Shown: piece after piece, positions 1 through 64,000 of the stretch | How positions within the stretch are numbered: the first letter of the stretch is position 1 | How the letters are laid out: every line of letters starts with the position of its first letter | From: a virus | IMG/VR virus record: IMGVR_UViG_3300035099_000181 | Span: 1-64,000 of that record | Length of the DNA stretch: 64,000 bases | Direction: 5' to 3' (one strand) | Made by a program: the position numbers and the translations under genes | The notes under the pieces: generated by a model | The model's database searches: none | Seen by the model: only the letters and a program-made list of their open reading frames with translations | Told to the model about the DNA's origin: nothing

Positions 1-127
1 GGAATTCCTTTCCGAGTACGGCTTTCTGGGAAAAATTTGCTATCGGAATTCCTTTCCGAGTACGGCTTTCTGGGAAAAATTTGCTATCGGAATTCCTTTC
101 CGAGTACGGCTTTCTGGGAAAAATTTG
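1..127. repeat. Tandem repeat, 44-bp unit, about 2.9 copies (may extend beyond the window start)
   Basis: GGAATTCCTTTCCGAGTACGGCTTTCTGGGAAAAATTTGCTATC starts at 1, 45 and 89; a further GAAAAATTTG occurs near 153. Confidence 0.95.
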
Positions 128-545
128 GTACTGGAATCCCTCTGTCAAATCAGAAAAATTTGGTTGGGTCATTCCTTTGAGGTTTCCATACAATGCTAGA
201 ATTGCTATTTTCAGTTTTAGATAAAAATTATGGCAGGAGTTCTTTTAGAGACTTCTCGTATGATATCGGAGTTTCTTTCTCCTGACTGATTCTTGGGAAT
301 GCTTATGGAAAAGTTTGATTGTCCTGTCGGCCTTTCTCCCTTTTGTGCTCTATGTCTGCAATGCTGCTGGAGGCCTATATATGGGATAGCATCAGGCAAG
401 CAATGCCTGCGGATGTGCGGGTTTTTCTATTCTTACTATTTACCTCCCTGCTTTCTTAGCGTACCGTTAGGTTGGCAGCGAGACGAATGGGATGCTTTTC
501 CGTGAAGTTAGTCTCAATTTTAGGAAGATCTGACGGAGAATTGAA

Positions 546-770
546 ATGTTCCGCAATTCGCCACTGGAGATGCCCCAGGTCATGCCGGGCACGAGGTTAC
601 GCAGGATAAGAGCATCGGGCGTAAGCATATCGTTGGAAGACGGCGAGATTGTGCTCAGGTATAGGGGCAAGACTGAGAAGGAGGTAGATCAATTATGGGA
701 GAGCGAGATCCGGTGGCACAAGCCAGAATTAGTAATCGACCTGATCAAGGAAAGGCTGGGGGCCAGATGA
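546..770 (+). CDS. Hypothetical protein (start may be a downstream ATG)
   Basis: 74-aa ORF on the coding strand upstream of the terminase; no recognisable motif. Confidence 0.5.
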   Translation: MFRNSPLEMPQVMPGTRLRRIRASGVSISLEDGEIVLRYRGKTEKEVDQLWESEIRWHKPELVIDLIKERLGAR

Positions 771-774
771 GCAA

Positions 775-835
775 GGCGCGTCTTCATATATATAATGATA
801 TGGGCGCGTCTTCATATATATATATAATGATATGG
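775..835. repeat. Direct repeat GGCGCGTCTTCATATATATAATGATATGG x2 containing TATAAT; possible terminase promoter
   Basis: Two adjacent copies differing only in the number of TA units, directly before the GGAGG RBS of the terminase gene. Confidence 0.7.
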
Positions 836-845
836 AGGGAGCGGG

Positions 846-2582
846 ATGAGGCTTAATTTGCTATCCACCGAGGAGCTGGTTCACAACATCATCCGGTTCA
901 ACTCGGAGGGCAGAGCATTCCAGGCTGTAGCTGCCAATCGAGACACATTTGCGCGGGTATGTGAGGAAGTCCTGCGCCGGGATGATAAAGCATCTTATTA
1001 TGAGTGGGTGCTTGAATCATTCTTGCGAGAGGGTATTCGGCATGAGGATGTACTGCATTTCTATATTCGGGCGTTTTTAGGCTACGTGATCCCGCGCGGG
1101 GGCTCGCGGTTCTGCCGCAACCATGTAGCGCCATTCACGTTCGTCGCTGACATGTTCTTCGAGAAAGTGCGGAGTGCTATCGCATTTGCCAACAGGACGG
1201 GGGGCAAGACGATTGACATGGCTATTCTGAATCATCTGGATATGGCATTCAAGCCTGGGTGCGAGATAGCCTCTGCGGGGGCCAGCAGGGATCAGGCGGG
1301 CAGGATGTACAAGTACTTCCTCGGTTTCCACAACTCTAACGACTTCCTGCAGGACTTGCTCCTCAAGGAGCCCACCAGGAGTCTGACCTTGTATAGAAAC
1401 CAAAGTTCCTTAGAGATCATAACAGGCTCATTTAAGGGCCTGAACTCCAGCCATCCTAATAAGCTGCGCGTTGATGAGGTGGAGTTGATGGACTGGTCGG
1501 TGCTTCAGCAGGGGATCAGCATGTCCATGACTTCGCAGTCCGTGGCCACTGGCCGGGAGATAATGTCTCAGATGGCATTTTCTTCTACAAGGAAGACAGA
1601 CTCTGGAACTATGCAGCGTCTTTTAGACCTTGCAGCGAAGGACAGGCGCAAGCAAGGCGGGCTGGTCATCTACGAGTGGTGCATCCTGGATATCATCCAG
1701 AAGTGTACACGCCTATGCGCAAGCGACAAAGTGTTCGGGGACTGTCCGATAGTTGAGGTATGCAAGGGCAGGGCACATAATGGGAGTGGGTTCTACCGTA
1801 TAGATGACTTCATAGACAAAGTGATAACCCTGGACAGGGATGTGCTAGAAGCGGAATGGTTCAACCTGAGGCCTTCGCGTCAGATCTATGTATATGGCGG
1901 GTACTGGGACAGGGAAAAGCATTTCCTTCCCCCAATTGACCTGAAGGGCAAGGATATCGTGCATGCAGGGGGGATAGACTTCGGGAGCAGTCCTGGGCAT
2001 CCGTTTGTATTCAAGGTCTTCATGTGTGACGTAAGCAAGTTTCGCAAGGCTGTAGAGGAGGCAGGGACGGACGATCTGGTTCGAGAGAAGATCACATTCC
2101 ATCTCGTCTACGAGTACAGGTCGGGCTCTGCTACATTGGAAGAGCACGTTTCCAAGATCAAGGGTTCGCAGTACTGGAGGGTGGACATGCCAATATGGGC
2201 TGATCCGTCGGCAAAGCAGGAAAGGATGGACTTGGAGATGACTTACGGCTTGCCCACATTGTCTGCTGTGAACGCGGTGGAGGCAGGGATAAGCACTGTC
2301 CGCTCGCACCTGCAGTTTATCGCTGGGCAGGCACATTACTTCATCCACGAGGGGTACCTAGACTGTGATGATGAGGAACTTGAGAGCACGGACGTGGAAT
2401 TCGGGCGATACAAGTACAAGCGGCTTGCGGATGGGCGCGTGAACAGGAAGGAACCTGAGAAGGCACACGACCATGGCATGGATGTTGATAGGTATGTGCT
2501 AGAGAGTGCCTACCCGTACTTTCGAGAGCTGTTCACGCCTGAATTTGAGGACATAGAGCAAGGAGGTTATTGGTTTGGCTAA
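846..2582 (+). CDS. terL: Terminase large subunit
   Basis: Walker A-like ANRTGGKT, Walker B LRVDEVE, RNase H-like nuclease motifs [14 protein letters not shown] and [10 protein letters not shown]; located upstream of the portal. Confidence 0.92.
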
Positions 2583-3192
2583 GCGCAAGCCGATGTCCTA
2601 TGAGATCCAGGACCAGGTTAAGGACGGCATACGGCGCTATTCGGCACTGGTGTCTTCTGGGGCTGACGGTAGCTGTGTGGCCGAATGCCGCAATGCGATT
2701 TATTCCCTGATGTCGGACTTTATGATGATCTGGGTCACGACGATACTTGCCCGGTGGAAGAGGTTCGAGTCATACCAGGAGCGCCTTTCCGCGAGTTGGG
2801 ATGCATTCTGCTTCTGTCTGGATCGCTATCGGAATTACGACATTCCCGTGCCCAAGCATTTTTACGATTATTCCAGGTATTTTCTGCTTTCGCATTACGC
2901 CAAGAAGGACCATGTGTTCTTACCGATAGAGGACTTGCAGAACACGCTGGCTCTCTCCGAGTTGGCCGAGACCGCGCCTTTCGAGAACCTACTGTCCTTA
3001 TACCAGTTCCGGGAGGCTATGCCAGAACTTTACAAGATAGTCTGGGACGACGCCTTGCTGTCCTTGTGCTCCCGCAATGATAGACAGGTAACGGCTCGGC
3101 CAGGCCTGAACACGAATGCCTATTTTCATGTCAAGAAGGGATTCAAGGCTGTCATTTGCTCCGTCCTGGGCGTGAGTGGTGTCACGCGCTAA
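2575..3192 (+). CDS. Divergent sigma-70/ECF-like transcription factor (putative late sigma)
   Basis: [17 protein letters not shown]...[15 protein letters not shown] resembles sigma region 2; [16 protein letters not shown]...[19 protein letters not shown] resembles region 4; 205 aa. Confidence 0.5.
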
Positions 3193-3228
3193 AAGTTAGC
3201 ATTCCTGGCCCTACCTTTTATATTTTGA
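3189..3228 (+). promoter_or_regulatory. Putative phage late promoter, copy 1 (CTAAAAGTTA-N15-CCTTTTATATTTTGA)
   Basis: Same bipartite motif with the same spacing recurs at 7297-7336; lies upstream of the portal. Confidence 0.7.
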
Positions 3229-3253
3229 GATCTTTAACCATGGAGATGATGGT

Positions 3254-4783
3254 ATGGACAACAGCAAAATAAGAAAGTCTTCTACTCTGAGGCAGTCTCG
3301 CGAGGCTCTTGAGCTTCGCCGGAATGAGTATGAGACTAAACAGTATGAGGTGGCCACAAGGGAGCTAGGCCTCGTCCTTGAGGCTAGGAATATCGTGGTT
3401 GACGAGGATTTGGAGCGAGGCTGGATGCTCGTAGGTCAGGCAGGGGAGCGGCCAACCGAGACTGAGCACGAGACTGTGCAGGCTTCTGCATACAAACTGT
3501 ACCATGAGAACTTGTTTGCCCGCAGTATTGTACGCAACCTCGCCAAGTTCGTCCTGGGCAAGGGTCCGACTATCATTCCTGATGATGCCAATCCGGAAGT
3601 CAAGAAGACCTGGCAAGAGTTTCGCAAGCTCAACAAGATGAACCAGCGGGAGAAGGAGATAGTATCCCGCACGTTCCGGGATGGCGAGGTGTTCCTGCGC
3701 AAGTTCGTTGACGAAACGGACGGCACGGTCAAGATCCGCTTCATACGGGCCTCCCTCATATCTGATCCCTCCGGAGGGATGGATGACGGGAAGTCTTTTG
3801 GTATAGAGACTGACCCGGATGACATCGAGACGCCTGTCGTGTACTACAAGCAGAAGGTGGACAGGAAAGGACAGTCCCTTGGCAGGGGTGAGTTCGAGGC
3901 CATCCCCGCCGATGAGATCATTCACATAAAAGTGTTCTGCGACGCAGACCAGAAGCGAGGGGTCACGATCTACCGCGTGTGCGCCAAGAGGCTGAAGCAA
4001 TATGAGGAGTGGCTGCTGGACAGGATTGTTCTGAACAAGATCCGCACTGCAATAACCCTCGTCAAGAAGGTTGATGCGCCTGCCGGGACCGTGAAAAGCA
4101 TCCGGGAGGAAGGACTATCCACAAGGATGCCTGAATCTTACAAGAGACAGAAGATGCTGGAGCGAGGGACGGTCATCACGGCGAGTAAGGGGATTAGTTA
4201 TGAGATGCTATCCCCCAACATCAACGCTTCTGACGTGGCCGAGGATGGGCGCTCCATGCTCTTATCAATCGCTACGGGCGTTGGGTTTCCCGAGATGTTA
4301 CTGACTTCCTCCTACGAGAATGCAAACTTTGCATCCACGATGGTTGCGCAGAATCCCTGGGTCCGCGAGGTTGAGGACTGGCAGGACTTCTTTACGTCAT
4401 TCTACCAGGAGCTTTTTGAACTGGTGATCCAGACTAAGATCGATGCCGGGATGCTCCCTAGCGACACGGAAACCACCTGCGCGGTAGAGTTCCCACCAAT
4501 GATAGCAGCGAACCTGAAGGAAATGGCCGAGGCATACGAAATTCAGCAGAAGTACCGTATAATGAGTAAGAGGACATGGCGGGCCAAGATGGGCTTGGAC
4601 AATGATCAGGAGAAACTCTACATCGAGGAGGAGGATGCGGAGGAGGGCAACATTCCAAGCAAACTGGGGGTTCCGCCTGTGCCGGGGCCTGTCCCTGGGC
4701 AGATTCCGCAGCAGGGCGCAGGATTCAACATGCCAAAGGCCCCGGTGAATCAGTACGGGAGTATGCCAGAAGAAGATGAATAG
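3254..4783 (+). CDS. Portal protein (lambda-family-like)
   Basis: RTFRDGEVF, GIETDPDD, EIIHIK, QKRGV and NANFAS motifs; 509 aa; downstream of terL. Confidence 0.9.
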   Translation: MDNSKIRKSSTLRQSREALELRRNEYETKQYEVATRELGLVLEARNIVVDEDLERGWMLVGQAGERPTETEHETVQASAYKLYHENLFARSIVRNLAKFVLGKGPTIIPDDANPEVKKTWQEFRKLNKMNQREKEIVSRTFRDGEVFLRKFVDETDGTVKIRFIRASLISDPSGGMDDGKSFGIETDPDDIETPVVYYKQKVDRKGQSLGRGEFEAIPADEIIHIKVFCDADQKRGVTIYRVCAKRLKQYEEWLLDRIVLNKIRTAITLVKKVDAPAGTVKSIREEGLSTRMPESYKRQKMLERGTVITASKGISYEMLSPNINASDVAEDGRSMLLSIATGVGFPEMLLTSSYENANFASTMVAQNPWVREVEDWQDFFTSFYQELFELVIQTKIDAGMLPSDTETTCAVEFPPMIAANLKEMAEAYEIQQKYRIMSKRTWRAKMGLDNDQEKLYIEEEDAEEGNIPSKLGVPPVPGPVPGQIPQQGAGFNMPKAPVNQYGSMPEEDE

Positions 4784-5690
4784 GAAAGAAGTTTATGAGG
4801 CCGTTGAGGAATTCACGAGCGAATGTTCGCCTTTTTCCGCTTATATTCAGGAGAAAGTCCCCGGTACGGGCTTGAAAGGCGGGCATTGGATAACAACACA
4901 TACCGGTCGCCATGTTTATATTGGAGACAGGGGGGCAAACAAGGGCCGAGTGCTAGCCGGACCTTCTGAACTTATCGGCCAGAGGGTGGGAAAGAAGACA
5001 GTTGGTGCTGCTGATATTCTCAAGGCTGAGGCCGAGCGCACTAAGCTGTCCGCAAAGGTCAAGTTTGACAGGGTTGATGAACTTGAGAAGAAGTTCAATG
5101 CTATCACTGGGGAAAATGCGAGAAACCAGAAGTCAAAGGATATAAAAATAGCTGAACATGCGGACTGTGCCTCTTTGGTGATGCATACGGCAATAAGGCC
5201 AGGCTATGATGTTGACACTCACGCTAAGGTCAAGGCCTATGGTGCTACTACATTAGAGGGAAGGCACGTTAACGTTGATTCCAAGGGCGATGTGTCCCTG
5301 AAATTCGTGGGCAAGAAGGGAGTCAATCAGGACATTCCGATAACAGATTCAAAAGTCGCTTCTATGCTGAAGGCGAAGGCCAAGCAAGCTGGGGAGACAG
5401 GGCGATTGTTCTCCAGAGTATCTGGTGAATCGCTCCTGGCCTATATCAAGAAGTTCGACGGCGGAGGATTCAAGACGAAGGACCTGCGGACTTATGTCGG
5501 GACCAATACGGCAAAGGATACGATAGCGGGAATGGCAATTCCAAAAAACGCTACGCAGTACAAGGCTGCTGTTCGACAAGTGGCTGAAGTTGTATCTAAG
5601 AAGCTAGGCAATACCCCGACGATAGCGTTGCAATCCTACATCAATCCAAAAGTCTTTATAAAATGGAGGAAGAGCGCAAATGTCGAATAA
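4776..5690 (+). CDS. DNA topoisomerase IB catalytic-core protein with an N-terminal WITxxxGRHV motif
   Basis: TopIB motifs in order: IRPG, YGATTLEGRHV, FVGKKGV, FKTKDLRTY, LGNTPTIALQSYINP (catalytic R, K, R, N, Y). Confidence 0.88.
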   Translation: MNRKEVYEAVEEFTSECSPFSAYIQEKVPGTGLKGGHWITTHTGRHVYIGDRGANKGRVLAGPSELIGQRVGKKTVGAADILKAEAERTKLSAKVKFDRVDELEKKFNAITGENARNQKSKDIKIAEHADCASLVMHTAIRPGYDVDTHAKVKAYGATTLEGRHVNVDSKGDVSLKFVGKKGVNQDIPITDSKVASMLKAKAKQAGETGRLFSRVSGESLLAYIKKFDGGGFKTKDLRTYVGTNTAKDTIAGMAIPKNATQYKAAVRQVAEVVSKKLGNTPTIALQSYINPKVFIKWRKSANVE

Positions 5691-5853
5691 GATGACATTG
5701 GATGAATGGGAAGAATACTTGAACAGCCCGCCCATAGATTGGCGGAAGTATGCAGACCTTGACCCGGACCCTGACGATGAGGAACTGGATAAGACGCCTC
5801 CTGATGTGGTAGAACTTTTGGGGTTCGACCCTAAAGAATTCTCGAAAGCGTAG
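5680..5853 (+). CDS. Small acidic protein, 57 aa (absent from the ORF track)
   Basis: MSNKMTLDEWEEYLNSPPIDWRKYADLDPDPDDEELDKTPPDVVELLGFDPKEFSKA; its ATG overlaps the end of the TopIB gene. Confidence 0.7.
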   Translation: MSNKMTLDEWEEYLNSPPIDWRKYADLDPDPDDEELDKTPPDVVELLGFDPKEFSKA

Positions 5854-5966
5854 TATAATATATAGAGGATATTCAGGTTGGACATAGTGGATGCTGTGAA
5901 TAGGTTTGTATTCGAATGTTTCGGGGAATTCCTGTCGGGTCCTGAGATCCTTGAGAAAGGATAGAC

Positions 5967-6185
5967 ATGGAAGAAAAACAGGAAGCCATAAGGCGAGCTG
6001 TCTCAAACATGGTAGATCCGGAGGACTTCTTCGGGGAGTTTCAATGCGATAGTTGCAAGCATTACAAGAGCAGGAATTCCTGCTCCGCATTCGAGCACAT
6101 ACCTATGGATATTATCGTCAACAGGTTTATTCACGCTAAGAAATATCCCGGTCAGGATAATGATGTCGTCTACGAGGCAGAGTAG
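5967..6185 (+). CDS. Small Cys/His protein, putative metal-binding
   Basis: CDSCKH...CSAF..IP...H...YPGQDN pattern; stop codon abuts the MuF start. Confidence 0.75.
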   Translation: MEEKQEAIRRAVSNMVDPEDFFGEFQCDSCKHYKSRNSCSAFEHIPMDIIVNRFIHAKKYPGQDNDVVYEAE

Positions 6186-7271
6186 ATGCCTCCCAAATCC
6201 GCATCTGAATCCTTCCGTGACCTCCTCCTGAAGCATAGCCATTACCTCTACAAAGTTGAGAATGGCACAATCCAGCAGATGCTTGCTCCATATCTGCGAG
6301 CCAAGGACGAGATCTACAGCAAGATCGTGTCCCTTGAGGGGAAGATAGCGGGGAAGGATGTGCCCTGGGCTTTGCAAAGGCTCCGAGCGCAGATGGCCGA
6401 GATAGACGCTGTGCTGCAAGTCGCCGCCGCTGAGGCTACAGGCATACTTGGAAGTGTCATGCTTAACGTGGCCAATCATGATGCCGCAATGATCCAGGAT
6501 TCCTTGAGCAAGACCTTCGGCACGATTGGCGTCAACGTCACTTCCATCCCGTTCTGGCAAGTAGATACGATCCTGAACAGCCCGCTGCGCGGCGAGTCCA
6601 TAGGAGAAAAGATCTTGTGGGGCAACTCCCAGGCCGTAAAGTTGATGCTCGGCGAATTAACACAGAGCATAATGCAGGGCGAGGACATAGTTAGGGCTGC
6701 CAGGAGACTCATTGATCCTGTAAGAAAGGGACTTGAGGGTGCGGCTGCCGATGTGATCAAGCGCAGAGCCATGATGATAGCCCGCTCCGAGATACTCTAT
6801 GTCAGCAACCAAGTCGCCAGACAGATTTTCTTCAACAATCGGGATATCCTCAAGGGAGCGCAGTATGTGGCAACTCTTGATAATAGGACTTGCCTGATAT
6901 GTGGAGCTCAGGACGGCAAGATCTTCCCGTTCTTGCCCAATGGGGATCACAAGGGGCCGGTTCTGCCTATCCATCCCCAGTGCAGATGTATCTACTCGCC
7001 CGTCACGAAGTCTTGGGAAGAGCTTGGGGACAAGTCTCTGAATCCCAATATAGCCCCTGAAAATAGGAAGAATTACTTCGCGGGCAAGCCCTTGGAGGCT
7101 CCTATCACATATGAGGAATGGCTGAAAGGTCTTGACGACAAGGAAGTCGTAGATATTCTTGGCAAAAAGCGTTATGCCTTATGGAAATCCGGCAAGATCA
7201 AGTTGTCCCAGATGGCTACGAGCACAGATGTTCTTACCGTTGACGAACTCACCAAAAAAGCACAATCCTGA
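6186..7271 (+). CDS. Head morphogenesis protein (MuF / SPP1 gp7 family)
   Basis: MIARSE, YVATLDNRTCLICGAQDG, PIHPQCRC and TYEEWLK motifs. Confidence 0.92.
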   Translation: MPPKSASESFRDLLLKHSHYLYKVENGTIQQMLAPYLRAKDEIYSKIVSLEGKIAGKDVPWALQRLRAQMAEIDAVLQVAAAEATGILGSVMLNVANHDAAMIQDSLSKTFGTIGVNVTSIPFWQVDTILNSPLRGESIGEKILWGNSQAVKLMLGELTQSIMQGEDIVRAARRLIDPVRKGLEGAAADVIKRRAMMIARSEILYVSNQVARQIFFNNRDILKGAQYVATLDNRTCLICGAQDGKIFPFLPNGDHKGPVLPIHPQCRCIYSPVTKSWEELGDKSLNPNIAPENRKNYFAGKPLEAPITYEEWLKGLDDKEVVDILGKKRYALWKSGKIKLSQMATSTDVLTVDELTKKAQS

Positions 7272-7296
7272 TCCTCTTTCTTTTATCATTGCTCTC

Positions 7297-7336
7297 CTAA
7301 AAGTTATGTCCTGAAAGACCTCCTTTTATATTTTGA
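7297..7336 (+). promoter_or_regulatory. Putative phage late promoter, copy 2
   Basis: CTAAAAGTTA-N15-CCTTTTATATTTTGA; both boxes identical to 3189-3228. Confidence 0.7.
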
Positions 7337-7377
7337 AAGGCTCGATGCAACCTGAGAATATAAAAGGAGAATCAGAA

Positions 7378-8010
7378 ATGCCTTATCCTAATTTTCATAC
7401 CTGCAGAATCGCTGACCCAAGCGAGTTTGATCCTAAGACCTATGGGCAAGATACCCGCAAGCATGACGGCAAGGAATATTCTGTCTTGTATGCTGCTAAG
7501 AAGGACGGCGGGTCTTCTGCAGAGCAAGCCTACCGATATCCCAAGGACGTATGGACCGCTGCTTCAGCTTCTGCACATTGCAAGACGCATGGCGGATCGT
7601 TTGAGGCTGCGTCTGGCAAGCCTTCCGGGAAGGAATCCATTTTCGAGTTTGACGACTATTATGAGGGCGTGAGCACCAAGTCTTGGGCTTCTGTTGATAA
7701 GTCTTCCTTGCCCAAGTCCGCATTCTTGTGGATCGAGGGAGATGGCAAGACGAAGGATCAATGGCACCTGCCTTATAAGGATGAAGAAGGGAACATTAAT
7801 CTCGGTGCTTTGCGAGCGATATCAGCAGCGATAGCCGGGGCGAGGACGGGCACGCCTATGGATGTCCCTTCCGAAGTGAAAACAAAGCTGGATGCCCTGC
7901 TGAAGAAGTACAACATCGGCCAGGAAAGTGTGCGGGAATCCTATGTCAATGAGTATGACGCAGAGATAGCGGTTCTAGGATTTGTAGATGAGTGCTTCCA
8001 GAGCTTCTAA
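7378..8010 (+). CDS. Head-associated protein with two small domains
   Basis: AAAGGAGA RBS then MPYPNFHTCRIADP...QAYRYPKDVWT and LPYKD..G.INLGALRA..AAIAGAR; position between MuF and the protease. Confidence 0.65.
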   Translation: MPYPNFHTCRIADPSEFDPKTYGQDTRKHDGKEYSVLYAAKKDGGSSAEQAYRYPKDVWTAASASAHCKTHGGSFEAASGKPSGKESIFEFDDYYEGVSTKSWASVDKSSLPKSAFLWIEGDGKTKDQWHLPYKDEEGNINLGALRAISAAIAGARTGTPMDVPSEVKTKLDALLKKYNIGQESVRESYVNEYDAEIAVLGFVDECFQSF

Positions 8011-9454
8011 TGAGGATTGGAAAATGAGGTATGCAATGAGATTGGTCAAATCAGCGGATTTGAGAGAGGACTTTTCGGACTTTTTTGACGGCGTGACAGA
8101 GGCTTCTATAGACAAGGACAACCGGACCGTCAAAGGCGTATGTGTGTTTGGCAGGCGTGAGTCTGCCAACAAGCGCATTTACCAAGATCGAGCTATAGAG
8201 TCTATCTGTAGGCTTGCCGATGGCACGAAGTGTTACCTGAATCACCCTACAAAGACTGAGCTGAGGGAACGTGAGGGCGTGCGCGACTTGCGAGACTGGG
8301 CTGGAGTCTATGTCAATCCACGTAAGCAGGGGGACAAGGTATTCGCTGACCTGGTTGTGCGAGAGCAGTACTTCCCGCTTGTGCAAGACATAGCTGTTAT
8401 GAAGCCTGCTAATGTTGGCAATTCCATCAATGCTCGTGTGAAGACAGCTAGTGACGAGAAGGGAATGGAGAACGTCGCGGATGTGGAGTCTTTGAAATCC
8501 ATTGATTTAGTTGCCTCGGCAGCTACTACAACTTCTCTCTTTGAGGCTGCATTGGAGCAGAATTCCAAGGAGGAAAAGGATGGGTTGGTACAGTACTTTG
8601 CCGAGTGGCTTCTCCTGCAGCAAGGCTTTCAGGTCACAGAGAGCCTGCTTAAGGACAAGATAGCTAATGACAAGATCCAGCGCGAGATCAGTGACCTGAG
8701 TTGGACCGCGCAGGACATGATAACCGGCATCTTGCAGGATACGGAGAAGGGCCTGACTTGGGAGCAGAAGAAGTCCAAGATCATGGCTGTATTCGACGAA
8801 CTGGCAGAGGAGGTAAAGAAGAGGGTGCCGAAGGCGGGGACAGACGCGGGCACTGGAGTCGGAAGCTCTCCCCAGTCTGAGGCAAGCAAGGAGGCGGAAA
8901 AAGGAGGTGACGAGGGAGCAATGGAAATCACAGTTGAGATGTTGAGGAAAGACCATTCTGAGATCGTGGAGGCGCTCCTCGCGGAGCAGAAGGAAAGCGC
9001 GAGCAGGGAAAAGGCTGCGTTTGAAGCCAAGATCCAGGAGCGGGACGGCAAGGTCATGGAATTGACCGAGTCCGTAAGACAGAAGGATGAGGAGATCAAA
9101 GGGCTTAAGACCAGGCTCGACGAGAAGGAGGTAGCTGAAAGGCTGGCCGAAAAGGAGATGATGATCCTTGAGGCGACGAAGGGGCTGCCTAAAGAGGTCA
9201 TGACCGAGATCTTCCTTGAGGATCTGCGGGCCGTCCAGGAGAAAAAGGGTGATGGAGATGCGGTCATTACGATCAAGGAGCAGATCGAGCAGCGCGTCGA
9301 GGACCGCAAGAAGATCCTGTCCTTGAGCAAGGGAAAGATCAAGGGCTCGGGGGACCAGTTCGTTGAGGACTTGGGGAGAACCAAGAAGGCGTTCTCCGGT
9401 ACTCAGGAGGTATCTGAGGCTGTGGAGGACTTTATTTCGATGGTGAAAAGTTAG
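7988..9454 (+). CDS. Prohead protease fused to scaffold (true start probably 8036; possible internal scaffold start at 8921)
   Basis: SANKRIY, YLNHP, NSINARV and SIDLVASAA protease-type motifs; charged coiled-coil C-terminal half; GAGGGAG RBS before MEITVE at 8921. Confidence 0.8.
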   Translation: MSASRASNEDWKMRYAMRLVKSADLREDFSDFFDGVTEASIDKDNRTVKGVCVFGRRESANKRIYQDRAIESICRLADGTKCYLNHPTKTELREREGVRDLRDWAGVYVNPRKQGDKVFADLVVREQYFPLVQDIAVMKPANVGNSINARVKTASDEKGMENVADVESLKSIDLVASAATTTSLFEAALEQNSKEEKDGLVQYFAEWLLLQQGFQVTESLLKDKIANDKIQREISDLSWTAQDMITGILQDTEKGLTWEQKKSKIMAVFDELAEEVKKRVPKAGTDAGTGVGSSPQSEASKEAEKGGDEGAMEITVEMLRKDHSEIVEALLAEQKESASREKAAFEAKIQERDGKVMELTESVRQKDEEIKGLKTRLDEKEVAERLAEKEMMILEATKGLPKEVMTEIFLEDLRAVQEKKGDGDAVITIKEQIEQRVEDRKKILSLSKGKIKGSGDQFVEDLGRTKKAFSGTQEVSEAVEDFISMVKS

Positions 9455-9479
9455 ACAAGAAAGGAGGTGAGAAGAGAGA

Positions 9480-9998
9480 TTGACTGCGTATAACAGATAT
9501 TTGAAGGGCAATGCAGAGGAAGGGTTAGTCGCGATCCATGGAAACATCGTTGTGGAGGCCGGAGACCTGATGTTTCTGAACACTACGGCAGGAATCGTCT
9601 ATGGTGTGGCTGCCGACAATTATGGCTATCCGTTTACGAGCTTAACCTGCACGACTGCTGCTACGGCTAGGGAGTATGCTCTTATCAGCAACTTCTTGGG
9701 GGTAGCAATGGAAAGTTCGCCGTCTGGCGTTACCGAGAACATCACGGTGACCAAGAGTGGCGTATTTCGCTTCCCCTTGGTACACAAGGCTGGGGTCACG
9801 GTCGGGGCTTTGGTCAGTGCGGTAAGTTCCGCTGCGACAACGAGTACGTCAGGGGTTAGTGATCAGCATGTCGCTATTGTGGGCGATGCCCAGGCTACTA
9901 CTGCGTATCTTGGGTATGTGACCAAGACCCAAAGTGGGGCGAGCTATGTGGACTTCCAGATCCGGACTGCGTTCGGGCCTGCCGGAGTAGCGACTTAG
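9480..9998 (+). CDS. Capsid decoration/cement protein, paralog 1
   Basis: Between scaffold and capsid; FLGVAM, GVFRF and C-terminal IRTAFGP shared with the next gene. Confidence 0.7.
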   Translation: MTAYNRYLKGNAEEGLVAIHGNIVVEAGDLMFLNTTAGIVYGVAADNYGYPFTSLTCTTAATAREYALISNFLGVAMESSPSGVTENITVTKSGVFRFPLVHKAGVTVGALVSAVSSAATTSTSGVSDQHVAIVGDAQATTAYLGYVTKTQSGASYVDFQIRTAFGPAGVAT

Positions 9999-10001
9999 TG
10001 A

Positions 10002-10517
10002 ATGAACGTCAACAGGTGGATAGAAGGAAATCCAGAAGTCATCCTCGTGACTGCCGATTCAGGGGTCACGGTGGAGCTTGGGGATCTAATGTTCCTAGAC
10101 AGTTCGGATGGGCTGCGGAACAACGGGGCTTCGACAGCGACAAATTTCACCTATCCGATATCGTATTTGCGAGGATCGGGATCCTCGCTGGAACTGAACA
10201 AGGCCTTGGCAAAGGCTTACTTCTTGGGCATAGCGATGTCGGACAAGGACGGAATCTCGGATGGCGCGGATTCTAACGTATCCGTCGGGACTGGTGGGAA
10301 GTACCGCCTCAGCCTCAAGCCCGGGCACAATGTCCGAGCGAACTACATGTTTGGGGCGAGCGGGACGACCACAGGATCTGATTTGTACAATCAGTACGTG
10401 ATGTACACGACCGAGGTCTCCAAGGCACTCGGTTACTTCGCGGAGCACAAGGACTCCGCTCTGACGGCAGAAGCCGTGATCAGGACTGCATTCGGGCCTG
10501 ATAAAAAAATCTCCTAA
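10002..10517 (+). CDS. Capsid decoration/cement protein, paralog 2
   Basis: NRWIEGN..GDLMFL..FLGIAM..IRTAFGP, homologous to 9480-9998. Confidence 0.7.
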   Translation: MNVNRWIEGNPEVILVTADSGVTVELGDLMFLDSSDGLRNNGASTATNFTYPISYLRGSGSSLELNKALAKAYFLGIAMSDKDGISDGADSNVSVGTGGKYRLSLKPGHNVRANYMFGASGTTTGSDLYNQYVMYTTEVSKALGYFAEHKDSALTAEAVIRTAFGPDKKIS

Positions 10518-10535
10518 TGGAGGTGAAAGGAAAGG

Positions 10536-11609
10536 ATGTTTCGGAATAAGACAGGTGAGGCCCTGAAAAACCTCATCGAGGCAAGGGGAGAGGATGGCGC
10601 GTGCCAGGTACTCCGCGAGAGCTTCAAGTCCAAGAGGCTGCGGCCCGAGGACATGAGCTTGAAGGAGATATGGGAGGCTTGTGAGCCGGGAAGGATGGTA
10701 AATGAAGCAATAACCAGCTCTATGTTTCCTAAATTGACTGGCGAACTTATCAACGCGAAGGTCATTAGTGCATACGAAGCCATCCCGGACATTGGCGGAA
10801 TGCTTACTACGACAGTGGCGAGTCGTATGCAGATCGAACGTTTTGCGGGGTTGACTTCTGCGGAGGCTCCGGAAGAGGTGGCAGAAGGGGGCGAGTACAA
10901 GGACTCGACCAGGTCCGAGAAATATGTCGATATTCCAAACAAGAAATATGGGCGGAGAATCGATATCACAGAGGAGACCATCTTTTTTGACAAGACTGGA
11001 CAAATCCTCATGCGAGCTAATGATATAGGCGAAGAGGCTGCTCAGTACAAACAGGAGATAATTCTTGCTGGCGTTCAGGATTTGAATGGTGATGTATGGA
11101 GGCCTTCTGGCACTCCTACAGCATTTTATTCTGCGACTAACGGGAACTTGATCACAGCCAATCCGTTCTGCGAGTCAGGGCTTGAGGAAGTGATGAAGAA
11201 AGCTCAGCTCATGAAGAACGACTCCCTCGGGGCTGGGACAGGCGGATATGTGTTCATAGACTTGAACAATGTCTATGTTCTGGTGCCTATTCTTCTGCAG
11301 AAGGAAGCCTGGGAGCTGGCCAACAGCGTAAAGACTCCTGAGAGCGCGGAGAATGCCGAGAACTACTTCAAGGGAAGGTTTACGCCGATTAGTTCTCCAT
11401 TCGTTTCTGCGCAGAGTGACAGCACCTGGTACTGGGGCAACTTTGCCAAGGACTTTGTGTGGCTTGAGGTCTGGCCTTTGCAGACGATCACGAAGCCGCC
11501 TGGCGGGGATGACGAATTCAAGAGGGATGTCAAGTCAAGTACCAAGGTTCGGTTCTATGGTGGCGTTGGCGCACTTGACGTAAAGCATTGCTTCAAGAAT
11601 ACTGCATAA
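10536..11609 (+). CDS. Major capsid protein (Mu gpT-like, HK97 fold)
   Basis: PEEVAEGGEY, KKYGRRIDITEETIFFD, SPFV..STWYWG motifs; 357 aa; expected position. Confidence 0.88.
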   Translation: MFRNKTGEALKNLIEARGEDGACQVLRESFKSKRLRPEDMSLKEIWEACEPGRMVNEAITSSMFPKLTGELINAKVISAYEAIPDIGGMLTTTVASRMQIERFAGLTSAEAPEEVAEGGEYKDSTRSEKYVDIPNKKYGRRIDITEETIFFDKTGQILMRANDIGEEAAQYKQEIILAGVQDLNGDVWRPSGTPTAFYSATNGNLITANPFCESGLEEVMKKAQLMKNDSLGAGTGGYVFIDLNNVYVLVPILLQKEAWELANSVKTPESAENAENYFKGRFTPISSPFVSAQSDSTWYWGNFAKDFVWLEVWPLQTITKPPGGDDEFKRDVKSSTKVRFYGGVGALDVKHCFKNTA

Positions 11610-11697
11610 AAGCGGCAATAACAAGTAGTTATGCTATCTACTCAAAAAGCAAGGCGGTTGGCTATAGTTTCACCCGCCGAAAGAAGGAGGAACTAAG

Positions 11698-12108
11698 ATG
11701 GCAAGATCAGGAATTGGCAGAGGAACCCGGATGGGCCATGGAATCCTGTCCGGGACAACGCTGGCTGTATCCCCTTCCGGTGTTACGATAGATGCTGGGG
11801 GGATACAGATTGGCTCTTACTACTTCATACGGCACGCGGGCACAAACACCAAGATGGTATCTGGCATCGCGGACGCTGCTAATAACAAGAGTCCGGGAGG
11901 GGCGTCGCTCGCTATAACGACTGGGCTAACGGGCGTATCTGATATATGGCTTTCGATCAAGTACACCGGGACTGCGACGAGCACGGTGTCGAGGGCCACA
12001 TGGACTGGCACAACATCGGTGTGCAACATAAATACTTTCGACGCTGCCGGTGGTCCGGCCACGCCACACCAAGGGACTTCAATCGCCTGGACCGCCTTCG
12101 GCTGGTAG
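11698..12108 (+). CDS. Virion protein (head fibre/decoration), paralog 1
   Basis: Strong RBS; N-terminus MARSGIGRGTRMGHGILSGTTLAVSPSGVTID shared with the next gene; G/S/T-rich. Confidence 0.6.
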   Translation: MARSGIGRGTRMGHGILSGTTLAVSPSGVTIDAGGIQIGSYYFIRHAGTNTKMVSGIADAANNKSPGGASLAITTGLTGVSDIWLSIKYTGTATSTVSRATWTGTTSVCNINTFDAAGGPATPHQGTSIAWTAFGW

Positions 12109-12123
12109 GTAGGGAGGTAGGAT

Positions 12124-12570
12124 ATGGCGAGATATGGGATTGGGAGAGGGACCAGGGAAGGGCATGGGGTGCTGTCGGGGACTACTCTCGCGGTGGTCCC
12201 CTCTGGCGTCACGATAGATGCTAGGGGAATAACCGAGACTTCGCAGGTGTCGTACCCTGTGGCATATTCAGCCAAGACCCGGACAATCGTCCAAGGCAAG
12301 GCTGACTACTCAACTGCCAATGCTGGGGCAGTTGCTGGAAATAGCATCGTCTTGACCGTGACGCCTGGATTGACTACCGTGGAATACTTCTGGCCTTATA
12401 TCTACTCGGTGGGCACCAAGGGCGGAGCTCCTGCGGCGTCATCGTCTCTTGCGGTGTGGGCTCCGTTGAGCTCTGGCTCTGGCGTGACGATCTACACCTA
12501 TAACGCTGCTGGCGCTCCCGCGACATGCGAATGCGGTGTCACGGTGGCCTGGCTAGCTGTGGGGACATAG
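12124..12570 (+). CDS. Virion protein (head fibre/decoration), paralog 2
   Basis: MARYGIGRGTREGHGVLSGTTLAVVPSGVTID; C-terminal AWLAVG versus AWTAFG in paralog 1. Confidence 0.6.
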   Translation: MARYGIGRGTREGHGVLSGTTLAVVPSGVTIDARGITETSQVSYPVAYSAKTRTIVQGKADYSTANAGAVAGNSIVLTVTPGLTTVEYFWPYIYSVGTKGGAPAASSSLAVWAPLSSGSGVTIYTYNAAGAPATCECGVTVAWLAVGT

Positions 12571-12584
12571 CGGAGGTGAGAAGC

Positions 12585-12938
12585 ATGAAGATATTTCCGA
12601 ACGTAATCACCTCCGCCACTTCAGGCGGCTGGAACTGGTCTGATGCCTTGGATATCACGAGGCATGCGGACCTGGGCTACTTCAACCTGGAGTGGAACAT
12701 AACTTCTGGCGGGGCTGTTACTTTCGCCTGGTCTGGCTGTACAAGTTCTACGGGCACGTTCACGATGTCCACGACTTACATTAAGACTTCCGGCACGAGC
12801 ATTTCCGGGCCTGCTGGGGATGGGCGTGACTTCGCTGGATTCGGGCCGTCAATTTTTCCCTGGATTAGGATAGGTGCATACGCGACAGGCATAGGGCCAT
12901 GCACAGCAGCATTATCTTGCAGTATGATTGTGGGGTAA
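12585..12938 (+). CDS. Putative virion protein, beta-rich
   Basis: GGAGGT RBS before ATG 12585; S/G/T-rich; PWIRIG motif. Confidence 0.55.
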   Translation: MKIFPNVITSATSGGWNWSDALDITRHADLGYFNLEWNITSGGAVTFAWSGCTSSTGTFTMSTTYIKTSGTSISGPAGDGRDFAGFGPSIFPWIRIGAYATGIGPCTAALSCSMIVG

Positions 12939-12940
12939 AG

Positions 12941-14266
12941 ATGAAAAAAGTATTATCTTCAAGAGTTCTTCTATTTCTTCTATTTCTCCTGTTTCTTCCT
13001 ATTATGGCTTTTGCCCAACCAGGCTGGGATACTATTCTCAATAGACCCAATACTTTCACCAAGCCCCAGGTATTCAGTCAGGGGGCCAGCTTTTTGGCAT
13101 ATGTCGGCATCGGGACGACGAGTCCGCAGAGAACTATGCATGTTGTTGGTGTTCAACGATGGGAACGTCAGGGGCAAAATATAGAATTTAATCCAAATTG
13201 GAGTCTACTCAACACTGATGCTGCTTGTTCAGTTTTAGAAGATAAAAATTTGCGTTTTATCTTGAGGGATGCAACTATTGGTTATGTGCCACTGTTTTTA
13301 GGAACTGGTGGCAATGTTGGAGTAGGTGGGACGGCGGCAAATACTTCGCCTGTAATTTATGCAGGAGCAACTGGCAACGTCGGCATCAGGACGACGGCGC
13401 CTGCCTCTGCTTTGGATGTAAGTGGCACGGTATCGGTTGGAACAGTTACAGCAATAGCGAATCCGATGAGACTTACGATGGCTGACAACGGTACTGGAAT
13501 AACAATAAAAGCAAATGCGATTCAGGCAAGCGTGACGACAGCAGACACATACGTTGATTTCCGCTCGACCACAGGATCTGAGGGGTCCATTGCCGGCACT
13601 GAAGTCGCAGGGGTTATTGCCTACAATACTTTCACGGGAAGTCATTATACCTGCCTCATTGATGCTGACAAGGATAGGGTGCAAGTTGGCGATCTTCTGG
13701 AGGCTGTTGATGAGCCTATCACGGTTCTCGACTGGCCCAAGCGAGAGAAAGATGCGGCGCACTTCGAGAATGTAGAGCAACCGGTTTACGATGAGAATGG
13801 AAAGCCAGTGATGGTGGAGAAGCGAAACGAGAAGGGCGAGGTTATATTTGAAGCAGAGCAAGCGCCTTCTGGGCCAAATCCTGCGCCAGTAATGGTTCAG
13901 AAACGAGAGACTGTGCAGAAACTTGTTGCGGCGACCTACTACGAGGCCAGTACCAAGCCACAACTTTTCAAGAGTCGCATCTGCCGGACTAAGGGCAGTA
14001 AGGCGGCCATAGGCGTCTGGGGAGGCAGGGACAAAGAAGGCAGAGATATGGTTCTTGCGATAGGCACAGGAGTTGTCAAGGTGGTGAACACTGGCGTAAA
14101 TCTTGAAATTGGAGATCTTCTGATATCCTCAGCGAGGGCTGGCTGCGTTGAGGTTCAAGATGATGATATTGTGCGCAACAAGACAGTTGCCAAGATAACG
14201 CAGAACGTCAAATGGGAAGCTGGCGAGACCGTCAAGTGGGTAAAATGCATCTACCTTGGTGGCTAA
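12941..14266 (+). CDS. Fibre-like protein with predicted signal peptide, VGIGTT repeats and a C-terminal intramolecular-chaperone-like domain
   Basis: MKKVLSSRVLLFLLFLLFLPIMAFA-Q; VGIGTTSP, NVGVGGT, NVGIRTTAP; FTGSH...GDLLISS...QDDDIVRNKTVAK...CIY. Confidence 0.65.
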   Translation: MKKVLSSRVLLFLLFLLFLPIMAFAQPGWDTILNRPNTFTKPQVFSQGASFLAYVGIGTTSPQRTMHVVGVQRWERQGQNIEFNPNWSLLNTDAACSVLEDKNLRFILRDATIGYVPLFLGTGGNVGVGGTAANTSPVIYAGATGNVGIRTTAPASALDVSGTVSVGTVTAIANPMRLTMADNGTGITIKANAIQASVTTADTYVDFRSTTGSEGSIAGTEVAGVIAYNTFTGSHYTCLIDADKDRVQVGDLLEAVDEPITVLDWPKREKDAAHFENVEQPVYDENGKPVMVEKRNEKGEVIFEAEQAPSGPNPAPVMVQKRETVQKLVAATYYEASTKPQLFKSRICRTKGSKAAIGVWGGRDKEGRDMVLAIGTGVVKVVNTGVNLEIGDLLISSARAGCVEVQDDDIVRNKTVAKITQNVKWEAGETVKWVKCIYLGG

Positions 14267-14544
14267 TACTATTTCTACTTCTTGCTGGCTGTGCAACTCC
14301 TCTGGCTCAAGAGCACATAGTGACATTGCCCCAGGTCACGATTCATCTCGAAGGCGAGGGCAGCGGGCCAATGCTTCACGCTCCAAACGCGGCGATGGCA
14401 AGTACGGATGGGCAGAAGCAGATTTGGATTCACGGAAGTATTTACAAGAGTCTCATCATGGTAGACGATCCATGTGCTTTAGGCCATGAAATCTGGCACC
14501 TCATGCACTGGACAGACTCGAAAATAGGAGATCCTGATAAATAA
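14245..14544 (+). CDS. Lipoprotein with a zincin HExxH motif
   Basis: Hydrophobic leader with lipobox LLAG-C; LGHEIWHLMH. Confidence 0.65.
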   Translation: MHLPWWLILFLLLAGCATPLAQEHIVTLPQVTIHLEGEGSGPMLHAPNAAMASTDGQKQIWIHGSIYKSLIMVDDPCALGHEIWHLMHWTDSKIGDPDK

Positions 14545-14561
14545 GACAGAAGGAGGACGGA

Positions 14562-14651
14562 ATGACAGCGATTCGCAAAGCACTCTGGTTTGCTCTTGTG
14601 TTGCTGTCTCTCATCGGTCTTGCCGAGATTATGCTTTATGTGCCCTGGTGA
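14562..14651 (+). CDS. 29-aa single-TM peptide (absent from the ORF track)
   Basis: AGGAGG RBS; MTAIRKALWFALVLLSLIGLAEIMLYVPW. Confidence 0.5.
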   Translation: MTAIRKALWFALVLLSLIGLAEIMLYVPW

Positions 14652-14670
14652 GGCAGAAAAGGGTCTGATA

Positions 14671-14880
14671 ATGAATCAGAAAACGTTAATGTGGCTTGTT
14701 GGCCTTTTGTTGACCATTTTAACGCTTATGACGGCGTGGCATCAATCGACTTTCGCAAATTTGCACAAAGAATACGTTTCGCTGGAATCTTATCGTTGTG
14801 ATCAGTTGCGAATCGAGAAGAAGCTGGATGATATTTTGAAATACCTGATAAACAAAAGCGGAAAAGATGCCGGGCCATAA
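14671..14880 (+). CDS. Small membrane protein with coiled coil (holin/XhlA-like)
   Basis: TM segment LMWLVGLLLTILTLMTAW followed by QLRIEKKLDDILKYL. Confidence 0.5.
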   Translation: MNQKTLMWLVGLLLTILTLMTAWHQSTFANLHKEYVSLESYRCDQLRIEKKLDDILKYLINKSGKDAGP

Positions 14881-15054
14881 AATCGCTGCACCAGCAACTG
14901 ACAAAGCTAGCTGCGGCGATTGATAAAGAGCAACTCACATTGAGAGCATGACGCATGGACCTAAAAAATAACGACCTGCTACTGATACTTGTGATAGCGT
15001 AGCGCAGATATTCATGCTCTATTGAGTCAGACATTCTTCTAGAGGAGGTTTTGG

Positions 15055-17208
15055 TTGGATTGGGTGCTGCTTTTCTTTATAGCAACTTTGCTTATTGCTC
15101 CGGTGGTGTTCGCTCCTATGCGTTTTCTCGACGGTTACATTCTGCCTCAAATAGGGATCGCCTCGTTCGGGATCTCCTTGGCTCTTGTGTTTCTTGTTTG
15201 GCAGGGACTGTTCCCGCTTAATCTTTCCTGCATTCTCGCTCTAGGATTCTTCTCCTATCTAATGATAGCAAACTCATGGAGCACAGTTCCCCACAACTCG
15301 CTGAGGGATGTGCCCCTAATCTTCGCTTCCGTATTCTCTTTTATAATTGCCTCTTGCATAGGTTCCACTTTTGGCAATGTAGGACTCGTCGGGATAGCCC
15401 TGGCGGTGTTCTGTGTGTCGATGTTCACGTGCCTGTATGGGATAGGGCAGAGATTCCGGTTCGACCCTCTATTCCATGAGCGTCTTAAGTCAAGGAAAGA
15501 TGCCTACGCGGACAAGCCTAAAGAGAAAATCCCGGAATGCTTCCAAAATGAGAATTTCGTAGACAGCCGGGCGATATCGACGCTCGGGAACACGAACTAC
15601 GCGGCGGGGTTCTTCTTAAGCACCATACCATTCCTATTCTTCTTATCATTTGAGGTTTCTCCTTGGTTCCTGCTGTCTTTTCTTGTAGTGGTAGGGGCGA
15701 TGGTGGCTACGCACACGAGAGCAGGACTGCTGTCGATATTTACGATAGCTTTTGTCGGATTAGTCTTGGCGTCGGAGAGAGGATACTTGTTCGATATACT
15801 ATTTTGGGCATTTGGGGATATGCCCATCCTGTCAGTCATCTTGCTGAGCGTCATAATTATTGCTGGCGGGATCTTTTTGCTCAAGAAGGCTAGGAAGGGG
15901 AAGTGGCTCAGTTCATTGTCAAATCCTGATGATCCGATAAATACAACTCTTGACATAGAGCATACTCACCAGGACCATTGGGTGGCCCATTTCCGGTATC
16001 GCTTGCGTTATATCCGGGCTGCATGGTACCTCATCAAAAGGAAACCTCTACAAGGTTACGGGTTGAGGACATACAGAAAGGAAGTCTACTACGCTCAGGC
16101 GATGCTGGACATGCAAACCAAGGGCGAATTCCTTGGCTACGGGTACCAGACGCCCCAGCCGCGAGAGGTCCATAACGATCTGATAGAGAACTTTGTGGAA
16201 GGCGGCTTCCCAGGGGGCTTGCTTTTCCTCGCTGTTGTGGGGACTGTGCTTTACTCGTGTGCGGGCGCATTGAATTCTGGCATCCCGATGATGCGGTATC
16301 TTGCTATGGCCGGGATGGTCGCAGGGATAGTCGGGTTCCTGGTGGATGCCTGCTTCTTCTTCCCGCTGCGGCTTGGGCCTTCTGCTATGATGTTTTGGAC
16401 AAGCCTGGCGCTAGCTCAGTCTTATATCGCGCCTTCTTCTGTTGTGTCGTTTGGGCAGGGCTGGATGCTCCCCGCATTTGTCCTGGCCTGTCTTGCGGCA
16501 ATGAATTGGGAAGGGGTGATAAAGCCAAACTTAGGGAATTGGTACTTTACCAAGGCGAACTTCTCGCAATATTCGTATAACAAGGAGAAGTACTTAAATA
16601 AGGCCATGGATATGTGTCCGAAGGAAACGATCTTCCGGACTCATATGCTTATAGGATACATGGACTCACTGCCGAATGAGTCTGATCAGCAGGCGGAGGC
16701 CATGCGGCAGCATTATGATGGTATGACGCCGGGGTGGGCGATGGCGTACAACTCGGCAATGGCGGCGATAGCTAACCAGAGGTGGGAGGATGCGGGGAGA
16801 TTTCTTAGAGACTCACTCGTGTTCTATCCCGCATTTCAGCCAGCGAGGGATCTGATGGCCAAGATATGGGCCAAGATTCCCTTGCCAAGAGAAAGGATCA
16901 AGATGAAAAAAATGACGGATGAGGGCCTGACTGCGATAAGGGCGCATCAGCAGAGGGCGGACGGCATGCAGAAGGAGATCCAGAGAGAGCTGATCAACGT
17001 GCAGCTTTCAATCGAGAATATCATTCTCAATGAGAAACTGAGGCTGAACATCCCGATTGACTGGCCATTTGATGTACAGACAGGCGTGTTCCTATCGCCA
17101 CGAGAGGTGCAGGGTGACATGAAGGTCATCGAGATGCCTTCCGCGAGGACTCCGGTGATCCAGCCTAAGCAGATACAGCAAAACGGAGAGCAAGAGAAAG
17201 CAGCATAG
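15055..17208 (+). CDS. O-antigen ligase / O-oligosaccharyltransferase family (Wzy_C) membrane protein with a TPR-like C-terminus
   Basis: Many TM helices; STLGNTNYAAG, THTRAG, R..Y..AAWYLI...PLQGYG and VHNDLIE..VEGG motifs. Confidence 0.85.
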   Translation: MDWVLLFFIATLLIAPVVFAPMRFLDGYILPQIGIASFGISLALVFLVWQGLFPLNLSCILALGFFSYLMIANSWSTVPHNSLRDVPLIFASVFSFIIASCIGSTFGNVGLVGIALAVFCVSMFTCLYGIGQRFRFDPLFHERLKSRKDAYADKPKEKIPECFQNENFVDSRAISTLGNTNYAAGFFLSTIPFLFFLSFEVSPWFLLSFLVVVGAMVATHTRAGLLSIFTIAFVGLVLASERGYLFDILFWAFGDMPILSVILLSVIIIAGGIFLLKKARKGKWLSSLSNPDDPINTTLDIEHTHQDHWVAHFRYRLRYIRAAWYLIKRKPLQGYGLRTYRKEVYYAQAMLDMQTKGEFLGYGYQTPQPREVHNDLIENFVEGGFPGGLLFLAVVGTVLYSCAGALNSGIPMMRYLAMAGMVAGIVGFLVDACFFFPLRLGPSAMMFWTSLALAQSYIAPSSVVSFGQGWMLPAFVLACLAAMNWEGVIKPNLGNWYFTKANFSQYSYNKEKYLNKAMDMCPKETIFRTHMLIGYMDSLPNESDQQAEAMRQHYDGMTPGWAMAYNSAMAAIANQRWEDAGRFLRDSLVFYPAFQPARDLMAKIWAKIPLPRERIKMKKMTDEGLTAIRAHQQRADGMQKEIQRELINVQLSIENIILNEKLRLNIPIDWPFDVQTGVFLSPREVQGDMKVIEMPSARTPVIQPKQIQQNGEQEKAA

Positions 17209-17221
17209 AAAGGAGAGTTCC

Positions 17222-17452
17222 ATGATTATTGATGATTTGTTGAAGCAGGATAGGTTCAGCAGGGAGCTTCAGAAGGCGACGGCGCGGATAATCACTCAGA
17301 AGGATACGTTGGCTGTGACGACGGCGCATGCCTTGCTTGCTGTCATTGACGAGCTAAGACAGACAAATTCTTTGCTCAAGGAACTTGTCACGCAAGGATC
17401 TTTCGAGGGCAAGGTGGAGAGACCTGAACCGAAGAAGGTCAGGAGCGCGTAA
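17222..17452 (+). CDS. Hypothetical protein
   Basis: AGGAG RBS; 76-aa ORF within the operon. Confidence 0.6.
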   Translation: MIIDDLLKQDRFSRELQKATARIITQKDTLAVTTAHALLAVIDELRQTNSLLKELVTQGSFEGKVERPEPKKVRSA

Positions 17453-17453
17453 G

Positions 17454-17852
17454 ATGGCATACACTCATGATCCGGCTTCCGACGAGGGCCTTGTCAGAAC
17501 CCTGATCTTTGATAAGACTTCCGCGACTACTCCTGTCCAAGGAACAGATTACCAATTTGAGGACGAGGAGATAACGGCTGTCATTAGCCAGAACAGCAGC
17601 GACTTATGGAACGCAGCGTCAGACCTGTGCCGGGCCTTGTCGGCCAAGTACGCTGCTGAGGCTATAAGCCTGGGCCTCGGCAAAGGGGATATTTCGCTGG
17701 ACTTGCGGGAGAAGTCGAGAATGTATTCCCAGCTTTCCCAGCAGTACCAGGCTAAGGCAACCACAGGAGGGACTGCAGAATACACAGATTCCTTCAACTA
17801 TGAGATCTCGGGAGCGGGGATTGACATTAGCGAGTATGTGGGGTCTGACTGA
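17454..17852 (+). CDS. Head-tail connector (adaptor)
   Basis: VRTLIFD...FEDEEI...AASDLCRALSAKYA pattern; first gene of the neck module. Confidence 0.7.
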   Translation: MAYTHDPASDEGLVRTLIFDKTSATTPVQGTDYQFEDEEITAVISQNSSDLWNAASDLCRALSAKYAAEAISLGLGKGDISLDLREKSRMYSQLSQQYQAKATTGGTAEYTDSFNYEISGAGIDISEYVGSD

Positions 17853-18256
17853 TGACGATACTTTCATCCTCCCTGATATCTTCCCTTAAGTCCACGATAG
17901 GAAGCGTGGTAAAAGACGCCTCGTTGACTACCAGGATTACATACAAGATGACTGGGGCAACCGTCTCGACTTGGGATCCTACGACTGGCGTGATCCCAGA
18001 CATGTACACTACGTCAGAAGTAAGCGCCTTCAAGGGAACTTATTCTTTGGACGAGGTGAACAAATCAAGGGGGTTGATCGAATATGGGGATGTGAAGTTC
18101 GTCTTGATGGCGTCGGACGTGACAGGGATACTATCCGTGGACGACATGGTAGTCGCGTCTGCTACCTCGTACCAGTCCGCGACGACGTACCAGGTGAAGT
18201 CTATTAGCCGTGATCCGCTGTCATTTTGCTACTTCATTCAGGGGAGGTCCGTCTGA
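17852..18256 (+). CDS. Head closure/stopper protein
   Basis: WDPTTG, GDVKF and YQVKSI motifs; position in the neck module. Confidence 0.65.
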   Translation: MTILSSSLISSLKSTIGSVVKDASLTTRITYKMTGATVSTWDPTTGVIPDMYTTSEVSAFKGTYSLDEVNKSRGLIEYGDVKFVLMASDVTGILSVDDMVVASATSYQSATTYQVKSISRDPLSFCYFIQGRSV

Positions 18257-18720
18257 TGCAGGTCAAGGTGGAACTAGAGACTGCCGCGTTCAACAGGGGC
18301 ATGACGAAGTTCATGGCAAAGACTAACTTGTCTGCCGACATTGTACTCAGGAAGTATGCTATGGATCTGCTTTCTCTTATTCTGCGCGCACCGCCTAACA
18401 GCAAGCATCCTGTGGATACTGGCCGGGCAAGGGCTGGATGGTATGCTTCTGCTATGGGAACGGGAACGAGATGGACTGATGCTGGGAAGGATTCGGCGGC
18501 AATCGCATTGGGTAAGTCTGAAGGCTCATATGCGGAACACTTCGGTTGGCTGGACAAGTGGATCGAGATGACAAACGGAGTGGATTACATCGTGTACCTA
18601 GAGTACGGGCACTCACAGCAGGCTCCTGCCGGGATGGTGCGTGTGAGTATGAGGCAGATGAGAGGATTACTGCCGGAGAAACTGTCGAAGCAGTGGATAA
18701 AGGATTGGAACAGCATATAG
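18256..18720 (+). CDS. HK97 gp10-like neck/tail completion protein
   Basis: PVDTGRARAGW and NGVDYIVYLEYGHSQQAPAGMVR. Confidence 0.85.
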   Translation: MQVKVELETAAFNRGMTKFMAKTNLSADIVLRKYAMDLLSLILRAPPNSKHPVDTGRARAGWYASAMGTGTRWTDAGKDSAAIALGKSEGSYAEHFGWLDKWIEMTNGVDYIVYLEYGHSQQAPAGMVRVSMRQMRGLLPEKLSKQWIKDWNSI

Positions 18721-18728
18721 GAGAGAAA

Positions 18729-19028
18729 ATGGACGATAGGATTGATGTTTACATTACATTCACGGAGCAGACGGCCTATGGCGAATTTAGGGACGCCATT
18801 AATTTATCTCTGGCTGAATACAAAGCGATAAGCAAGGATGCACTAGATGCGCTGAAAAGGGAGCGCATGGCCGCTTTTGTGGCGCACATGCAGATGCCGC
18901 CTGCTCCGAAGACTCTTGATCCTGTCAACGAGTTTGCGCAGTATGTTTCCGGATTGAAACGCACACCAGAACTCATAGAGAAAATAGCCAAGATCAAGGC
19001 CGATCTGGAGGCGCAGTTTGGCAACTAA
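18729..19028 (+). CDS. Hypothetical protein
   Basis: GGAG RBS; ORF overlaps the start of the next gene. Confidence 0.55.
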   Translation: MDDRIDVYITFTEQTAYGEFRDAINLSLAEYKAISKDALDALKRERMAAFVAHMQMPPAPKTLDPVNEFAQYVSGLKRTPELIEKIAKIKADLEAQFGN

Positions 19029-20049
19029 AACCGTTGTACCTGCCGGAGGCAACTACGGGACCGCGGGAACGTGGAGCCCGTCCGGAGTGCCTAATGCCGG
19101 TGACGACGTTGTGATGGACGCCACCAGCGGCAACTTGACGATGAATGTCAATACAAATGTGCTCAGGTCATGGGACATGACCGGTTATACAGGGACCCTC
19201 TCGAGTGACAGCCATATTCGGCTCGCTCCCGCATCGGGTACCGTCGCGTGCAAATTCGCTGGAACTGTGACATGGACTGGTGGTCTATATCTGGGCCCGG
19301 AAGCTGGCGCTACTATCAACCTTGATCCTGGCGGTAAGACATTGGGCAGCATTTATTTCGAGAGCACTTGCGCTGGAATCATAGAGTTGTTGGGTGCCCT
19401 GATATGTGGCTACATCAATATGGACACGGGAGCCACTGGCACTTTCGATATAAACGCCTATACCGTGTCATGCACTCAACTTAGTCTTGGTTCAGACTCT
19501 GGTGGGACAGTTGATCTAACAAATGCCACAATCAGCGTGGCGGGCCCGGTAAGTTTTGACGGATCAAATCAGAATGTAATATTGGCAGGCAGTACTGTCA
19601 ACATGGTAGGAGACGGATATGGTCTGTGGGCACAGGGATATATTTTTAACGTAGTAAATTTCCTTGCCAACACAACGATCTCATGCTCCAGCACTTTTGC
19701 AACGTTTGCTATTGATAAAAGTGGAGCGCCCACTTTGACCATCGCTAGCGGCACGACCCAGACCATTACGGGCACATTCGATGCTAAGGGCGATGCAGGG
19801 CATACGATAACGTTCGTGTCAGATTCTCCCGGAAACTTCTACATCTTTTCAAAAGCAGGTGGAGTTGTTGACTGTGATTATCTCTCATTGACCGACTCTC
19901 ATGCTAGTGGAGGCGCGTCTTGGTACGCAGGTTCGCATTCAACGAATGTAAGCGGAAATGACGGCTGGATATGGCTAGACGCACCTGTTTATTCATCTTT
20001 TATTAGTCCCATATCTTGGGCATATCAGCAGAGAAGGAGGGCATTGTAA
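19018..20049 (+). CDS. Beta-solenoid-like virion protein
   Basis: WSPSGVPNAGDDVV N-terminus; G/T/S/N-rich beta repeats; STNVSGNDGW. Confidence 0.6.
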   Translation: MATKTVVPAGGNYGTAGTWSPSGVPNAGDDVVMDATSGNLTMNVNTNVLRSWDMTGYTGTLSSDSHIRLAPASGTVACKFAGTVTWTGGLYLGPEAGATINLDPGGKTLGSIYFESTCAGIIELLGALICGYINMDTGATGTFDINAYTVSCTQLSLGSDSGGTVDLTNATISVAGPVSFDGSNQNVILAGSTVNMVGDGYGLWAQGYIFNVVNFLANTTISCSSTFATFAIDKSGAPTLTIASGTTQTITGTFDAKGDAGHTITFVSDSPGNFYIFSKAGGVVDCDYLSLTDSHASGGASWYAGSHSTNVSGNDGWIWLDAPVYSSFISPISWAYQQRRRAL

Positions 20050-22776
20050 ATGGACTATCTCAGGCAATCAACAGCCGCAACTATAACGATAGGCCAGTTC
20101 GTCAATGCTACATCTGGCAGCACTCCCCTTCTGTCTGTCGTCCTTGCTGGAACCTCTGCTGGCCTGCTCAAGAGCAACTCCCAGACATCCGTATCCTTGG
20201 GCGGAAGGAACTGGCAGCACATTGATGCCGGATTCTACCAGATGGGCCTTCTGTCTACAGATGTGGACGTCACCGGGCCTCTCTTTGTGTTCCTTTCCGG
20301 GGCTACGGCTGGGTCGAACAGCTTCCTTGGCGTCTGGAAGGAATTTCATGTCGTTAGCGCGAATTATTATGACTCAATCCATGGCGATGTCCTGCAACAA
20401 GTCAATTCCACGCAGTTTGGAGGGACCACCATAAGTAGTACAGGCGGTGTGACTGTCATTGACAAGACCGGATTCGGCATCTCATCAATATCATCGGCTG
20501 CTACACTTGCAACGGGAGTTACGGTTACAAGAAATTCTGACAAAGGGGGAACTACGGTATCCTCTCTAACAGACAAGTCAGGAATAACAGTAGGCTGGAT
20601 AGCATCTGGGGCTACTCTTACTGACAAGTCAGGAATAACAGTAGGCTGGATCTATTCAAGTGCTACACTTGCAACGGGAGTTACGGTTACAAGAAATTCT
20701 GACAAAGGGGGAACTACGGTATCCTCTCTAACAGACAAGTCAGGCATTACTGTAGGCTGGATAGCATCTGGGGCTACTCTTACTGACAAGTCAGGAATAA
20801 CAGTGGGCTGGATCTATTCAAGTGCTACACTTGCGACGGGAGTCATCGTCAGTACTCTCCAGGACAAATCAGGAATAACGGTAGGTTTGATTCCTTCGAC
20901 TGTTACTCTTCCTACTTCTGTGACTGTTGGAAGCATCGTATCTAGTGCTACACTTGCAGCAGGAGTGACAGTAGGAACGAATCAGGACAAGACTGGATAT
21001 TATCTTGCTCCTGACCAGTCCTCTGTTACCCTTGGTTGGCTGCTGTCCGGCGTCACCGTGACGAGGAACATGGACAAGTCAGGAACTACCATAAGTTCCA
21101 ATCTTGACAAGACAGATTATTATCTTGCACCGGACCAGTCTTCAGTCTCTATTGGATATGTACTCAGCGAGGTAACGAGTACAGTCGGATCTATTTCCTC
21201 TGGAGTCACGGTTTCTCGTATCGAATCTGGAGTTACTTTAGCAACAAGTGTTACAGCCTCTATAGGGACTGTTGTTGTTTCTCGTATAGATTCAGGAGCT
21301 ACACTTGCTACAGGAGTGACAGTGGGGACTAGCTTAGACAAGACTGGCTATAGCCTTGCTTCTGATCAATCCTCCGTTACTGTTGGAACTGTCGCGTCTG
21401 GCGTGACGGTCGCAAGAATAGAATCAGGGGCTACATTGGCCACAGGGGTCACTACATCAATTGCTTCTGTTACTGTGGCTCAGATAAATTCAGATGTTAC
21501 CTTGGCCACCGGCGTCACGACGGCAACTAACCTTGATAAGATCGGATATTATCTTGCTTTAGACCAATCTTCCGCAACGATTGGTTATGTCCTGAACAAT
21601 GTAACAACGACTGTAGGAACGATAACCTCTGGAGTAACTGTATCCCGTATTGAATCTTCTGTAACCCTTGCGACGAGCGTAACAGCCTCAATCGGGCAAG
21701 TAGTGGTGTCTCGGATTGATTCAGGAGCGACTTTAGCTACAGGCGTCACGGTAGGTACTAATTTGGACAAGACTGGATACTACCTTGCTTTGGATCAGTC
21801 ATCCGTCACTGTTGGATATGTGCTTAATGATGTGTCCACTACTATATCCTCTGGCGTGACGGTCACGAGGATAGATTCAGGGGCCACGCTCGCTACAGGA
21901 GTAACGGTAGGATCAAATCTTGACAAGACTGGATACTACTTGTTCCCTGACCAAAGTTCGGTCTCATTCGGATGGCTCCTATCTGGAGCCACAGTGACAA
22001 GAAACTTGGACAAGGGCGGAACTACCGTGTCTTCTGTCCTTGACAAGACAGGATACAGCCTCGCCTCAAATCAATCGGCTGTGTCCATCGGCGTTGTTGT
22101 TTCGGGCGTTACAGTAGGAAGGATTGATTCTGGCGCTACTTTAGCCACTAATGTCACAGCTTCCATAGGGACAGTCACAGTGTCAAGGATTGATTCTGGT
22201 GCTACTTTGGCGACAGGTGTGACTGTAGGAACAAATCTTGACAAGGGCGGAACTACTGTCTCTTCCGTGCTTGACAAAACTGGCTATAGTTTAAGCGCGG
22301 ATCAGTCCTCCGTTAGCGTCGGTTATGTTCTCAATAGCGTTACAAGCACTGTTGGAGCAATATCTTCAGGGGTCACGGTCTCCCGCATAGAGTCTGCTGT
22401 AACATTGGCAACTGGTGTGACAGTCGGGACCAATGCGGATAAGACTGGTTACAGCCTCGCCTATGACCAATCATCCGTAAGCGTAGGATATGTGCTAAGC
22501 GAAGTCACGGCATCAGGGGGTTTGGCGGATTGGACTCCAGCGGAAAAGGCACAGATTAGGGAAGCTCTTGGAATAACAGGAACTACAGAGGCCACTGCGG
22601 ATGGTCAACTCCAGTTTGTCTATCATATAGAAGGCGGGCGGTGGAAGATAGACACCACGACGAATGAGATGGTCTTCTACAAGGCAAACAACGTATCTGA
22701 GATAGCACGGTTTTCCTTGCTCGACAAGAATGGATTTGCCTCATACCTCAATCCATACGAGAGGACAAGGTCGTGA
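20050..22776 (+). CDS. 908-aa Ser/Thr-rich repetitive virion/fibre protein
   Basis: Repeated SGATLATGVTVGTNLDKTGYYLAxDQSSV modules. Confidence 0.75.
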   Translation: MDYLRQSTAATITIGQFVNATSGSTPLLSVVLAGTSAGLLKSNSQTSVSLGGRNWQHIDAGFYQMGLLSTDVDVTGPLFVFLSGATAGSNSFLGVWKEFHVVSANYYDSIHGDVLQQVNSTQFGGTTISSTGGVTVIDKTGFGISSISSAATLATGVTVTRNSDKGGTTVSSLTDKSGITVGWIASGATLTDKSGITVGWIYSSATLATGVTVTRNSDKGGTTVSSLTDKSGITVGWIASGATLTDKSGITVGWIYSSATLATGVIVSTLQDKSGITVGLIPSTVTLPTSVTVGSIVSSATLAAGVTVGTNQDKTGYYLAPDQSSVTLGWLLSGVTVTRNMDKSGTTISSNLDKTDYYLAPDQSSVSIGYVLSEVTSTVGSISSGVTVSRIESGVTLATSVTASIGTVVVSRIDSGATLATGVTVGTSLDKTGYSLASDQSSVTVGTVASGVTVARIESGATLATGVTTSIASVTVAQINSDVTLATGVTTATNLDKIGYYLALDQSSATIGYVLNNVTTTVGTITSGVTVSRIESSVTLATSVTASIGQVVVSRIDSGATLATGVTVGTNLDKTGYYLALDQSSVTVGYVLNDVSTTISSGVTVTRIDSGATLATGVTVGSNLDKTGYYLFPDQSSVSFGWLLSGATVTRNLDKGGTTVSSVLDKTGYSLASNQSAVSIGVVVSGVTVGRIDSGATLATNVTASIGTVTVSRIDSGATLATGVTVGTNLDKGGTTVSSVLDKTGYSLSADQSSVSVGYVLNSVTSTVGAISSGVTVSRIESAVTLATGVTVGTNADKTGYSLAYDQSSVSVGYVLSEVTASGGLADWTPAEKAQIREALGITGTTEATADGQLQFVYHIEGGRWKIDTTTNEMVFYKANNVSEIARFSLLDKNGFASYLNPYERTRS
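20500..20843. repeat. Near-exact 162-bp (54-aa) tandem duplication inside the S/T-rich gene
   Basis: GCTACACTTGCAACGGGAGTTACGGTTACAAGAAATTCTGACAAAGGG at 20500 and 20662. Confidence 0.9.
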
Positions 22777-23309
22777 TAGCTATTACAAGAGGGTTTGGCT
22801 CTCCGTTTATTCTCGCTGAGGCAGGGCAACTTGTCGATAGTACTTTGTCCGTCAATCTCAAGAGATCCCTGGACAAGTGGGTTTACGACAATATCAAAAA
22901 CACAGAGGGAATACCGACCGACTTCGAGGGACTACCCTTCGACAATTCCGGCGTATCGGAATGGATAACACCAAGGATCACTTCGCAGAACAGAACATTC
23001 TACAGGCAAGGTTCTGCGACAGAGTATGGGCAGGTGGATAGCGTATCCTTCCGGGTGGAGGCCTACGCCAAAAAGTCGGGCGTGACGGTATCGGATAGGC
23101 ACTATGCGATGCGGGATATCGTGGCCAACTACTTCCGGATTGGGCAGGACATCCCTCTTGTTGACTATGCTGGGGATGGCGTTTCGACAATATGCTGGCT
23201 CCGGGTCAGGGAATCCATTGAGGATGCTCCTCTGCCGGAGACTCAGGAGGAAAATAAGTATGGTATGGAATGGAAGATGGACTTCACGGAGCTGACTGCC
23301 AAGCCATGA
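22773..23309 (+). CDS. Tail terminator-like protein, paralog 1
   Basis: NLKRSLDKWV..EGIPTDFEGLPFDN..SEWITPRI; precedes the tube genes. Confidence 0.6.
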   Translation: MIAITRGFGSPFILAEAGQLVDSTLSVNLKRSLDKWVYDNIKNTEGIPTDFEGLPFDNSGVSEWITPRITSQNRTFYRQGSATEYGQVDSVSFRVEAYAKKSGVTVSDRHYAMRDIVANYFRIGQDIPLVDYAGDGVSTICWLRVRESIEDAPLPETQEENKYGMEWKMDFTELTAKP

Positions 23310-23737
23310 TAGATCATATCATCAACTTGAAGAGAGGCTTGGACAAGTACGTCAAGGATAATTTGACGGACGTAGAGGGAATTCCCACATCGTTTGAGGG
23401 CCTGCCGTTTGATAACTTGGAAGTCTCGGAGTGGATACAGCCGAGAATCATGGGCCTATTCGATCTGGCTATGAGGAATTCCGACGGTCAGGCGAGTTTT
23501 CTCTACCAAGTGGATGTCGTGGTTAAAAAGTCAGGGGCAACATCCTCGGACAGGGTATGGCAGTTAAAGGACAAGGTAAAGGCGTATTTCCTTATCGGGA
23601 AGGACATCTTCTATGCAGTGAGCGGGACTACCTTATGCCGAGCAAGGGTAAGGGAGCTTGTCAATGACCTGCCTCTCCCTGAATCGGAGACACATAGGCA
23701 CATCTTGGCATGGGATATGGACTTAGAGGAGGTGTAG
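23306..23737 (+). CDS. Tail terminator-like protein, paralog 2
   Basis: NLKRGLDKYV..EGIPTSFEGLPFDN..SEWIQPRI, homologous to the previous gene. Confidence 0.6.
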   Translation: MIDHIINLKRGLDKYVKDNLTDVEGIPTSFEGLPFDNLEVSEWIQPRIMGLFDLAMRNSDGQASFLYQVDVVVKKSGATSSDRVWQLKDKVKAYFLIGKDIFYAVSGTTLCRARVRELVNDLPLPESETHRHILAWDMDLEEV

Positions 23738-23901
23738 ACGTGGAAGAAGTCATCAGAGAAGTTCTCAGGAATCATGGACTATCAACGAATAGGGTCAACG
23801 AGATTACTGTGGACCTTATCTCAGTGCTCAAAAGGGAACTTAAAACAGGGGCAAAAGACATAACCGAGCCTCTAAACGAATACAAGGAGGTGAAAGAATA
23901 A

Positions 23902-24513
23902 ATGAATTTCCAGGGGAAGGATGGGGAGCTTAGGGTTTATTCCTACGGATACAAATATGGGGCAGACCTTTCGAGAACGACTTACTATCTTGAGATCCTG
24001 TTCTGCGACATGAACTTCACAGCGCCAACAGCAAGGCCGAGGACAGACGAGACTCTCGTGATGGACCGGGGCAAGTTCGATGGCAACGCACATTATGTCC
24101 AGAGTGACGACGAACCACGCTATGCTCCATTAGACATGTCCTTCAGTTGCCGTCTTGGGGACACAATCAACACGCGGATACTGCACGAATGGCTATCCGG
24201 GGTCACGAGTATCACTAACACCGTGGGTGGGACTTCGCAGATTTATAGTTGGGCCGGATATGCTGAGACCGCGATAGACGGAAATATCATTCCGTCATTC
24301 GAGTCTAGGACCTACGGCAAGCCTGTCTACCGCGTGGAAGTGCTATGGGACGGGACGAATGACTATGGGCTACGGTATGACGCGGTATGGTTCAAGCCTG
24401 GACAGAGCACCATAACGGAAAGCAAGGACGGATTGACGTTGAATGCCAAGGCCATGGTTTATGGAGATGTGACGAGAATACTTTCTTTTTATACGGGAAC
24501 GGCCTTCTATTAG
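23902..24513 (+). CDS. Tail tube (major tail) protein, paralog 1
   Basis: AGGAGGT RBS; MNFQGKDG start; upstream of chaperones and tape measure. Confidence 0.65.
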   Translation: MNFQGKDGELRVYSYGYKYGADLSRTTYYLEILFCDMNFTAPTARPRTDETLVMDRGKFDGNAHYVQSDDEPRYAPLDMSFSCRLGDTINTRILHEWLSGVTSITNTVGGTSQIYSWAGYAETAIDGNIIPSFESRTYGKPVYRVEVLWDGTNDYGLRYDAVWFKPGQSTITESKDGLTLNAKAMVYGDVTRILSFYTGTAFY

Positions 24514-24545
24514 GCCGAAAAGAATACAAGGAGGTGAAAGGATAA

Positions 24546-25139
24546 ATGAATTTCCAGGGGAAGGATGGGAAACTTAGGATTCAATGTGGGACGACAAAGT
24601 ATGCAGAAATTCTGTTCACGGACATGAACTTCACAGCGCCAACAGCAAGGCCCAGGACAGACGAGACCCTGATCATGAACAGGGGGAGGTTCGACAGTGA
24701 CGCTCACTATGTGCAAAGTGATGACGAGCCACGGTATGCTCCATTAGACATGTCCTTCAGTTGCCGCTTGGCGGATACGATCAACTCGCGCGGAATAGCG
24801 CAGTTGTTCTCGGGTGTGTCAAACCTCAATACAGGAGGTGCGGCGTCAGGGACTACCAGGCTGTACACCATGAAGGGGACCACTTCTATCGACGGCAACA
24901 CATTGCCAGAGTTCAACGAGAACTCTGGTGGCGTAACAGCCAAATTGGCATATCATGTCGAAGTCTTGTGGGATGGGGTACAGGATTTTGGGATGAAGTA
25001 CAACGAGGTATGGTTCAAGCCTGGGCAGAGCACCATAACGGAAAGCAAGGACGGATTAACTCTGAATGTGAAAGGCCTGATCTACGGAGAGGTTACGAGA
25101 ATATGGTCATTCACGGCAGGACTCACCCAAATACTTTAA
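24546..25139 (+). CDS. Tail tube protein, paralog 2
   Basis: Long identical blocks with paralog 1 (DMNFTAPTARPRTDETL, HYVQSDDEPRYAPLDMSFSCRL, WFKPGQSTITESKDGLTLN); upstream RBS region is also duplicated. Confidence 0.65.
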   Translation: MNFQGKDGKLRIQCGTTKYAEILFTDMNFTAPTARPRTDETLIMNRGRFDSDAHYVQSDDEPRYAPLDMSFSCRLADTINSRGIAQLFSGVSNLNTGGAASGTTRLYTMKGTTSIDGNTLPEFNENSGGVTAKLAYHVEVLWDGVQDFGMKYNEVWFKPGQSTITESKDGLTLNVKGLIYGEVTRIWSFTAGLTQIL

Positions 25140-25152
25140 CACAGAGGGATTT

Positions 25153-25698
25153 ATGAAGACGCTTAGAATAGACGAATTTAGGGAGAATGAGAGATCATTC
25201 AGCAGCACAGGAATAAGCAAAGTCAAAATGACGCAAGATGGGGAGGTCGTATGCCTTGAGATTCCGATACAATCTACCGGGATTTCCGAATTAATCGAGA
25301 CATTCCAGGCAAACGCTCCCCGTCCTCCGGCAATCAATATCTTGGTGAAGCCGGACGACCCTATCGGGAAGGAGATGAAACTGTCTAAGAGCCAATGGAT
25401 GAAGATCCCAGACCTTACCGATGCGGCGTACCTGAAGGCGAAGGACGAACACAACAACAATCTTGGCATGGCTATCCTCAGCCGTGGGCTGGCTGTAGAT
25501 ATAAAGGACGCTTCTGGGAATGTAGTCAAGGATGTTGATGCTAAGGTTGCCATATTGAAGAAGACGAAAATGTCCTCTGATCAATTCGCCCAGATCATAG
25601 GGGACATTACTTCTCTTACACAATGGTCTGATGAGGAGAGGAACCGTTTTTTCGGTCCGCAATGGGCCTTGGAGGAAAGCCAGACTTCGAGCGAATGA
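25153..25698 (+). CDS. Tail assembly chaperone (gpG-like)
   Basis: Between tube and tape measure; slippery heptamer near its 3' end. Confidence 0.75.
   Translation: MKTLRIDEFRENERSFSSTGISKVKMTQDGEVVCLEIPIQSTGISELIETFQANAPRPPAINILVKPDDPIGKEMKLSKSQWMKIPDLTDAAYLKAKDEHNNNLGMAILSRGLAVDIKDASGNVVKDVDAKVAILKKTKMSSDQFAQIIGDITSLTQWSDEERNRFFGPQWALEESQTSSE
25647..25653 (+). other. Programmed -1 frameshift slippery site T TTT TTC
   Basis: In-frame CGT TTT TTC; the -1 frame is open into ORF 25662-25901 (FRSAMGLGGKPDFE...). Confidence 0.8.
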
Positions 25699-25901
25699 CT
25701 CCCCTAGAGAGGGAGATGCGTATATGCGCGGAGTACCTCAAGTGCCCTCACCTAGAATTCATGTCCTTGCCAGCCTCGGAGAAGGAAAAATGGCTGTTAT
25801 ACGAGGAGATGCAGAGGAGCAGGGATGACTACTTTTACAGGAAGCAAGAAGCGAAGATAGCCGAGCAGACTGACAAGATGCAGAAGAACAGGGGAATATA
25901 G
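25662..25901 (+). CDS. Tail chaperone gpGT-like frameshift extension
   Basis: -1 frame relative to the 25153 ORF; ends immediately before the tape measure ATG. Confidence 0.75.
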   Translation: MGLGGKPDFERMTPLEREMRICAEYLKCPHLEFMSLPASEKEKWLLYEEMQRSRDDYFYRKQEAKIAEQTDKMQKNRGI

Positions 25902-28658
25902 ATGCTTGAAGAGCTGGTAGTAAAGGTTGGGGCCAACACAAATCAGTTTACCTACGCGATGGATCAGATCGTCAGGTCCTCCTCTACTGCTGCAAGCCAG
26001 CTCGTTTCTCATTGGACTTCCGCCTCCGCGAAGATTGCTGCAGCAATAGGCGGATATGGTCTGATGCGTCTGTCCAAGGATTTTCTCCAAGTCGGGATAG
26101 CGGCTGAGACAATGACTAAAAGCCTGTCCGCATCGACAGGCGGCATGAATGAGGCATCTGATTCCATCCAGTTTCTTAGGCAGCAGTCCGAAAGGCTCGG
26201 AACAGTATTCCAAGATCAAATAAGTGGATTTCAGCGCCTTTCCGCTGCAGGCATTCCTCTGAAGTACACTTCCGATGAGATAAAGATGATATGGCTTGGC
26301 TTGGCTGAGGCTGGTACTGCAATGCAAATGACCGGAGAGCAAATGCAGCATACAATGGTTGCCATAGAGCAGACCATGAGTAAGGGCAAGGTCTCCACCG
26401 AGGAATTGAGGCAGCAACTCTCCGAGTCACTCCCAGGCGCGTTTGCCCATGCTGCAGCGGCCATGCAGATGACGGTTCAGGACTTTAGCAAAGCCCTTGC
26501 CAAAGGATCAATAGATTCCAAGGCATTCGTACTCGTGTTCACTGACTATCTGCGCAAAACATTCGCGGAAGGGCTGTCAGAAAGCCTTGATACCACATCA
26601 AGGCAGCTCAATCGGCTGAAGAATACTTGGTATGACCTTCAGACCGCTGTCATGGGCGGGGCCACCATGTCCGAAATAGCAAAGGCATTGAAGGAGCTGA
26701 ACAAGGAATTACGAGATTGGCTAAACAGCAATAGAGAACTCATACAGCAAAAGGTGCCAGAATGGATCAATACGGTGAAGGAAAGGGCGAAAGATGTCTT
26801 TGACTTCATAATGGCAAACAAGGACTTGTCAGAGTTTGGCTTGATAGGCTACCTGATGTTTGGCAAGCAAGGCTTTCTCATAGGTTCCCTGATGGGGACC
26901 GCGATGGGTCTGTTGAAGAAGGCAGAAGGTCCTGAAAGTACTGCGGGATGGAATATCACTAATTTAGCCACGATAGAAGGAGATATAAAGTTTCATAAGG
27001 AACGAATAGAAGAATATACATCAGCGATAGAGGAGTTAAATGCTCAAGGACTCAAAGGAAGGGAATCTTTCTCTTGGTTACACGGAAGCACTTGGGGAGA
27101 ATTGCTGGACATCCAGCAAGCCTTACTTGCTCAGAAAGAGCTGCAAAAGCTAAAGATGGAAGGCTCTGTTGAATTCGACAGGCTGGCGAAGAAATGGGCC
27201 AGGCCCACTCAATATGCCGGCACGGTAATTCACCAAGAAGGTGCTCCCCCTCTTTTAACTGAGGAAGAAGTACAGGCGAATATAGCAAAAGCCTTAGAGG
27301 GAGGCGACCAAAAAGCGGAAAAGGCCGCGCGGCTACGAGCGTCGAGGATAATGGCCCTGAATGTTCGGACCGCCAAGGAGGAGAACAGGCTTACATTTGA
27401 AGGGAAGCGGGAGCAGGCGGAACTTGAATACCAGCTGGCTAGACAAAATGCTATTAAGGATGGGATCCTCAATTCAGAAACCATCAAGGCCATTGAGGGA
27501 GAACGTATCGCCTCATTGAACAGGATAGCGGCAGAAGAGAAGAAGCACAGCCTGAAGATTCAGCAGATGCGGGTTGCCTCACAGTTGGGACTGCTGCCTT
27601 CCGGCCTTCCTTTCACAGCACGAATGCAGGCGGAGGCCGAAGTCGAGAACATAAAAGCTAAAATGGCAGAGGAACTCAAGCCTTATGGAACCGAGAATAC
27701 TCCTCAGGCGATACAGGCGAGGGCAAATGCTGCTATGGTCCTAGCCAACACGCAGATAGCGGGGGACCAGATGGCTCTAAAATCGAAGCAGGCCTGGGCG
27801 CAGGAGACGCAAGATATAGAGAACCAACACCAAAGTTACATGATTGAGAATGCTATGGTCGGCGTGGACCAGATGAGAGCAAGAGCCCATCTGGAAGTGG
27901 AAATCATGCAGCAGAAATATGAACAGTTTGCGGAAATAACTGAAAGCCAGGAAAAGGCTATACGAGACGCAAAACTGGATATAACAGCGGAAGGGGCGGC
28001 ACAGATTGCCGGCTTGGAGGAGAGGCTAGCTCAGGTAAGGAAAAATGCCGCGACCGAAATAGCAGCACATACAATCAAAACCGAACGCGAAATAACTCAG
28101 ATAAAACTTGGAAACCTGTCTGAAATGCTTGGCAATACTGCGGCAGTATTTCAGCAGATATCCCAAGTGGGCGGTAAACATAATGAAACTATGTTTACTA
28201 TGTATAAAGCATTTGCCATTGCTCAGGCTATGATTTCGGCTCATCTTGCTGCTCTTCGAGCCTTAGAATCAAGTTCTCCACCTTTTAGCTATATTATGGC
28301 TGGTATGTCCTATGCCATGGCCATGGTCCAGGTCGCGGCTATCATGTCTGCAAAGCCTCCTTCAATGGACACTGGGGGCATAACAACAACGCCTGGCTTG
28401 TACTACGCAGGCGTGCCGGAGGCCCATATTCCGCTATCCGCCGCGCAGGGCAAGAACATTCCGGTATCTATAGGAAGAGGAAGCAGCAACATCACAATCG
28501 TACAGATGTCAAATCCCGTGTTCCAGGATCAGGAGACGCAGAGGGCGGTCTTCTTCCAGATAGCAGAAATGGTAGCGCGGAAAGTCGCTCCTGGGGCAGT
28601 AGAGGACAATTACTATGCAGACGGAAGCATGCGACGAATCATAAGGAGTAGTCCATGA
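25902..28658 (+). CDS. Tape measure protein
   Basis: AIEQTMSKGKVSTEELRQQLSESLPGA tape-measure domain; helical, Ala-rich, 918 aa. Confidence 0.92.
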   Translation: MLEELVVKVGANTNQFTYAMDQIVRSSSTAASQLVSHWTSASAKIAAAIGGYGLMRLSKDFLQVGIAAETMTKSLSASTGGMNEASDSIQFLRQQSERLGTVFQDQISGFQRLSAAGIPLKYTSDEIKMIWLGLAEAGTAMQMTGEQMQHTMVAIEQTMSKGKVSTEELRQQLSESLPGAFAHAAAAMQMTVQDFSKALAKGSIDSKAFVLVFTDYLRKTFAEGLSESLDTTSRQLNRLKNTWYDLQTAVMGGATMSEIAKALKELNKELRDWLNSNRELIQQKVPEWINTVKERAKDVFDFIMANKDLSEFGLIGYLMFGKQGFLIGSLMGTAMGLLKKAEGPESTAGWNITNLATIEGDIKFHKERIEEYTSAIEELNAQGLKGRESFSWLHGSTWGELLDIQQALLAQKELQKLKMEGSVEFDRLAKKWARPTQYAGTVIHQEGAPPLLTEEEVQANIAKALEGGDQKAEKAARLRASRIMALNVRTAKEENRLTFEGKREQAELEYQLARQNAIKDGILNSETIKAIEGERIASLNRIAAEEKKHSLKIQQMRVASQLGLLPSGLPFTARMQAEAEVENIKAKMAEELKPYGTENTPQAIQARANAAMVLANTQIAGDQMALKSKQAWAQETQDIENQHQSYMIENAMVGVDQMRARAHLEVEIMQQKYEQFAEITESQEKAIRDAKLDITAEGAAQIAGLEERLAQVRKNAATEIAAHTIKTEREITQIKLGNLSEMLGNTAAVFQQISQVGGKHNETMFTMYKAFAIAQAMISAHLAALRALESSSPPFSYIMAGMSYAMAMVQVAAIMSAKPPSMDTGGITTTPGLYYAGVPEAHIPLSAAQGKNIPVSIGRGSSNITIVQMSNPVFQDQETQRAVFFQIAEMVARKVAPGAVEDNYYADGSMRRIIRSSP

Positions 28659-29041
28659 GCACAGGTAGAGACTTCGAGACCGTGACAGCGACCTGGGTCT
28701 ATCCTGTAGATGGGGAGGAGTACAACGTCATCACTACCCAGGCCGAGAACATGTATAAGGAATATTACTTGCTTTCCGCCACTCCGCAGAGACAATACAG
28801 ACTCACATGCAAGGACGTTTCCGACACCACATTCGCTCTGATTGTCGCCCACTGGCGCAGCGTGTCGGGGACGTACTATCCCTTCTGGTGGACTACGGTC
28901 CCGAATTATATTGATGGGGGATACGGATCGGGAGTCTCGCTTTGGGGCCGGTGGGTAGGCAAGCCAAAATGGGAGCCCAAGTCGCGCTCCTGGGACGTTG
29001 AGATGGTATTCGAGCAGGACCCCTCGCGAGAAGTGGTGTAG
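28655..29041 (+). CDS. Distal tail protein (Dit/gpM-like)
   Basis: 128 aa directly after the tape measure; YYPFWWT and WDVEMVFEQ. Confidence 0.6.
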   Translation: MSTGRDFETVTATWVYPVDGEEYNVITTQAENMYKEYYLLSATPQRQYRLTCKDVSDTTFALIVAHWRSVSGTYYPFWWTTVPNYIDGGYGSGVSLWGRWVGKPKWEPKSRSWDVEMVFEQDPSREVV

Positions 29042-29044
29042 AGT

Positions 29045-31375
29045 ATGCCTAAAGACTTCCCAAGTGCGGTATCAGCACAGATCGTGGCGCAGAACAAGCG
29101 CCCTGCTCTTTTGTATGAGCTCGGCATAGCCGGGACCACGCTCTACTACACTGATTCTAAGGAAAGCCTGGTATTCGCTGGGCGCACCTACACACATAAG
29201 GCTATTGCTATTTCTCAGGTTGAGCAATCCGCAGAAGGCCAGATCAACGGAATAACCGTCCAGTTCGACAATACCACACGAGACATGGCTGCTTATGCTA
29301 TCTTGGACACCTTCGAGAACAAACCTTTGGTAGTCAAGCGGATTTACCTTGACGCTATGAGCGGAAGTACTTTGTATAATGAGTACTTCCGGGGCGAGAT
29401 GGAGACCCCGTCTTCTATCGACCAGAGCTGGCTCAAGGTCAAGGCGAACTCAGGCCAGCCTCTTTACAAGAGAGCAATGATTCGTCAGTATCAGAAATCT
29501 TGCAACAACCTGTTTGGCGATGAGAACTGCAACGCCGGATGGTATTCTGATTTGAACTCTATAGCAAATCTTATAGGCTATTGGCCTTTAGATGCCTTAG
29601 ACGGCGGGGTTGCCTTAGACCGGAGCGGATACGGAAACAACGGGACTCCTGAAGGGGGGACTGACGCAGGCGACATCTATCCTGGCGTGCAGGGCAATTG
29701 CTTCGTATTCAATGGGAGGACTAGCACCGCCTCCGACAGGATTGATTGCGGGAACGCTTCTCCTCTCATAAACATTGGCTACGGGAGCTTCACGATATCC
29801 TACTGGTGCAGGCTGAAATATGTTAGTTCTGCTGCTTCAGGGACCACAGGATGCCCAGTCTCCAAATTCGTCTCCCCGGACCTGATAAACTGCCGGTTCG
29901 CCTCGAATGCCCCGAGCTTCATAATAGTCAAGGGGGCTGTTAGCAAGAGTGGCACCTTCACAGATCTCGCCCTGCAGACCAATGACTTCGCATGGCATCA
30001 TTATGTCTTCGTGGTAGACCGAAGTGATACCCTAAACGGGGGCAGCGAGAAGGTCTACTGCTACAAGGATGGCGTATTGAGCGCGACCACCATAGACCTG
30101 ACAGGGCTTGCTTACAACGCCACGAATACGGGGAATGTAAGCATAGGGGGCACGGGATCTGGCTATCTCGGGATACAGGGATACGTCGATGACGTGAGGA
30201 TCTACAACAGGGCACTGACTCCTGGAGAAGTGCTTAAGATCTACAACTACATAGGCAGGAGCATTGTGCCTGGGCTGGTGGGGTATTGGTCAGCTAACGA
30301 GGCGACAGGAACTACCGCATATGACCTAAGCGGAAATGCTAATAACATAACGCTGATAGGCGGTGTGACGAGGGCATCTGGTAAGTTTGGAACAGGAAGC
30401 TTGCATTTTGACGGGAGCGCAAGATACGGCAGCGCAGGGGCAGGAGCTACGCTCAATACGACCACACAGCTTTCCGTGGCCTTTTGGACCAGAATGGACC
30501 ACGCGAATTCTGCCATCCCTACTGACAGCGAGTACTTCCTCGCCAAGGCAAGCGGGAATGCGCAGGTACCAGCAAACTTTTCCTACCGAGTCAACATCAT
30601 GGGCAGGGGGAACAAGAATCTTGACTACATATCCTTCGCCTTGTCCACTGGCGGTGTCTCTCTTGGTACTTCCTCAGCCGCTTCCTTAGTGATGAGCTCT
30701 TTTGCTTTGAACACGTGGTATCATCTGGCGGCGACCTGGAATGGTGTCACGATGCAAATCTACCGCGATGGGCAGGAAGTGAGCACAGTGAGTAGGGGAT
30801 TTGCCTCTACTGTCAATTCCCTTCCCGCTGCTCCATTGTACGTGGGAGTGTCTCAACCTGGAGTTAACGGCATGTACCTGGATGGGGACATAGATGACCT
30901 CAGATTGTGGAGTAGGGGGCTGACCCCTACTGAGGTACTGACTGTCTATAACATAGGCTCTCCTGGCCTTTACTCTCATCAGGGAATTGCTTCTGGACAT
31001 ACTCCTCCTATGACTACTTGTGGCAAGGTGAGGACAGGCAGCACGAACTACTTTACGGACCCAAGCATGTCAGCGCAGGTTGGACCCAATTCCGATGACT
31101 ATTGGAACTTCGGGACCGTTAGGATAGGCAAGTCGGGAACGACCTACACGCGGGTGGTTGATGACTATGTGTCAGGCACGTCAAGAGTGTCATGGACTTT
31201 AGGCCTCCCCGTGACACTAGACAGCACTTACAGATACGAGATTCAGAAGGGGTGCCCAAGAACCATGGAGGCTTGCTCGGGGACATATTCTTATGGGCCA
31301 TACAAGAACAACTCATTAAACTTCGGAGGGTTCGTCCATATAGGCCGCAGCAGAGACAAATTAACAACGATATAG
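29045..31375 (+). CDS. Tail hub (gpL/DUF2163-like) protein with two inserted LamG/concanavalin-like domains
   Basis: SCNNLFGDENC and GCPRTMEAC..NFGGF Cys motifs flank two LxGYW..D.SG..N.G ... W.H ... G..DD.R...R.LT domains. Confidence 0.75.
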   Translation: MPKDFPSAVSAQIVAQNKRPALLYELGIAGTTLYYTDSKESLVFAGRTYTHKAIAISQVEQSAEGQINGITVQFDNTTRDMAAYAILDTFENKPLVVKRIYLDAMSGSTLYNEYFRGEMETPSSIDQSWLKVKANSGQPLYKRAMIRQYQKSCNNLFGDENCNAGWYSDLNSIANLIGYWPLDALDGGVALDRSGYGNNGTPEGGTDAGDIYPGVQGNCFVFNGRTSTASDRIDCGNASPLINIGYGSFTISYWCRLKYVSSAASGTTGCPVSKFVSPDLINCRFASNAPSFIIVKGAVSKSGTFTDLALQTNDFAWHHYVFVVDRSDTLNGGSEKVYCYKDGVLSATTIDLTGLAYNATNTGNVSIGGTGSGYLGIQGYVDDVRIYNRALTPGEVLKIYNYIGRSIVPGLVGYWSANEATGTTAYDLSGNANNITLIGGVTRASGKFGTGSLHFDGSARYGSAGAGATLNTTTQLSVAFWTRMDHANSAIPTDSEYFLAKASGNAQVPANFSYRVNIMGRGNKNLDYISFALSTGGVSLGTSSAASLVMSSFALNTWYHLAATWNGVTMQIYRDGQEVSTVSRGFASTVNSLPAAPLYVGVSQPGVNGMYLDGDIDDLRLWSRGLTPTEVLTVYNIGSPGLYSHQGIASGHTPPMTTCGKVRTGSTNYFTDPSMSAQVGPNSDDYWNFGTVRIGKSGTTYTRVVDDYVSGTSRVSWTLGLPVTLDSTYRYEIQKGCPRTMEACSGTYSYGPYKNNSLNFGGFVHIGRSRDKLTTI

Positions 31376-31382
31376 GAGACTT

Positions 31383-31787
31383 ATGGAAATAGTAAAGGCT
31401 GAGATAGAGGACATTCCGCAGATCCTTACCTTGCCTGACGAGGAATTCAAGCATATCGTCTCTTCAGGTGAAAAAGGGGAATGGGTGCAATGGCTCATAA
31501 ATCAGGCAACAATAACCAAGAAAATGCACGTATGGCTCGGGTATGAGGCTGAAAAACTTATCGGGTATGCGGTTGCTATGGATAATGTGATGCCTCCCTT
31601 ATCGGTCAATGCCTTCATTCTTGTGTACTGCTGGCCTATTGACTGCATTGAAGATTTTCTGGGGACTATTGAGACTTTCGTATACAGGAATGGAGGAAGG
31701 AATCTATTCGCTATTACAGGAAAGATAGACCTGTTCAAAGAGCTTGATTTCAAGCCATTTGGAATAATAATGAGGAGAGAAATTTGA
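31383..31787 (+). CDS. GNAT-like acetyltransferase 1
   Basis: IVKAEIEDIPQI N-terminus, LIGYA, LFKELDFKP..MRREI. Confidence 0.55.
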   Translation: MEIVKAEIEDIPQILTLPDEEFKHIVSSGEKGEWVQWLINQATITKKMHVWLGYEAEKLIGYAVAMDNVMPPLSVNAFILVYCWPIDCIEDFLGTIETFVYRNGGRNLFAITGKIDLFKELDFKPFGIIMRREI

Positions 31788-32242
31788 TTACAATCCGACG
31801 CCTCACTTTAGAAGATGATATCATGAATCTGTCTTCCTTGAGCGATGACGGGGCAGCGATAAACAAGGCATTTGAAGGATGTTCTCTCGACAGATGGTAC
31901 AGGTGGATATCGAGGAGAGGACAAGAAGACAGGTTTCTTATCCTTGCCTTCTATGATTCTGACAGAGTGCTCGGATATGAGATTATGCAGGATGTCTCTT
32001 TTTATCCAATATCGAGGACCGCCAGGATTTTGTATGCTTTTCTGGAACCGGATTTCAGAAAAAGCACTGAGGTAGAAACTAAAGTCAAGGCATTTAGAAT
32101 GATGATGGAATGGGCAAAGGAACGAGGAGTCAGATCAATAAACATTGCTCCATTCAGCAGAAGTGCCGCTAATTCTGCAGCTCTATTTGGATTCAAAGAG
32201 ATGGGAACTATCCCAATGACTATGAGAGTACAAAATGACTGA
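31784..32242 (+). CDS. GNAT-like acetyltransferase 2
   Basis: IRRLTLEDD, VLGYE, MEWAKERGVRSI and LFGFKE. Confidence 0.6.
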   Translation: MITIRRLTLEDDIMNLSSLSDDGAAINKAFEGCSLDRWYRWISRRGQEDRFLILAFYDSDRVLGYEIMQDVSFYPISRTARILYAFLEPDFRKSTEVETKVKAFRMMMEWAKERGVRSINIAPFSRSAANSAALFGFKEMGTIPMTMRVQND

Positions 32243-35200
32243 TGTTCTTGAAGAAGGAGCAGAATATATTGCTGGCGCTTTAGTTGGCGTCGCTTCAATA
32301 GTTTTTCTTGGTCCTCTTGCGGTCCCTACCTTGGCTCCTTTCTTCGGGGGATTTATGGCTGCAGAAACCGCAGTAGGGCTTTCTATAGGTGCAGGATTTG
32401 CTGCTGCTGGTGGTCTTGCATATATGGCAGCAACTACAGTAGGAGCTTTAACTTCTATTCCTGAACTACCCAAGGTAGGTCAGGCAAGTCCAACATACGG
32501 GAAAGACTTCCTCTATGTCACCATTGCTGAGGGCATCCCGATAGGACGCGCGTATGGCCTTCTTCGGCTCGCCGGGAATGTTATCAGGACCAACGAGGCA
32601 ACAGATGCAGACTTGCGCATGATAGTCGCCCATTGCATGGGGGAGGCTAGCGCTCCTCTCGCATATGATGTTAACGAGGTTCTGTGGGACGGGCTTGGGA
32701 TCTCGGGAACTACAACTTACACTTTCCATTCAGGCACCACTTCTCAATTTGCGGATACAAGATTCCCTTCTGTCAGCGGCGTCTCCTCCCCATATCATGG
32801 TCTTGCATACACAGCATTTACCCTCCCGAAGGACACGAACCAGGTAGGCAATTCGCCCAATGTCACCGTCACGGGACATTGGCAAAAATGCACGCCCATA
32901 GGAGGGCCGAAGGGAGCTGGGGCCAAGATATGGTCTAACAATCCTGCTGTCGTGATGTACGACTGGTACGTCAATGTGGAGGGGTTCTCAGTCGAAGAGA
33001 TGGATAACGACAAGTTTCGAGAGCTTGAGACGTACTGTGACGACACACTTTCTGGAAATGCTGTTCCGATAATGCCCCCACTCAGTACAAATACAGTCAA
33101 AGCAACATCGGAATACTGGCCTGCAGGATTGAATCGGCATATGTTCTCTTTCGACAATCGCAGGTCTCTGACCGGAGACAGCTCCAACAGGCAGTGGTTC
33201 TCAGCCGCGGGCAGCACGACTAACCAGCGAATCAACGTTGACATGGGCCAGGCTTATGTCATCAACAAGGTCGTGATCGAGAATGCCCACACTTCTGGTG
33301 TCAATCTTACTTACGGAGTCCAGAACTTCTCCATCCAGGGAAGCAACGAACCCGCTGACTTCGCGGATGCCTCATGGGCCTCGACGGGCAACTGGGTAGA
33401 CGTGGCTGTAGGGAAGACAGCACAGCAGCATGTAGCCGCTGACACGGAAGACCCGCAGGAGTTCTCATTTAGCAACACCATCGCTTATCGTTACATCTCA
33501 TTCAAGTTCGCCAACAACTGGGGATCAGCTATTTCCATGGCCGTGCGAAGGATCACCATTTACGGGTATATGCCTAAGCGGTACACGTTTGACTATATCT
33601 TCGACTCCAAGATCACAGCAAATGACGCTAAGAAGATTATATGGCGCTCGTTTAACGGATGCTGCATACGGAGCCAGGGCAAAATCCGGCCAGTGTGGGA
33701 GTCGGCGAAGAATGTGTCTCATAACTTCACACTCGCTAACATAGTCAAGGGCAGCTTCTCCTGGTGGCGTCCGAAAGCGCCTAACATCATCAGGATCAAC
33801 TATATAGAGTCATACAACAAATGGCAGAAGGACTGCGTGGAGCTGAGGCGTGACGATGATATATCCCAGAACGGCGAGATCCTGTACGAGGAGGAGGCTT
33901 GGTATATAGCAAACGGGTCCATGGCTCGGAGGAGATGCCAGTTTGTGCATGACAAGGGAGCGATGACTGACGCCTGCTGCCGGCTTGGCGGGTTCAGTGA
34001 CTCTTCTCATTTAGAGATATATGACCGCGTGACCGTAACGCATCCGTTGCCTGGATGGACTGCAAAGGATTTCATTGTCAGGTCCAAGCAGGAGGATACT
34101 TTGGGACGTTGCGTGTTCGAGCTTGAGGCTTACTATGAAGGAATCTATCTCGGTGAGGAAGCAGAGCCTCAGAAGGGGTACATGTCATACTTGCCTAATC
34201 CTTTCGAATGCACTGAGCACGTCTCTTCCTTGGCTGCTTCTGCTACTTATTATTGGAATTCTGACGGACAGTATATTCCAAGAGTTCTGGTGACATATAC
34301 GCCTCCTGATGCCCTTGATTACAGCCGTTCTGCTATCTACGTCGGAACGGATGGGGTAAACTATTCTTTCTATGGATATGATGGGTCAAATGGCAGCGGA
34401 TTCTATGTCGTCGGTCCTGTGGCTGGATTCCAGGCAGGGGATACGTTATATGTGAAGGCAGTGGCAATAAACTCAAAAGGGATTGAGGCTGGGTTGAGTC
34501 TCTCCCCTTCCACCAATGTAGCAATTATGCTGCCTGTTATCCAGACTGCCTTAGATGATGCTCCCGTGTCAGGAGGCAGACTCTTCCTACCAAAGGGCAG
34601 TTATACATTAACATCAAGCGTAAGTGTGCCTGACAAGCCAATCAATTTTGTGGGAGCCGGTAGAAGTCTGACACAGATAACTTGTCCATCTGGAAGTACA
34701 GGATTTATATTCTATAATAAAACTAAGACTTTCAAAATGTCCTCTATGAAGATAATAGGAGGAGCTGATGCCGCATCCCCGTCTCCTTCGCCTGCTCTGA
34801 TACATTGCTACGGAGATGTCAATAATTCTATGAGTCTTTTCATGGAAGATATTCATTTTAATCCTCGCGATCCAAATCAATATGGAGCAACTGGACAGAT
34901 TGGAATAAGAATACATGATGGCAGTGCTGGTGTAATTAAAGCTTCTGCTTGTATGTTTGAAGGAGGAGCTGACGCAATTAGAGGAGGAACTTACGAGGAT
35001 GGTCAAACTGATTGGACGGGAACTTATGCTTTTGAAAATAATAAATTTATTGGCCAGATGCAAAGAGCAATTTTGTTATGGGGGGGAGGAGATTTAACCA
35101 TCTCTGGAAATGTGATTCAAGATTTTCGCTGGACAGGAATCACGATAGCGGCCAGTCCAAACAATTGCAACATTTCTAATAATATCATAGTAGGCGGAAA

Positions 35201-35690
35201 TGATGCCTTTTCCGGATCGACGGATATGTATGGAATGTTTTTAGCTGGAAATTACCTAAATGTAATAGGAAACAGCATCACGATGGCAGATACAAGATCG
35301 TCGGCAACTCATACAGGAATCTTTGCTGTGGCGGTCAACACATGTAAGATGGATGGAAATATCATAAAAATCTCATCTAACAATAAATACAAGTCCTATG
35401 GAATTTATGATTTTTCCTCTACTAGATGTTCTATACAAGGGAATGCTATAGCTATAGCTAATTCAAATGCTACGAGAGATCACTATGGTATCTTTTGTTG
35501 GGGTACAAGAGGAATCGTTTCAGGTAATTGGATAAATATGACGAATACTGGAGCCAATGATTATGGAATCTATCTTCCAGTTGGCGGCGATTATTATCAA
35601 GGTTATGACAATACTGTAGATAATGTAATTGCAACACAAGGACTTAGAGATCTTGGTTCTAGTAATAATGTCACTGTGAAGGAAGTCTGA
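32235..35690 (+). CDS. Central tail tip protein (gpJ/Tal-like) with a discoidin-like insert and a C-terminal pectin-lyase-like beta-helix
   Basis: GIPIGRAYG..AGNVI, WSNNPA..YD, LEIYDRVTVTHP; IQTALD..GGRLFLPKGSY followed by parallel beta-helix repeats. Confidence 0.8.
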   Translation: MTDVLEEGAEYIAGALVGVASIVFLGPLAVPTLAPFFGGFMAAETAVGLSIGAGFAAAGGLAYMAATTVGALTSIPELPKVGQASPTYGKDFLYVTIAEGIPIGRAYGLLRLAGNVIRTNEATDADLRMIVAHCMGEASAPLAYDVNEVLWDGLGISGTTTYTFHSGTTSQFADTRFPSVSGVSSPYHGLAYTAFTLPKDTNQVGNSPNVTVTGHWQKCTPIGGPKGAGAKIWSNNPAVVMYDWYVNVEGFSVEEMDNDKFRELETYCDDTLSGNAVPIMPPLSTNTVKATSEYWPAGLNRHMFSFDNRRSLTGDSSNRQWFSAAGSTTNQRINVDMGQAYVINKVVIENAHTSGVNLTYGVQNFSIQGSNEPADFADASWASTGNWVDVAVGKTAQQHVAADTEDPQEFSFSNTIAYRYISFKFANNWGSAISMAVRRITIYGYMPKRYTFDYIFDSKITANDAKKIIWRSFNGCCIRSQGKIRPVWESAKNVSHNFTLANIVKGSFSWWRPKAPNIIRINYIESYNKWQKDCVELRRDDDISQNGEILYEEEAWYIANGSMARRRCQFVHDKGAMTDACCRLGGFSDSSHLEIYDRVTVTHPLPGWTAKDFIVRSKQEDTLGRCVFELEAYYEGIYLGEEAEPQKGYMSYLPNPFECTEHVSSLAASATYYWNSDGQYIPRVLVTYTPPDALDYSRSAIYVGTDGVNYSFYGYDGSNGSGFYVVGPVAGFQAGDTLYVKAVAINSKGIEAGLSLSPSTNVAIMLPVIQTALDDAPVSGGRLFLPKGSYTLTSSVSVPDKPINFVGAGRSLTQITCPSGSTGFIFYNKTKTFKMSSMKIIGGADAASPSPSPALIHCYGDVNNSMSLFMEDIHFNPRDPNQYGATGQIGIRIHDGSAGVIKASACMFEGGADAIRGGTYEDGQTDWTGTYAFENNKFIGQMQRAILLWGGGDLTISGNVIQDFRWTGITIAASPNNCNISNNIIVGGNDAFSGSTDMYGMFLAGNYLNVIGNSITMADTRSSATHTGIFAVAVNTCKMDGNIIKISSNNKYKSYGIYDFSSTRCSIQGNAIAIANSNATRDHYGIFCWGTRGIVSGNWINMTNTGANDYGIYLPVGGDYYQGYDNTVDNVIATQGLRDLGSSNNVTVKEV

Positions 35691-36121
35691 TGAATTGTGC
35701 TTTGTCTAGAAAAGACAATAATAGTATTAGTAATTTTTTGATTGATTGTATCAGGAAAGACAACAATCTTATTGGATCAAACATGAAACTACTAACTTCC
35801 AAGAAGTTGGAGGACTTCTGGATCTTGACGTGGACGAATGACATAGCCAATCCGATATTTGATGATTTTGGAATTTTATTGGGGTACGATAAGAAAGTCT
35901 CCGACCTGATTCCGCTTCCTGCGCCTTCCACAGCCACAAGGACTTCTCACATGGACTACGAGGCTGCCGTCAGAGTCAGAGAGCAACTATCTAGTCTAAC
36001 TTATGCACAGCTGGAATCTTACGTGAAGTCAAACGTAACCGACCTGCAATCCGTTAAGGACTATCTCGTGAAACTGTCCAAGGTCGTCCTGGCTATTATC
36101 AAAATGCAAGACAAGGAGTAA
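35690..36121 (+). CDS. Hypothetical protein (start may be 35783)
   Basis: ORF between the tail tip gene and the holin. Confidence 0.55.
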   Translation: MNCALSRKDNNSISNFLIDCIRKDNNLIGSNMKLLTSKKLEDFWILTWTNDIANPIFDDFGILLGYDKKVSDLIPLPAPSTATRTSHMDYEAAVRVREQLSSLTYAQLESYVKSNVTDLQSVKDYLVKLSKVVLAIIKMQDKE

Positions 36122-36124
36122 AAG

Positions 36125-36715
36125 ATGGGATGGCAAGATGTCGTAGGAAAGATAGCAGGAGTTGCTCCTATGCTCGGAGCAATTCTTGGTGGCCCTCTTG
36201 GAGGAGCTGCGGGAACCCTGGTCAAGACTGTCGCAAGTCTTCTTGGTTGTGAAGCAACTCCTGAAGCGATAGATGCGACTATTTCAGCTAATCCGGAAGC
36301 ATTACTGAAGCTCAGGGAATTTGAGGGTAATAATCGAATAGAGTTGGAAAAGATTGTCTTAGAGCATGCTAAGCTTGATGTCGAAAAGCAGCGCCTCGAA
36401 GTGCAGCAGGACATGGCAGCTCTATCAGAAGTCAACCAGACAATAAGAATAGAAGCCGCGAGTGAGCACTGGGCTCAGTGGGCATGGCGTCCTTACTGGG
36501 GATTTATTTCTGGAACCACTTTTTTCGTTGTCTGTTCCTTCGTTTGCTACCTCTGCTACGAGGCGATAGTAGAGAAAGACCCTACGGCAGTAGGTATGAT
36601 CCCGGTCATTATAGGAGCATTCACAACTCTTTTTGCGGTTCCTGGGGCTATCCTCGGCATAACAGCCTGGGGCCGGAATCAACTCAAGGAGGCTCAGGTA
36701 AAGAAAATCATATAG
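36125..36715 (+). CDS. Holin (3TM / GTA-holin-like)
   Basis: APMLGAILGGPLGG, WRPYWG, two C-terminal TM helices, basic tail. Confidence 0.75.
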   Translation: MGWQDVVGKIAGVAPMLGAILGGPLGGAAGTLVKTVASLLGCEATPEAIDATISANPEALLKLREFEGNNRIELEKIVLEHAKLDVEKQRLEVQQDMAALSEVNQTIRIEAASEHWAQWAWRPYWGFISGTTFFVVCSFVCYLCYEAIVEKDPTAVGMIPVIIGAFTTLFAVPGAILGITAWGRNQLKEAQVKKII

Positions 36716-36719
36716 ACAG

Positions 36720-36747
36720 TTTACTTTTCGTAAAATCACGCTATAAT
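36720..36747 (+). promoter_or_regulatory. Sigma-70-like promoter TTTACT-N16-TATAAT
   Basis: TATAAT ends 6 nt before ATG 36754, suggesting a leaderless transcript. Confidence 0.55.
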
Positions 36748-36753
36748 ATAAGC

Positions 36754-37068
36754 ATGAACTACGCTTATCTCAGATCGAGAATGATTCCTATCTTCTCGGA
36801 AGGGCCTTTGCCGGAGGGTAGGTGGCTTCCTATCTCCGCGGTGGCAGCCAAGGTCGGGAAATCGAATCAGACCGTCCGGCTCTGGTACCTCTCCGGGAAA
36901 ATTCGGGGGCTGAAACCGAAAAAGGGGGCCCTACTCGCCAGTCTGGATGACGCAGAAAAGGTTCTCTGCGACCAGGCCAAGAATGTCCAATATCCTCAAG
37001 ACGTTACGCGAAAAATGGCGTTTCTCAAAGAAATTCCCCGAAAATCAAAGAAACGCAAGCCTTTGTAA
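36754..37068 (+). CDS. Excisionase/MerR-like HTH DNA-binding protein
   Basis: LPISAVAAKVGKSNQTVRLWYLSGKIRG. Confidence 0.7.
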   Translation: MNYAYLRSRMIPIFSEGPLPEGRWLPISAVAAKVGKSNQTVRLWYLSGKIRGLKPKKGALLASLDDAEKVLCDQAKNVQYPQDVTRKMAFLKEIPRKSKKRKPL

Positions 37069-37405
37069 ATAGTGAGTTTGATTAGCAATTTAGTGTAAGC
37101 CTCTTAAGCGAGGAAACAGGATCGGATCAAGAGCGATATAAGGGCTAAACCGAGAGTCTCTTAAAAACGATTCTACGCTGTCTAAGAGGTGTTCCAAAGA
37201 GCCTCTCGAGGCTTACCCATCCTCCTTATATATATAGGACTGACCCGTAAAAAAGTTTCAGTCCGCCAAAAATTTCTTTTCCAATCATTTCGGCTAGTTA
37301 CGCGAAAATCAACGAAAATCCAAGAGAATCTATCAAAACGAGAGCCTTTCACACGGATCAAGGCTCTAATCTCCCCTAATCGGCTCCAATCCCACCGTAC
37401 CGGAT

Positions 37406-37434
37406 TTTACTTTTCCTAAAAAGGAGCGTATTTT
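37406..37434 (+). promoter_or_regulatory. Sigma-70-like early promoter TTTACT-N17-TATTTT, copy 1
   Basis: Conserved in both repeat copies. Confidence 0.5.
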
Positions 37435-37542
37435 TCTATTTAATGATGGTGAGGGTCTTTGAGATGGATGGTGAGGGTTTTTGAGATGGCTTGACGGAGT
37501 TGGGGCGACAGAAAGCCCCGACGATCTTAAAGGAGGCAGGAG

Positions 37543-37677
37543 ATGGACGATCTTTTAGAGAAAATCAGGGAAGCGGCTGTCCGCGCTATTGCGGCGATGG
37601 ACACGGCTTTATTAGAAGACGCGGTAGAGAACTGGGAGGTTGCTCTCCCAGAAATTGAGATGTTAATTTTTTCTTGA
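37543..37677 (+). CDS. 44-aa acidic helical protein, copy 1
   Basis: AGGAGG RBS; MDDLLEKIREAAVRAIAAMDTALLEDAVENWEVALPEIEMLIFS. Confidence 0.7.
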   Translation: MDDLLEKIREAAVRAIAAMDTALLEDAVENWEVALPEIEMLIFS

Positions 37678-37896
37678 CCAGCTTCCTCGACGGACTCTGT
37701 TCTGTCCGCCGAGGAGAGGATGACTGGGACTGACCCATGAAAAAAGTTTCAGTCCGCCAAAAATTTCTTTTCCAATCATTTCGGCTAGTTACGCGAGAAT
37801 CGACAAAAATCCAAGGGAATCTATCAAAACGAGAGCCTTTCACGTGAATCAAGGCTCTAATCTCTCCTAATCGGCTCTAATACCACCGTACCGGAT

Positions 37897-37925
37897 TTTA
37901 CTTTTCCTAAAAAGGGGCGTATTTT
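37897..37925 (+). promoter_or_regulatory. Sigma-70-like early promoter TTTACT-N17-TATTTT, copy 2
   Basis: Same motif as 37406-37434. Confidence 0.5.
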
Positions 37926-37988
37926 TCTATTTAATGATGGTGAGGGTTTTTGAGATCTTGACACTGATAATCTTAAAGGAGATAGGAG

Positions 37989-38123
37989 ATGGACATTTTA
38001 GAGAAAATCAGGGAAGCGGCTGTCCGCGCTATTGCGGCGATGGACGCCACGATAGTGGAGGATGCGGTAGAGAATTGGGAGGTTAACCTCCCAGAGATTG
38101 AATTTTTTCTTGTGACTGACTGA
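37989..38123 (+). CDS. 44-aa acidic helical protein, copy 2
   Basis: MDILEKIREAAVRAIAAMDATIVEDAVENWEVNLPEIEFFLVTD; reading frame conserved relative to copy 1. Confidence 0.7.
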   Translation: MDILEKIREAAVRAIAAMDATIVEDAVENWEVNLPEIEFFLVTD

Positions 38124-38183
38124 CCCGGCGACGGGGCATCGACCTTCTCGCCGATGCCCTGCAACGGGGCCAGTTTCAACCCG
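38118..38183. repeat. Intergenic element A, copy 1 (hairpin GGGCATCG-ACCTTCTCGC-CGATGCCC)
   Basis: Matches 38957-39022. Confidence 0.9.
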
Positions 38184-38278
38184 AGGGAGTATTCCACCGA
38201 GGTGGCCAGGGCGCAACTCCCTGGCGGGCGGCTGGCCAAAGGGACGCTCTTACCCCGAGAGCATGTGAGGAGGGTGCG

Positions 38279-38304
38279 ACTCCCTCCTGGGGGGAGCGTC
38301 CCAA
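38279..38304. repeat. Intergenic element B (ACTCCCTCCTGGGGGGAGCGTCCCAA)
   Basis: Exact copy at 39033-39058; its extension CGTCCCAAAAATTCTAACGCCCCTAC recurs at 40202-40227. Confidence 0.9.
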
Positions 38305-38327
38305 TTTAGAAAAGAAGGAGAGGGGAA

Positions 38328-38534
38328 ATGAACGACGACGCGAAGATCGGGCACATTCTTGTCCGTGATATTTGCCGGAACGGCGGGCTTTTCCGCTGCC
38401 GCATTGTCAAAGTGACCGCCAAGACTCTGATCCTCGAGAACGACGTGAAAGTGCGTCGTTCCGATGGCTACGAACTCGGGTCCCGCAGCAATCGCGGGTC
38501 CTGGGAGGGCGCTCGCTATTGGAGAGTGCCCTGA
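38328..38534 (+). CDS. Hypothetical early protein
   Basis: Strong RBS; RIVKVTAKTL..VRRSDGYE. Confidence 0.65.
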   Translation: MNDDAKIGHILVRDICRNGGLFRCRIVKVTAKTLILENDVKVRRSDGYELGSRSNRGSWEGARYWRVP

Positions 38535-38606
38535 TTAGAGGGGATTGCATAAGGCCAGGCACGGGGCCTGGCCAGAAACGCCTGCAAGGGCAAGGGAGGG
38601 GAGCCA

Positions 38607-38791
38607 TGACGGCGGCGGACCTGAAGAAAGAAATCGCCCGGTTGGACGCGATAAACGCGCCCGACCGAGCATACCGGTCGTTGTTCAGCTCAATGACGCG
38701 CCTCAGCCTGCGCCGCGGGCAAACATGGCGCGGGCGGGCCCTGGCCTGGTTGGCCAGGGAAACGGCCCTACGGGGGCAAGGAGAGGAATGA
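38607..38791 (+). CDS. Hypothetical early protein
   Basis: GGAGG RBS; MTAADLKKEIARLD; start coordinate approximate to 1 nt. Confidence 0.5.
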
Positions 38792-38962
38792 ATGAAAATT
38801 TGTCAAAATTCTCAGGGCCAGGCCGAGGGCGGGTGTCGTGCGTTTTGCGACGCCTGCTGCAAGCCAGCAGACGCGGCAGGCTGCGAGGCCTGCGCATGGA
38901 CCGGTATCCAACAATACCGGTGCTCCGAGTGTGAACTCATTAGAGTTCAGCTCGGAGACTGA
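38792..38962 (+). CDS. 56-aa Cys-rich putative zinc-binding protein (absent from the ORF track)
   Basis: MKICQNSQGQAEGGCRAFCDACCKPADAAGCEACAWTGIQQYRCSECELIRVQLGD, three CxxC pairs; stop codon lies inside element A. Confidence 0.6.
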   Translation: MKICQNSQGQAEGGCRAFCDACCKPADAAGCEACAWTGIQQYRCSECELIRVQLGD

Positions 38963-39022
38963 CCCAGCGACGGGGCATCGGCGAGAAGGTCGATGCCCTG
39001 CAACGGGGCCAGTTTCAACCCG
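38957..39022. repeat. Intergenic element A, copy 2 with inverted loop (GGGCATCG-GCGAGAAGGT-CGATGCCC)
   Basis: The loop is the reverse complement of the copy 1 loop. Confidence 0.9.
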
Positions 39023-39094
39023 GAAGAGTGTCACTCCCTCCTGGGGGGAGCGTCCCAAAAATTCTAACGCCCCTACGGGGACAAGGAGGAAAGA

Positions 39095-39442
39095 ATGAGA
39101 ATTCGAGTTTGGAGAACAAGTGAGTGTTTTGGCGAGGTGTGTCCTCAGTGCGGGGGCCCGCTGCCGGAGACAGAAGTTTGGACCGCCAGAACAGCGACTT
39201 TTTTTTGCTGCGCTGCCTGCGCGCTCGCAGGCACAGGTTATGCAGATCTCTCCGCCGCGATTGAGGCGCTTGACGCTCGCGGGGAGGAGATAGAGGCCCT
39301 CCTGGCGATTTTGAGCCAGGAGGGGTTCGGCGGTCGAGAGGACATCGCGACGACGGACACCGCCTGCCAGCTCCTCGCAGAGGAGCGGCTGGTGTGGCTA
39401 CGGGACACGCGAATCGCCGACGAGCGATCCGCCGGACGGTAA
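39095..39442 (+). CDS. Zinc-finger-containing hypothetical protein
   Basis: CPQCGG...FCCAAC. Confidence 0.6.
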   Translation: MRIRVWRTSECFGEVCPQCGGPLPETEVWTARTATFFCCAACALAGTGYADLSAAIEALDARGEEIEALLAILSQEGFGGREDIATTDTACQLLAEERLVWLRDTRIADERSAGR

Positions 39443-39447
39443 ATTTG

Positions 39448-39484
39448 AGGCTGCCTGGGGAATTTTCCCTGGGTGGCCTTTTTT
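39448..39484 (+). terminator. Rho-independent terminator
   Basis: AGGCTGCCTGGGGA-ATTT-TCCCTGGGTGGCCT stem followed by a T run. Confidence 0.7.
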
Positions 39485-39510
39485 ATTTCAATGCCTGAGG
39501 GAGGAGTGAG

Positions 39511-40218
39511 ATGGATCGGGAAGAACTTGAGAGAATAGTAAGAGAGGCGCGACAAATCGGGCATACGCCCGATCTAAATGGCGCCGACCTGTGCGGCATC
39601 AACCTGCGCGGCATCGACTTGAGCGATGCTAACTTAAACGGCGCCGATTTCTACGGCGCCAATTTAAATGGCACTGATTTAACCAACGCCGACCTGTGCG
39701 GCGCCGACCTCAATGGAGTCGATTTGCGGGAAGCCGACCTGGTAGGTGCCAGGTTGGTCGATGCCGATTTGCGGGAGGCCAATTTGATAGGCGCCGACTT
39801 AAGCGCCGCTGATTTGCACTGGGGCAAATTAAGCGGCAGCTGTCTGCGCGAGGCCGATTTCCACGGCGCCTGTTTAAATGGCGCCGATTTGAGCGGCGCT
39901 AACTTGATGGGCGCCAATTTAACAGATGCCAATTTAACAGATGCCAATTTAACAGGCGCCGACTTGAGCGGCGCCATAACGGATCAGCATATCTGGTCCG
40001 TAGACGGGATTGGCTCCGCCAGGCGGCGGACAACGTATTGGCTTGAGGCAGACCGTATATACTGCGGCTGCCAAACTTATACTCTGGCCGAATTCAGGGC
40101 CAGAGTTGGTCAGGAATACCCTGACCTATCAAGTATTTATCGTCGTCAGTACGAGGCGGCCGTGGCGTATTTCGAGACGCTGGCCACAATCGCGAGGGGA
40201 ACGTCCCAAAAATTCTAA
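39511..40218 (+). CDS. Pentapeptide repeat protein
   Basis: Many A(D/N)Lxx repeats; C-terminal GIGSARR..CGC domain. Confidence 0.92.
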   Translation: MDREELERIVREARQIGHTPDLNGADLCGINLRGIDLSDANLNGADFYGANLNGTDLTNADLCGADLNGVDLREADLVGARLVDADLREANLIGADLSAADLHWGKLSGSCLREADFHGACLNGADLSGANLMGANLTDANLTDANLTGADLSGAITDQHIWSVDGIGSARRRTTYWLEADRIYCGCQTYTLAEFRARVGQEYPDLSSIYRRQYEAAVAYFETLATIARGTSQKF

Positions 40219-40249
40219 CGCCCCTACTGGGGCAGGGGAGGAGCAGAAA

Positions 40250-40570
40250 ATGAAGATTAAAATTCAAACCAGGAAAGAGATATCATCTTCCGGCGTGGAA
40301 GGACGCCGAATCATGGGGGTGTCGGCACTCAGGAGGAAAGAGTTGCCGACACTTTATCTCAACCAGAAACCCTCGGCGTACCTCTGGGAGGACCCGGGGT
40401 ACCTTCAGGTCGACAGGGACTGGATTTGTGTAGATGATTTCTTGGAAGAAGCCCGCTTCCAAGAAATCGTAGAATTTCTTCGCGCTTGCGGCGAGCGGCT
40501 GCACCAGATCAATCGTGAGCTGAAAGCAAAGCGAGCGGTCTGGACCGGGGATGAAACATTTGTGATCTGA
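40250..40570 (+). CDS. Hypothetical protein
   Basis: GGAGGAG RBS before MKIKIQ; ACGERLHQINRE. Confidence 0.6.
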   Translation: MKIKIQTRKEISSSGVEGRRIMGVSALRRKELPTLYLNQKPSAYLWEDPGYLQVDRDWICVDDFLEEARFQEIVEFLRACGERLHQINRELKAKRAVWTGDETFVI

Positions 40571-40705
40571 TGCCCGATGGGCAGAAGGAAAGGAGGTGAG
40601 ACAATGAGCAAAAAGCCCGCGAAGGGCAATTCTTGAATTCACCGTAGGGCAGGACCGAGAATCCTGCCACTCGGCGAACCCAAGAAAAAAGGAAGATCAA
40701 TCGTT

Positions 40706-43288
40706 ATGAAGCTAATAAAGAAGGGGGACAAGTTTGTTGCCGTGTCCACCTACGCTGAAAAAGACATCCCAAAAGGGGCGGGGTTCCGCTGGGATCCCGC
40801 TAATAGATTTTGGTGGACGAGCGACCTGGCCAAGGCTAACAGCCTAGCCCAGTTCGCCGACGACAATGTGAGAGCCGAGCTGGAGGCTGCCAAGCGGGAG
40901 CGCAAGGCTTCCATTGAAGCATCCAGAGCGAAGGATGCTGGCATCCAAATTCCCGCACCAGATGGTCTCGCGTATTTACCATTCCAGAAGGCCGGAGTCG
41001 CGTATGCTATCGAACACCAAACGACTCTCATGGCCGACGAGATGGGGCTTGGAAAGACCATCCAGGCTATCGGAGTCATAAATTCCCTGCCTGAGATCAG
41101 ATCCGTCCTGGTCATCTGCCCTGCCTCCCTAAAAATCAATTGGAAAAGGGAGTTGGACAAATGGCTCATTAGACAGCTTTGCGTCGAGATCGCCAACATC
41201 GGGAGCTTCCCGTCTTCAGATATCGTGGTGATTAACTACGATATTTTGGCCAAGCACGCCTCAGCAATTCACGCCCGGAAGTGGGATCTTCTTGTAATAG
41301 ATGAGGCTCATTATTGTTTTCCGGAAAATACAAAAGTTAGTACGTCAGAAGGCGAGATTTCTATATCTCAAATAGTCAACAATAGGATAGACGTGTTAGT
41401 TAAGTCTTATAATTTATCTAATAGTGCAATAGAATGGAAACGAATAACGCACTTTCACAAGCACCCTCAATATGGGGAACTTGTGAAAATTGTTCACGAG
41501 AAAGGAGAATTGATTTGCACAAAAGATCATCAGCTTTGGACTGGGGCTCAATATGAGGAAGCCTCGAAGAGTTGTGGAAAGAATTTGCAAATATTGCAAG
41601 AAACCTTTTCTCCAAATACCTACAGAGTATTCAATACGGACTGCTCCCATAAAATCACTGATCCCAAATCTTCCGTCATGCCACAAGATAGATCTTGCAA
41701 TCCCAGAACGAAAGTTAGCAATAGAAATAGACGGGCGATTGCATTCAGTTGCCCGAATGGAGAAATTGGATCAAAAGAAGACGGAAGTCTTAAAAGTTCT
41801 CGGGTGGTCCGTGTTGAGGTTCTCAAACGAGGAGGTTCTGAACAATCTGAAATTAGTGGTGGAGAAAATTATGTTTACTGCTTAAGCATCCAAGATAACG
41901 AAAACTTTTTTGCGGATGGGGTATTAGTATCCAACTGCAAAAATCCCAAGGCCCAAAGAACGCAAAATATCTTGGGCAAGTGGGATCGGGACCCAGCCAA
42001 GGCCATTCCAGCTATCCAAGCCAAACGGAAGCTGTTCCTGTCCGGGACATTCATCACAAATGGCCGTCCTATCGAGCTTTGGCCCGTCATCCGCTCGATC
42101 CAGGCAGACGGGCTGAAGATGTCATGGGAGCAATACGTTACACGGTATTGCAATGCCCGCCGGAATCGCTACGGATGGGATGTAAGCGGAGCGAGCAATC
42201 TAGAGGAATTGCAGGAGAAGCTCCGAGCCTCCGTAATGGTCAGACGCTTGAAAAAAGATGTCCTGACTGAACTTCCACCCAAGCGGCGGCAAGTGATAGA
42301 GCTGCCAGTTAACGGCGTGACTTCAGTTATTCTGGAGCAAAAGGCTTGGGCCGCGCAGGAGGGCAACCTTCTGAGACTCAAAGCCGCTGTCGAGCTGGCG
42401 AAGGCGTCAGAAGACGAGGGCGAGTATGAAGCGGCCGTCAAAGCACTCCGGGGAGGCACAGGAGCTGCGTTTACGGAGATGTCCGTCCTGCGTCACAAGA
42501 CGGCACTCGCGAAAGTTCCCATGGTCATCGAGCACATCCAGGAAGCCCTTGAGGCATCCGGCAAAGTGGTCCTGTTTTGCCATCACAAAGATGTCGCGGC
42601 CAAGGTCGCGGCGGAGTTCGACGGGACTTGCGTGACAGTGACCGGTGACGACAAGATCGCCGAGCGGCAGGCCTGCGTCGACAAGTTCCAAGCGGACCCC
42701 AAGGTCCAGCTATTTGTTGGGACGATAGGCGCGGCTGGCCTAGGCATAACTCTGACGGCCTCTGCCCATGTTGTATTTGCAGAATTGGACTGGGTGCCCG
42801 GCAACGTGACCCAGGCCGAGGACAGGCTTCACAGGATCGGGCAAGCAGGGAGCATCTTGGTACAGCACCTAGTTCTGGAGGGCAGTCTTGACGCGACAAT
42901 GGCCAAGACCCTGATTGCTAAGCAAGACAATATCGACCGGGCATTGGACAGAGAGTTTGCGGAGCAAGAGAAGTCCGAGCCTGTGCTGCCTATCGCCACC
43001 TCCGATCTTCCCTCGCGCAAGACCGTGGAGCGGGAGGCGAAGGACATGTCCGAGAAGCAGATCAGCGCTATTCACAAAGCACTCGGTTTGCTGGCTGGGC
43101 GGTGCGACGGGGCGAGGAAGAAGGACGAGATGGGATTTGACCGGCTTGACACACTGATAGGGCGCAATCTGGCCTACGCCGACAAGTTGACAGCGAAGCA
43201 GGCCGCGCTCGGGAGGCGAATCCTACTCAAGTATCACAAACAGCTTCCTGAGGAGGTAGCAACTGCTTGCAAAAATCCAACAATATGA
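40706..43288 (+). CDS. SNF2/SMARCAL1-like helicase containing an intein
   Basis: ADEMGLGKT, VICPASLK, DEAH, LSGT, MVRRLKKDVL and QAEDRLHRIGQ motifs. Confidence 0.93.
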   Translation: MKLIKKGDKFVAVSTYAEKDIPKGAGFRWDPANRFWWTSDLAKANSLAQFADDNVRAELEAAKRERKASIEASRAKDAGIQIPAPDGLAYLPFQKAGVAYAIEHQTTLMADEMGLGKTIQAIGVINSLPEIRSVLVICPASLKINWKRELDKWLIRQLCVEIANIGSFPSSDIVVINYDILAKHASAIHARKWDLLVIDEAHYCFPENTKVSTSEGEISISQIVNNRIDVLVKSYNLSNSAIEWKRITHFHKHPQYGELVKIVHEKGELICTKDHQLWTGAQYEEASKSCGKNLQILQETFSPNTYRVFNTDCSHKITDPKSSVMPQDRSCNPRTKVSNRNRRAIAFSCPNGEIGSKEDGSLKSSRVVRVEVLKRGGSEQSEISGGENYVYCLSIQDNENFFADGVLVSNCKNPKAQRTQNILGKWDRDPAKAIPAIQAKRKLFLSGTFITNGRPIELWPVIRSIQADGLKMSWEQYVTRYCNARRNRYGWDVSGASNLEELQEKLRASVMVRRLKKDVLTELPPKRRQVIELPVNGVTSVILEQKAWAAQEGNLLRLKAAVELAKASEDEGEYEAAVKALRGGTGAAFTEMSVLRHKTALAKVPMVIEHIQEALEASGKVVLFCHHKDVAAKVAAEFDGTCVTVTGDDKIAERQACVDKFQADPKVQLFVGTIGAAGLGITLTASAHVVFAELDWVPGNVTQAEDRLHRIGQAGSILVQHLVLEGSLDATMAKTLIAKQDNIDRALDREFAEQEKSEPVLPIATSDLPSRKTVEREAKDMSEKQISAIHKALGLLAGRCDGARKKDEMGFDRLDTLIGRNLAYADKLTAKQAALGRRILLKYHKQLPEEVATACKNPTI
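41315..41935 (+). mobile_element. Intein (207 aa) inserted directly after DEAHY
   Basis: Starts CFPENTKV, block B CTKDHQL, ends VYCLSIQDNENFFADGVLVSN with +1 Cys. Confidence 0.9.
41553..41885 (+). CDS. DUF559/Vsr-like endonuclease in the +1 frame, nested in the intein
   Basis: CKYCKK; KIDLAIPERKLAIEIDGRLH...DQKKTEVLKVLGWSVLRFSNEEV. Confidence 0.75.
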   Translation: MRKPRRVVERICKYCKKPFLQIPTEYSIRTAPIKSLIPNLPSCHKIDLAIPERKLAIEIDGRLHSVARMEKLDQKKTEVLKVLGWSVLRFSNEEVLNNLKLVVEKIMFTA

Positions 43289-43358
43289 ATGTTGGGCAAG
43301 GAGTTTATATCGTTCATCTGACCCTCACGAATGTATAAAAGTATGGGGAAAATTAACT

Positions 43359-43973
43359 ATGAATACTTTGTTTCAAGAAAAACCGCAAGTAGTAAAATCT
43401 ATACAAAATAGTGATAGAGATGTTTTGGCAGCAATAAGACAATTATATCTAAACAACAAAAACTTTGATTTAGACCCTTGTTATTCTGTTGGCAAGTTTT
43501 ATGAGGATTTAGAAAGACCATTCCATAAATTAGATAAAATCCCGCAAGATGATGAAGTTATTCAAAATGATATTATGAATGGGCTACCATATTCGGCAAA
43601 TACAATGGAAAGTATTGTATTTGACCCACCTTTTATGTTTAGACCACACGGGCAAGCAAAAAATAACATAATGGCCAAGAGATTTATGATGTTTGATAGT
43701 TGGGCGGAACTTGAAAGTATGTACAAAAAATCTCTTGAGCAATTTTATATTGTTCTAAAAAAGGGTGGAATAGTTGCATTCAAATGCCAAGATTATACTG
43801 ATAGCAGGACTACGCTTACTCATTGTTTTGTTCATAATTGGGCATTAGAACGGGGATTTAGAGTAGAGGATTTGTTTATTGTGGCTTTTAAGGGTGGCAG
43901 AATTTGGAATAGCAAGCTCACACAAAAACACGCAAGAAAATACCATTCTTACTGGTTAGTGTTGAAAAAATAA
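43359..43973 (+). CDS. DNA amino-methyltransferase-like protein
   Basis: DLDPCYSVGKFY and catalytic VFDPPF; VLKKGG; AT-rich relative to neighbours. Confidence 0.75.
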   Translation: MNTLFQEKPQVVKSIQNSDRDVLAAIRQLYLNNKNFDLDPCYSVGKFYEDLERPFHKLDKIPQDDEVIQNDIMNGLPYSANTMESIVFDPPFMFRPHGQAKNNIMAKRFMMFDSWAELESMYKKSLEQFYIVLKKGGIVAFKCQDYTDSRTTLTHCFVHNWALERGFRVEDLFIVAFKGGRIWNSKLTQKHARKYHSYWLVLKK

Positions 43974-44042
43974 AGGCAATTAATTCATTATCTCGCAGTT
44001 CCAGTGCAATCACAGGCATGACTGGCCGAAAGGAGAAGGGAA

Positions 44043-44348
44043 ATGAAAGCGAAGATCTACGTTTGTGGCAAGACGTCGGCGACTCTCACGACGGAGTCGC
44101 CAAGTTCCCATTACGGAATCCCAGTCCTGCGCCTAGAAGGGTCTAAGGTTTTGGACCCTCTTCCTGATCTTGGCCCTGCAGACAGGATGCCTTCTGGCCT
44201 GACCGCCGCCGACCTGGTGGTAGCCTGCGCGATGGGAGAGTTGTATGCGGGGTTCGGGGGCAGGATCGTCCCGATGTCTCGCAGAACTAAAGCAGCGGCG
44301 AGGGCCTTCCTGGCGCAGTGGCCGAAGGGCCCTCAGTTCGGAGGTTAG
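44043..44348 (+). CDS. Hypothetical protein
   Basis: RBS; LTTESPSSHYGIPVL. Confidence 0.6.
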   Translation: MKAKIYVCGKTSATLTTESPSSHYGIPVLRLEGSKVLDPLPDLGPADRMPSGLTAADLVVACAMGELYAGFGGRIVPMSRRTKAAARAFLAQWPKGPQFGG

Positions 44349-44568
44349 TCTTTTGGATAGGGGCAGAGCTGAGAGAACTCCAAGAAGGTCCAGGGCATTC
44401 GAGGGATAGACGAAGACCTGCGAGTGAATCGTGGACTTTGGCACCTCATGTCCGAAATGGCCAAACTGAAGGGCGCAATTGCATAATGCCTTACGGTAGG
44501 GCAGGAAACCAAGGAAGTCCTGCCCGTCCTCGAAGTCATTGGCAAGAAGATCAAAGAAAGAAGATAAC

Positions 44569-44778
44569 ATGACATACGAAAAGTCATTGATAGACCTGTC
44601 CGACAAGGGCAGGAAAGAAGGCAAGAAGCTGAGGTATGAGGTAGGCGTCTTCTGGGCGCAGAACCAAGACGAGCCAGAGATAGTGGCGAAGTTTAGGTGC
44701 TACGGTGACGCCTTCGCGTTCGCGACAAAATTACAAGTGGCGCCTGTCTACAAATACCAGGTCGTCATAAGGAGCTAA
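44569..44778 (+). CDS. Hypothetical protein
   Basis: ORF in the early cluster; EIVAKFRCYGDA. Confidence 0.5.
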   Translation: MTYEKSLIDLSDKGRKEGKKLRYEVGVFWAQNQDEPEIVAKFRCYGDAFAFATKLQVAPVYKYQVVIRS

Positions 44779-44817
44779 GATGTCCACAATCTGGTGATAA
44801 GATTAAGGAGGAAAGAG

Positions 44818-44874
44818 ATGAAAAACGTAGAGATAGAATTGAAAGGAGACAAAACACAAGTGCTAGGAATGTGA
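44818..44874 (+). pseudogene. Truncated paralog of the 44929 gene
   Basis: AGGAGG RBS; MKNVEIELKGDK versus MKNVEAQVKGDK, then divergence and a stop codon. Confidence 0.5.
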
Positions 44875-44928
44875 TCTCTGCCGGTAGTGATTTCGCTATC
44901 TCTAATTGAGAGCTAAAAGGAGGAGAGC

Positions 44929-45105
44929 ATGAAAAACGTTGAGGCACAGGTAAAGGGAGACAAGTTGGTCATCACGGTGGACTTGAAGATCGACCTGGGG
45001 CCGTCCAAATCGGGCAAGACCCAGATGATCGCCACAAGCGAGGGCAACATCCGAATTCCAGGCCGCGACGAGTTCGTAGGCCTGAACGTCTACCGACAGA
45101 AGTAG
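44929..45105 (+). CDS. 58-aa conserved-type small protein (absent from the ORF track)
   Basis: MKNVEAQVKGDKLVITVDLKIDLGPSKSGKTQMIATSEGN...GLNVY; strong RBS. Confidence 0.75.
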   Translation: MKNVEAQVKGDKLVITVDLKIDLGPSKSGKTQMIATSEGNIRIPGRDEFVGLNVYRQK

Positions 45106-45177
45106 GGCTGAGGATGAGGGTAGGGCCTGGGGAGTCCTGCCCGATTCTTGAACCCTACAACAGGAAAGGAGGAGACA

Positions 45178-45404
45178 TGAAGGGAAAGGAAGAGTTTGGA
45201 ATAAAGCAGTTTGTGGCCGTAGTGCAAGCCTCTTCCGGCAGCAAATTCATGGTTTTTACGACAGGGAGCCCGAAGCACTACATGTTCTCTGTGCTCGACA
45301 ACAATGGATGCCAAGGAGACCTGATGTGGAGCGTGGCAAAGGCGGACTTGCGGGATGATATACGCAGAATGCTGGCGCATGGATACGGGAACTGCGTCCT
45401 GTGA
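45178..45404 (+). CDS. Hypothetical protein
   Basis: AGGAGG RBS before MKGKEE. Confidence 0.55.
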
Positions 45405-45574
45405 AAGGAGGAGGCATGAAGAAGAGCGACGGGCTGACCTAAAGAAGCGCCTGAAAAAGAACGGATGCGAAAGATGTATTTACATTTACGGAAGGCCATT
45501 GCGGAACTTCTAAAGCCGCACAACGTCAAGCGGCAAAGGAGCAAGTTCTTCTAGCTTTTGAGAAGGAGGAAGAG

Positions 45575-46576
45575 ATGGAAAAAATTATCAGACGAGAGTT
45601 CAACGCTAAGTGCACATCAATTGTGCTACACGCCGGAGAGTATATTCGGGGACGTGTAGCGCACTCCTCAAGGACAGGATTGTCGGGCATAATAGAGCAC
45701 AAAGTTCGCCCGACTGACCTGCTTGTATCAGGCTTTCGATCAGACTCCCTGCCCTGTGATTTACCTGAGACATTCTTCGTTTTCAAAGGACATGGGAGCA
45801 ATCCCACTGATCCTATTTTATTCCATAGAGAAGCGGAAAACATTTATTCCGCAACCTTGTTGGACATTCAATCTGAATGCCCAGCACCAGAAAAACCCGT
45901 GCCTGCACCATGGTGGGCACAGGTAGCAGATGTTTTTGTGCCGGAGTGTGCATATCAGTTAGACGTAGCCTGGGCACTCTGGCGTGCTCAAACTCCTCCG
46001 TGTGGTGGTCCTTGTAGGCACGGCGTCATAGTTGACGCCATCAAGGTGTTTTCGGAGCTGGACGCGAATGATGCGCATGTTCGGCTGCCGTTCTTCCTAT
46101 CTTCAGAATCCTCAGATTGGGCACTTGCGCCGCCTAAAGAGGGGGCGACAAAGGATCTAGGACTCATCATTTCACGGTACGGACACTTTGCACGAATCTC
46201 TTGTTGGTCCCTGGTAGCAAAAAACTTTTATGCTCGCCTTGCAACCGGGGAGCGAGCGGAAGATTTGTATAGCTCCGTGGTCTCTTACCAGGGCATTTTA
46301 CTGGATAAGAACTACGGAACGCCTTTTGTCATTGGGTGCAAAAAGTTCACACCCAAGGAGGAAGGCATTTGGTTCGAGTGCGGCGGCAAAATGATGTGTG
46401 CTCCGTGGGGCGAGTGGATCGTCCTACCTGAGAGACTCGTCAACGAGGCGATTCCGTATTATCGGAGAATTAACGAGGGAGGTTTTACCGTCCCTCCCTT
46501 AAGCCTTCGCATAGAAGAGCGCGAAAGGAGGGGAGAAGCTAGCGAATGGTACGGACTCGCTACGCTGAATGCATAA
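45575..46576 (+). CDS. Hypothetical protein, 333 aa
   Basis: Long ORF with AGGAGG RBS; no recognised motif. Confidence 0.65.
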   Translation: MEKIIRREFNAKCTSIVLHAGEYIRGRVAHSSRTGLSGIIEHKVRPTDLLVSGFRSDSLPCDLPETFFVFKGHGSNPTDPILFHREAENIYSATLLDIQSECPAPEKPVPAPWWAQVADVFVPECAYQLDVAWALWRAQTPPCGGPCRHGVIVDAIKVFSELDANDAHVRLPFFLSSESSDWALAPPKEGATKDLGLIISRYGHFARISCWSLVAKNFYARLATGERAEDLYSSVVSYQGILLDKNYGTPFVIGCKKFTPKEEGIWFECGGKMMCAPWGEWIVLPERLVNEAIPYYRRINEGGFTVPPLSLRIEERERRGEASEWYGLATLNA

Positions 46577-46628
46577 CATTTCATCGCCTGCCCTAGCAAT
46601 AGGGCAGGCATAAGGGAGAGAATATCGC

Positions 46629-46946
46629 ATGAACATAGTAAATTGGGAAAGACATTTTGAGGCCAGTTTCCGGGTTTGGAACGAGAAGAATTGGCTATCT
46701 CTGGATCAGGTCCAGATCGCCTACAGGGGAGTGTCACCAGAGATGGCCTGCATCAGGAAGGACAGCTATGAGAAGTTATCCTTTGACGCAAAAGAGGCCG
46801 CCCAATTTGTCCTGTCACAGGATATCCTAACCCCACGCCGGGGGAAGCCGTCGCGGTGTGGCTACAGACAGGCATTGGCTCGTAGACTAAACGGGTCATG
46901 GCCAAGAGTCGCGGAAGAGCTGAAAACCTGGTGCCGGGGACTATGA
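46629..46946 (+). CDS. Hypothetical protein
   Basis: ORF overlaps the primase start (ATGA). Confidence 0.55.
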   Translation: MNIVNWERHFEASFRVWNEKNWLSLDQVQIAYRGVSPEMACIRKDSYEKLSFDAKEAAQFVLSQDILTPRRGKPSRCGYRQALARRLNGSWPRVAEELKTWCRGL

Positions 46947-47848
46947 ACATTCTTGGCATCTTGAACGACTACCGCGTGCCATTCGATTTGCGCAAGGACT
47001 GGGCCAACATGCCTTGTCCATCCTGCCAGGATCACGCGGCACACCTTGGAATAAACGTTGTGACGGGGCAGGCAAACTGCTGGCGATGTGGAGGCAAGTC
47101 CCTGATCCCAACTCTCGCCAAGATCTTGCGGGTTGACCGGGCCAGAATCATCAAGATCCTCGGACCCTATAGGGAGGGTAGGGCCCGGAAGAGATCGTTG
47201 GTTTTAGAGACGAAAAAGGGGGTCTACAGGGCCTTCCTGCCCCAAGGCTGCCGACCTCTGAGGGAAGTTCCAGGAGCTGTCCGGTATCTCGAGGGTAGGG
47301 GGTTTAAGATCAGCGAGCTAGAGTCCACCTGGGGCGTATTGGCCACAGGCCCAGGATCCATCACCAGAAAAGGAGACAAAGTCCTAGACCTGAGCTATCG
47401 CATCGTTGCTCCAGTCACGCTCGGCGGCAAGATCATCTCGTACCAATGCCGGGACTGGACAGGGAAGGCTCGGCAGAAGTACCTGAACTGTCTGCCCGAA
47501 TTGGAATCCATTCCACTAAAAAGCACACTATATGGCCTTGATCAGGCAGAGGGAATGGACTCAGCAACGCTCGTGGAGGGCGTGACAGATGCCTGGGCAA
47601 TAGGCCCAGGCGCGGTGGCCTGCTTCGGAATAAAGCATAGGCCGGAGCAAATCCGGGAGCTGGCGTGGAGATTCCAGCGGATTGACGTGATGTTCGATGC
47701 GGAGGCAGGACCAGCCAAGATCCAGGCGAGGAAGATAGAGGCGGAACTGAGGCAGCTCGGAGCCGAAGTGAACATTGTCCGGCTCCCGAAAGGCAAAGAC
47801 CCTGCCGATATAGGCAGGGAAAGATTAAGGAAGGAGAAAGATTTATGA
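46943..47848 (+). CDS. DNA primase (Zn finger + TOPRIM)
   Basis: CPSC..H...NCWRCG; LVEGVTDA, MFDAE, KDPAD. Confidence 0.85.
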   Translation: MNILGILNDYRVPFDLRKDWANMPCPSCQDHAAHLGINVVTGQANCWRCGGKSLIPTLAKILRVDRARIIKILGPYREGRARKRSLVLETKKGVYRAFLPQGCRPLREVPGAVRYLEGRGFKISELESTWGVLATGPGSITRKGDKVLDLSYRIVAPVTLGGKIISYQCRDWTGKARQKYLNCLPELESIPLKSTLYGLDQAEGMDSATLVEGVTDAWAIGPGAVACFGIKHRPEQIRELAWRFQRIDVMFDAEAGPAKIQARKIEAELRQLGAEVNIVRLPKGKDPADIGRERLRKEKDL

Positions 47849-48399
47849 ATTCTCAAGAAGCAGCGAAGAAGATGTTGGAAGTCGCAGGACTTCTAGGCAT
47901 GATGGATACGAAGCGCTACGGGGACCCTGAGAAATGGTTCCGTGCGCTCCTAACAGGCCCTGAATACTCCATTTTCGTGCAGGAAAGTGACGGCAAGTTC
48001 ATATTCAGCTCAGAATATCCCAAGGATTTAAAAGGAATAGGCCAATCTTGGGGCGATGACCGGATTCAGATTTCGGTCAGCACCGAACGACCTGCCGAGG
48101 CGATAGCCAAAGAGGTGCGGAGACGGTTCTTGCCCAAGTTCCTTGAGCGCCTCGCCGTCGTGAAAGAACGAGTGCGCAAGAGCGACGAGGGACATCAACT
48201 ACAGGAGGAGACATATGAACGCCTCCTTGACATAGCAGGACTCTACTCGCAGAGAAACGACCACTTCGAGATCTATTTCAAGGATCTTTCCCTGTCCGTG
48301 GAGCAGGGAGGGATGGTATATATTAACCGTGGGACTACATCTTCTGCCGTCGCCGAGAAGCTGGTCAAGTTGCTTGCTGAGGACGAGGAAAGCAGATGA
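47845..48399 (+). CDS. Hypothetical protein
   Basis: Coupled ORF with RBS; AIAKEVRRRFLP. Confidence 0.6.
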   Translation: MNSQEAAKKMLEVAGLLGMMDTKRYGDPEKWFRALLTGPEYSIFVQESDGKFIFSSEYPKDLKGIGQSWGDDRIQISVSTERPAEAIAKEVRRRFLPKFLERLAVVKERVRKSDEGHQLQEETYERLLDIAGLYSQRNDHFEIYFKDLSLSVEQGGMVYINRGTTSSAVAEKLVKLLAEDEESR

Positions 48400-48519
48400 T
48401 CAAGGCCACAGGCACGGTAGACAGTTACCAGGTAGATGGCCTTCCTACCGGGCAAAGCAAAGCTGAAGACATAGGCAGAGCGAAGGTTCTGCCCGATTCT
48501 TGTCCTACAAAAATAATCC

Positions 48520-48546
48520 TTGACTTTTCCGATTTTCTGTTATAAT
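48520..48546 (+). promoter_or_regulatory. Sigma-70 promoter with extended -10 (TTGACT-N15-TATAAT, TGn)
   Basis: Near-consensus boxes upstream of the replication initiator. Confidence 0.65.
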
Positions 48547-48802
48547 AAGATAGACAGTCGGAAGGGACTGGGGGAAAGGCCAATCCCCGTAGGGTTCCGG
48601 ATGACATTCCTTCTTGATGTAGAAGCGGGCGTCAGCAAGCGGAGTCGTGCCCGCAAGCGTGCTCGGTGCCTCTATCACCTGGCGACGCCCGCTTCTACAT
48701 TTCCAAAACGCCAATAGAGGAGGTGCACTTTGCACGATACCAAGTTTCCCAAACTCGCAAGATGCAGCATCTTCAATAACTGTTCCCGAAAGGAGAAGAG
48801 CC

Positions 48803-50125
48803 ATGAAGCAAGAGAGATCTAACCAAGACCAGCCCCAAAGAAGACTTCCCAAGAATCTACCCGATATTGTCAACTGCTCAATGGGCAAGCATTTCACCCA
48901 GGTCCCAAATGACCTCATCAGAGACGAGAGTATATCCATAAAAGCAAGAGGAATTCTGGTGCTCATACTAAGCAACAGAGAAGGATGGACTACATACCAG
49001 AGCCAGATGCAGAAAATCTGTCGTCTCGGACCCCTTGCTTTAAGATCCGGAATGAAGGAACTTGAGAAGGCGGGATACCTTGCCCGAATGGTCTACCGAG
49101 ACAAACAAACAAAAGAAATACTTGGGTCCTTCTTAGCATGCGCAGATACGCCTTTCCAATTCCAGATCGGGGAGTGCCAAGAAGACTTGATGAGCCAAGG
49201 ATTTGTTATTGGATTGCACCCGAAGAGCCAAGCCAGGCTTGGTTGTGACCTAAAGATTGGTTACCAATCTTTAGGTAACCAATCTATTGGTGATCAGCCC
49301 CTAAGAATACTAACTAATAAGAATATTAATATAGAAAGAAGACTCTCTCTTAAAGAGAGAGACTCTTTCGAGTCTCATGGAAAATCTCTTCCAGAACAAC
49401 CTTCTCAATCTTTTCCAAATTTGGAAGAGCCTTCCGGGATTGATTCATCCCCTCCGCTTCGAGAGGCGAAGCCTCTCTCGCTCCGTGATCAAGAAATCCC
49501 TCCTCAGAATGAGGACTCTTTCCCTCTCCGAGACTCTTCCACTTCTGGCACTCAACCCGAGGCTTCTAAGGAGGTTCCTCAGGAAGAGTCGCCAAAGGCG
49601 AAAGATCCTGTCAAGGTAGCTGGCAAGCATCTCATGGCGAACGGGGGTCAGGGATTTTACGCCTTGCTCAAGATGATCCTGGACAGGCCTATCAAGCAAG
49701 AGTTCTGGAAGCATGCCGTCCCGCTCGGAAAAATGGTGATCAACGATAAAATATCTGAGGATAGAATATTTGGCGTTATTGCCTGGCTGTTCGAGCATCA
49801 TGGCCAAGAGTTCGTACCGACCGTGTTTAGCGGGTCGGATCTTCGGAATAAGTTCGCTCGGATAGAGCATCAGATGAAATCTCAGGTCAAAAGGAACCTT
49901 CCCCACTCTAAGGATGCCAAGGTAACGTATGAGGAGAAAATGAGTTATGTCAAGGATGAAGTCTTGTATGAGAACGGAAGAACATATGGGCCCGAAGATT
50001 ATCCAGACGGAAAAATCGCCAGAGATGGATTCGGAAGGGCTATCAGACCTGATTTACTTTGCGGGGAAAGCCTTCGTCCGACAGGCCGGGGAGTCAATAA
50101 TGGCCAGGTCCGGAATACCAGTTAG
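48803..50125 (+). CDS. Replication initiator (HTH, replisome-organiser type)
   Basis: HFTQVPNDLIRDESISIKARGILVLILS..GW; ELEKAGYL; low-complexity linker; followed by a DnaC-like gene. Confidence 0.75.
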   Translation: MKQERSNQDQPQRRLPKNLPDIVNCSMGKHFTQVPNDLIRDESISIKARGILVLILSNREGWTTYQSQMQKICRLGPLALRSGMKELEKAGYLARMVYRDKQTKEILGSFLACADTPFQFQIGECQEDLMSQGFVIGLHPKSQARLGCDLKIGYQSLGNQSIGDQPLRILTNKNINIERRLSLKERDSFESHGKSLPEQPSQSFPNLEEPSGIDSSPPLREAKPLSLRDQEIPPQNEDSFPLRDSSTSGTQPEASKEVPQEESPKAKDPVKVAGKHLMANGGQGFYALLKMILDRPIKQEFWKHAVPLGKMVINDKISEDRIFGVIAWLFEHHGQEFVPTVFSGSDLRNKFARIEHQMKSQVKRNLPHSKDAKVTYEEKMSYVKDEVLYENGRTYGPEDYPDGKIARDGFGRAIRPDLLCGESLRPTGRGVNNGQVRNTS

Positions 50126-50618
50126 ATACAGGGATGCGACATTATCTGACTTTCCAGGTTTTAGTTATGTTCCTGGTCAATCGTATTACTTGTGTGGGGC
50201 TCCTGGAGCAGGCAAGACACATTTGATGTGTGCTCTAGTTCGGGAATTGGCACCCTGGAAGAGATGTTTACGCATTCCGATGATAGAGATGCTAAACAAC
50301 GTCAGAGATTCATATGATCAGAAGTCTCCTGAGCGGGATGATTACGACGATGATGATCCTTCTGGAAATATTGTTAACAGAATGTGCAATATGCACATTC
50401 TTGCTTTAGATGATATCGGACGGGAGAAGTCTACTGAATGGACTCAGGAGATGTTTTATCTGATTGTAAATCGACGTTATGAGGATATGGCCATTACACA
50501 TTTCGCTAGTAACTTCTCTCTTGGTGAGCTGGCGGATGTGGTTGATGCCAGGATTGCGCGAAGGATTGGAGAGATGTGCCGTGTGGTCAATCTGAACAAG
50601 AGAGTTTCTGATGGCTGA
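50100..50618 (+). CDS. DnaC/IstB-like helicase loader ATPase
   Basis: GIPVRY, GAPGAGKT, LALDDIG, IVNRRYE, RIARRIGEMC. Confidence 0.88.
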   Translation: MARSGIPVRYRDATLSDFPGFSYVPGQSYYLCGAPGAGKTHLMCALVRELAPWKRCLRIPMIEMLNNVRDSYDQKSPERDDYDDDDPSGNIVNRMCNMHILALDDIGREKSTEWTQEMFYLIVNRRYEDMAITHFASNFSLGELADVVDARIARRIGEMCRVVNLNKRVSDG

Positions 50619-52140
50619 TCCCGATATTGTTAGAACATTGATGGCGGCCACGGTCATGGATACTAAGTTTTTGAAAGGATTGCGTAAGGTCTGGCGCGAT
50701 GACCTATCCGGAGACACATGGGGATGGTTGGGAAACGAGTGCTTTAGGCATCTCAAGGAGCATGGGAAGGCCCCAGGCAGGGACATACAGCTTGCATGGG
50801 CCACTATTCCAGACCCGGTCCTCAAGCGGGACATGGAACGGTTCCTGGCAAAGCTGTCCAATGAATGGGATGATTGGGAAGCCAACAATGCATACAGTGT
50901 GGAAGCCTTGCTGAAGGAGGCCGAGAAGTACTTCGCCCAGCAGCTTTATCTGATCAAGGCTGCCGAGCTGGAGGCTGCTGCTGAGGCAGGGGACATTGAG
51001 GCTGCCGACGAGATAGTTAGTGAGATGAAGCCGCCGAAGTTGTCTATGGCTGTGTCCATTGTGCTGTCCGAGAATCCCAACATCATAAGGGAAGCTTTTG
51101 AGCATAAGGTACAATCTCTCGTTGGCCTTGGTGGGGCGTTTCAAGAGCTTGTCGGGGAGCAAGTTGTTAAGGACTCATTCGTGGCTTTTCTTGGCAAAGA
51201 GAAGGTGGGTAAGTCTTGGATTTTGCAAGCCCTCGCCTTCAGCGCCGCGAAGGCCAGGCAGAATGTCATGTACTGCCAATGTGGAGATCTGAGCCAGCGG
51301 CAGCAAGTATCCCGTTTTTCCATACAGCTTTCTGGGAGGTCTAACAGGTCTAAATATAACAGGACACAGCTTTTGCCTGTCCCTGACTGCTTCCTCAACC
51401 AGACAAACGAATGCAATAGGGAAGAGCGTTTGTGTTCTGTATCCGTTGTAGATGACTTGACTTTCAAGCCGTATCCAAAGTTGGCCGCGTTTGATTCCAA
51501 AAAAGGCTATATCCCGTGCTTCAGGGACTGACCGGATTATAGGTTCTCTTCCTGGTTCGAGGAGGAAAAGCAGTGCCTGGATTTGGGATGGGAAGAGGCT
51601 CAGGAAATTTGGAGAAGGTTTGATTTGGCGATAGGCAACAGGCTTCGTTTGTTCTGGGGAGCGACGAGGACGGTGACGGCGCGGGACGTGGATGCCGAAC
51701 TGGATAGGCTGAAGGACAGCATGGGGTGGATGCCGGGCATTATCGTCATTGACTATGCGGACATACTCGCTCCTGAGTCTGGATCTGGCAGAGACTTCAG
51801 GCACCAGGAAAACGCGCGATGGGAGGCACTCAGGAGGCTGTCGCAGGATTGGGAATGCTGCGTCGTGACGGCCACACAGTCAACGCGGGAGACTTACCGA
51901 AAGCGCCTGATATCGGAAGGTGATGCGAGCGAAGACAAGCGGAAGGCTGCTCATGTCACGGCGATGTTCGGCCTGAACAAGGATGCTCATGACAGGAGGA
52001 GAGGGTGGATGCGGATCAATCCAGTATTCGTTAGGGATGATGACTACGATCCTTTTGATCAGGTTGCGGTCCTTCAGTTACTGCAGCGCGGAATGCCGAA
52101 TTTGGGGAGCTGGTGGTGGATGAAAAAATCAGAGGAATGA
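50611..52140 (+). CDS. dnaB: DnaB-like replicative helicase spanning one in-frame TGA (51529-51531)
   Basis: Walker A GKEKVGKS in ORF 50611-51531; IVIDYADIL, VTATQ and SEDKRK in ORF 51583-52140; both in the same frame with only one stop between them. Confidence 0.8.
51529..51568 (+). promoter_or_regulatory. Candidate bacterial SECIS element after the in-frame UGA
   Basis: Stem TCTTCCT/AGGAGGA with loop GGTTCG; loop begins 22 nt after the TGA. Confidence 0.45.
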
Positions 52141-52164
52141 AAAATAGGAATCGAGGTTATAATA
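52140..52164 (+). promoter_or_regulatory. Promoter motif AAAAATAGGAATC-N5-TATAATA, copy 1
   Basis: Same motif and spacing at 58313-58337. Confidence 0.65.
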
Positions 52165-52207
52165 GTGGTAGATGAGATTGGGCAACTTAACAAGGAGGAT
52201 GGAGAGA

Positions 52208-52398
52208 TGAAAGAGACAAAGAGACTTGAGGACATGACCTTGGGGCGGATCACAGCAGAATATAACAAGGTCGCAGGAGAGCTGAACCTTGAGGCAAAAC
52301 GATTCAAGGACAAGGCGAGCGCATTGAAGAGGTTGTCAGGCCTGCTGCTTTCTGACGAGTACTTGGAGCTTCATCCAGAGGGGAATCCGGATGTGTAG
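52208..52398 (+). CDS. Small hypothetical protein
   Basis: RBS before MKETKRLEDM; KRFKDKASALKRL; coordinates approximate. Confidence 0.5.
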
Positions 52399-52570
52399 GC
52401 AGAAGGGCTTCGAGGGGATGTATACCAAGATTGAATTTAATTAACAGTTATAGCGATAAGGTTTGGTTTGACTCTAATTTCATTTGAAGAAGTTAAGATG
52501 GCTCCATGCGTAAGGACTCTTTGTGTAGATTTTGATGGAGTCTTGGTCAAGTACGAAAAGCGGAGTATAG

Positions 52571-55500
52571 ATGAACTTTTGTCATCTTCATGTTCATGAT
52601 CAGTATTCACAGCTTGATGGATACGGTTCAGCAGAGCAGTATGCTGATGAAGCATCTCGTTTAGAATTCACCCATCTTGCTCTGACTAATCATGGAAATG
52701 TCGATGGGCTGATTAAATTTCAGAAAGCTTGCTTAGGTAAGGATATAGTGCCTATTTTGGGAAGCGAGTTATATGTGGTGCCTGATATTTCTATTAAGGA
52801 GCCAAAGGAAAAACGCTATCATATTACTGTTCTGGTGAAGAACAATGAAGGCTTTTCTAATCTTCTGCGAATGCTCACTAAGGCCAACTTGGAAGGTTTT
52901 TATAAGCGCCCTCGTGTTAGTCCGGACATGCTTTTGAAATATTGTGGTGGCCTGATTTTTATGACCGCTTGCACATCTTCTATAGTCTATATGTCAAAGG
53001 GTAGGGAGCTGGTTAATGAGCTTGGAGATGCTACTGGGGGAAATATCTATCTTGAAATAATGCCTCACGATTATTCTGATCAAAAGAAGTTGAATAGATT
53101 GCTGCTGGTTATGTCCAAGAAGGATGGATTGCCTTTAGTGGCCACTAACGATTGTCATTATCCTTTGTCTAAGCATACAAAAGTTCAGGAAGTTCTTCTG
53201 GCTATTCAGCGTAAGGCGAAATGGATGGATAAAGATAGATGGCGATTCGAGATAGATGGTCTTTATCTTAGGACCGAGAAGGAAATGGAAGAGGCATTTC
53301 TGAGGCAGGGTATAATTCCACAGAGATTGTTTGCGGAGGCTTTGGTTAGAACTTCAGAAATAGCAAGTAAATGTGGTGGATATAAAATAGAAAAACGCTC
53401 TGTCATTCTGCCTAAAGTCTCGGGATACGAGGATAGGGATGAGACAGAACTGATGTGGGAAATAGTTAATAGAGGCCTTAAGGAGCGCCTCCTTGTTCCG
53501 GGAACAATAAGCAGGGATCAGTTGCCTGCTTATCGTTCTCGGATTAAGGAAGAGATGGATCTTATCTGCGAACTTGGCTTTCAAGGATATTTTCTAATAG
53601 TTTGGGAGCTGATAGATTGGTGCAAAAAGAATGATATTATGACTGGACCTGGCCGAGGGTCTTCCGGAGGCTCTCTTGTGGCATATCTTATGCGAATAAC
53701 TGACGTAGATCCTATAAAGTATGGTCTTGTGTTCGCAAGATTTATCTCTCCTGCCAGGATAGATTTGCCAGATATAGATATGGACTTTGAGGACATAAAG
53801 CGAGATAGGATAAGGAAACACCTTGAAGATAATTATGGTAAGTTCAATGTGTCTGGACTTTCTACCTTTGCGAAAATGAAGGGTCGCGGAGCTATACGGG
53901 ATGTAGCAAGAGTTTTTGATGTTCCTATTTTGGATACAGACAAATGCGCTAAGGCAATAGTTGTAAGATCTGGCGGAGATTTTAGATCCTCCTATACGAT
54001 AGAAGATGCCTGCAAGACCTTCGGCGATGCAATAGATTTCAATAAAAAATATCCAGAAGTTGTAAGTATAGCACAGGATTTGGAGGGGACACTAAGGGCT
54101 AGTGGGCAGCACGCAGCAGCTATTTGCATCTCTTCCGAGGATCTGAGAGAGGGCCTTTGGTGTCATCTTTGCAATAGGAAAGGAGTGGTTGTCGCTAATT
54201 GGGAAAAGTCAGATGCCGAATATATAGGGCTGATGAAATTGGATATTCTGGGTCTTACGGCTTTGACTATACTTAATTACACTAAGAAACTTCTTAAGGA
54301 GAGGCGGGGGGTCTCTATAGTGTTTGATGATATACCTCTGGATGACGAGAAGGTTCTTAGCGAGATAGCTGCTGGCAATAATGTTGGTGCTTTTCAGATC
54401 GGTTCTTCGGGTCTGATGAAACTGTGTAGGGAAATGAAGGTGAAGGAATTTAACGACATAGTCCTTGCATCAGCCTTATTCAGACCTGGGACATTGCGCT
54501 CGGGAATGGTAGAGGAATTTATACAGAGAAGGACAGGGGCAGCCCCTGTGAAGTATATTCATCCATTGCTTGAGCCTTTAACTAAAGAGACACTGGGAAT
54601 TATTCTGTATCAAGAACAGGTCATGTGGCTTATGTACGAGCTTGGTGGGTTGGGGTGGAAGACATGTGACACTGTTCGGAAGGTTATCAGTAAGTCACAA
54701 GGTGATGAATTGTTTGGAAGGTTCAAGCAGCTATTTATAGATGGCTGCCAAGAACGGAAGACTCTTTCAGAGAAAGAGGCAGATAAGGTTTGGGATCAGT
54801 TGAGCAGCTTTGGAAGTTATTCATTCAACAAGAGTCATGCTGTAGAATATTCTCTTATAACCTTTTGGATGATGTGGCTTAAGGCGCATTATCCAAAAGA
54901 GTACTTATGTGCAAGTCTGACATTTACAGGAGCAAATGATAAGGCTAGCTATATAGATGAAGCCAGAAGGCTGGGGCTATCAATAGAACTTCCGCGTGTT
55001 GGTATTTCCAAAGCAACTGAGTGGATTTCCTCTATTGCTGATGATGGGAAAATATTTGCCCCATTTTCAGAGATTAAAGGCATAGGAGAGGCTTCCGCTA
55101 GGCAACTGGAAAAAGCCAAATTGGGTTTTAAGAAGGGCTTTTTTAGAAGTAGAGAATTTCAGTTTGGTGAAGGCCGTAGGCCAAACAGCATGATTATGTC
55201 TGTTCTGGAAGAGATTGGTGCCTTGGGTAACAAGGAGCTTACTGATTCAGAACTGGAGAAAGCAAACAAATATTTTGATTTTGATCTATCAAAAGATAAG
55301 ATGGGTAAATACTCCAAATTATTTCAGAGGCTGAAAGAAAGCATGATTCTTAGCTGTGTGAAAGACATAGACTATCAAAAGCCAAGCACAGATGAGCATT
55401 ATTATTTTGGGCAAATGACCGAGGTGAAATTTGGATATAGGCAGGCAGTCTTAAAGGCACAAAAGAGCGGAATGGGCGATATTTCTGGCACAGATAATCT

Positions 55501-56329
55501 TGGCGGGGTGTATGGCAATTTCAAGGACGAAACAGATTTTACTATGCTGATTTTTGGAGGAGAGCTTTATCAAAGAAAAAAGGCAGATGTAGAGCATTGT
55601 GCTGGTGATTGGATTTTAGCTAAAGCTAATCATCCTAAACGGAAGACTGCAATATTGGCTAACGATGCTTGGATAGGAAAAGAACTTTTATCCTGTGATT
55701 TGGAAGGTTGTAACATTGAACTTATTTCTAATAGTCATCCTTGTGTCTTACCAAATATAGATAAATGTTCATTGTGCTCTTTAAGATCAGAATGCAAAAG
55801 ACCTGTTCCAGCCTCTCCCGGTAAATATAATGTCATGCTGATAGGCGAAGCGCCAGGAAAAGAGGAGGATCTTAAAGGGATAGGATTTATAGGCAAGGCA
55901 GGGAGCGAAGTGCTGTGGCCTGAGCTGGCTAAGTACCGTCTTGATAGAGAGATGTTTCATATCACCAATATTGTAAAGTGCTGGCCAAGTAATACAAAAA
56001 CTCCTTCTAAAAAGCACATATTTGAGTGCTCTTCTATTATCAAGGAAGAGATATCCTCCGTTAGGCCAGTTCTCGCCTTGGCCTTCGGGAATACTAATGT
56101 TAAGTTCTTCAAAGGTTTGGATAGTGGGATTATTGGCCTTAACGCCACGACGGAATGGTCTAATGAATATGGAATGTGGATATGCTGGTGCATTCATCCG
56201 GCTGCCGTTCTTTATCAGCAGCCTAACTTAGATCTGTTTTCTGCTGGAATAGAGAATTTTGTTAAGAAGCTGAGTTATATTGCTGGAGATAAGTTGTCCT
56301 TTCCTTTTACAAGAAAGAGAGAAGAATGA
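52571..56329 (+). CDS. dnaE: DNA polymerase III alpha subunit fused to a C-terminal family-4 uracil-DNA glycosylase-like domain
   Basis: PHP HLHVHDQYSQLDG, GPGRGS, PDIDMDF, KLDILGL, YSFNKSHA; C-terminal CSLC..C, IGEAPG..ED, NIVKCWP, HPAAVL. Confidence 0.93.
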   Translation: MNFCHLHVHDQYSQLDGYGSAEQYADEASRLEFTHLALTNHGNVDGLIKFQKACLGKDIVPILGSELYVVPDISIKEPKEKRYHITVLVKNNEGFSNLLRMLTKANLEGFYKRPRVSPDMLLKYCGGLIFMTACTSSIVYMSKGRELVNELGDATGGNIYLEIMPHDYSDQKKLNRLLLVMSKKDGLPLVATNDCHYPLSKHTKVQEVLLAIQRKAKWMDKDRWRFEIDGLYLRTEKEMEEAFLRQGIIPQRLFAEALVRTSEIASKCGGYKIEKRSVILPKVSGYEDRDETELMWEIVNRGLKERLLVPGTISRDQLPAYRSRIKEEMDLICELGFQGYFLIVWELIDWCKKNDIMTGPGRGSSGGSLVAYLMRITDVDPIKYGLVFARFISPARIDLPDIDMDFEDIKRDRIRKHLEDNYGKFNVSGLSTFAKMKGRGAIRDVARVFDVPILDTDKCAKAIVVRSGGDFRSSYTIEDACKTFGDAIDFNKKYPEVVSIAQDLEGTLRASGQHAAAICISSEDLREGLWCHLCNRKGVVVANWEKSDAEYIGLMKLDILGLTALTILNYTKKLLKERRGVSIVFDDIPLDDEKVLSEIAAGNNVGAFQIGSSGLMKLCREMKVKEFNDIVLASALFRPGTLRSGMVEEFIQRRTGAAPVKYIHPLLEPLTKETLGIILYQEQVMWLMYELGGLGWKTCDTVRKVISKSQGDELFGRFKQLFIDGCQERKTLSEKEADKVWDQLSSFGSYSFNKSHAVEYSLITFWMMWLKAHYPKEYLCASLTFTGANDKASYIDEARRLGLSIELPRVGISKATEWISSIADDGKIFAPFSEIKGIGEASARQLEKAKLGFKKGFFRSREFQFGEGRRPNSMIMSVLEEIGALGNKELTDSELEKANKYFDFDLSKDKMGKYSKLFQRLKESMILSCVKDIDYQKPSTDEHYYFGQMTEVKFGYRQAVLKAQKSGMGDISGTDNLGGVYGNFKDETDFTMLIFGGELYQRKKADVEHCAGDWILAKANHPKRKTAILANDAWIGKELLSCDLEGCNIELISNSHPCVLPNIDKCSLCSLRSECKRPVPASPGKYNVMLIGEAPGKEEDLKGIGFIGKAGSEVLWPELAKYRLDREMFHITNIVKCWPSNTKTPSKKHIFECSSIIKEEISSVRPVLALAFGNTNVKFFKGLDSGIIGLNATTEWSNEYGMWICWCIHPAAVLYQQPNLDLFSAGIENFVKKLSYIAGDKLSFPFTRKREE

Positions 56330-57354
56330 AAGTATCTGAGTTTAAGAGGGCGTTGGAGCTGGTTAAGCCGGGACTCGCGAGCAGTGATAAGCTGATGGAG
56401 CAGGGGACTTCTGTGATCTTCGTTGGGGGCAGGGTCCAGACGTTCAACGACGAGGTTTCCATATCCGCGCCATTGGCCACGGATGTCGAAGGTGCGGTGC
56501 TGGCATCCCCTATTTATGCATTCCTGTCTAAGCTGCCGGCGGATTCCGAGTTGGAAGTGGAGCAGGGTGAAAGCGAACTCAAGTTGTTATGCGGCAGGCA
56601 GAGAGCGGGCGTGCTGATGGAAAAAGATATAAAGCTGCCCCTGGATGAGGAGCTTTCGGAACCTGGATCTTGGCAGCCAATTCCAGGTGATTTCTTGTCG
56701 TCCTTGCGGTCTGTCCTGTTCTCATCGGCAAGATCTGGGACGAATCCTATATTGGCCTGCGTCAACATTGGCGATGGTTTCATTGAAACGTGCGATGAAT
56801 ACAGGATGACGCGGTGCTCCCTCATTGATTCCCCGCTTCCCGAAGATATGTCATCTGGTAGCACGATCAAGATTGTGGCACGGCACTTGGGAAAGTTGGA
56901 GTCATATGAACCTGAGAGGATGGGCTATTCTGGGAACTGGGCGCATTTCGATTGCAAGGATGGTATCAGGTATTGTGTCCGAATAGTGGACGGGGATTAC
57001 CCCGACCTTGGCGGATTTCTTGAACTTGATGGAGTCGAGATAGAGTTCCCGAAGGAGCTGGATGAAGCATTGGACTGGGCTTCCGTAGTTGCTGATGATG
57101 CCGTCCAATTTGCGCAGGAGGTTAAAGTTGAGCTGAGTCGCGGGAAGCTGATCATTCGCGGGGAAGGGCCTGACGGATGGGCCGAGGATACTCTGTGCAT
57201 GAGGTACACTGGTGAGCCTGTCACATTTTCTGCGCATCCATTATTCCTCAAGGAGATGGTCAAGATAGCTCGGAAGGTGATCCTTGGAAGGGAAGCTATT
57301 AAAATAGAGACCGATGGAATGCAGCATGTCGTGGCCCTTGGCAGCAGCGAATAG
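56326..57354 (+). CDS. dnaN: Sliding clamp (Pol III beta-like)
   Basis: 342 aa; ETCDEYRM and DGDYPDL motifs; between dnaE and the clamp loader. Confidence 0.75.
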   Translation: MKVSEFKRALELVKPGLASSDKLMEQGTSVIFVGGRVQTFNDEVSISAPLATDVEGAVLASPIYAFLSKLPADSELEVEQGESELKLLCGRQRAGVLMEKDIKLPLDEELSEPGSWQPIPGDFLSSLRSVLFSSARSGTNPILACVNIGDGFIETCDEYRMTRCSLIDSPLPEDMSSGSTIKIVARHLGKLESYEPERMGYSGNWAHFDCKDGIRYCVRIVDGDYPDLGGFLELDGVEIEFPKELDEALDWASVVADDAVQFAQEVKVELSRGKLIIRGEGPDGWAEDTLCMRYTGEPVTFSAHPLFLKEMVKIARKVILGREAIKIETDGMQHVVALGSSE

Positions 57355-57366
57355 AGGGAGAAAGCA

Positions 57367-58311
57367 ATGCCATTACACACGGATCATAGACCCATGAAGC
57401 TGTCCGATATGATGGGCAATCAATCTGTAATGAGTTCTCTGAAAGCTCATTTGAAAAAAGATAGCCCAAACAGGTCCTTGCTAGTTACGGGGCCTTCGGG
57501 ATGTGGCAAGACTTCAATTGCATATTGCCTGGCGAACGAACTTGGAGCGTATGATAAGAAGCATCCTGACTGGAACTTCAAGATGCTTAATGCCTCAGAC
57601 TTTCGGGGCATAGACACCATCCGTCAAATTCGGGAGGACTCTGCAAGGAGACCTTTGAATAAATCCCCTGCTAGGATTTGGGATCTTGAGGAATCTCACC
57701 GGCTCACGTCCGATGCGCAGGAAGCTATTCTTAAGCTACTGGAGGATCCGCCGAAGGACTGTTGGTTCGTGTTGACCACCACTGAGCCCGGCAAACTCAA
57801 GATGACATTGCGTAGAAGATGCACAGAATTCGAGATGTCACCGCTTTCCGACCGGGAACTGGCCGTACTTTTGTCTAAGGTAATGAAGGAGGAAGGCAAG
57901 TTTGTTCCGAGGGATATCGTTGCGCAGATTTGCCGTGATTCCATGGGATCGCCTGGCATGGCCTTGAACATATTGGATAAGGTCATCGACTTGCCGGAGG
58001 CTGATATGGCTAAGGCGGCGAAGCGGCTGGCGGAACGCTCGTCCAATGTGATAACGCTGTGCCGAGCCATGCTGGCGCTGAAGGGCGGTGGCGGTAAGAG
58101 CGCGTGGAAGGAACTGGCTGGGATACTGAAGGAACTTGAGGAGGACGACGAGGAGACAATACGCAGGCAGGTTTTGGCTTATTTCCGCAAGGTACTTCTT
58201 GACGGCGACGAGGGTGCTTACTTGGTGATGTGCGAGTTTGAGCAGCCTTATTACAATAGTGGGAAGGCAGGCTTGGCGCTGTCGGTGTACCGGGCGCTCT
58301 GTCTGGAATAA
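57367..58311 (+). CDS. Clamp loader AAA+ subunit (DnaX/RFC-like)
   Basis: HRPMKLSDMMGN, GPSGCGKT, NASDFRGID, AQEAILKLLED, LRRRC. Confidence 0.88.
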   Translation: MPLHTDHRPMKLSDMMGNQSVMSSLKAHLKKDSPNRSLLVTGPSGCGKTSIAYCLANELGAYDKKHPDWNFKMLNASDFRGIDTIRQIREDSARRPLNKSPARIWDLEESHRLTSDAQEAILKLLEDPPKDCWFVLTTTEPGKLKMTLRRRCTEFEMSPLSDRELAVLLSKVMKEEGKFVPRDIVAQICRDSMGSPGMALNILDKVIDLPEADMAKAAKRLAERSSNVITLCRAMLALKGGGGKSAWKELAGILKELEEDDEETIRRQVLAYFRKVLLDGDEGAYLVMCEFEQPYYNSGKAGLALSVYRALCLE

Positions 58312-58312
58312 A

Positions 58313-58337
58313 AAAAATAGGAATCCGTGCTATAATA
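58313..58337 (+). promoter_or_regulatory. Promoter motif AAAAATAGGAATC-N5-TATAATA, copy 2
   Basis: Matches 52140-52164; also has TGn extended -10. Confidence 0.65.
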
Positions 58338-58350
58338 AATATGAAAGGGA

Positions 58351-58947
58351 ATGACGAGTGTGTTTGATAAGGTAGTGAATCAACTAAAGCAAGATGGAGG
58401 AAGCGTGGCAGAACTTGATTACAGCAAGGATGTTTCGATTGATCCGGACCGTCTTGATCTCGAATGGTTGCATCAGGCTGATCTGACGCTCAAGTACGGG
58501 GAGGAGGTCGCGGAGGCCCAGAGCCGTGTGGACTGGGAAAAGGAGTCGGCGGATGTGGAAGAGGCCAATGCCTCGGTCAGGGTGCGGGATTTTTATCTTT
58601 CAGAAGGGCTGAAGTTGCCGACTGTGGATCAGCTTAGGGCTGAGATCTTGCTCGATGGGCAATTCAAGGGGAGGCGCGAGGAATTGCTCCGTGCGAAGCA
58701 CAGTCTTGGGTTGGTCAAGGCCGCATACGAGGCGATTTTGATGCGCAAGCCTGCGTTGGAGAATCTTGTCAGGTTGCTTATCCAGGGCTACATCGCGGGA
58801 CCGAAGGAGCCTTACGATCTATCTGACGGGATAGGCATGAAGCAGGCTTCCATAGAGTCAGGAAAGGAGAAGGCGAGGCAGGTGGCGAGGGAGGCAGGTA
58901 TGGTAGCGCGACGGGCCCTAAAAAAGGAAGGCGGAGAGGTGAGATGA
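58351..58947 (+). CDS. UvsY-like recombination mediator (putative)
   Basis: Helical; SIDPDRLDLEWLHQ..RKPALENLVRL; upstream of SSB and RecA. Confidence 0.5.
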   Translation: MTSVFDKVVNQLKQDGGSVAELDYSKDVSIDPDRLDLEWLHQADLTLKYGEEVAEAQSRVDWEKESADVEEANASVRVRDFYLSEGLKLPTVDQLRAEILLDGQFKGRREELLRAKHSLGLVKAAYEAILMRKPALENLVRLLIQGYIAGPKEPYDLSDGIGMKQASIESGKEKARQVAREAGMVARRALKKEGGEVR

Positions 58948-59177
58948 AGATTGGCATAAGCATGGGCAGAACTATCAATACGGGGAATTATGAGAGTGCC
59001 CGTATCGACGTGACAATGGAGCAGGACATAGATGACGACATTCAGTTACGCGAATCGGCTTGGTCGGACTTGAGAACGGAATGCAAAAACAGGCTGGCAG
59101 ATGAAGTTAAAAGGATAGACAGCAATCCAAAATGGCCAATGGAGGAAAAAGATGGCAACACCAGCAAGAGGAAGTAG
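58944..59177 (+). CDS. Hypothetical protein
   Basis: RTINTGNYESARIDV motif. Confidence 0.65.
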   Translation: MKIGISMGRTINTGNYESARIDVTMEQDIDDDIQLRESAWSDLRTECKNRLADEVKRIDSNPKWPMEEKDGNTSKRK

Positions 59178-60369
59178 ACAAGACCCTGTGGCGGAACGCA
59201 GGGCGGCGGCGTCGGCAAGAGCAAGGAAGAGGGCTGCTGAGAAGCAGTCTGAGCGGAGGGGCAGGTCTTGTGTTTCCTATAGTGGGAAATTCTTCGAGAA
59301 GAAGGCTGGGGTGAATACACTAATTACTGTCTTGCCTTACGTTGTTAAGGAAAGGCATCACCCGGACAAGATAGAGCCGGGAGAGCTTTGGTACAAGCGC
59401 CCATACCTGAAGCATGGGTGGATAGGGATGGACAAGGATAACGGGCTGGATTTTGTGTGTCCAAAATCGTTCGGGAAGGCATCTTCGTGCATCATATGTG
59501 ACGATGTATCAGCGATGCGCAAAGATTATGAGAGGAACAAGGACTCGATAAAGGCCTTGCGGGCGACCGACCGGGAAATCTATCTTTTTTATCTTCATGA
59601 TGCTGGGGAGGTTCGCCTTTACGAAGACTCCTACGGCGCATTTGGTGACGTTTTGGATGCTCGCTTGCGCAACCCTCGGCAGGGAGACATCTGGGCGGCT
59701 TTCTACCTCCCCAGGGGGGACGGATTTGTTCTGGATGTGAATTGGGAGGAGAAGGATATCGGTCAGAAGAACCCATGGGTTAAGGCTGTAAGTATGGATT
59801 TCTTGGAATGCAAGGAATACCCGGTGCCGGATAAAGTATGGGATATGCAATTTGAGCTGAGTCAGTTTTTGGTGAAGTCGTCGGACAAGGACATCGAGAA
59901 GGCATATCTGGGAAGCGCCGAGGGCGAGGACCAGCCAGAGGAGGAGACCGAGCCGGATCTAGAATCAGAATCGCAGAAAACGTCTTCTGCTGGCTGGATT
60001 GGCAGAACAACGGAAGCCAAAAAGGAGACCGAGGAAGCTGGCCCCGAGCTGATCGAGGACAAGGATGAGCTTTTGGCCTATGCCAAGGACAGGGGGCTGA
60101 AGGATGAGGGCGGGAAGCTGATCTATCGCTATTATGCGCGTAAGGATGTTAGTGAGATCAAGACTGCCGTGCTGAAGGCAGAGGGCAAAGTCATGGGCGG
60201 GAAGGGCAAAGCCAGAAAAACCCCCTCTGGTGAATGTCCGTTCAAGCACAAGTTCGGCTTTGACTTTGGGGAATCGGAGGATTGCTTCGGCGATGGTGGC
60301 TGTCCGGAGGATGTCTATAGTGCTTGCATGAAGGCATATGACGGGATCAAGGGAAGGGAGGATGTTTAG
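59152..60369 (+). CDS. ssDNA-binding protein (T4 gp32-like, putative)
   Basis: H..CPKSFG..CIICD Zn motif, acidic region, recombination gene context. Confidence 0.6.
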   Translation: MATPARGSRQDPVAERRAAASARARKRAAEKQSERRGRSCVSYSGKFFEKKAGVNTLITVLPYVVKERHHPDKIEPGELWYKRPYLKHGWIGMDKDNGLDFVCPKSFGKASSCIICDDVSAMRKDYERNKDSIKALRATDREIYLFYLHDAGEVRLYEDSYGAFGDVLDARLRNPRQGDIWAAFYLPRGDGFVLDVNWEEKDIGQKNPWVKAVSMDFLECKEYPVPDKVWDMQFELSQFLVKSSDKDIEKAYLGSAEGEDQPEEETEPDLESESQKTSSAGWIGRTTEAKKETEEAGPELIEDKDELLAYAKDRGLKDEGGKLIYRYYARKDVSEIKTAVLKAEGKVMGGKGKARKTPSGECPFKHKFGFDFGESEDCFGDGGCPEDVYSACMKAYDGIKGREDV

Positions 60370-61470
60370 ATGAAAAGGGGGCGTACATCTAACGAACTGG
60401 CGGAGCAGGTCCAGGAGCGCCACGAGTCTGGGGAAGGCTTAGTCAGTATGAGGGAGACTCCTCCCCGATTGTATCTGAACACAGGGTGCACGCTCCTAAA
60501 CTTGGCATTGACAGATAGGGCGGACGGGGGCTGGCCTTGCGGGAGGATAGTCAATCCGATAGGGGATAGTGACACATGCAAGACCGTCCTTGGCCTGACC
60601 GCATTGGCGGAGGCTTGCAGGGACAGCAGGTTTGATTCCCATTCATTGGAATACAACGATGTCGAGGCTTCCCTTTCATTCGATTTGGAGAGGATGTTCG
60701 GGAAGTCTTTCTGTGACAGGGTTTGCATACGTTCGCCTCTGGCAGAAGAGGACAAAAGCAAGGCTCCAGAAACTGTTCAGGAGCTGCATTATCAGCTTCT
60801 GGATTATTTGGATGGGGAAGCGCCTTTCGTGACTGTTGTTGACTCGTTGGATGGCTTGTCTTCAAAGGAGGAGCTGGAGAAAACGGAAGAGGAGCGCGAG
60901 GCCTGGAAGAAAAGCAAGGATACGACCGGAACTATGGCTATGTCCAAGCAGAAGTATTTCAAGCGTATGCTTCGGGAGCTGAAGGGAAAGGTAGCGAAGA
61001 CTGATTCCCTTATCATGGTTGTGAGTCAGACAATAGACAATGTTGGCGCGGTGTTTGGGCCGAAGAAATCAAGAGCAGGAGGTAATGCGCTGAAGTTTTT
61101 CTCTTCGCATGAGTTGTGGCTCTCCGTTATGGAAAGTGAGAAGGCGAAGGGCCGGGTCATAGGGCGGAAGATACGGTGCAAGGTCAGTAAAAATCAGATA
61201 ACTGGCAAGAAGCGGGAGATTGCTTTCTGGGCGTTTGACAACTTTGGGATAGACGATATTCGGACTAGCATCGAGTTCTTGCTGGCCGAGAAGGTATGGG
61301 CGAGGGTTGGCGGATGGATAAATGCTGGGGAGTTTGGCAAGTTGCAGGTAGGTGAACTGGTCAGGAAGATAGAGGAGGGTCTTGTCGGGAAGCTGAATGA
61401 GGTTGTTCAGGGTACATGGGATGACATTGAGGCGAGCCTGGAGTTGGGCAGGAAGCCGAGGTATGAATGA
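60370..61470 (+). CDS. recA: RecA/UvsX-like recombinase
   Basis: TGCTLLNLAL..GGWPCGRI..GDSDTCKT, VVDSLD, AGGNALKFFSS, KVSKN. Confidence 0.9.
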   Translation: MKRGRTSNELAEQVQERHESGEGLVSMRETPPRLYLNTGCTLLNLALTDRADGGWPCGRIVNPIGDSDTCKTVLGLTALAEACRDSRFDSHSLEYNDVEASLSFDLERMFGKSFCDRVCIRSPLAEEDKSKAPETVQELHYQLLDYLDGEAPFVTVVDSLDGLSSKEELEKTEEEREAWKKSKDTTGTMAMSKQKYFKRMLRELKGKVAKTDSLIMVVSQTIDNVGAVFGPKKSRAGGNALKFFSSHELWLSVMESEKAKGRVIGRKIRCKVSKNQITGKKREIAFWAFDNFGIDDIRTSIEFLLAEKVWARVGGWINAGEFGKLQVGELVRKIEEGLVGKLNEVVQGTWDDIEASLELGRKPRYE

Positions 61471-61486
61471 TTTGGTAGGAGGGATT

Positions 61487-62035
61487 ATGTCAAGAAAGAA
61501 GATGCACGAGGAGCCGAAAAGGGTTTACGCATGGAGGGACGGTAGTGGGAAGCGGTTTGGGAAGTTTGATGCCCAACCTGCGGGCGAGGAAGTGGAGAAG
61601 CTTCAGAAGTTACATGGGCATGAACTTGAGCCTGCGGACGTTGTGGAGGCGGCAGCAGATGAGAAGAATGTTCTGCATGACTTATTCGAGTGGGACAATC
61701 TGAAGGCCGGACACGAATGGAGGCTGCAGCAGGCGCGTTTCCTTTTGCAGTCCCTCAAGGTGACGATCACTCATTATGATGGGAAGACGATCACGTTGGA
61801 TCGGGCGACGGCGGTGCTTCCCGCCAAGAATGGTTCAGGCGGGAAAAAATATGTCATGATGGAACGGGCGATGCGGGATGCGGACAGCAGGAACTATCTG
61901 CTCCGGGTGGCGTTGCTTGAGGCCATCGCGTTCAGGAACAAGTACAAGGAGCTGTCGGAACTGACGAAGATCTTTGTCGAGATTGACCTGGCATACAAGG
62001 AGCATGCCGGGGAACTGAAGCAGTGCGTCATGTGA
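61487..62035 (+). CDS. Conserved-type phage protein linked to the AGC-NN arrays (candidate accessory factor)
   Basis: GGAGG RBS; DAQPAGEE..VVEAA..LHDLFEWD..AG..WRLQQAR; stop codon lies a few nt before array 1. Confidence 0.7.
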   Translation: MSRKKMHEEPKRVYAWRDGSGKRFGKFDAQPAGEEVEKLQKLHGHELEPADVVEAAADEKNVLHDLFEWDNLKAGHEWRLQQARFLLQSLKVTITHYDGKTITLDRATAVLPAKNGSGGKKYVMMERAMRDADSRNYLLRVALLEAIAFRNKYKELSELTKIFVEIDLAYKEHAGELKQCVM

Positions 62036-62039
62036 TTCT

Positions 62040-62707
62040 GGCATGGCAGAGCGGAGTAGGGATAGGTTGAGTAAAGCAAAGCAAGGCAGGCGGAGCGAAG
62101 CAGAGCATAGCAAAGCCAAACAAAGCAAGGCAGGCGAAGCGGAGCACAGCGGAGCAAAGCAGAGCCGAGCAAAGCAAAGCAAGGCAGGCTAAGCGAAGCA
62201 GAGCCCAGCACAGCCCAGCAAAGCCCAGCAGAGCCTAGCAAAGCAAGGCAGGCGGAGCATAGCCTAGCTTAGCCGAGCAGAGCCAAGCACAGCTAAATAA
62301 AGCAATGCAGGCAGAGCTTAGCTTAGCGTAGCCCAGCCAAGCACAGCCAAGCAAAGCAAGGCAGGCTAAGCTTAGCATAGCTTAGCAAAGCTAAGCAAAG
62401 CAAGGCAGGCCAAGCGGAGCCGAGCACAGCATAGCTTAGCAAAGCCAAGCAAAGCAAGGCAGGCCAAGCGGAGCCGAGCACAGCAGAGCTGAGCTGAGCC
62501 AAGCAAAGCAAGGCAGGCAAAGCATAGCGCAGCGCAGCTTAGCAGAGCGTAGCGAAACAAAGCAAAGCAGGCCAAGCGTAGCATAGCAAAGCAAAGCGTA
62601 GCTGAGCCAAGCTGAGCGAAGCAAAGCAAGGCAGGCTAAGCAAAGCGTAGCTCAGCCAAGCGTAGCCTAGCAAAGCTCAGCTAAGCAAAGCAAGCAAAGC
62701 AAGGCAG
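62040..62707 (+). repeat. Array 1: 12 units of (NN-AGC)n closed by AAAGCAAGGCAGGC; candidate guide-RNA array
   Basis: Strict 5-nt period with constant AGC and variable dinucleotide; delimiter recurs about every 45-65 bp. Confidence 0.9.
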
Positions 62708-62708
62708 A

Positions 62709-62736
62709 AGGCGATTGGCAGTCGCCTATCGCCAAT
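62709..62736 (+). other. Hairpin(s) closing array 1
   Basis: AGGCGA/TCGCCT, with alternative pairings GGCGAT/ATCGCC and ATTGGC/GCCAAT. Confidence 0.5.
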
Positions 62737-62773
62737 GGGTTTCATTTAACAGGAATCAAGAAGGAGAAATGTC

Positions 62774-63493
62774 ATGGCAAGGAAGGCAGTGTCAGAAGCT
62801 AACGTGGCAATTACTATTAGTTCCCCCAAGTTTGACATCTTCAAATGTTCGATAATTGGGAGTTCTCCATTCGTGTCGAATAAGTTTTCCGAGAAGGCAC
62901 GGATTATGATGGAGGAGGCCCAGATGCAGGGGCAGGCAGCCAAGACGACGAGGAAGAGGGAACCGAAGGATTTCGAGTCTCTTTACCTCGGGTCTATGCA
63001 TCTTGCGGATTCCGGTGATTGGTATGGCATTCCGTGCTCGGCCTTTAGGAGCGCCATGATCAAGGCATGTAGCATTGTTGGTGTGCATATGACAAAGGCT
63101 AAGATGTGCGTCTTTGTTGAGCCTGATGGGTTTAGCAGGGAAGGAACGGCGTTGGTCAGGATAACGAAGGGGGAACCTAAGATGTTCAAGGCGGCGGTAA
63201 TATTGGCGTCTGGAGTTCCCGATATTTCCGCGCGTGGAATGTGGATGCCTGGATGGGAAGCGGAGCTGCGGATACGGTACGACTCGGATATCTTCTCTCC
63301 GGAGACCGTGGCTAACCTTCTGATGAGGGCTGGATTGCAGGTGGGAGTTGGTGCCGGTCGCCATGCTTCCGAAAGGTCGTCCGGGCAAGGGTGGGGGGAG
63401 TTCATGTTGAAGACGGATTCTCAGGATATGGGCAGGGAAGAGGGACTTGAGGCAAACCCTGTTCCAAAAAGGAGATTGAGACAGGCAGCATAG
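62774..63493 (+). CDS. RAMP/Cas7-like RNA-binding protein
   Basis: IIGSSPF first strand, YGIPCSAFRSAM (compare Csm3/Cmr4 PxIPGSSxKG), C-terminal Gly-rich loop AGLQVGVGAGR...GQGWGEF. Confidence 0.7.
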   Translation: MARKAVSEANVAITISSPKFDIFKCSIIGSSPFVSNKFSEKARIMMEEAQMQGQAAKTTRKREPKDFESLYLGSMHLADSGDWYGIPCSAFRSAMIKACSIVGVHMTKAKMCVFVEPDGFSREGTALVRITKGEPKMFKAAVILASGVPDISARGMWMPGWEAELRIRYDSDIFSPETVANLLMRAGLQVGVGAGRHASERSSGQGWGEFMLKTDSQDMGREEGLEANPVPKRRLRQAA

Positions 63494-63523
63494 GGACGCG
63501 GCGATGGCATATTCGTTTTGATT

Positions 63524-64000
63524 AAGGCAGGGTTGGCTGAGCACAGTCCGGCTCAGCTAATCCGAACAAAGCAAAGCAGGCCAAGCCCAGCATAGCCCAG
63601 CAAAGCTAAGCCGAGCTAAGCTGAGCCCAGCAAAGCAAGGCAGGCGAAGCAGAGCATAGCATAGCCAAGCAAAGCAAAGCAAAGCCCAGCTAAACAAAGC
63701 AAGGCAGGCGAAGCATAGCGTAGCAAAGCAAAGCAAAGCCCAGCTAAACAAAGCAAGGCAGGCGAAGCGTAGCTCAGCAAAGCATAGTGCAGCACAGCGG
63801 AGCCAAGCATAGTAAAGCAAAGCAAGGCAGGCTAAGCTAAGCATAGCACAGCAGAGCGTAGCAAGGAAAAGCAAGGCAGGCGTAGCTGAGCCCAGCGGAG
63901 CATAGCGGAGCAAAGCGGAGCAGAGCAAGGCAGGCGGAGCAGAGCGGAGCAAAGCGCAGCAGAGCAAAGCCCAGCATAGCGGAGCAGAGCTAAACAAAGC
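63524..64000 (+). repeat. Array 2: at least 8 units of (NN-AGC)n with the same delimiter, truncated by the window end
   Basis: Same grammar as array 1 with different dinucleotide strings. Confidence 0.9.

Follow-up and report, generated by a model that had tools for sequence, protein, structure and literature searches.

A putative head-associated type IB topoisomerase with a conserved acidic partner in an uncultured phage

Poxviruses carry in their virions a small topoisomerase of the type treated here, type IB (TopIB), and there is a long-standing discussion of how that enzyme's origin relates to bacteria and phages. Acidic DNA mimics, such as T7 Ocr, ArdA, Ugi and p56, are folded proteins which copy the phosphate pattern of DNA. 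To our knowledge, and as far as our search went, there is no report of a tailed phage with a topoisomerase in its head. InPase, NUDIX, ADP-ribosyltransferase, 2H and zeta-toxin domains are all listed for the polyvalent proteins of phages (Iyer et al. 2017, PMC5512222). That paper does not describe TopIB as one of them; the word occurs there only in the title of a reference. Here we analysed a stretch of 64,000 nucleotides (the window) from an uncultured phage of 101 kb. We think it rather probable that it holds a split copy of a widespread cassette, composed of a head-protein anchor, a linker tag, TopIB and an acidic LGFDP module, that is, a TopIB that is loaded into the head and has an obligate acidic partner. 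No paper describing a cassette of head-anchored TopIB and acidic module was found.

The gene order in the window was portal–TopIB–57-aa acidic ORF–72-aa ORF–MuF, all on the plus strand. The portal protein (3254..4783, 509 aa; PF05136 E 3.3e-27, phrog_21 E 1.2e-35) had an acidic, Pro/Gly-rich C-terminal tail. Its stop overlapped by 8 nt, as read at the junction, with the start of the TopIB gene (4776..5690, 304 aa), which encodes a disordered, tag-bearing N-terminus followed by the catalytic domain. The stop of TopIB in turn overlapped by 11 nt with the start of the acidic ORF (5680..5853), which had its own GGAGG ribosome-binding site, 9 nt before the ATG. Because of these overlaps, the amounts in which the three proteins are made are probably coupled. 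A MuF-type minor head protein (6186..7271, 361 aa; PF04233 E 1.1e-11, phrog_241 E 3e-51) closed the portal-to-MuF interval. It carried PF04233 only and no toxin domain, TopIB being a separate upstream gene. The MuF polymorphic toxin class was considered for the window and set aside, because it calls for a MuF-toxin fusion. A scan of positions 3000-7500 for promoters and terminators gave no more matches than chance, and the poxvirus-type site CCCTT was neither avoided nor enriched in the window (z -1.5).

The enzyme was recognized by PF01028 (83.5 bits vs. a cut-off of 23.7, E 1.8e-23, residues 92-275; 84.2 bits in the genome-wide search) and matched the TopIB of D. radiodurans in the PDB (2f4q, E 1.2e-12). 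Its catalytic pentad, R141, K180, R238, N279 and Y288, aligned with R137, K174, R239, N280 and Y289 of 2f4q, and these columns were invariant or nearly so in an alignment of 81 sequences. The AF2 model had a mean pLDDT of 82.6, with values >90 over residues 80-304, and residues 75-304 were confidently predicted to adopt the TopIB fold; we place the catalytic domain at about residues 76-304 (5001..5687). The top 20 Foldseek matches were all TopIB structures with a probability of 1.00, including human Top1 and the D. radiodurans and variola enzymes (E 1e-9 to 1e-10). The protein was strongly basic (charge +19, pI 9.7). With a complete active site and a predicted intact catalytic fold, it is apparently an active DNA-relaxing enzyme. 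A sequence-only reading of this DNA had proposed a TopIB catalytic domain between portal and MuF, with its catalytic residues present and overlapped by a very acidic 57-aa ORF. The domain match, the gene order, all five pentad residues, the 11 nt overlap and the net charge of -11 of the ORF bear this out.

The N-terminal DNA-binding domain of a canonical TopIB was missing. PF21338, the canonical N-domain present in nearly all relatives, was absent from the precomputed domains of the window copy, and residues 1-100 had no Pfam match even at E 10. A custom HMM of the N-domain (the IPPAW ... GRxQxxYS domain) gave no match in the window copy and recognized 108 of the 114 unique relatives. Residues 1-61 were modelled as disordered (pLDDT <50). 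A full-length bacterial TopIB (PF21338 + PF01028) was rejected for the window copy, as it lacks the N-terminal beta-sheet domain.

In place of the N-domain, the disordered N-terminus carried a tag with the pattern 'HWVTI..G.HV.I..GP..L.G' (residues 28-77, 4857..5006, GGHWITTHTGRHVYIG...AGPSELIG), which aligned with the same module in the proteins P0101 and P0117. The tag recurred behind the portal domains of large phage head proteins. It was found in three copies between the modules of a Portal_Mu + MuF protein, once directly after a portal domain, and also in His_Phos_1 proteins. The suggestion that a HWITTHTGRHVYIG segment replaces the usual N-terminal domain was supported, and the segment was recognized as a recurrent tag of portal/MuF polyvalent proteins. 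TopIB copies tethered to a head protein and having lost the N-domain were found in the window and in loci L064, L069, L077 and L078. By its sequence, the window copy is a split variant of the cassette without the N-domain, and its DNA affinity and choice of site may be weak. The LPDVHFG..DWR half of the acidic peptide was lost in 5 of the 6 N-domain-less TopIB loci, vs. 29 of the 108 with an N-domain. In at least three of those five loci (L064, L069 and L078) the peptides were near-identical, so that few independent events lie behind this covariation, which we take only as a hint.

The TopIB relatives were gathered by profile search, and their genomic context was drawn from IMG/VR loci; a locus search with a single TopIB protein as query found nothing. 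From 35 long TopIB ORFs among these relatives, 24 had a portal domain (PF06381 in 20, PF04860 in two, PF05136 and PF06074) and three had MuF. Other fusion partners were InPase and NUDIX. The standalone TopIB copies were preceded by a portal, MuF, InPase or ADP-ribosyltransferase gene. After the cassette, MuF was the commonest gene (11/32), and Acb1, zeta toxin, ADP-ribosyltransferase and NUDIX were found once each. Together with the gene order in the window, these fusions support that TopIB belongs to the head module, as the sequence-only reading had placed it. Since hundreds of related uncultured phages have TopIB fused to the portal or to some other head protein, the enzyme is probably a built-in part of the virus head. 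No cassette members were found in 50,697 GenBank phage records.

An ordinary cytoplasmic topoisomerase for replication or transcription, only incidentally placed in the head operon, would agree with the distant standalone TopIB genes of jumbo phages and of a Bacteroides phage, the latter copy having no annotated head genes nearby. The covalent fusion of clade relatives to portal or MuF, the translational coupling of the window TopIB to the portal, and its tag, otherwise seen behind portal domains, make this highly improbable. Harder to dismiss is a capsid-resident swivel, with TopIB staying at the portal crown and acting on the phage's own DNA only, where it would free the twist from packing about 100 kb or from DNA exit, with no delivery to the host. 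Fusion to the portal was the commonest architecture, and the portal remains in the capsid; the recurrent head-tethered variants without the N-domain would likewise fit an enzyme lying beside its substrate, with no need for site recognition. We nevertheless regard it as unlikely, since we know of no phage which requires a topoisomerase for packaging, and since counter-defence enzymes such as Acb1 were among the neighbours. Moreover, MuF, InPase, NUDIX and large polyvalent proteins, which are regarded as cargo that is ejected (PMC5512222, PMC5576092), were also found to carry the cassette.

The peptide encoded by the acidic ORF (57 aa, pI 4.05) belonged to an unnamed family with 1057 representative clusters at 50% identity (E<=1e-3), a median charge of -13.5 and 30% Asp + Glu. 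Its assignment came from the family alignment, in which D32, L47, G48, F49 and P51 were invariant, as was the LGFDP motif, and from the linkage to TopIB. In an alignment of TopIB together with the acidic module, free peptides were left out, as MAFFT set them on the TopIB N-domain and not on the fused C-terminal module, and the bridging rows were natural fusions and four in-frame pairs read through one stop. The module had no Pfam or PHROG model, its profile found nothing below E 0.18 in the PDB, and an ESM Atlas search with the peptide gave no usable match. The charges of TopIB (+19) and of the peptide (-11) are complementary, which we counted in favour of the proposed mechanism.

The module lay directly behind TopIB in 75 of 80 IMG/VR relatives, in most of them at a distance of 40 nt or less from the end of TopIB. 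For the reverse direction, loci were scanned with a subset of the acidic alignment, the full set being too variable, and then with a degenerate DNA pattern. The alignment-subset scan found TopIB beside the module in 33 of 35 loci, and for independently found modules with room upstream TopIB was directly adjacent in 68 of 73 (68-70/73 overall). In L134, TopIB was 826 nt upstream, and in L144 it was adjacent on the opposite strand. The portal genes of L130/L188 retained a remnant of the TopIB N-domain and an acidic tail, indicating that the enzyme was deleted there. In L106, likewise a portal gene, only the second half of the acidic module was present, along with an HPR motif. Judged by their sequences, these TopIB-less cases look like TopIB deletions. 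Each locus had one acidic module, always beside TopIB and not on each cargo. Readthrough or recoding of the stop codon was rejected, since only 9 of 70 unique pairs were in frame; in the other 61 the two genes were in different frames, and most of these had a short overlap of start and stop. The neighbourhood survey which the sequence-only reading had called for thus links the acidic ORF to TopIB homologs, at about 94-95% both ways, and supports it as a specific, conserved partner of TopIB. We know of no obligate acidic partner for cellular or poxvirus TopIB.

In addition to free peptides, the module was found as an N-terminal leader on the protein that follows, in at least eight different kinds: MuF, DUF2213, 2H phosphoesterase + XkdF protease, ADP-ribosyltransferase, NUDIX, GNAT, ferritin and InPase. 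It was fused in cis behind TopIB in L030, L107 and P0222. About 30 of the best 150 representatives were >=150 aa, almost all of them carrying the module within residues 1-60, and in polyvalent proteins an HPR..G.F linker motif followed it. All of this would suit, instead of an inhibitor, a docking or linker element by which the head protein or cargo that comes next is attached to TopIB or the portal. It would also suit a spacer that the prohead protease processes. We consider a role of this kind a minority explanation, about on a par with the capsid-resident swivel. Most members of the family were standalone peptides of 50-100 aa, and the single module per locus sits beside TopIB rather than on every cargo. 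A general leader would be expected in TopIB-free phages too, whereas the cases examined (L106, L130/L188) resemble TopIB deletions.

The same fusions bear on a toxin-immunity pair of the MuF type, with TopIB as a DNA-damaging toxin for competitors or hosts and the acidic peptide as immunity protein of the producer. The locus has the position of MuF toxins with their downstream immunity genes (PMC5576092), and a tightly linked small gene directly downstream is the usual layout of such pairs. However, the window TopIB was not fused to MuF, the MuF protein had no toxin domain, and the active site matches a topoisomerase of the normal, religating kind. An immunity protein would not be expected to be fused in cis to the toxin or to unrelated enzymes, and a topoisomerase is not listed by Jamet et al. 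(PMC5576092). We therefore give this pair little credence. Nor does the acidic ORF look like a classical immunity gene placed downstream, the layout that had been suggested, as the peptide was also found leading the head protein that follows or cis-fused behind TopIB.

The CxxCxH protein that had been noted after the acidic ORF corresponds to a genuine open frame (5967..6185, 72 aa) and is no part of the system, being a local neighbour outside the conserved cassette. It had no relative in a word search of 5.8 billion proteins, and only one weak match (E 0.01) was found across about 115 TopIB loci. On these grounds it was rejected as a third component of the cassette. The nearest Atlas clusters were small viral hypothetical proteins (scores 0.93-0.95).

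For the head-loaded TopIB with its acidic partner, we propose the following mechanism. As judged from the relatives, TopIB would become part of the procapsid, at the portal crown or close to it. In most long forms it is a C-terminal extension of the portal, and in the window copy the HWVTI tag could serve as a non-covalent tether. The acidic peptide might then bind the basic TopIB, with the conserved DV(I/V)xxLGFDP helix as anchor and the Asp/Glu run over the DNA-binding surface; this step is tentative, and we lean slightly against it. When a natural fusion of TopIB with the acidic module was modelled with AF2, the acidic run came out disordered (pLDDT <50), and the pLDDT of 72-84 at the DVIAMLGFDP-helix block is a hint of binding. 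The bound peptide would hold TopIB off DNA through assembly and in the packed head, and may act as a DNA-mimic inhibitor. The leader and cis fusions of the peptide fit a linker or docking role equally well. After displacement of the peptide by DNA, TopIB could relax supercoils or torsional strain in phage or host DNA, at or just after ejection, a step on which we are evenly divided. A portal-fused TopIB would need cleavage to leave the capsid.

A portal-tethered TopIB, if true, would be a new head component, acting on DNA topology where the genome enters or leaves the capsid. The acidic LGFDP family (>1000 clusters) gains a context, and its near-exclusive link to one enzyme makes it a candidate natural regulator of TopIB. 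It is possible, if doubtful, that in many uncultured tailed phages TopIB sits inside the capsid at the portal with the disordered acidic peptide as a removable, DNA-like plug that silences it. The genome would displace this plug and so switch the enzyme on, either as a swivel for packaging or ejection or as a modifier of DNA topology in the cell in the first minute. The plug, if true, would make the enzyme a phage counterpart of the poxvirus virion topoisomerase, and a possible evolutionary source of it. The window copy lends itself to testing: its enzyme and peptide lie on two small genes, which can be expressed singly or jointly, and the enzyme is naturally reduced to its catalytic domain.

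Compared with known systems, the window TopIB shares the catalytic fold and the bacterial R-K-R-N-Y pentad with bacterial and poxvirus-type TopIB (D. radiodurans 2f4q/3m4a; variola and vaccinia 2h7f, 1a41), with an identity of only about 25% to 2f4q in the structural alignment. Unlike these, it is without PF21338, the N-terminal beta-sheet domain with which DNA is clamped and read, and has instead a disordered, tagged N-terminus, a position in the head operon and an obligate acidic partner. The window peptide resembles the acidic DNA-mimic inhibitors in being small, strongly acidic, phage-encoded and beside a DNA enzyme. It differs from T7 Ocr, ArdA, Ugi and p56 in that the module is predicted to be mostly disordered, with one short anchoring helix, and has no sequence match to solved structures. 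With the phage polyvalent proteins (PMC5512222) the locus has in common the location between portal and MuF; its relatives form fusions with portal or MuF and stand in arrays that also contain the InPase, NUDIX, ADP-ribosyltransferase, 2H and zeta-toxin domains. That paper describes neither the pairing with an acidic module nor the split form with three genes. As in MuF polymorphic toxins (Jamet et al. 2017, PMC5576092), a small gene in tight linkage comes after a head-module enzyme, and both are proposed to be delivered along with the DNA. In contrast to that family, which includes no topoisomerase, the window has no MuF-toxin fusion and the partner is often cis-fused or carried on other enzymes.

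The source record is 101,070 bp long and carries direct terminal repeats; the window covers its first 64 kb. The head operon occupies the left end of the window, on the + strand. It comprises the large terminase (846-2582), a 205-aa ORF without significant Pfam or PHROG match (2575-3192), the portal (3254-4783; PF05136, E 3.3e-27), a type IB topoisomerase (TopIB) of 304 aa recognized by its catalytic core (4776-5690), an acidic ORF of 57 aa (5680-5853), a 72-aa ORF (5967-6185) and MuF (6186-7271; PF04233). The portal and TopIB genes overlap by 8 nt. A 44-bp tandem repeat (3.2 copies, 95% identity) was found at the extreme start of the genome (1-141), upstream of the terminase gene, and may be part of the terminal repeat or of the packaging region.

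The TopIB ORF matched the catalytic core profile with 83.5 bits (cut-off 23.7), and its best solved relative was the D. radiodurans TopIB (PDB 2f4q, E 1.2e-12). Residues R141, K180, R238, N279 and Y288 aligned with R137, K174, R239, N280 and Y289 of 2f4q, and the catalytic columns were invariant or near-invariant in an 81-sequence alignment. An AlphaFold2 model built on this alignment had a pLDDT >90 for residues 80-304. Its top 20 Foldseek hits were all TopIB structures (human, Leishmania, D. radiodurans, variola and the “DNA topoisomerase” 6z01/6z03). Alignment and model together indicate an intact active site and fold, in agreement with the sequence-only reading, which had recognized a TopIB catalytic domain with its catalytic residues.

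The N-terminus was different. Matches to 407 relatives with 50–57% identity spanned only residues ~70-303 of the window protein, and the bacterial N-terminal DNA-binding domain (PF21338), present in nearly all of these relatives, was missing from it. No Pfam match to residues 1-100 was obtained even at E 10, and our own HMM of the domain, which recognized it in 108 of 114 unique relatives, found none in the window copy. Alignment with the relatives revealed no counterpart of the domain strands IPPAW and GRxQxxYS, and residues 1-61 were modeled with a pLDDT <50. In place of the domain there was the segment “GGHWITTHTGRHVYIG...AGPSELIG”. The same module of ~35 residues, HWVTI.G.HVFI..G.I.KGPAHL.G, preceded a normal N-terminal domain in two TopIB relatives. 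Its profile also hit a 1421-aa Portal_Mu+MuF protein at three places, a 728-aa protein once, immediately after its portal domain, and histidine-phosphatase proteins. The replacement suggested earlier is therefore real, and what stands in for the domain is a tag that recurs in polyvalent proteins tethered to the head. Further copies reduced to the catalytic domain were found in the IMG/VR loci L064, L069, L077 and L078.

A profile scan of IMG/VR gave 209 contigs with a TopIB relative, 80 loci of which we examined. The TopIB ORFs ranged from 276 to 1303 aa. In 24 of the 35 long forms a portal domain preceded TopIB within the same polypeptide (PF06381 in 20, PF04860 in two, PF05136 and PF06074); three had MuF, and others InPase or NUDIX. 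Standalone copies were preceded by portal (5/21), MuF, InPase, ADP-ribosyltransferase or NUDIX genes. Given these fusions and the 8-nt overlap, the window arrangement looks like a split form of a portal-TopIB fusion. The proposed association with the head module is thus supported, and TopIB is probably a head component, on comparative evidence that is not proof for the window phage itself.

In large polyvalent proteins the modules were separated by the motif F.E..HPR...G.F, at whose position the window carries the HWVTI tag. The longer form F.E..HPR...G.F..GG stood between every module pair in the polyvalent proteins of loci L030 (6233-9355) and L107 (1-5301); in most relatives it also lay just before TopIB. 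It may serve for cleavage or docking. A 281-kb, jumbo-sized viral contig (L076) had two TopIB copies ~5 kb apart (6698-7630 and 13004-13762), with an acidic module after the first only.

The acidic ORF has a GGAGG 9 nt before its ATG, within the end of the TopIB gene. ORFs downstream of TopIB in relatives form one family with it, with the consensus LPDVHFG....P.DWR...DDPDDDEEL.ETP.DV(I/V)..LGFDP and invariant L47, G48, F49 and P51. Of these elements, LPDVHFG is missing from the window peptide, which contains DWR, the acidic run and LGFDP. Against 1.84 billion representatives, the family profile hit 1057 clusters at E ≤1e-3, 377 of them at E ≤1e-10. Members were mostly 50–100 aa long; among the 150 best representatives, about 30 had at least 150 aa, nearly all with the module N-terminal. 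No match was found in Pfam, PHROG, PDB or GenBank phage records.

Linkage between this module and TopIB held in both directions. The module HMM matched 75 of 80 TopIB loci, mostly ≤40 nt from the TopIB end. In reverse, a peptide pattern had TopIB directly upstream in 33 of 35 loci. A degenerate DNA pattern gave 80 loci among the matches listed, 73 with room upstream, and TopIB was directly adjacent in 68 of these; from the other five, one had TopIB 826 nt upstream and another had it adjacent on the opposite strand. This gene-neighborhood survey bears out the acidic ORF as a TopIB-linked partner. Two architectures appear to be enzyme deletions that left the partner module behind: in L130/L188 (L130: 4810-6897, - strand) a portal and a remnant of the TopIB N-terminal domain were followed by an acidic LGFDP tail, and in L106 (2881-4569) a portal ended in the HPR motif plus only the second half of the module. 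Locus L006 had two modules, one convergent and abutting the TopIB stop (7639-7803, - strand), the other on the same strand as TopIB and 1.1 kb downstream (8720-8881, + strand), suggesting a local inversion or duplication.

The module was fused in cis behind TopIB in L030, L107/L109 and the protein P0222. It also served as leader of a 2H phosphoesterase with XkdF protease, MuF, DUF2213, ADP-ribosyltransferase, NUDIX, GNAT, a ferritin-like protein and InPase. Proteins P0236 and P0259 had the module first, then MuF, and also an intein splicing domain. Of 70 unique TopIB-peptide pairs only 9 shared a frame; in the others the frames differed, usually with a short overlap, a layout that suggests translational coupling and speaks against stop-codon readthrough. 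The standalone peptide was followed by MuF in 11 of 32 loci, and once each by Acb1, zeta toxin, ADP-ribosyltransferase, NUDIX and 2H. Among the genes that follow the acidic peptide in TopIB loci L005-L078 (alignment A6), one matched Acb1, an anti-CBASS nuclease (E 1.3e-19), and a second matched zeta toxin; by these matches, known counter-defence enzymes lie within the same head-module array.

We propose that the procapsid would take up TopIB at the portal, and that the acidic peptide would bind the enzyme. TopIB may be ejected, for which a portal fusion would have to be cleaved, or may act within the capsid; its substrate may be phage or host DNA, and the peptide may be an inhibitor, a docking element or a mere linker. 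Indirect support for binding comes from complementary charges (TopIB +19, pI 9.74; window peptide -11, pI 4.05; family median -13.5) and from an AlphaFold2 model of the natural fusion L107 (523-1530), with a pLDDT <50 for the acidic run and 72–84 for the DVIAMLGFDP-helix block. Copies without the N-terminal domain tend also to be without the LPDVHFG..DWR half of the peptide (5/6 vs. 29/108), the window copy being the exception; independent events are few, since no fewer than three of these five (L064, L069, L078) share nearly the same peptide. In vaccinia, TopIB is carried in the virion and helps early transcription; the catalytic domain of that enzyme is active on its own, with weaker DNA binding.

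The sequence features noted earlier are confirmed. The sequence-only reading, a virion-loaded, injected topoisomerase or DNA-nicking effector held by a DNA-mimic inhibitor, is supported in part: it stands in its head association and specific acidic partner, with injection and DNA mimicry as candidate properties. The 72-aa protein bears the CxxCxH motif and falls outside the cassette: it had no relative in a word-indexed protein search, a single weak match in the TopIB loci, and small viral hypothetical proteins as nearest Atlas clusters. Our literature search returned no paper combining “portal protein” and “topoisomerase IB”, and TopIB is not listed in surveys of polyvalent proteins (PMC5512222) or MuF toxins (PMC5576092). 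GenBank phage TopIBs were only distant (25–29% identity; jumbo phages and one Bacteroides phage, the latter without annotated head genes near TopIB). With TopIB and its acidic partner, the cassette adds a variant to the packaged enzymes known to be linked with portal and MuF; in the window it is split, has no N-terminal domain and is HWVTI-tagged.

Follow-up and report, generated by a model that had tools for sequence, protein, structure and literature searches.

We found that the SNF2 helicase gene of a phage genome is interrupted by an intein of 207 residues whose central DNA also encodes, in the +1 frame, a Vsr-like nuclease of 110 residues. We interpret the pair as a two-frame mobile element whose nuclease descends from a longer homing endonuclease by internal deletion (a probability of about 85% for this reading, including the deletion and homing account given below). 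The window analysed here is a stretch of 64,000 nucleotides, i.e., positions 1 to 64,000 of a 101-kb IMG/VR virus record carrying terminal repeats (IMGVR_UViG_3300035099_000181). A preliminary description, made from the sequence alone, had placed an intein at 41315-41935 and a +1 open reading frame (ORF) at 41553-41885, and every element that it described was found there (Table 1). The usual textbook picture of an intein is a single-frame element with the endonuclease domain in frame.

According to our model, the helicase gene would be translated straight through the intein, which would then remove itself by splicing, and the separate +1 gene between the two splicing lobes would encode a Vsr-like (EDxHD-type) homing endonuclease. 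The enzyme of the full-length relatives has, besides the nuclease domain, a NUMOD-like segment and one or two zinc ribbons. It would cleave helicase alleles that lack the intein, at motif II, and recombinational repair would therefore copy the intein into them. Selection in the family conserves the nuclease frame; over the linker, it does no more to the intein frame than prevent stop codons, and both frames are constrained where the ends of the nuclease overlap folded intein strands. In the window, the DNA-binding modules would have been lost in a deletion of about 470 nt, after which 19 N-terminal residues and the complete catalytic domain remain.

Table 1. Position of the host gene, the intein and the nested nuclease ORF, and of their parts, in the window.
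Feature	Position	Strand	Basis
SNF2-family helicase gene, precursor of 860 aa including the intein	40706..43288	+	ORF; Pfam; PHROG
Helicase motif II, D-E-A-H-Y, last N-extein codons; left half of the predicted homing site	41300..41314	+	sequence
Class 1 intein, 207 aa, Cys1, block B T69..H72, Ser206-Asn207	41315..41935	+	Pfam, AlphaFold, Hint-fold matches
N-terminal splicing lobe, residues 1-95; overlaps the beginning of the nuclease ORF by its last 16 codons	41315..41599	+	
Weak Shine-Dalgarno-like GGGG, 6 nt 5' of the nuclease ATG	41543..41546	+	sequence; putative function
Nested +1-frame ORF, Vsr-like/EDxHD-type nuclease of 110 aa, probable shortened homing endonuclease	41553..41885	+	
Intein linker, residues about 96-155; open spacer in the intein frame, nuclease core in +1	41600..41779	+	
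Putative junction of the internal in-frame deletion (about 470 nt), past the first CxxC...F of the nuclease	41609..41610 (approximate)	+	
Nuclease catalytic residues E25, D47, E58, D60, H64, D73	41625..41771	+	alignment A2
Patch coded in both frames, intein residues 156-190 over the nuclease C-terminus	41780..41885	+	
Intein blocks F/G tail, Ser-Asn end	41886..41935	+	sequence; C-terminal motif conserved in relatives
First C-extein codons, C-K-N-P-K-A-Q-R-T; right half of the predicted homing site	41936..41965	+	

The host gene matches Pfam SNF2-rel_dom (6.1e-30) and Helicase_C (1.1e-11), as well as a PHROG DNA helicase (3.3e-33). SNF2 homology picks up again on each side of the intein, and the insertion is precise, in frame and within a conserved host motif. 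The nuclease ORF lies inside this intein, a putatively self-splicing element inserted at a conserved position (helicase motif II) of a gene of DNA metabolism. Inteins at the same DEAHY junction were looked for in other loci and found in L001, L009 and L087, where the junction is identical; L083 has an uninterrupted site. This intein-free locus is colinear at the insertion point, where it reads D-E-S-Q-A-C-K-N-P-K-A without an insert, and 19 of the first 20 nucleotides of the C-extein of the window (41936 onward) match both this empty site and the occupied site of L087. L083 is an intein-free allele with a difference of 1 nt in 1950. The GC content of the intein is 35-41%, against 50-60% in its flanks, which we take as support for a foreign origin.

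The host-frame insert has the characteristics of a splicing domain. It matches Pfam Intein_splicing (PF14890, 8.6e-11), and its AlphaFold model (pLDDT 81 overall) adopts the Hint fold, with matches to mini-intein structures at a probability of 1.0 and a TM of up to 0.85 of the target. The first residue, Cys1 (41315-41317), lies immediately 3' of DEAHY. Block B reads T69-K-D-H72 (41519-41530); in the alignment of the intein frames of the relatives (A3), H72 is invariant, T69 is nearly so, and the G-Y-x-x-A..L motif of the N-terminal lobe is kept. The intein ends in Ser206-Asn207 (Asn at 41933-41935), followed by Cys+1 (41936-41938). From these residues, the SNF2 precursor is predicted to splice via Cys1, T69..H72, Asn207 and Cys+1. 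The penultimate His of block G is replaced by Ser206, a Ser-Asn ending to which the preliminary description had drawn attention. The ending is real and would appear to be a common variant of the clade, not a peculiarity of the window copy: it recurs in many relatives (e.g., L001-L004, L009-L012, L016), whose penultimate residue is often Ser, with Gly or Ala also seen. Since certain active inteins lack the penultimate His, Ser206 does not disqualify the intein.

The model also delimits what the nuclease ORF overlaps. Residues 1-95 and 159-207 are the confidently folded parts of the Hint domain (pLDDT about 97 for residues 1-90) and overlap both ends of the ORF; the linker between them, residues about 96-155, has a pLDDT of about 50. 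The earlier view that the middle of the intein is filler is therefore accurate for the linker; it does not extend to the folded parts, nor to a patch of about 13 codons that is constrained in both frames (see below).

The assignment of the +1 product to the DUF559/Vsr-like nucleases was borne out by profile and fold. It matches Pfam DUF559 (3.9e-13) and, among PDB profiles, 3hrl (7e-9) and 3r3p (5.7e-3). The AlphaFold model of the 110 residues has a pLDDT of 89.3, and its top Foldseek match is again 3r3p, the catalytic domain of I-Bth0305I (probability 1.0). In the nuclease alignment (A2), D47, E58, D60, H64 and D73 are invariant and E25 is kept in at least 90% of the sequences; the spacing of D47-H64-D73 (17 and 9 residues) is identical to that of D196-H213-D222 in I-Bth0305I (PMC3239194).

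The nuclease ORF runs from an ATG at 41553, made of an intein Tyr codon (TAT) and the following G, to a TAA at 41883-41885. The +1 frame is free of stops from 41514 to 41885, and many stops interrupt the third frame. The ribosome presumably initiates internally, at this ATG. Of 66 relatives, 25 (38%) have a strict Shine-Dalgarno core 5' of their first ATG, compared with 10% at control positions. The ATG lies 11-12 residues past the block B Thr in the window as in L002, L006, L021, L022, L031, L056, L057, L071 and L080, and a stop is found 0-5 codons upstream of it in about half of the loci. A scan for consensus promoters inside the intein gave no sigma-70-like site and no excess over shuffles. 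A different route to the protein would be programmed +1 ribosomal frameshifting from the intein frame, which would fuse the nuclease to the N-extein and N-intein; the two genes share strand and transcript, and the Shine-Dalgarno-like motif of the window is weak. However, the +1 stops upstream of the ATG (13 codons before it in the window, in addition to the closer ones of the relatives) leave almost no room for a shift site, the ATG is conserved at homologous positions, and in a split version of the element (L066) this gene is present as an ORF of its own. We regard frameshifting as very improbable.

The openness of both frames is not due to chance. Among 5000 synonymous-codon shuffles of the 110-codon ORF, the intein frame acquired 6.19 stops on average, whereas none is observed (P(open) = 0.0002), and the same test on 67 distinct relatives gave 11.1 stops expected and 0.40 observed. 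On this test, we rejected a chance ORF. We also rejected the reading that DUF559 genes have an open second frame by nature: 55 free-standing DUF559 genes, used as a negative control, have a mean of 6.0 stops in the corresponding frame. The sequence is known from a single metagenomic assembly only, and two compensating indel errors might have displaced an in-frame nuclease domain. We give this artefact almost no weight. A separate assembly (a Logan contig of the probable source run) shows 0 differences over 40700-43300 at a depth of about 31, so a double frameshift error is not the cause. Moreover, the nuclease frame has its own start, its own stop and stop codons shortly upstream, and the +1 nesting recurs at >100 independent loci of other samples. 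The contigs of one DNA run, which are silent on a coexisting intein-free allele, include none that joins across the intein.

The nuclease-intein of the window is a member of a large family, not a one-off. One long host ORF runs through the nuclease ORF, with the nuclease always in +1, in 79 of 80 related viral loci (GC 25-66%), and the same nesting occurs in about 25 of 80 bacterial or archaeal genome loci. The possibility raised in the preliminary description, that the +1 ORF would be broken in relatives or free of purifying selection, is thus contradicted. The host genes of the nested loci encode SNF2 helicases, ResIII/DEAD helicases and a clamp-loader ATPase. In the split version, L066, the N-intein is closed by a stop codon, the C-intein has its own start, and the nuclease gene stands free between the two halves. 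Gene callers very rarely report the nested ORF (20 protein matches versus >120 DNA loci). The protein search around the intein returned no relative above 47% identity, and searches of viral contigs with the intein protein of the window, and likewise with P0025 as query, found nothing. An in-frame insert in the intein of L084, taken for a nuclease from likeness by eye, was dropped, as Pfam shows only C2H2 zinc fingers.

The comparison of relatives reveals different selection in the two frames. The relatives have an amino-acid identity of 0.44 when read in the nuclease frame; the intein frame and the unused frame each give 0.25. The entropies of nuclease codons at positions 1, 2 and 3 are 1.23, 1.00 and 1.55, i.e., the third position is the most variable. 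At the level of the family, this shows purifying selection on the nuclease frame and its relaxation on the overlapping intein frame. Over the linker, identity in the intein frame does not exceed that in the unused frame. The intein frame is, for the most part, simply kept free of stops; the exception is one patch in which both frames are constrained. There, the S-R-V-V-R-V-E-V-L strands of the intein (pLDDT 97 for residues 159-170) lie over the nuclease sequence from L-G-W-S-V-L-R-F onward. At the third position of nuclease codons 79-91, entropy is 1.31 in nested genes and 1.82 in free DUF559 genes; for the linker codons the two values are 1.55 and 1.61. The doubly constrained patch thus measures about 13 codons.

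The window copy differs from its relatives in length. Its nuclease has 110 residues, against 171-354 in the relatives, and all other nested copies that retain the catalytic core are longer. In L001, which has the same host gene and the same site, the intein has 362 residues and the nuclease 286; aligning the window with this full-length copy places the deletion, the exact breakpoint being an estimate. The N-terminal modules of the relatives are zf-FCS/TRASH-like ribbons and a NUMOD-like segment, and at least one zinc ribbon together with the NUMOD-like segment is present in every one of about 90 distinct nested relatives. Zinc-ribbon matches are found in the relatives only, and the window keeps a C-x-x-C half motif. 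Its catalytic core retains 21 of 22 conserved positions, where the median relative deviates at 1. We infer that the window nuclease is an internal in-frame deletion derivative, devoid of the DNA-binding region and with an undecayed catalytic core. The same site is occupied in L087 by an intein of 181 residues with a 71-residue remnant lacking the catalytic motif. Intein lengths at the SNF2 site (362-377 residues, 207 in the window, 181 in L087, about 178 in P0025) are consistent with stepwise loss of the endonuclease, in which the window copy appears intermediate between the full version, L001, and the dead remnant, L087. As the deletion is in frame for the host gene, the +1 frame is kept intact automatically; since deletions tolerated by the host also preserve +1, the openness of this ORF is weak evidence either way.

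The present activity of the shortened enzyme is the most delicate point. We lean slightly towards a nuclease that can no longer home on its own, in which case the element would be heading towards a mini-intein, a path on which L087 is further along. The preliminary description had proposed a dual-coding mobile element with a separately translated homing nuclease: the two-frame coding stands, and, because the enzyme is shortened and its DNA-binding modules are gone, the second part of this phrase may fit its ancestry better than its present activity. Observations that speak against an impaired enzyme are the complete catalytic domain, without excess divergence, the existence of free DUF559 proteins of 120-160 residues, and a specificity of I-Bth0305I that is centred on the cut site. 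It is quite conceivable that the 110-residue protein is still a working homing endonuclease whose dimeric catalytic core provides enough site recognition. It retains all catalytic residues and the conserved positions counted above, its predicted fold is confident and complete and matches the catalytic domain of I-Bth0305I in full, it still begins at the ancestral start codon with the ancestral N-terminus, and the low GC content suggests that the intein arrived recently. In I-Bth0305I, the strongest sequence specificity lies in the central 14 bp around the cleavage site, and the isolated catalytic domain still dimerises (PMC3239194). Yet the N-terminal region of that enzyme gives a footprint of about 60 bp (PMC3239194), the distinct nested relatives all keep at least one ribbon and the NUMOD-like segment when the window retains half of one ribbon only, searches for another copy with the short architecture found none, and an in-frame deletion keeps the ORF open even without selection. 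The shortened nuclease might also have been kept for another job, e.g., as a non-homing nuclease in competition between phages: its core is undecayed despite the loss of the targeting modules, and single-domain DUF559 proteins are common in genomes. This seems improbable, as we found no conserved clade of short nested forms and the neighbourhood holds no pointer to such a role. The joint proposition that the near-bare EDxHD domain of 110 residues still homes site-specifically, and that the +1 overprinting is old, arose once and was kept while it spread over many phyla and several host genes, is offered only tentatively.

The two-frame element has several points of contact with known systems. 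That the endonuclease of an intein can lie in a separate ORF is a published idea (Gorbalenya 1998, as cited), and the same principle appears in two preprints (Gosselin, Arsenault, Gogarten, bioRxiv 10.1101/2025.01.02.630785; Phillips, DeSimone, Gogarten, bioRxiv 10.64898/2026.09.14.751524). The published non-canonical cases comprise a LAGLIDADG enzyme encoded in a +2 ORF of cyanobacterial dnaX, an EndoVII-like one read in frame 3, and actinophage genes on the antisense strand that encode LAGLIDADG or VSR-like enzymes. Like these, the window intein is contiguous, with an open intein frame, an endonuclease encoded in another frame between the splicing blocks, and, at the level of its family, selection that is purifying for the endonuclease and relaxed in the intein frame; an origin by entry of a free-standing endonuclease gene into a mini-intein is likewise proposed. 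Unlike them, the family described here is VSR-like, on the sense strand, always in +1, and present at motif II and other sites in many phyla, and the window copy is internally deleted. Sense-strand VSR-like enzymes are known only from split inteins according to the 2025 preprint (10.1101/2025.01.02.630785), and we found no published description of a sense-strand +1 Vsr-like form.

A further parallel is given by fractured genes (Dassa et al. 2009, PMC2677866), split inteins whose two halves flank a free-standing gene for a Vsr-like endonuclease. They share the endonuclease family and the strand of its gene, which likewise lies between the intein lobes and overlaps the C-terminal intein part with its 3' end, and their hosts are phage DNA-metabolism genes; L066 has exactly the fractured-gene form. 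In contrast, the window and 79 of 80 viral relatives have no stop or restart in the intein frame, so that the host protein would be one chain spliced in cis, and their endonuclease gene is fully overprinted, not intergenic. The EDxHD prototype, I-Bth0305I (Taylor et al. 2011, PMC3239194; PDB 3R3P), has the Vsr-like domain that is the best fold match, with the same Asp-His-Asp spacing as the window nuclease at an identity of about 20%. It lies in a recA group I intron and carries two NUMOD2/HTH motifs N-terminal to the nuclease (PMC3239194), where the relatives of the window nuclease use zinc ribbons and a NUMOD-like segment and the window has neither. Compared with mini-inteins formed by endonuclease loss, the in-frame deletions seen here leave an open remnant ORF in a second frame, and the window still holds the entire catalytic domain.

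The window case speaks for the view that endonuclease genes enter mini-inteins as genes of their own. It also links split, fractured genes to contiguous inteins, which differ only in the openness of the host frame and occur together in one family. The family is a natural example of long-term overlapping coding in which selection can be measured in each frame, and the compact EDxHD nucleases and helicase inteins may serve as tools for genome and protein engineering. If the 110-residue enzyme homes, it would be among the smallest such enzymes known, with target recognition residing largely in the dimeric nuclease core. The window further shows a path of decay for two-frame intein elements: only deletions that keep the host frame are tolerated, and the remnants are therefore open in both frames and may be mistaken for working genes.

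The window's helicase intein is, with near certainty, a dual-coding element belonging to a family of inteins overprinted by a Vsr-like nuclease. Its host gene lies on an IMG/VR record of 101,070 bases with direct terminal repeats, and the insertion point is immediately 3' of D-E-A-H-Y, helicase motif II. The splicing blocks and Ser-Asn end reported in the preliminary description are both present: the intein starts with Cys, carries Thr69-x-x-His72 and ends in Ser-Asn, followed by Cys. An alignment of 36 intein-frame sequences served to build its AlphaFold model, which matches mini-intein structures in structure comparison and has pLDDT values of ~97 at residues 1-95 and 159-207 and ~50 at residues 100-155. 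GC is 35-41% in the insert vs 50-60% in the helicase gene. The same description placed a DUF559/Vsr-like nuclease in the +1 frame, and this identification holds. A profile of the nuclease and its relatives matched PDB entries 3hrl (7e-9) and 3r3p (5.7e-3), and the top structural match of the AlphaFold model (pLDDT 89.3, pTM 0.80) is the catalytic domain of I-Bth0305I, the homing endonuclease characterised by Taylor et al. 2011 (PMC3239194). In the window's nuclease, catalytic D47, H64 and D73 lie at intervals of 17 and 9 residues, identical to those between D196, H213 and D222 of I-Bth0305I.

Coordinates of the features in the window and in the comparison loci (L066, split form; L087 and L083, alleles with and without the intein).
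Feature	Position	Strand	Evidence or remark
Intergenic direct repeat, 73 nt	38118-38190 and 38957-39029
Intergenic direct repeat, 34 nt	38271-38304 and 39025-39058
Intergenic direct repeat, 42 nt	39045-39086 and 40196-40237
Pentapeptide-repeat protein	39511-40218	+	Pfam 1.9e-41; just upstream of helicase region
SNF2-family helicase, 860-aa ORF	40706-43288	+	Pfam SNF2-rel_dom 6.1e-30, Helicase_C 1.1e-11; PHROG DNA helicase
Intein, 207 aa, in helicase frame	41315-41935	+	Pfam Intein_splicing 8.6e-11
Nuclease ORF, 110 aa, +1 frame	ATG 41553 to TAA 41885	+	DUF559 3.9e-13
DNA methyltransferase, 204 aa	43359-43973	+	phrog_24333 3.3e-44; no Pfam match
L087 intein	L087:1673-2215; empty site L083:1672-1673		Same SNF2 gene with/without 181-aa intein
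L066 split form	L066:4277-5263		N-intein stop 4544; free-standing 229-aa Vsr-like gene 4524-5210; C-intein ATG 5093

Chance or assembly error might be invoked for the two overlapping open frames that had been noted over the nuclease ORF. In 5000 synonymous-codon shuffles of its 110 codons, the intein frame contained 6.2 stops on average and was stop-free in 0.02% of cases, vs 0 stops observed; the third frame has many stops across the region. Shuffling 67 distinct nuclease genes gave 11.1 expected intein-frame stops vs an observed mean of 0.40, all of them from one locus. The probable source run has been assembled separately as well (depth ~31), and that assembly shows 0 differences over 40700-43300.

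The arrangement recurs widely. Querying viral contigs with the nuclease aligned to its protein matches, we found 80 loci (37-57% identity), and in 79 of them one long host ORF (400-3400 aa) spans the entire nuclease ORF in the intein-equivalent frame, the insert closing with the usual intein C-terminal motif. The nested viral loci range from 25 to 66% GC; the hosts among the relatives include SNF2 and ResIII/DEAD helicases as well as a clamp-loader ATPase, with junctions mostly inside or adjoining helicase motif II. The sole non-nested exception (L066, on a 38% GC contig) is a true split form, with the arrangement of the fractured genes of Dassa et al. 2009. A scan of prokaryotes, one genome per species, gave 80 further loci, ~25 of them nested in inteins like the window's copy (including Anaerolineae, Longilinea arvoryzae, Roseicella, Planctomycetes, CPR bacteria and a Thermococci MAG). 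The remaining 55 are ordinary free DUF559 genes with a mean of 6.0 stops in the intein-equivalent frame over ~60 codons, so an open second frame belongs to nested copies and is not inherent in DUF559 coding sequence. The protein search returned 20 matches among 5.8 billion clusters, all on contigs <4 kb, vs 121 viral loci in the DNA scans; an ORF lying inside a longer gene is evidently passed over by gene callers.

Three of the scanned loci deserve separate mention. At L084:1055-2296, an intein interrupts helicase motif II after D-E, at a point two or three residues ahead of the window's insertion site; its 414-aa insert is wholly in frame, with the other two frames closed. Pfam found no nuclease domain in it and matched C2H2 zinc fingers. 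A phage helicase (L014:3107-6094) has two inteins, the upstream one with an in-frame LAGLIDADG endonuclease and the other Vsr-overprinted. The Thermococci copy (L160, match 3001-3204), on a contig binned as archaeal, is nested within an 835-aa ORF and may represent an archaeal virus or provirus, or else a binning error.

Selection in the two frames, a comparison proposed in the preliminary description, was assessed at family level on 93 aligned nuclease codons from 66 distinct sequences. Base entropy at codon positions 1, 2 and 3 was 1.23, 1.00 and 1.55, with the same ranking in every divergence class. Mean pairwise amino-acid identity was 0.44 in the nuclease frame vs 0.25 in both the intein frame and the unused frame; thus what is conserved is the nuclease frame, and over the linker the intein frame is only kept open. 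The exception is a patch where nuclease L-G-W-S-V-L-R-F overlies an intein strand predicted with high confidence (residues 159-170). At nuclease codons 79-91 of this patch, third-position entropy is 1.31 in nested copies vs 1.82 in free genes (1.55 vs 1.61 at linker codons), the intein frame conserves R-V-x-S-[V/I]-E-[I/V], and both frames are under constraint.

The nuclease could be translated by internal initiation or by frameshifting. The window's ATG falls on the intein Tyr80 codon and the following G, 11 residues past the block B Thr, and has only a weak Shine-Dalgarno-like GGGG 6 nt before it. Across the family, the first ATG lies at the homologous spot in nine relatives, a nuclease-frame stop occurs 0-5 codons upstream of the ATG in about half of the loci, and strict Shine-Dalgarno cores precede 25 of 66 (vs 10% at control positions). 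These sequence features favour internal initiation.

The search for inteins at the same site, also suggested beforehand, recovered both longer and shorter forms. The same kind of helicase in L001 has a 362-aa intein with a 286-aa nuclease, flanked by D-E-S-H-Y and C-K-N-Y-K-A, and further SNF2 proteins carry inteins of 310-366 aa or ~178 aa. In full-length relatives the nuclease domain is preceded by a NUMOD-like segment and by one or two zinc ribbons (matching zf-FCS, TRASH or treble-clef profiles weakly). The window's nuclease begins like theirs, with basic residues and C-x-x-C...F, and passes directly to the nuclease domain; no nested copy seen that keeps the core is shorter than its 110 aa (the others in the viral set have 171-354 aa). 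Judged by sequence, its catalytic core is undecayed: of the 22 positions on which 80% or more of the relatives agree it keeps 21, and the median relative departs from the consensus at one. The 181-aa intein of L087 (recovered also as protein match P0027) retains a 71-aa +1 remnant with the same N-terminal half-ribbon, without the catalytic Asp/Glu-x-Asp/His region. Its exteins differ from those of the intein-free L083 by 1 nt in 1950, which may reflect a recent gain, a precise loss or mobilisation in trans. The inteins at this SNF2 site look like a series of decay stages produced by in-frame deletions. Any deletion that the host frame tolerates keeps the nested gene in frame too, and an open remnant ORF is therefore weak evidence of function. 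We lean slightly towards the window's shortened nuclease being impaired for homing on its own.

Other features of the neighbourhood also stand out. The methyltransferase gene directly downstream of the helicase lies in a second low-GC island (31-36% vs 55-60% around) and looks like another recently acquired insert. The intergenic direct repeats, whose copies are 84-91% identical, precede several small genes and may be repeated regulatory elements.

The principle of out-of-frame intein endonucleases was already known. Dassa et al. 2009 (PMC2677866) described free-standing Vsr-like endonuclease genes located between the two halves of split inteins. Gosselin et al. (bioRxiv 2025, 10.1101/2025.01.02.630785) reported inteins whose endonuclease is encoded in another frame or on the antisense strand, among them an EndoVII-like gene in frame 3 and VSR-like genes in antisense, and stated that VSR-like enzymes had otherwise been seen with split inteins alone. 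Phillips et al. (bioRxiv 2026, 10.64898/2026.09.14.751524) reported a +2-frame LAGLIDADG gene under frame-specific selection in the cyanobacterial dnaX intein, with credit to Gorbalenya 1998. We found no description of a sense-strand +1 Vsr-like family in the literature searched. The initial reading, a dual-coding mobile element with a separate homing nuclease, stands as to its kind and is qualified by the family context and by the truncation of this copy. Although not the first of its kind, the window's copy is a clean example, supported by good controls, and an informative intermediate of decay.

Follow-up and report, generated by a model that had tools for sequence, protein, structure and literature searches.

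Background

What is served by two tracts of phage DNA in which three fixed bases alternate with two variable ones, set on either side of a gene for a 239-aa protein? The tracts lie at the end of the window, by which is meant the whole stretch of 64,000 nucleotides that was analyzed; the phage contig that it opens is 101,070 bp long. Both are arrays of NN-AGC pentamers on the + strand (62040-62707 and 63530-64076) with the 239-aa gene between them, and array 2 runs 76 bases beyond the window end, to 64076. In both arrays each pentamer carries a fixed AGC and two variable bases, and a scan of the complete 101,070-bp contig found 5-nt periodicity confined to these two places. The best explanation, which we hold with high confidence, is that 61487-64076 is a phage VIPR locus consisting of a vap-like gene, vrRNA array 1, vipr, and array 2, all on the + strand.

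VIPR (Viral Interference Programmable Repeat), a system reported for the first time in 2026, silences DNA under the guidance of RNA (bioRxiv 10.64898/2026.04.26.720920). As described in the available text of that report, it comprises a small RAMP protein (Vipr) and an accessory gene, vap, and is mostly phage-borne; each vrRNA is built of 9-16 pentamers, in which GGY is conserved and NN hypervariable, and is encoded in intergenic arrays that flank vipr. Alternative repeats (NNNGG, YNNNG, and NNNNG) are described in the same text, as are 'staggered arrays', where each vrRNA has 1 nt in common with the next. In experiments on GGY-type systems one target base, usually the wobble base, was skipped per dinucleotide. 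Several changes to GGY, GGY>AGY being one of them, are reported to have abolished silencing in the model system (10.64898/2026.04.26.720920). Vipr has an RRM core, a glycine-rich loop, and a thumb, and a published example is UniProt X1U2U4 with its PSI-BLAST family. According to the available text of the structural study, one protomer binds per repeat, and a histidine together with an aspartate of the G-loop recognizes G1 (10.64898/2026.04.26.720927). The corresponding text of a study of phage-satellite competition gives an 18-bp footprint with about 90% wobble alignment, and describes satellite-borne orphan or decoy vrRNAs (10.64898/2026.10.15.759431).

Locus organization and array structure

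The features of the locus are as follows.

61487..62035, + strand: vap-like partner gene, 182 aa
62040..62089, + strand: leader, or degenerate first unit, of array 1 (scaffolds ggc ggc agc agt gga ggt agt agc agc ggc)
62089..62707, + strand: array 1 units 2-12 (11 units of 9-13 pentamers each), with GCAGGC boundaries at 62089, 62133, 62187, 62251, 62310, 62364, 62408, 62462, 62516, 62570, and 62634
62710..62733, + strand: hairpin 3' of array 1 (z = -2.4 for an 86-nt stretch)
62774..63493, + strand: vipr gene, encoding a 239-aa predicted Cas7-like RAMP
63530..63579, + strand: leader, or degenerate first unit, of array 2 (scaffolds ggg ggc agc agt ggc agc atc aac agc agc), with a 13-bp hairpin at 63530-63563 (z = -3.2)
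63579..64000, + strand: array 2 units 2-8 within the window (10-15 pentamers each)
64007-64076, + strand: array 2 unit 9, beyond the window; unit 8 ends at 64007

The hairpin at 62710-62733 lies 40 nt 5' of the vipr start codon, with the ribosome binding site AAGGAG following it, and was not flagged by a terminator scan. The arrays were split at the recurring GGCAGGC, which gave raw unit lengths of 44, 49, 54, 64, or 69 nt (5k+4); when one G is taken as common to neighbours at the GGCAG/GC junction, the 5-nt register becomes exact throughout the 21 units, 12 of them in array 1 and 9 in array 2, each of 9-15 pentamers. Units in both arrays have the form GGC-NN (AGC-NN)n AGC-AA (A/G)GC-AG, with array 1 units 2-12 listed with GGC-AG, and array 1 unit 12 carries a 1-nt deletion in its tail. 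The scaffold GGC stands first in nearly every unit and last in most, and A begins 181 of the 206 in-run scaffolds. The terminal three dinucleotides, AA AA AG, are near constant, and the remaining NN span all 16 dinucleotides, AA being the commonest (27 of 181). The 21 units hold 20 distinct guides. Searches of the whole window against Rfam at gathering thresholds and with a tRNA scan gave no match, and the 14-nt junction motif returned single chance matches only when compared with viral contigs.

The Vipr and Vap-like proteins

The 239-aa protein is predicted to fold as a Cas7-type RAMP. Its AF2 model, generated from an alignment with 42 homologues, had a pLDDT of 88.6, and a Foldseek search of the PDB with this model returned 112 chains at E<=1e-3, among them Cas7-family RAMPs including Cas7-11, with Cmr4 (6s6b_I; E 2e-6, prob 1.00), type VII Cas7 (8z4j_J), and Csm3 (6ifl_F) at the top. 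The C-terminal part contains the glycine-rich motifs GVGAGR (190-196) and SxGxGWGxF (202-210). It is a stand-alone small RAMP, with cas genes absent among the scanned neighbours. Pfam gave no family for the protein and its PHROG match is of unknown function; the 503 homologues found in a large protein collection bore the name 'hypothetical' or none among the matches listed, and no named Vipr occurred among the best 120 of the 503.

Relatives of the protein were also sought in viral contigs, where 521 of 600 candidate stretches encode one; the best 80 loci were kept, and 67 of these contain at least one 5-nt-periodic stretch. Of the 81 viral loci in a stricter array census, which included one further locus (L143), 64 were counted as having arrays. 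In the loci displayed, the arrays adjoin the gene and lie on the same strand.

Homologues of the 182-aa protein were located by tblastn in 53 viral loci, nearly always directly downstream of the vipr homologue and on the same strand; of 51 loci from prokaryote genomes, 41 also contained one (E<=1e-4). Here the gene precedes array 1, upstream of vipr. The protein corresponds to PHROG 15946, of unknown function, and has no Pfam family. Its AF2 model (pLDDT 92.4) matched nothing in the PDB at E<=1e-3 by Foldseek, and the best VIA-align score, a weak Z of 6.7, was to the winged-helix regulators MexR, MecI, and Fur over residues ~25-127. By this weak resemblance of the model, the protein is probably a winged-helix-like DNA-binding protein with a C-terminal helical hairpin.

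Comparison with known systems

The assignment to VIPR was made by fold, synteny, and array layout, matched to the published description. In common with VIPR, the locus has a small RAMP and an accessory gene, is phage-borne, and carries arrays that flank vipr; its pentamers have three fixed and two hypervariable bases and number 9-15 per unit against the published 9-16, and self-targets are absent from its own genome. By the sequence parse given above, the 1-nt unit overlap also places it with the staggered arrays. Unlike canonical VIPR, the fixed triplet here is AGC, which reads C-NN-A-G in the published YNNGG frame, and a separate structured 3' tail is absent, the units closing instead with the constant AGC-AA (A/G)GC-AG. 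There are 21 units in two arrays here, compared with four vrRNAs in phage SUSP1. All structural characters of VIPR thus fit except the literal GGY, which lowers the case for membership of the canonical type only and not for VIPR, because the discovery paper, in its available text, allows 'a related consensus' and lists YNNNG repeats (10.64898/2026.04.26.720920). In the sequence-only reading it was the NN strings that carried the information of guide RNAs, and this interpretation is supported by a Vipr homologue with the predicted RAMP fold and by the agreement with the published VIPR layout.

A survey with a genomic language model describes non-canonical VIPR units of the types GAC/NN, CAC/NN, WGT/NN, and TGH/NN (bioRxiv 10.64898/2026.10.21.760802), and the present locus resembles those, as far as the available text of the survey describes them, in having a non-GGY fixed triplet beside a Vipr-like fold; AGC/NN is not among the examples named in that text (10.64898/2026.10.21.760802). 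The letters AGC are likewise absent from the main text of papers mentioning VIPR other than the competition paper. The kind of system is already known, and the locus is an AGC-scaffold member of the staggered-array VIPR family.

Class 1 CRISPR-Cas systems share the RAMP fold of their backbone proteins (Cas7, Csm3, and Cmr4) with the 239-aa protein by Foldseek and, by analogy, may also share a filament on guide RNA with periodic bases withheld from pairing. Unlike those systems, the locus has a period of 5 nt with 2 read bases in place of 6 nt with 5 read, and repeats and spacers, cas1/cas2, and other cas genes are absent from the scanned neighbourhood, and no sign of templated spacer acquisition was seen. 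The locus does not fit CRISPR-Cas: no direct repeats of ~25-40 nt alternating with spacers were found, and no Cas families occurred among the scanned neighbours.

Proposed mechanism

The sequence analysis itself shows the anatomy of the locus, the RAMP fold, the conserved synteny, the register of the units, their duplications, and their turnover between relatives. How the arrays work in this phage, from transcription and processing to the targeting of DNA under the skip rule, we infer from the published systems. The arrays would be transcribed and cut at the conserved GGCAG/GC junctions to give 21 vrRNAs of 45-75 nt (20 distinct). Vipr would then polymerize along each vrRNA with one protomer per pentamer, burying the fixed triplet (here AGC) and leaving the two variable bases exposed, and the exposed NN string would pair with dsDNA of a competing phage or satellite, one target base being skipped per dinucleotide, so as to repress transcription at the target. 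The constant last three pentamers (AA, AA, AG) are probably a handle or processing signal and not part of the guide. New guides, for their part, appear to be generated within the array. Units duplicate singly or in blocks, individual pentamers are gained or lost, NN bases change, and recombination in register fuses the 5' portion of a unit with the 3' portion of a different one.

Alternative explanations

Three other accounts of the arrays were weighed against a VIPR locus that acts on competitors. VIPR-type RNAs might serve not as anti-competitor weapons but as decoys, as regulators of host genes or of the phage's own genes, or as sponges for Vipr like the satellite-borne orphan vrRNAs, a role for which decoy vrRNAs offer a precedent in the available text of the competition study (10.64898/2026.10.15.759431). 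The A-rich composition of the variable NN speaks for such a role, as does the outcome of exact-match scans of viral, metagenome, and genome collections, which yielded no targets for six guides, the matches being at chance level; these scans are, however, too blunt for excluding real targets. The locus has its own vipr and vap-like genes, self-targets were not found, and the diversity of the guides with their fast turnover between relatives suits an arms race, and we consider a non-weapon role improbable. Far less probable still is that the arrays act at the DNA level in replication or recombination, as iterons, an origin, or Chi-like signals beside a RecA/UvsX-like gene. The locus does follow a RecA-like gene directly and lies near genes for Pol III alpha, the clamp, and the clamp loader, and AGCGG is the Bacillus Chi motif. 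Against this, arrays of the same kind stand beside relatives of the 239-aa protein in unrelated gene neighbourhoods across many phyla, the dinucleotide varies in a manner unlike a fixed protein-binding site, strand asymmetry and leader-to-tail polarity fit a transcript, and the RAMP fold is an RNA-binding one.

The least credible account, to which we give almost no weight, is that the minus strand encodes a repetitive protein (GCT-NNG-CTN-NGC-TNN, or A-x-L-x-x, which is pentapeptide-like) or that the arrays are plain slippage satellite DNA. A minus-strand ORF of 146 aa does cross array 2 (63557-63997), but long minus-strand ORFs arise here by chance, since a stop is possible in only one in five codons; in array 1 the minus strand is broken into ORFs of 44-115 aa, and the period is 5 nt and not 15. 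Slippage, for its part, would not hold three bases fixed and two hypervariable, nor would it maintain higher-order units with conserved junctions.

A TRAP-like protein-binding array, an R-loop origin, and pentapeptide coding were among the candidates tried and were dropped on the RAMP fold and synteny.

Origin of guides and turnover between relatives

It had been proposed from the sequence that adjacent units share partial strings, that the first unit of each array is degenerate and gives the arrays polarity, and that new guides come from duplication with recombination and not from spacer acquisition. The partial strings are present: array 1 units 8 and 9 (62408-62516) read CA GG CG AC AT TT AA CA and CA GG CG AC AG TG TG CA, and array 2 units 3 and 4 (63643-63761) both close with AA AA AA CC TA followed by the constant tail. 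Beyond what the sequence-only reading noted, one 70-nt unit occurs twice in array 2, as units 5 and 9, without any difference between the copies. Three pairs of units have a common run of at least four NN (runs of 11, 5, and 4), compared with a mean of 0.19 such pairs when the variable NN were shuffled among units, a control in which three were reached in 2 of 1000 shuffles. Rare scaffold variants also recur between units (aac before the tail, and agt twice in units 5 and 9) and mark common descent.

In the first unit of each array GGC, AGT, GGA, GGT, ATC, and AAC scaffolds are mixed, and polarity was supported in that the leader comes first and the arrays lie on the gene strand. Decay of a guide does not by itself account for the first unit, because the corresponding unit is a conserved leader in related phages and that of array 2 is a 13-bp hairpin.

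Seven viral loci with DNA flanks 88-94% identical were compared as relatives. Their arrays are GGC-type, and the junction GGCAGGC is common to these and to the AGC-type array of the window. The degenerate first 'unit' is kept between the seven related phages, and every later unit differs in NN content and number, with no whole guide in common; the possibility that units are invariant among relatives, which would have spoken against editing, clearly fails because every unit after the leader differs. The comparison points to very fast turnover of guides between relatives. Traces of descent like those in the window could be followed between arrays: a unit of L302 is found again, longer by two pentamers, in the second array of that locus, L302 and L311 have the 5' half and the 3' end of one unit in common, and L295 and L311 have a four-dinucleotide prefix in common.

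The identical units, the excess of unit pairs with shared runs (3 vs 0.19), and the traces in relatives support the proposed origin of guides by duplication and editing. Duplication, pentamer gain and loss, and in-register recombination are accordingly supported as sources of new guides at the level of sequence comparison, though not proven to be the sole ones, and it is plausible that new guides form without spacer acquisition. Text searches of VIPR papers returned no discussion of guide genesis. The relatives bear on how guides originate without an adaptation module, pointing to the same three processes. With its staggered arrays, the locus also contributes 20 distinct natural guides, a large set, to a system whose diversity is still being mapped.

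AGC scaffold and candidate Vipr residues

Silencing in the model system is reportedly abolished by GGY>AGY, so the window's Vipr must read its scaffold differently. Within the Vipr family scaffolds are mostly GGC, with AGC, mixed RGY, GGT, GGA, and GTC also represented, and AGC-containing arrays fall in three separate clades of the protein tree. Since the AGC variant sits inside a family that mostly uses GGC, the scaffold switch can be tied to particular residues. E194, in the motif G-[VI]-G-E-G-R, is kept in 100 of 116 Vipr sequences and lost in 16. Where it is kept, A makes up 4% on average of the first scaffold position (79 arrays of at least 10 pentamers), the one outlier being L259 with a GTC-type array. 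Joint loss of E194, N144, and R152 (n = 6) goes with 75-95% A at that position, and loss of E194 only with 0-49% A in the eight that have arrays. In these sequences, AGC-type arrays go with joint loss of E194, N144, and R152 in Vipr, which is a new detail. Since G1 is recognized by a G-loop aspartate in the solved structure, the three residues are, by analogy, candidates for a scaffold code. A Vipr profile found no match in four other viral records with AGC arrays (L147, L176, L239, and L227), a result that settles little because the contigs are fragments.

A tentative and rather doubtful extension of this result is that in this lineage the loss of E194, N144, and R152 changed the scaffold read by Vipr from GGC into AGC and so made the Vipr-vrRNA pair orthogonal to the common GGC type, with the scaffold acting as a substrate for recombination that shuffles NN in a manner free of acquisition machinery. 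If the re-coding were true, the silencer would be deaf to decoy or hijacking vrRNAs of rivals and its own guides would be useless to rival Viprs. AGC is a triplet that the model system reportedly cannot use, and the residue signature makes the switch testable; orthogonal Vipr-guide pairs for engineering could result.

Target searches and codon phase

Under skips of 0-3, the best self-matches in the phage's own genome equalled those of shuffled controls, and all guides compared with 546 kb of related VIPR loci gave no outliers. Collection scans were performed with exact gapped patterns only, without mismatches, for 6 of the 20 distinct guides, and returned 0, 0, 1, 1, 40, 3, and 1 matches, which is chance level for 16-20 specified bases. 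Guide A2-5/9 had 0 matches in viral contigs and 0 in prokaryote genomes. Guide A1-4 had one metagenome match, in a eukaryote-like Sec63/Brr2-type ORF (as read from the translation) with the skip at codon position 1, and the core of guide A2-2 had one, antisense in a GHKL-ATPase-like ORF (also read from the translation) with the skip at position 2. The core of guide A2-8 had one match and guide A1-8 three, and guide A1-9 had 40 in about 19 sequence families, none of them in ligase. When all guides were compared with the whole contigs G001 and G003, only the matches already named stood out.

It had also been suggested that, with one target base skipped per dinucleotide, the NN strings read codon positions 1 and 2 and ignore the wobble base, which agrees with the mechanism reported from experiments on GGY-type VIPR systems. 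In the exact-pattern scans of six guides, the matches examined had the skip at codon position 1 or 2, not 3, and none was clearly wobble-aligned. The phase of the match in L367 is ambiguous because the ORFs overlap, the skip falling at position 3 on one strand. Matches of guide A1-9 were biased in phase to codon positions 3 and 1, as expected, since many of the dinucleotides have G as their second base and this gives even chance matches a bias in phase. A composition classifier placed 8 of the 21 guides at codon positions 1-2, where random guides would give 33% and guides that were all wobble-aligned 59%. The further suggestion that one unit spells a P-loop has as its sole backing three guides with GG-NN-GG-AA in common, which may be kin by descent.

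A separate observation concerns an ATP-dependent DNA ligase gene (KxDG read from the sequence) on a 32-kb contig with 40.6% G+C. The single match of guide A2-8, at 22 of 24 bases, lies in this gene, and guide A1-8 matches it at 15 of 16 bases, 240 bp from the A2-8 site; at the one mismatch of A1-8 the target base is that of its sister guide A1-9. Neither ligase site is wobble-aligned, and no other guide matches the contig. The probability of such a second match anywhere in the ligase contig is about 0.015 assuming uniform base composition, and the coincidence is recorded here as a lead.

Guide matches in other viral contigs

One ATP-dependent DNA ligase gene, carried by a viral contig recovered in the searches (locus L321, contig G001), was matched at two sites, 240 bp apart, by two different guides of the window phage, unit 8 of array 1 (A1-8) and unit 8 of array 2 (A2-8):

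5434-5456, match to A1-8, 15/16
5694-5728, match to A2-8, 22/24

Where A1-8 mismatches its target, the base present is that of the sister guide A1-9. Alignment of the skipped base with codon position 3, as proposed in the sequence-only reading, was absent at both ligase-gene sites. A 16/16 match of A1-8 was located at 16044-16066 of a complete 56.7-kb phage with 61% G+C (locus L366, contig G003), where the matched stretch runs over the initiation codon of an ORF that is capsid-like and is preceded by a GAGG ribosome site. With one target base skipped per dinucleotide, the best matches of A1-12 and A1-11 also lie no more than 400 bp from this site, but were not above those of shuffles.

Vipr homologs, scaffold triplets, and arrays

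Homologs of the 239-aa Vipr, with 29-42% identity and annotated as hypothetical proteins, were present in four phage records, namely cyanophage Cy-LDV1 (BK059895.1) and the Gordonia phages ODay (MW534375.1), Ecliptus (OP820472.1), and UmaThurman (NC_031249.1). Members of the same Vipr family at L259, L265, L269, and L314/L315 have the fixed triplets GTC, GGT, and GGA, and the scaffold code therefore varies further within this one family.

Additional high-entropy NN-AGC arrays were found in six viral contigs (L147, L193, L176, L239, L227, and L229), some with terminator-like hairpins on their 3' side. The profile of the window Vipr family had no match in the four contigs searched (L147, L176, L239, and L227), which are fragments. 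These arrays may be orphan arrays of VIPR guide RNA (vrRNA) or may belong to other Vipr types. A GGC-type array at 4600-4840 of L267 has a conserved structured element of ~60 nt between units, and may be an instance of the layout with interspersed ribozymes to which the preprint on VIPR refers (bioRxiv 10.64898/2026.04.26.720920).

Other features of the window

1-141 (contig start), tandem repeat with a unit of 44 nt, 3.2 copies, 95% matches
20499-20843 (within a large ORF), tandem repeat with a unit of 162 nt, 2.1 copies, 97% matches
52571-56329, DnaE-type DNA polymerase III alpha with PHP, NTPase, and finger domains

The polymerase carries a uracil-DNA-glycosylase-superfamily domain at its C-terminus (residues 1085-1218).
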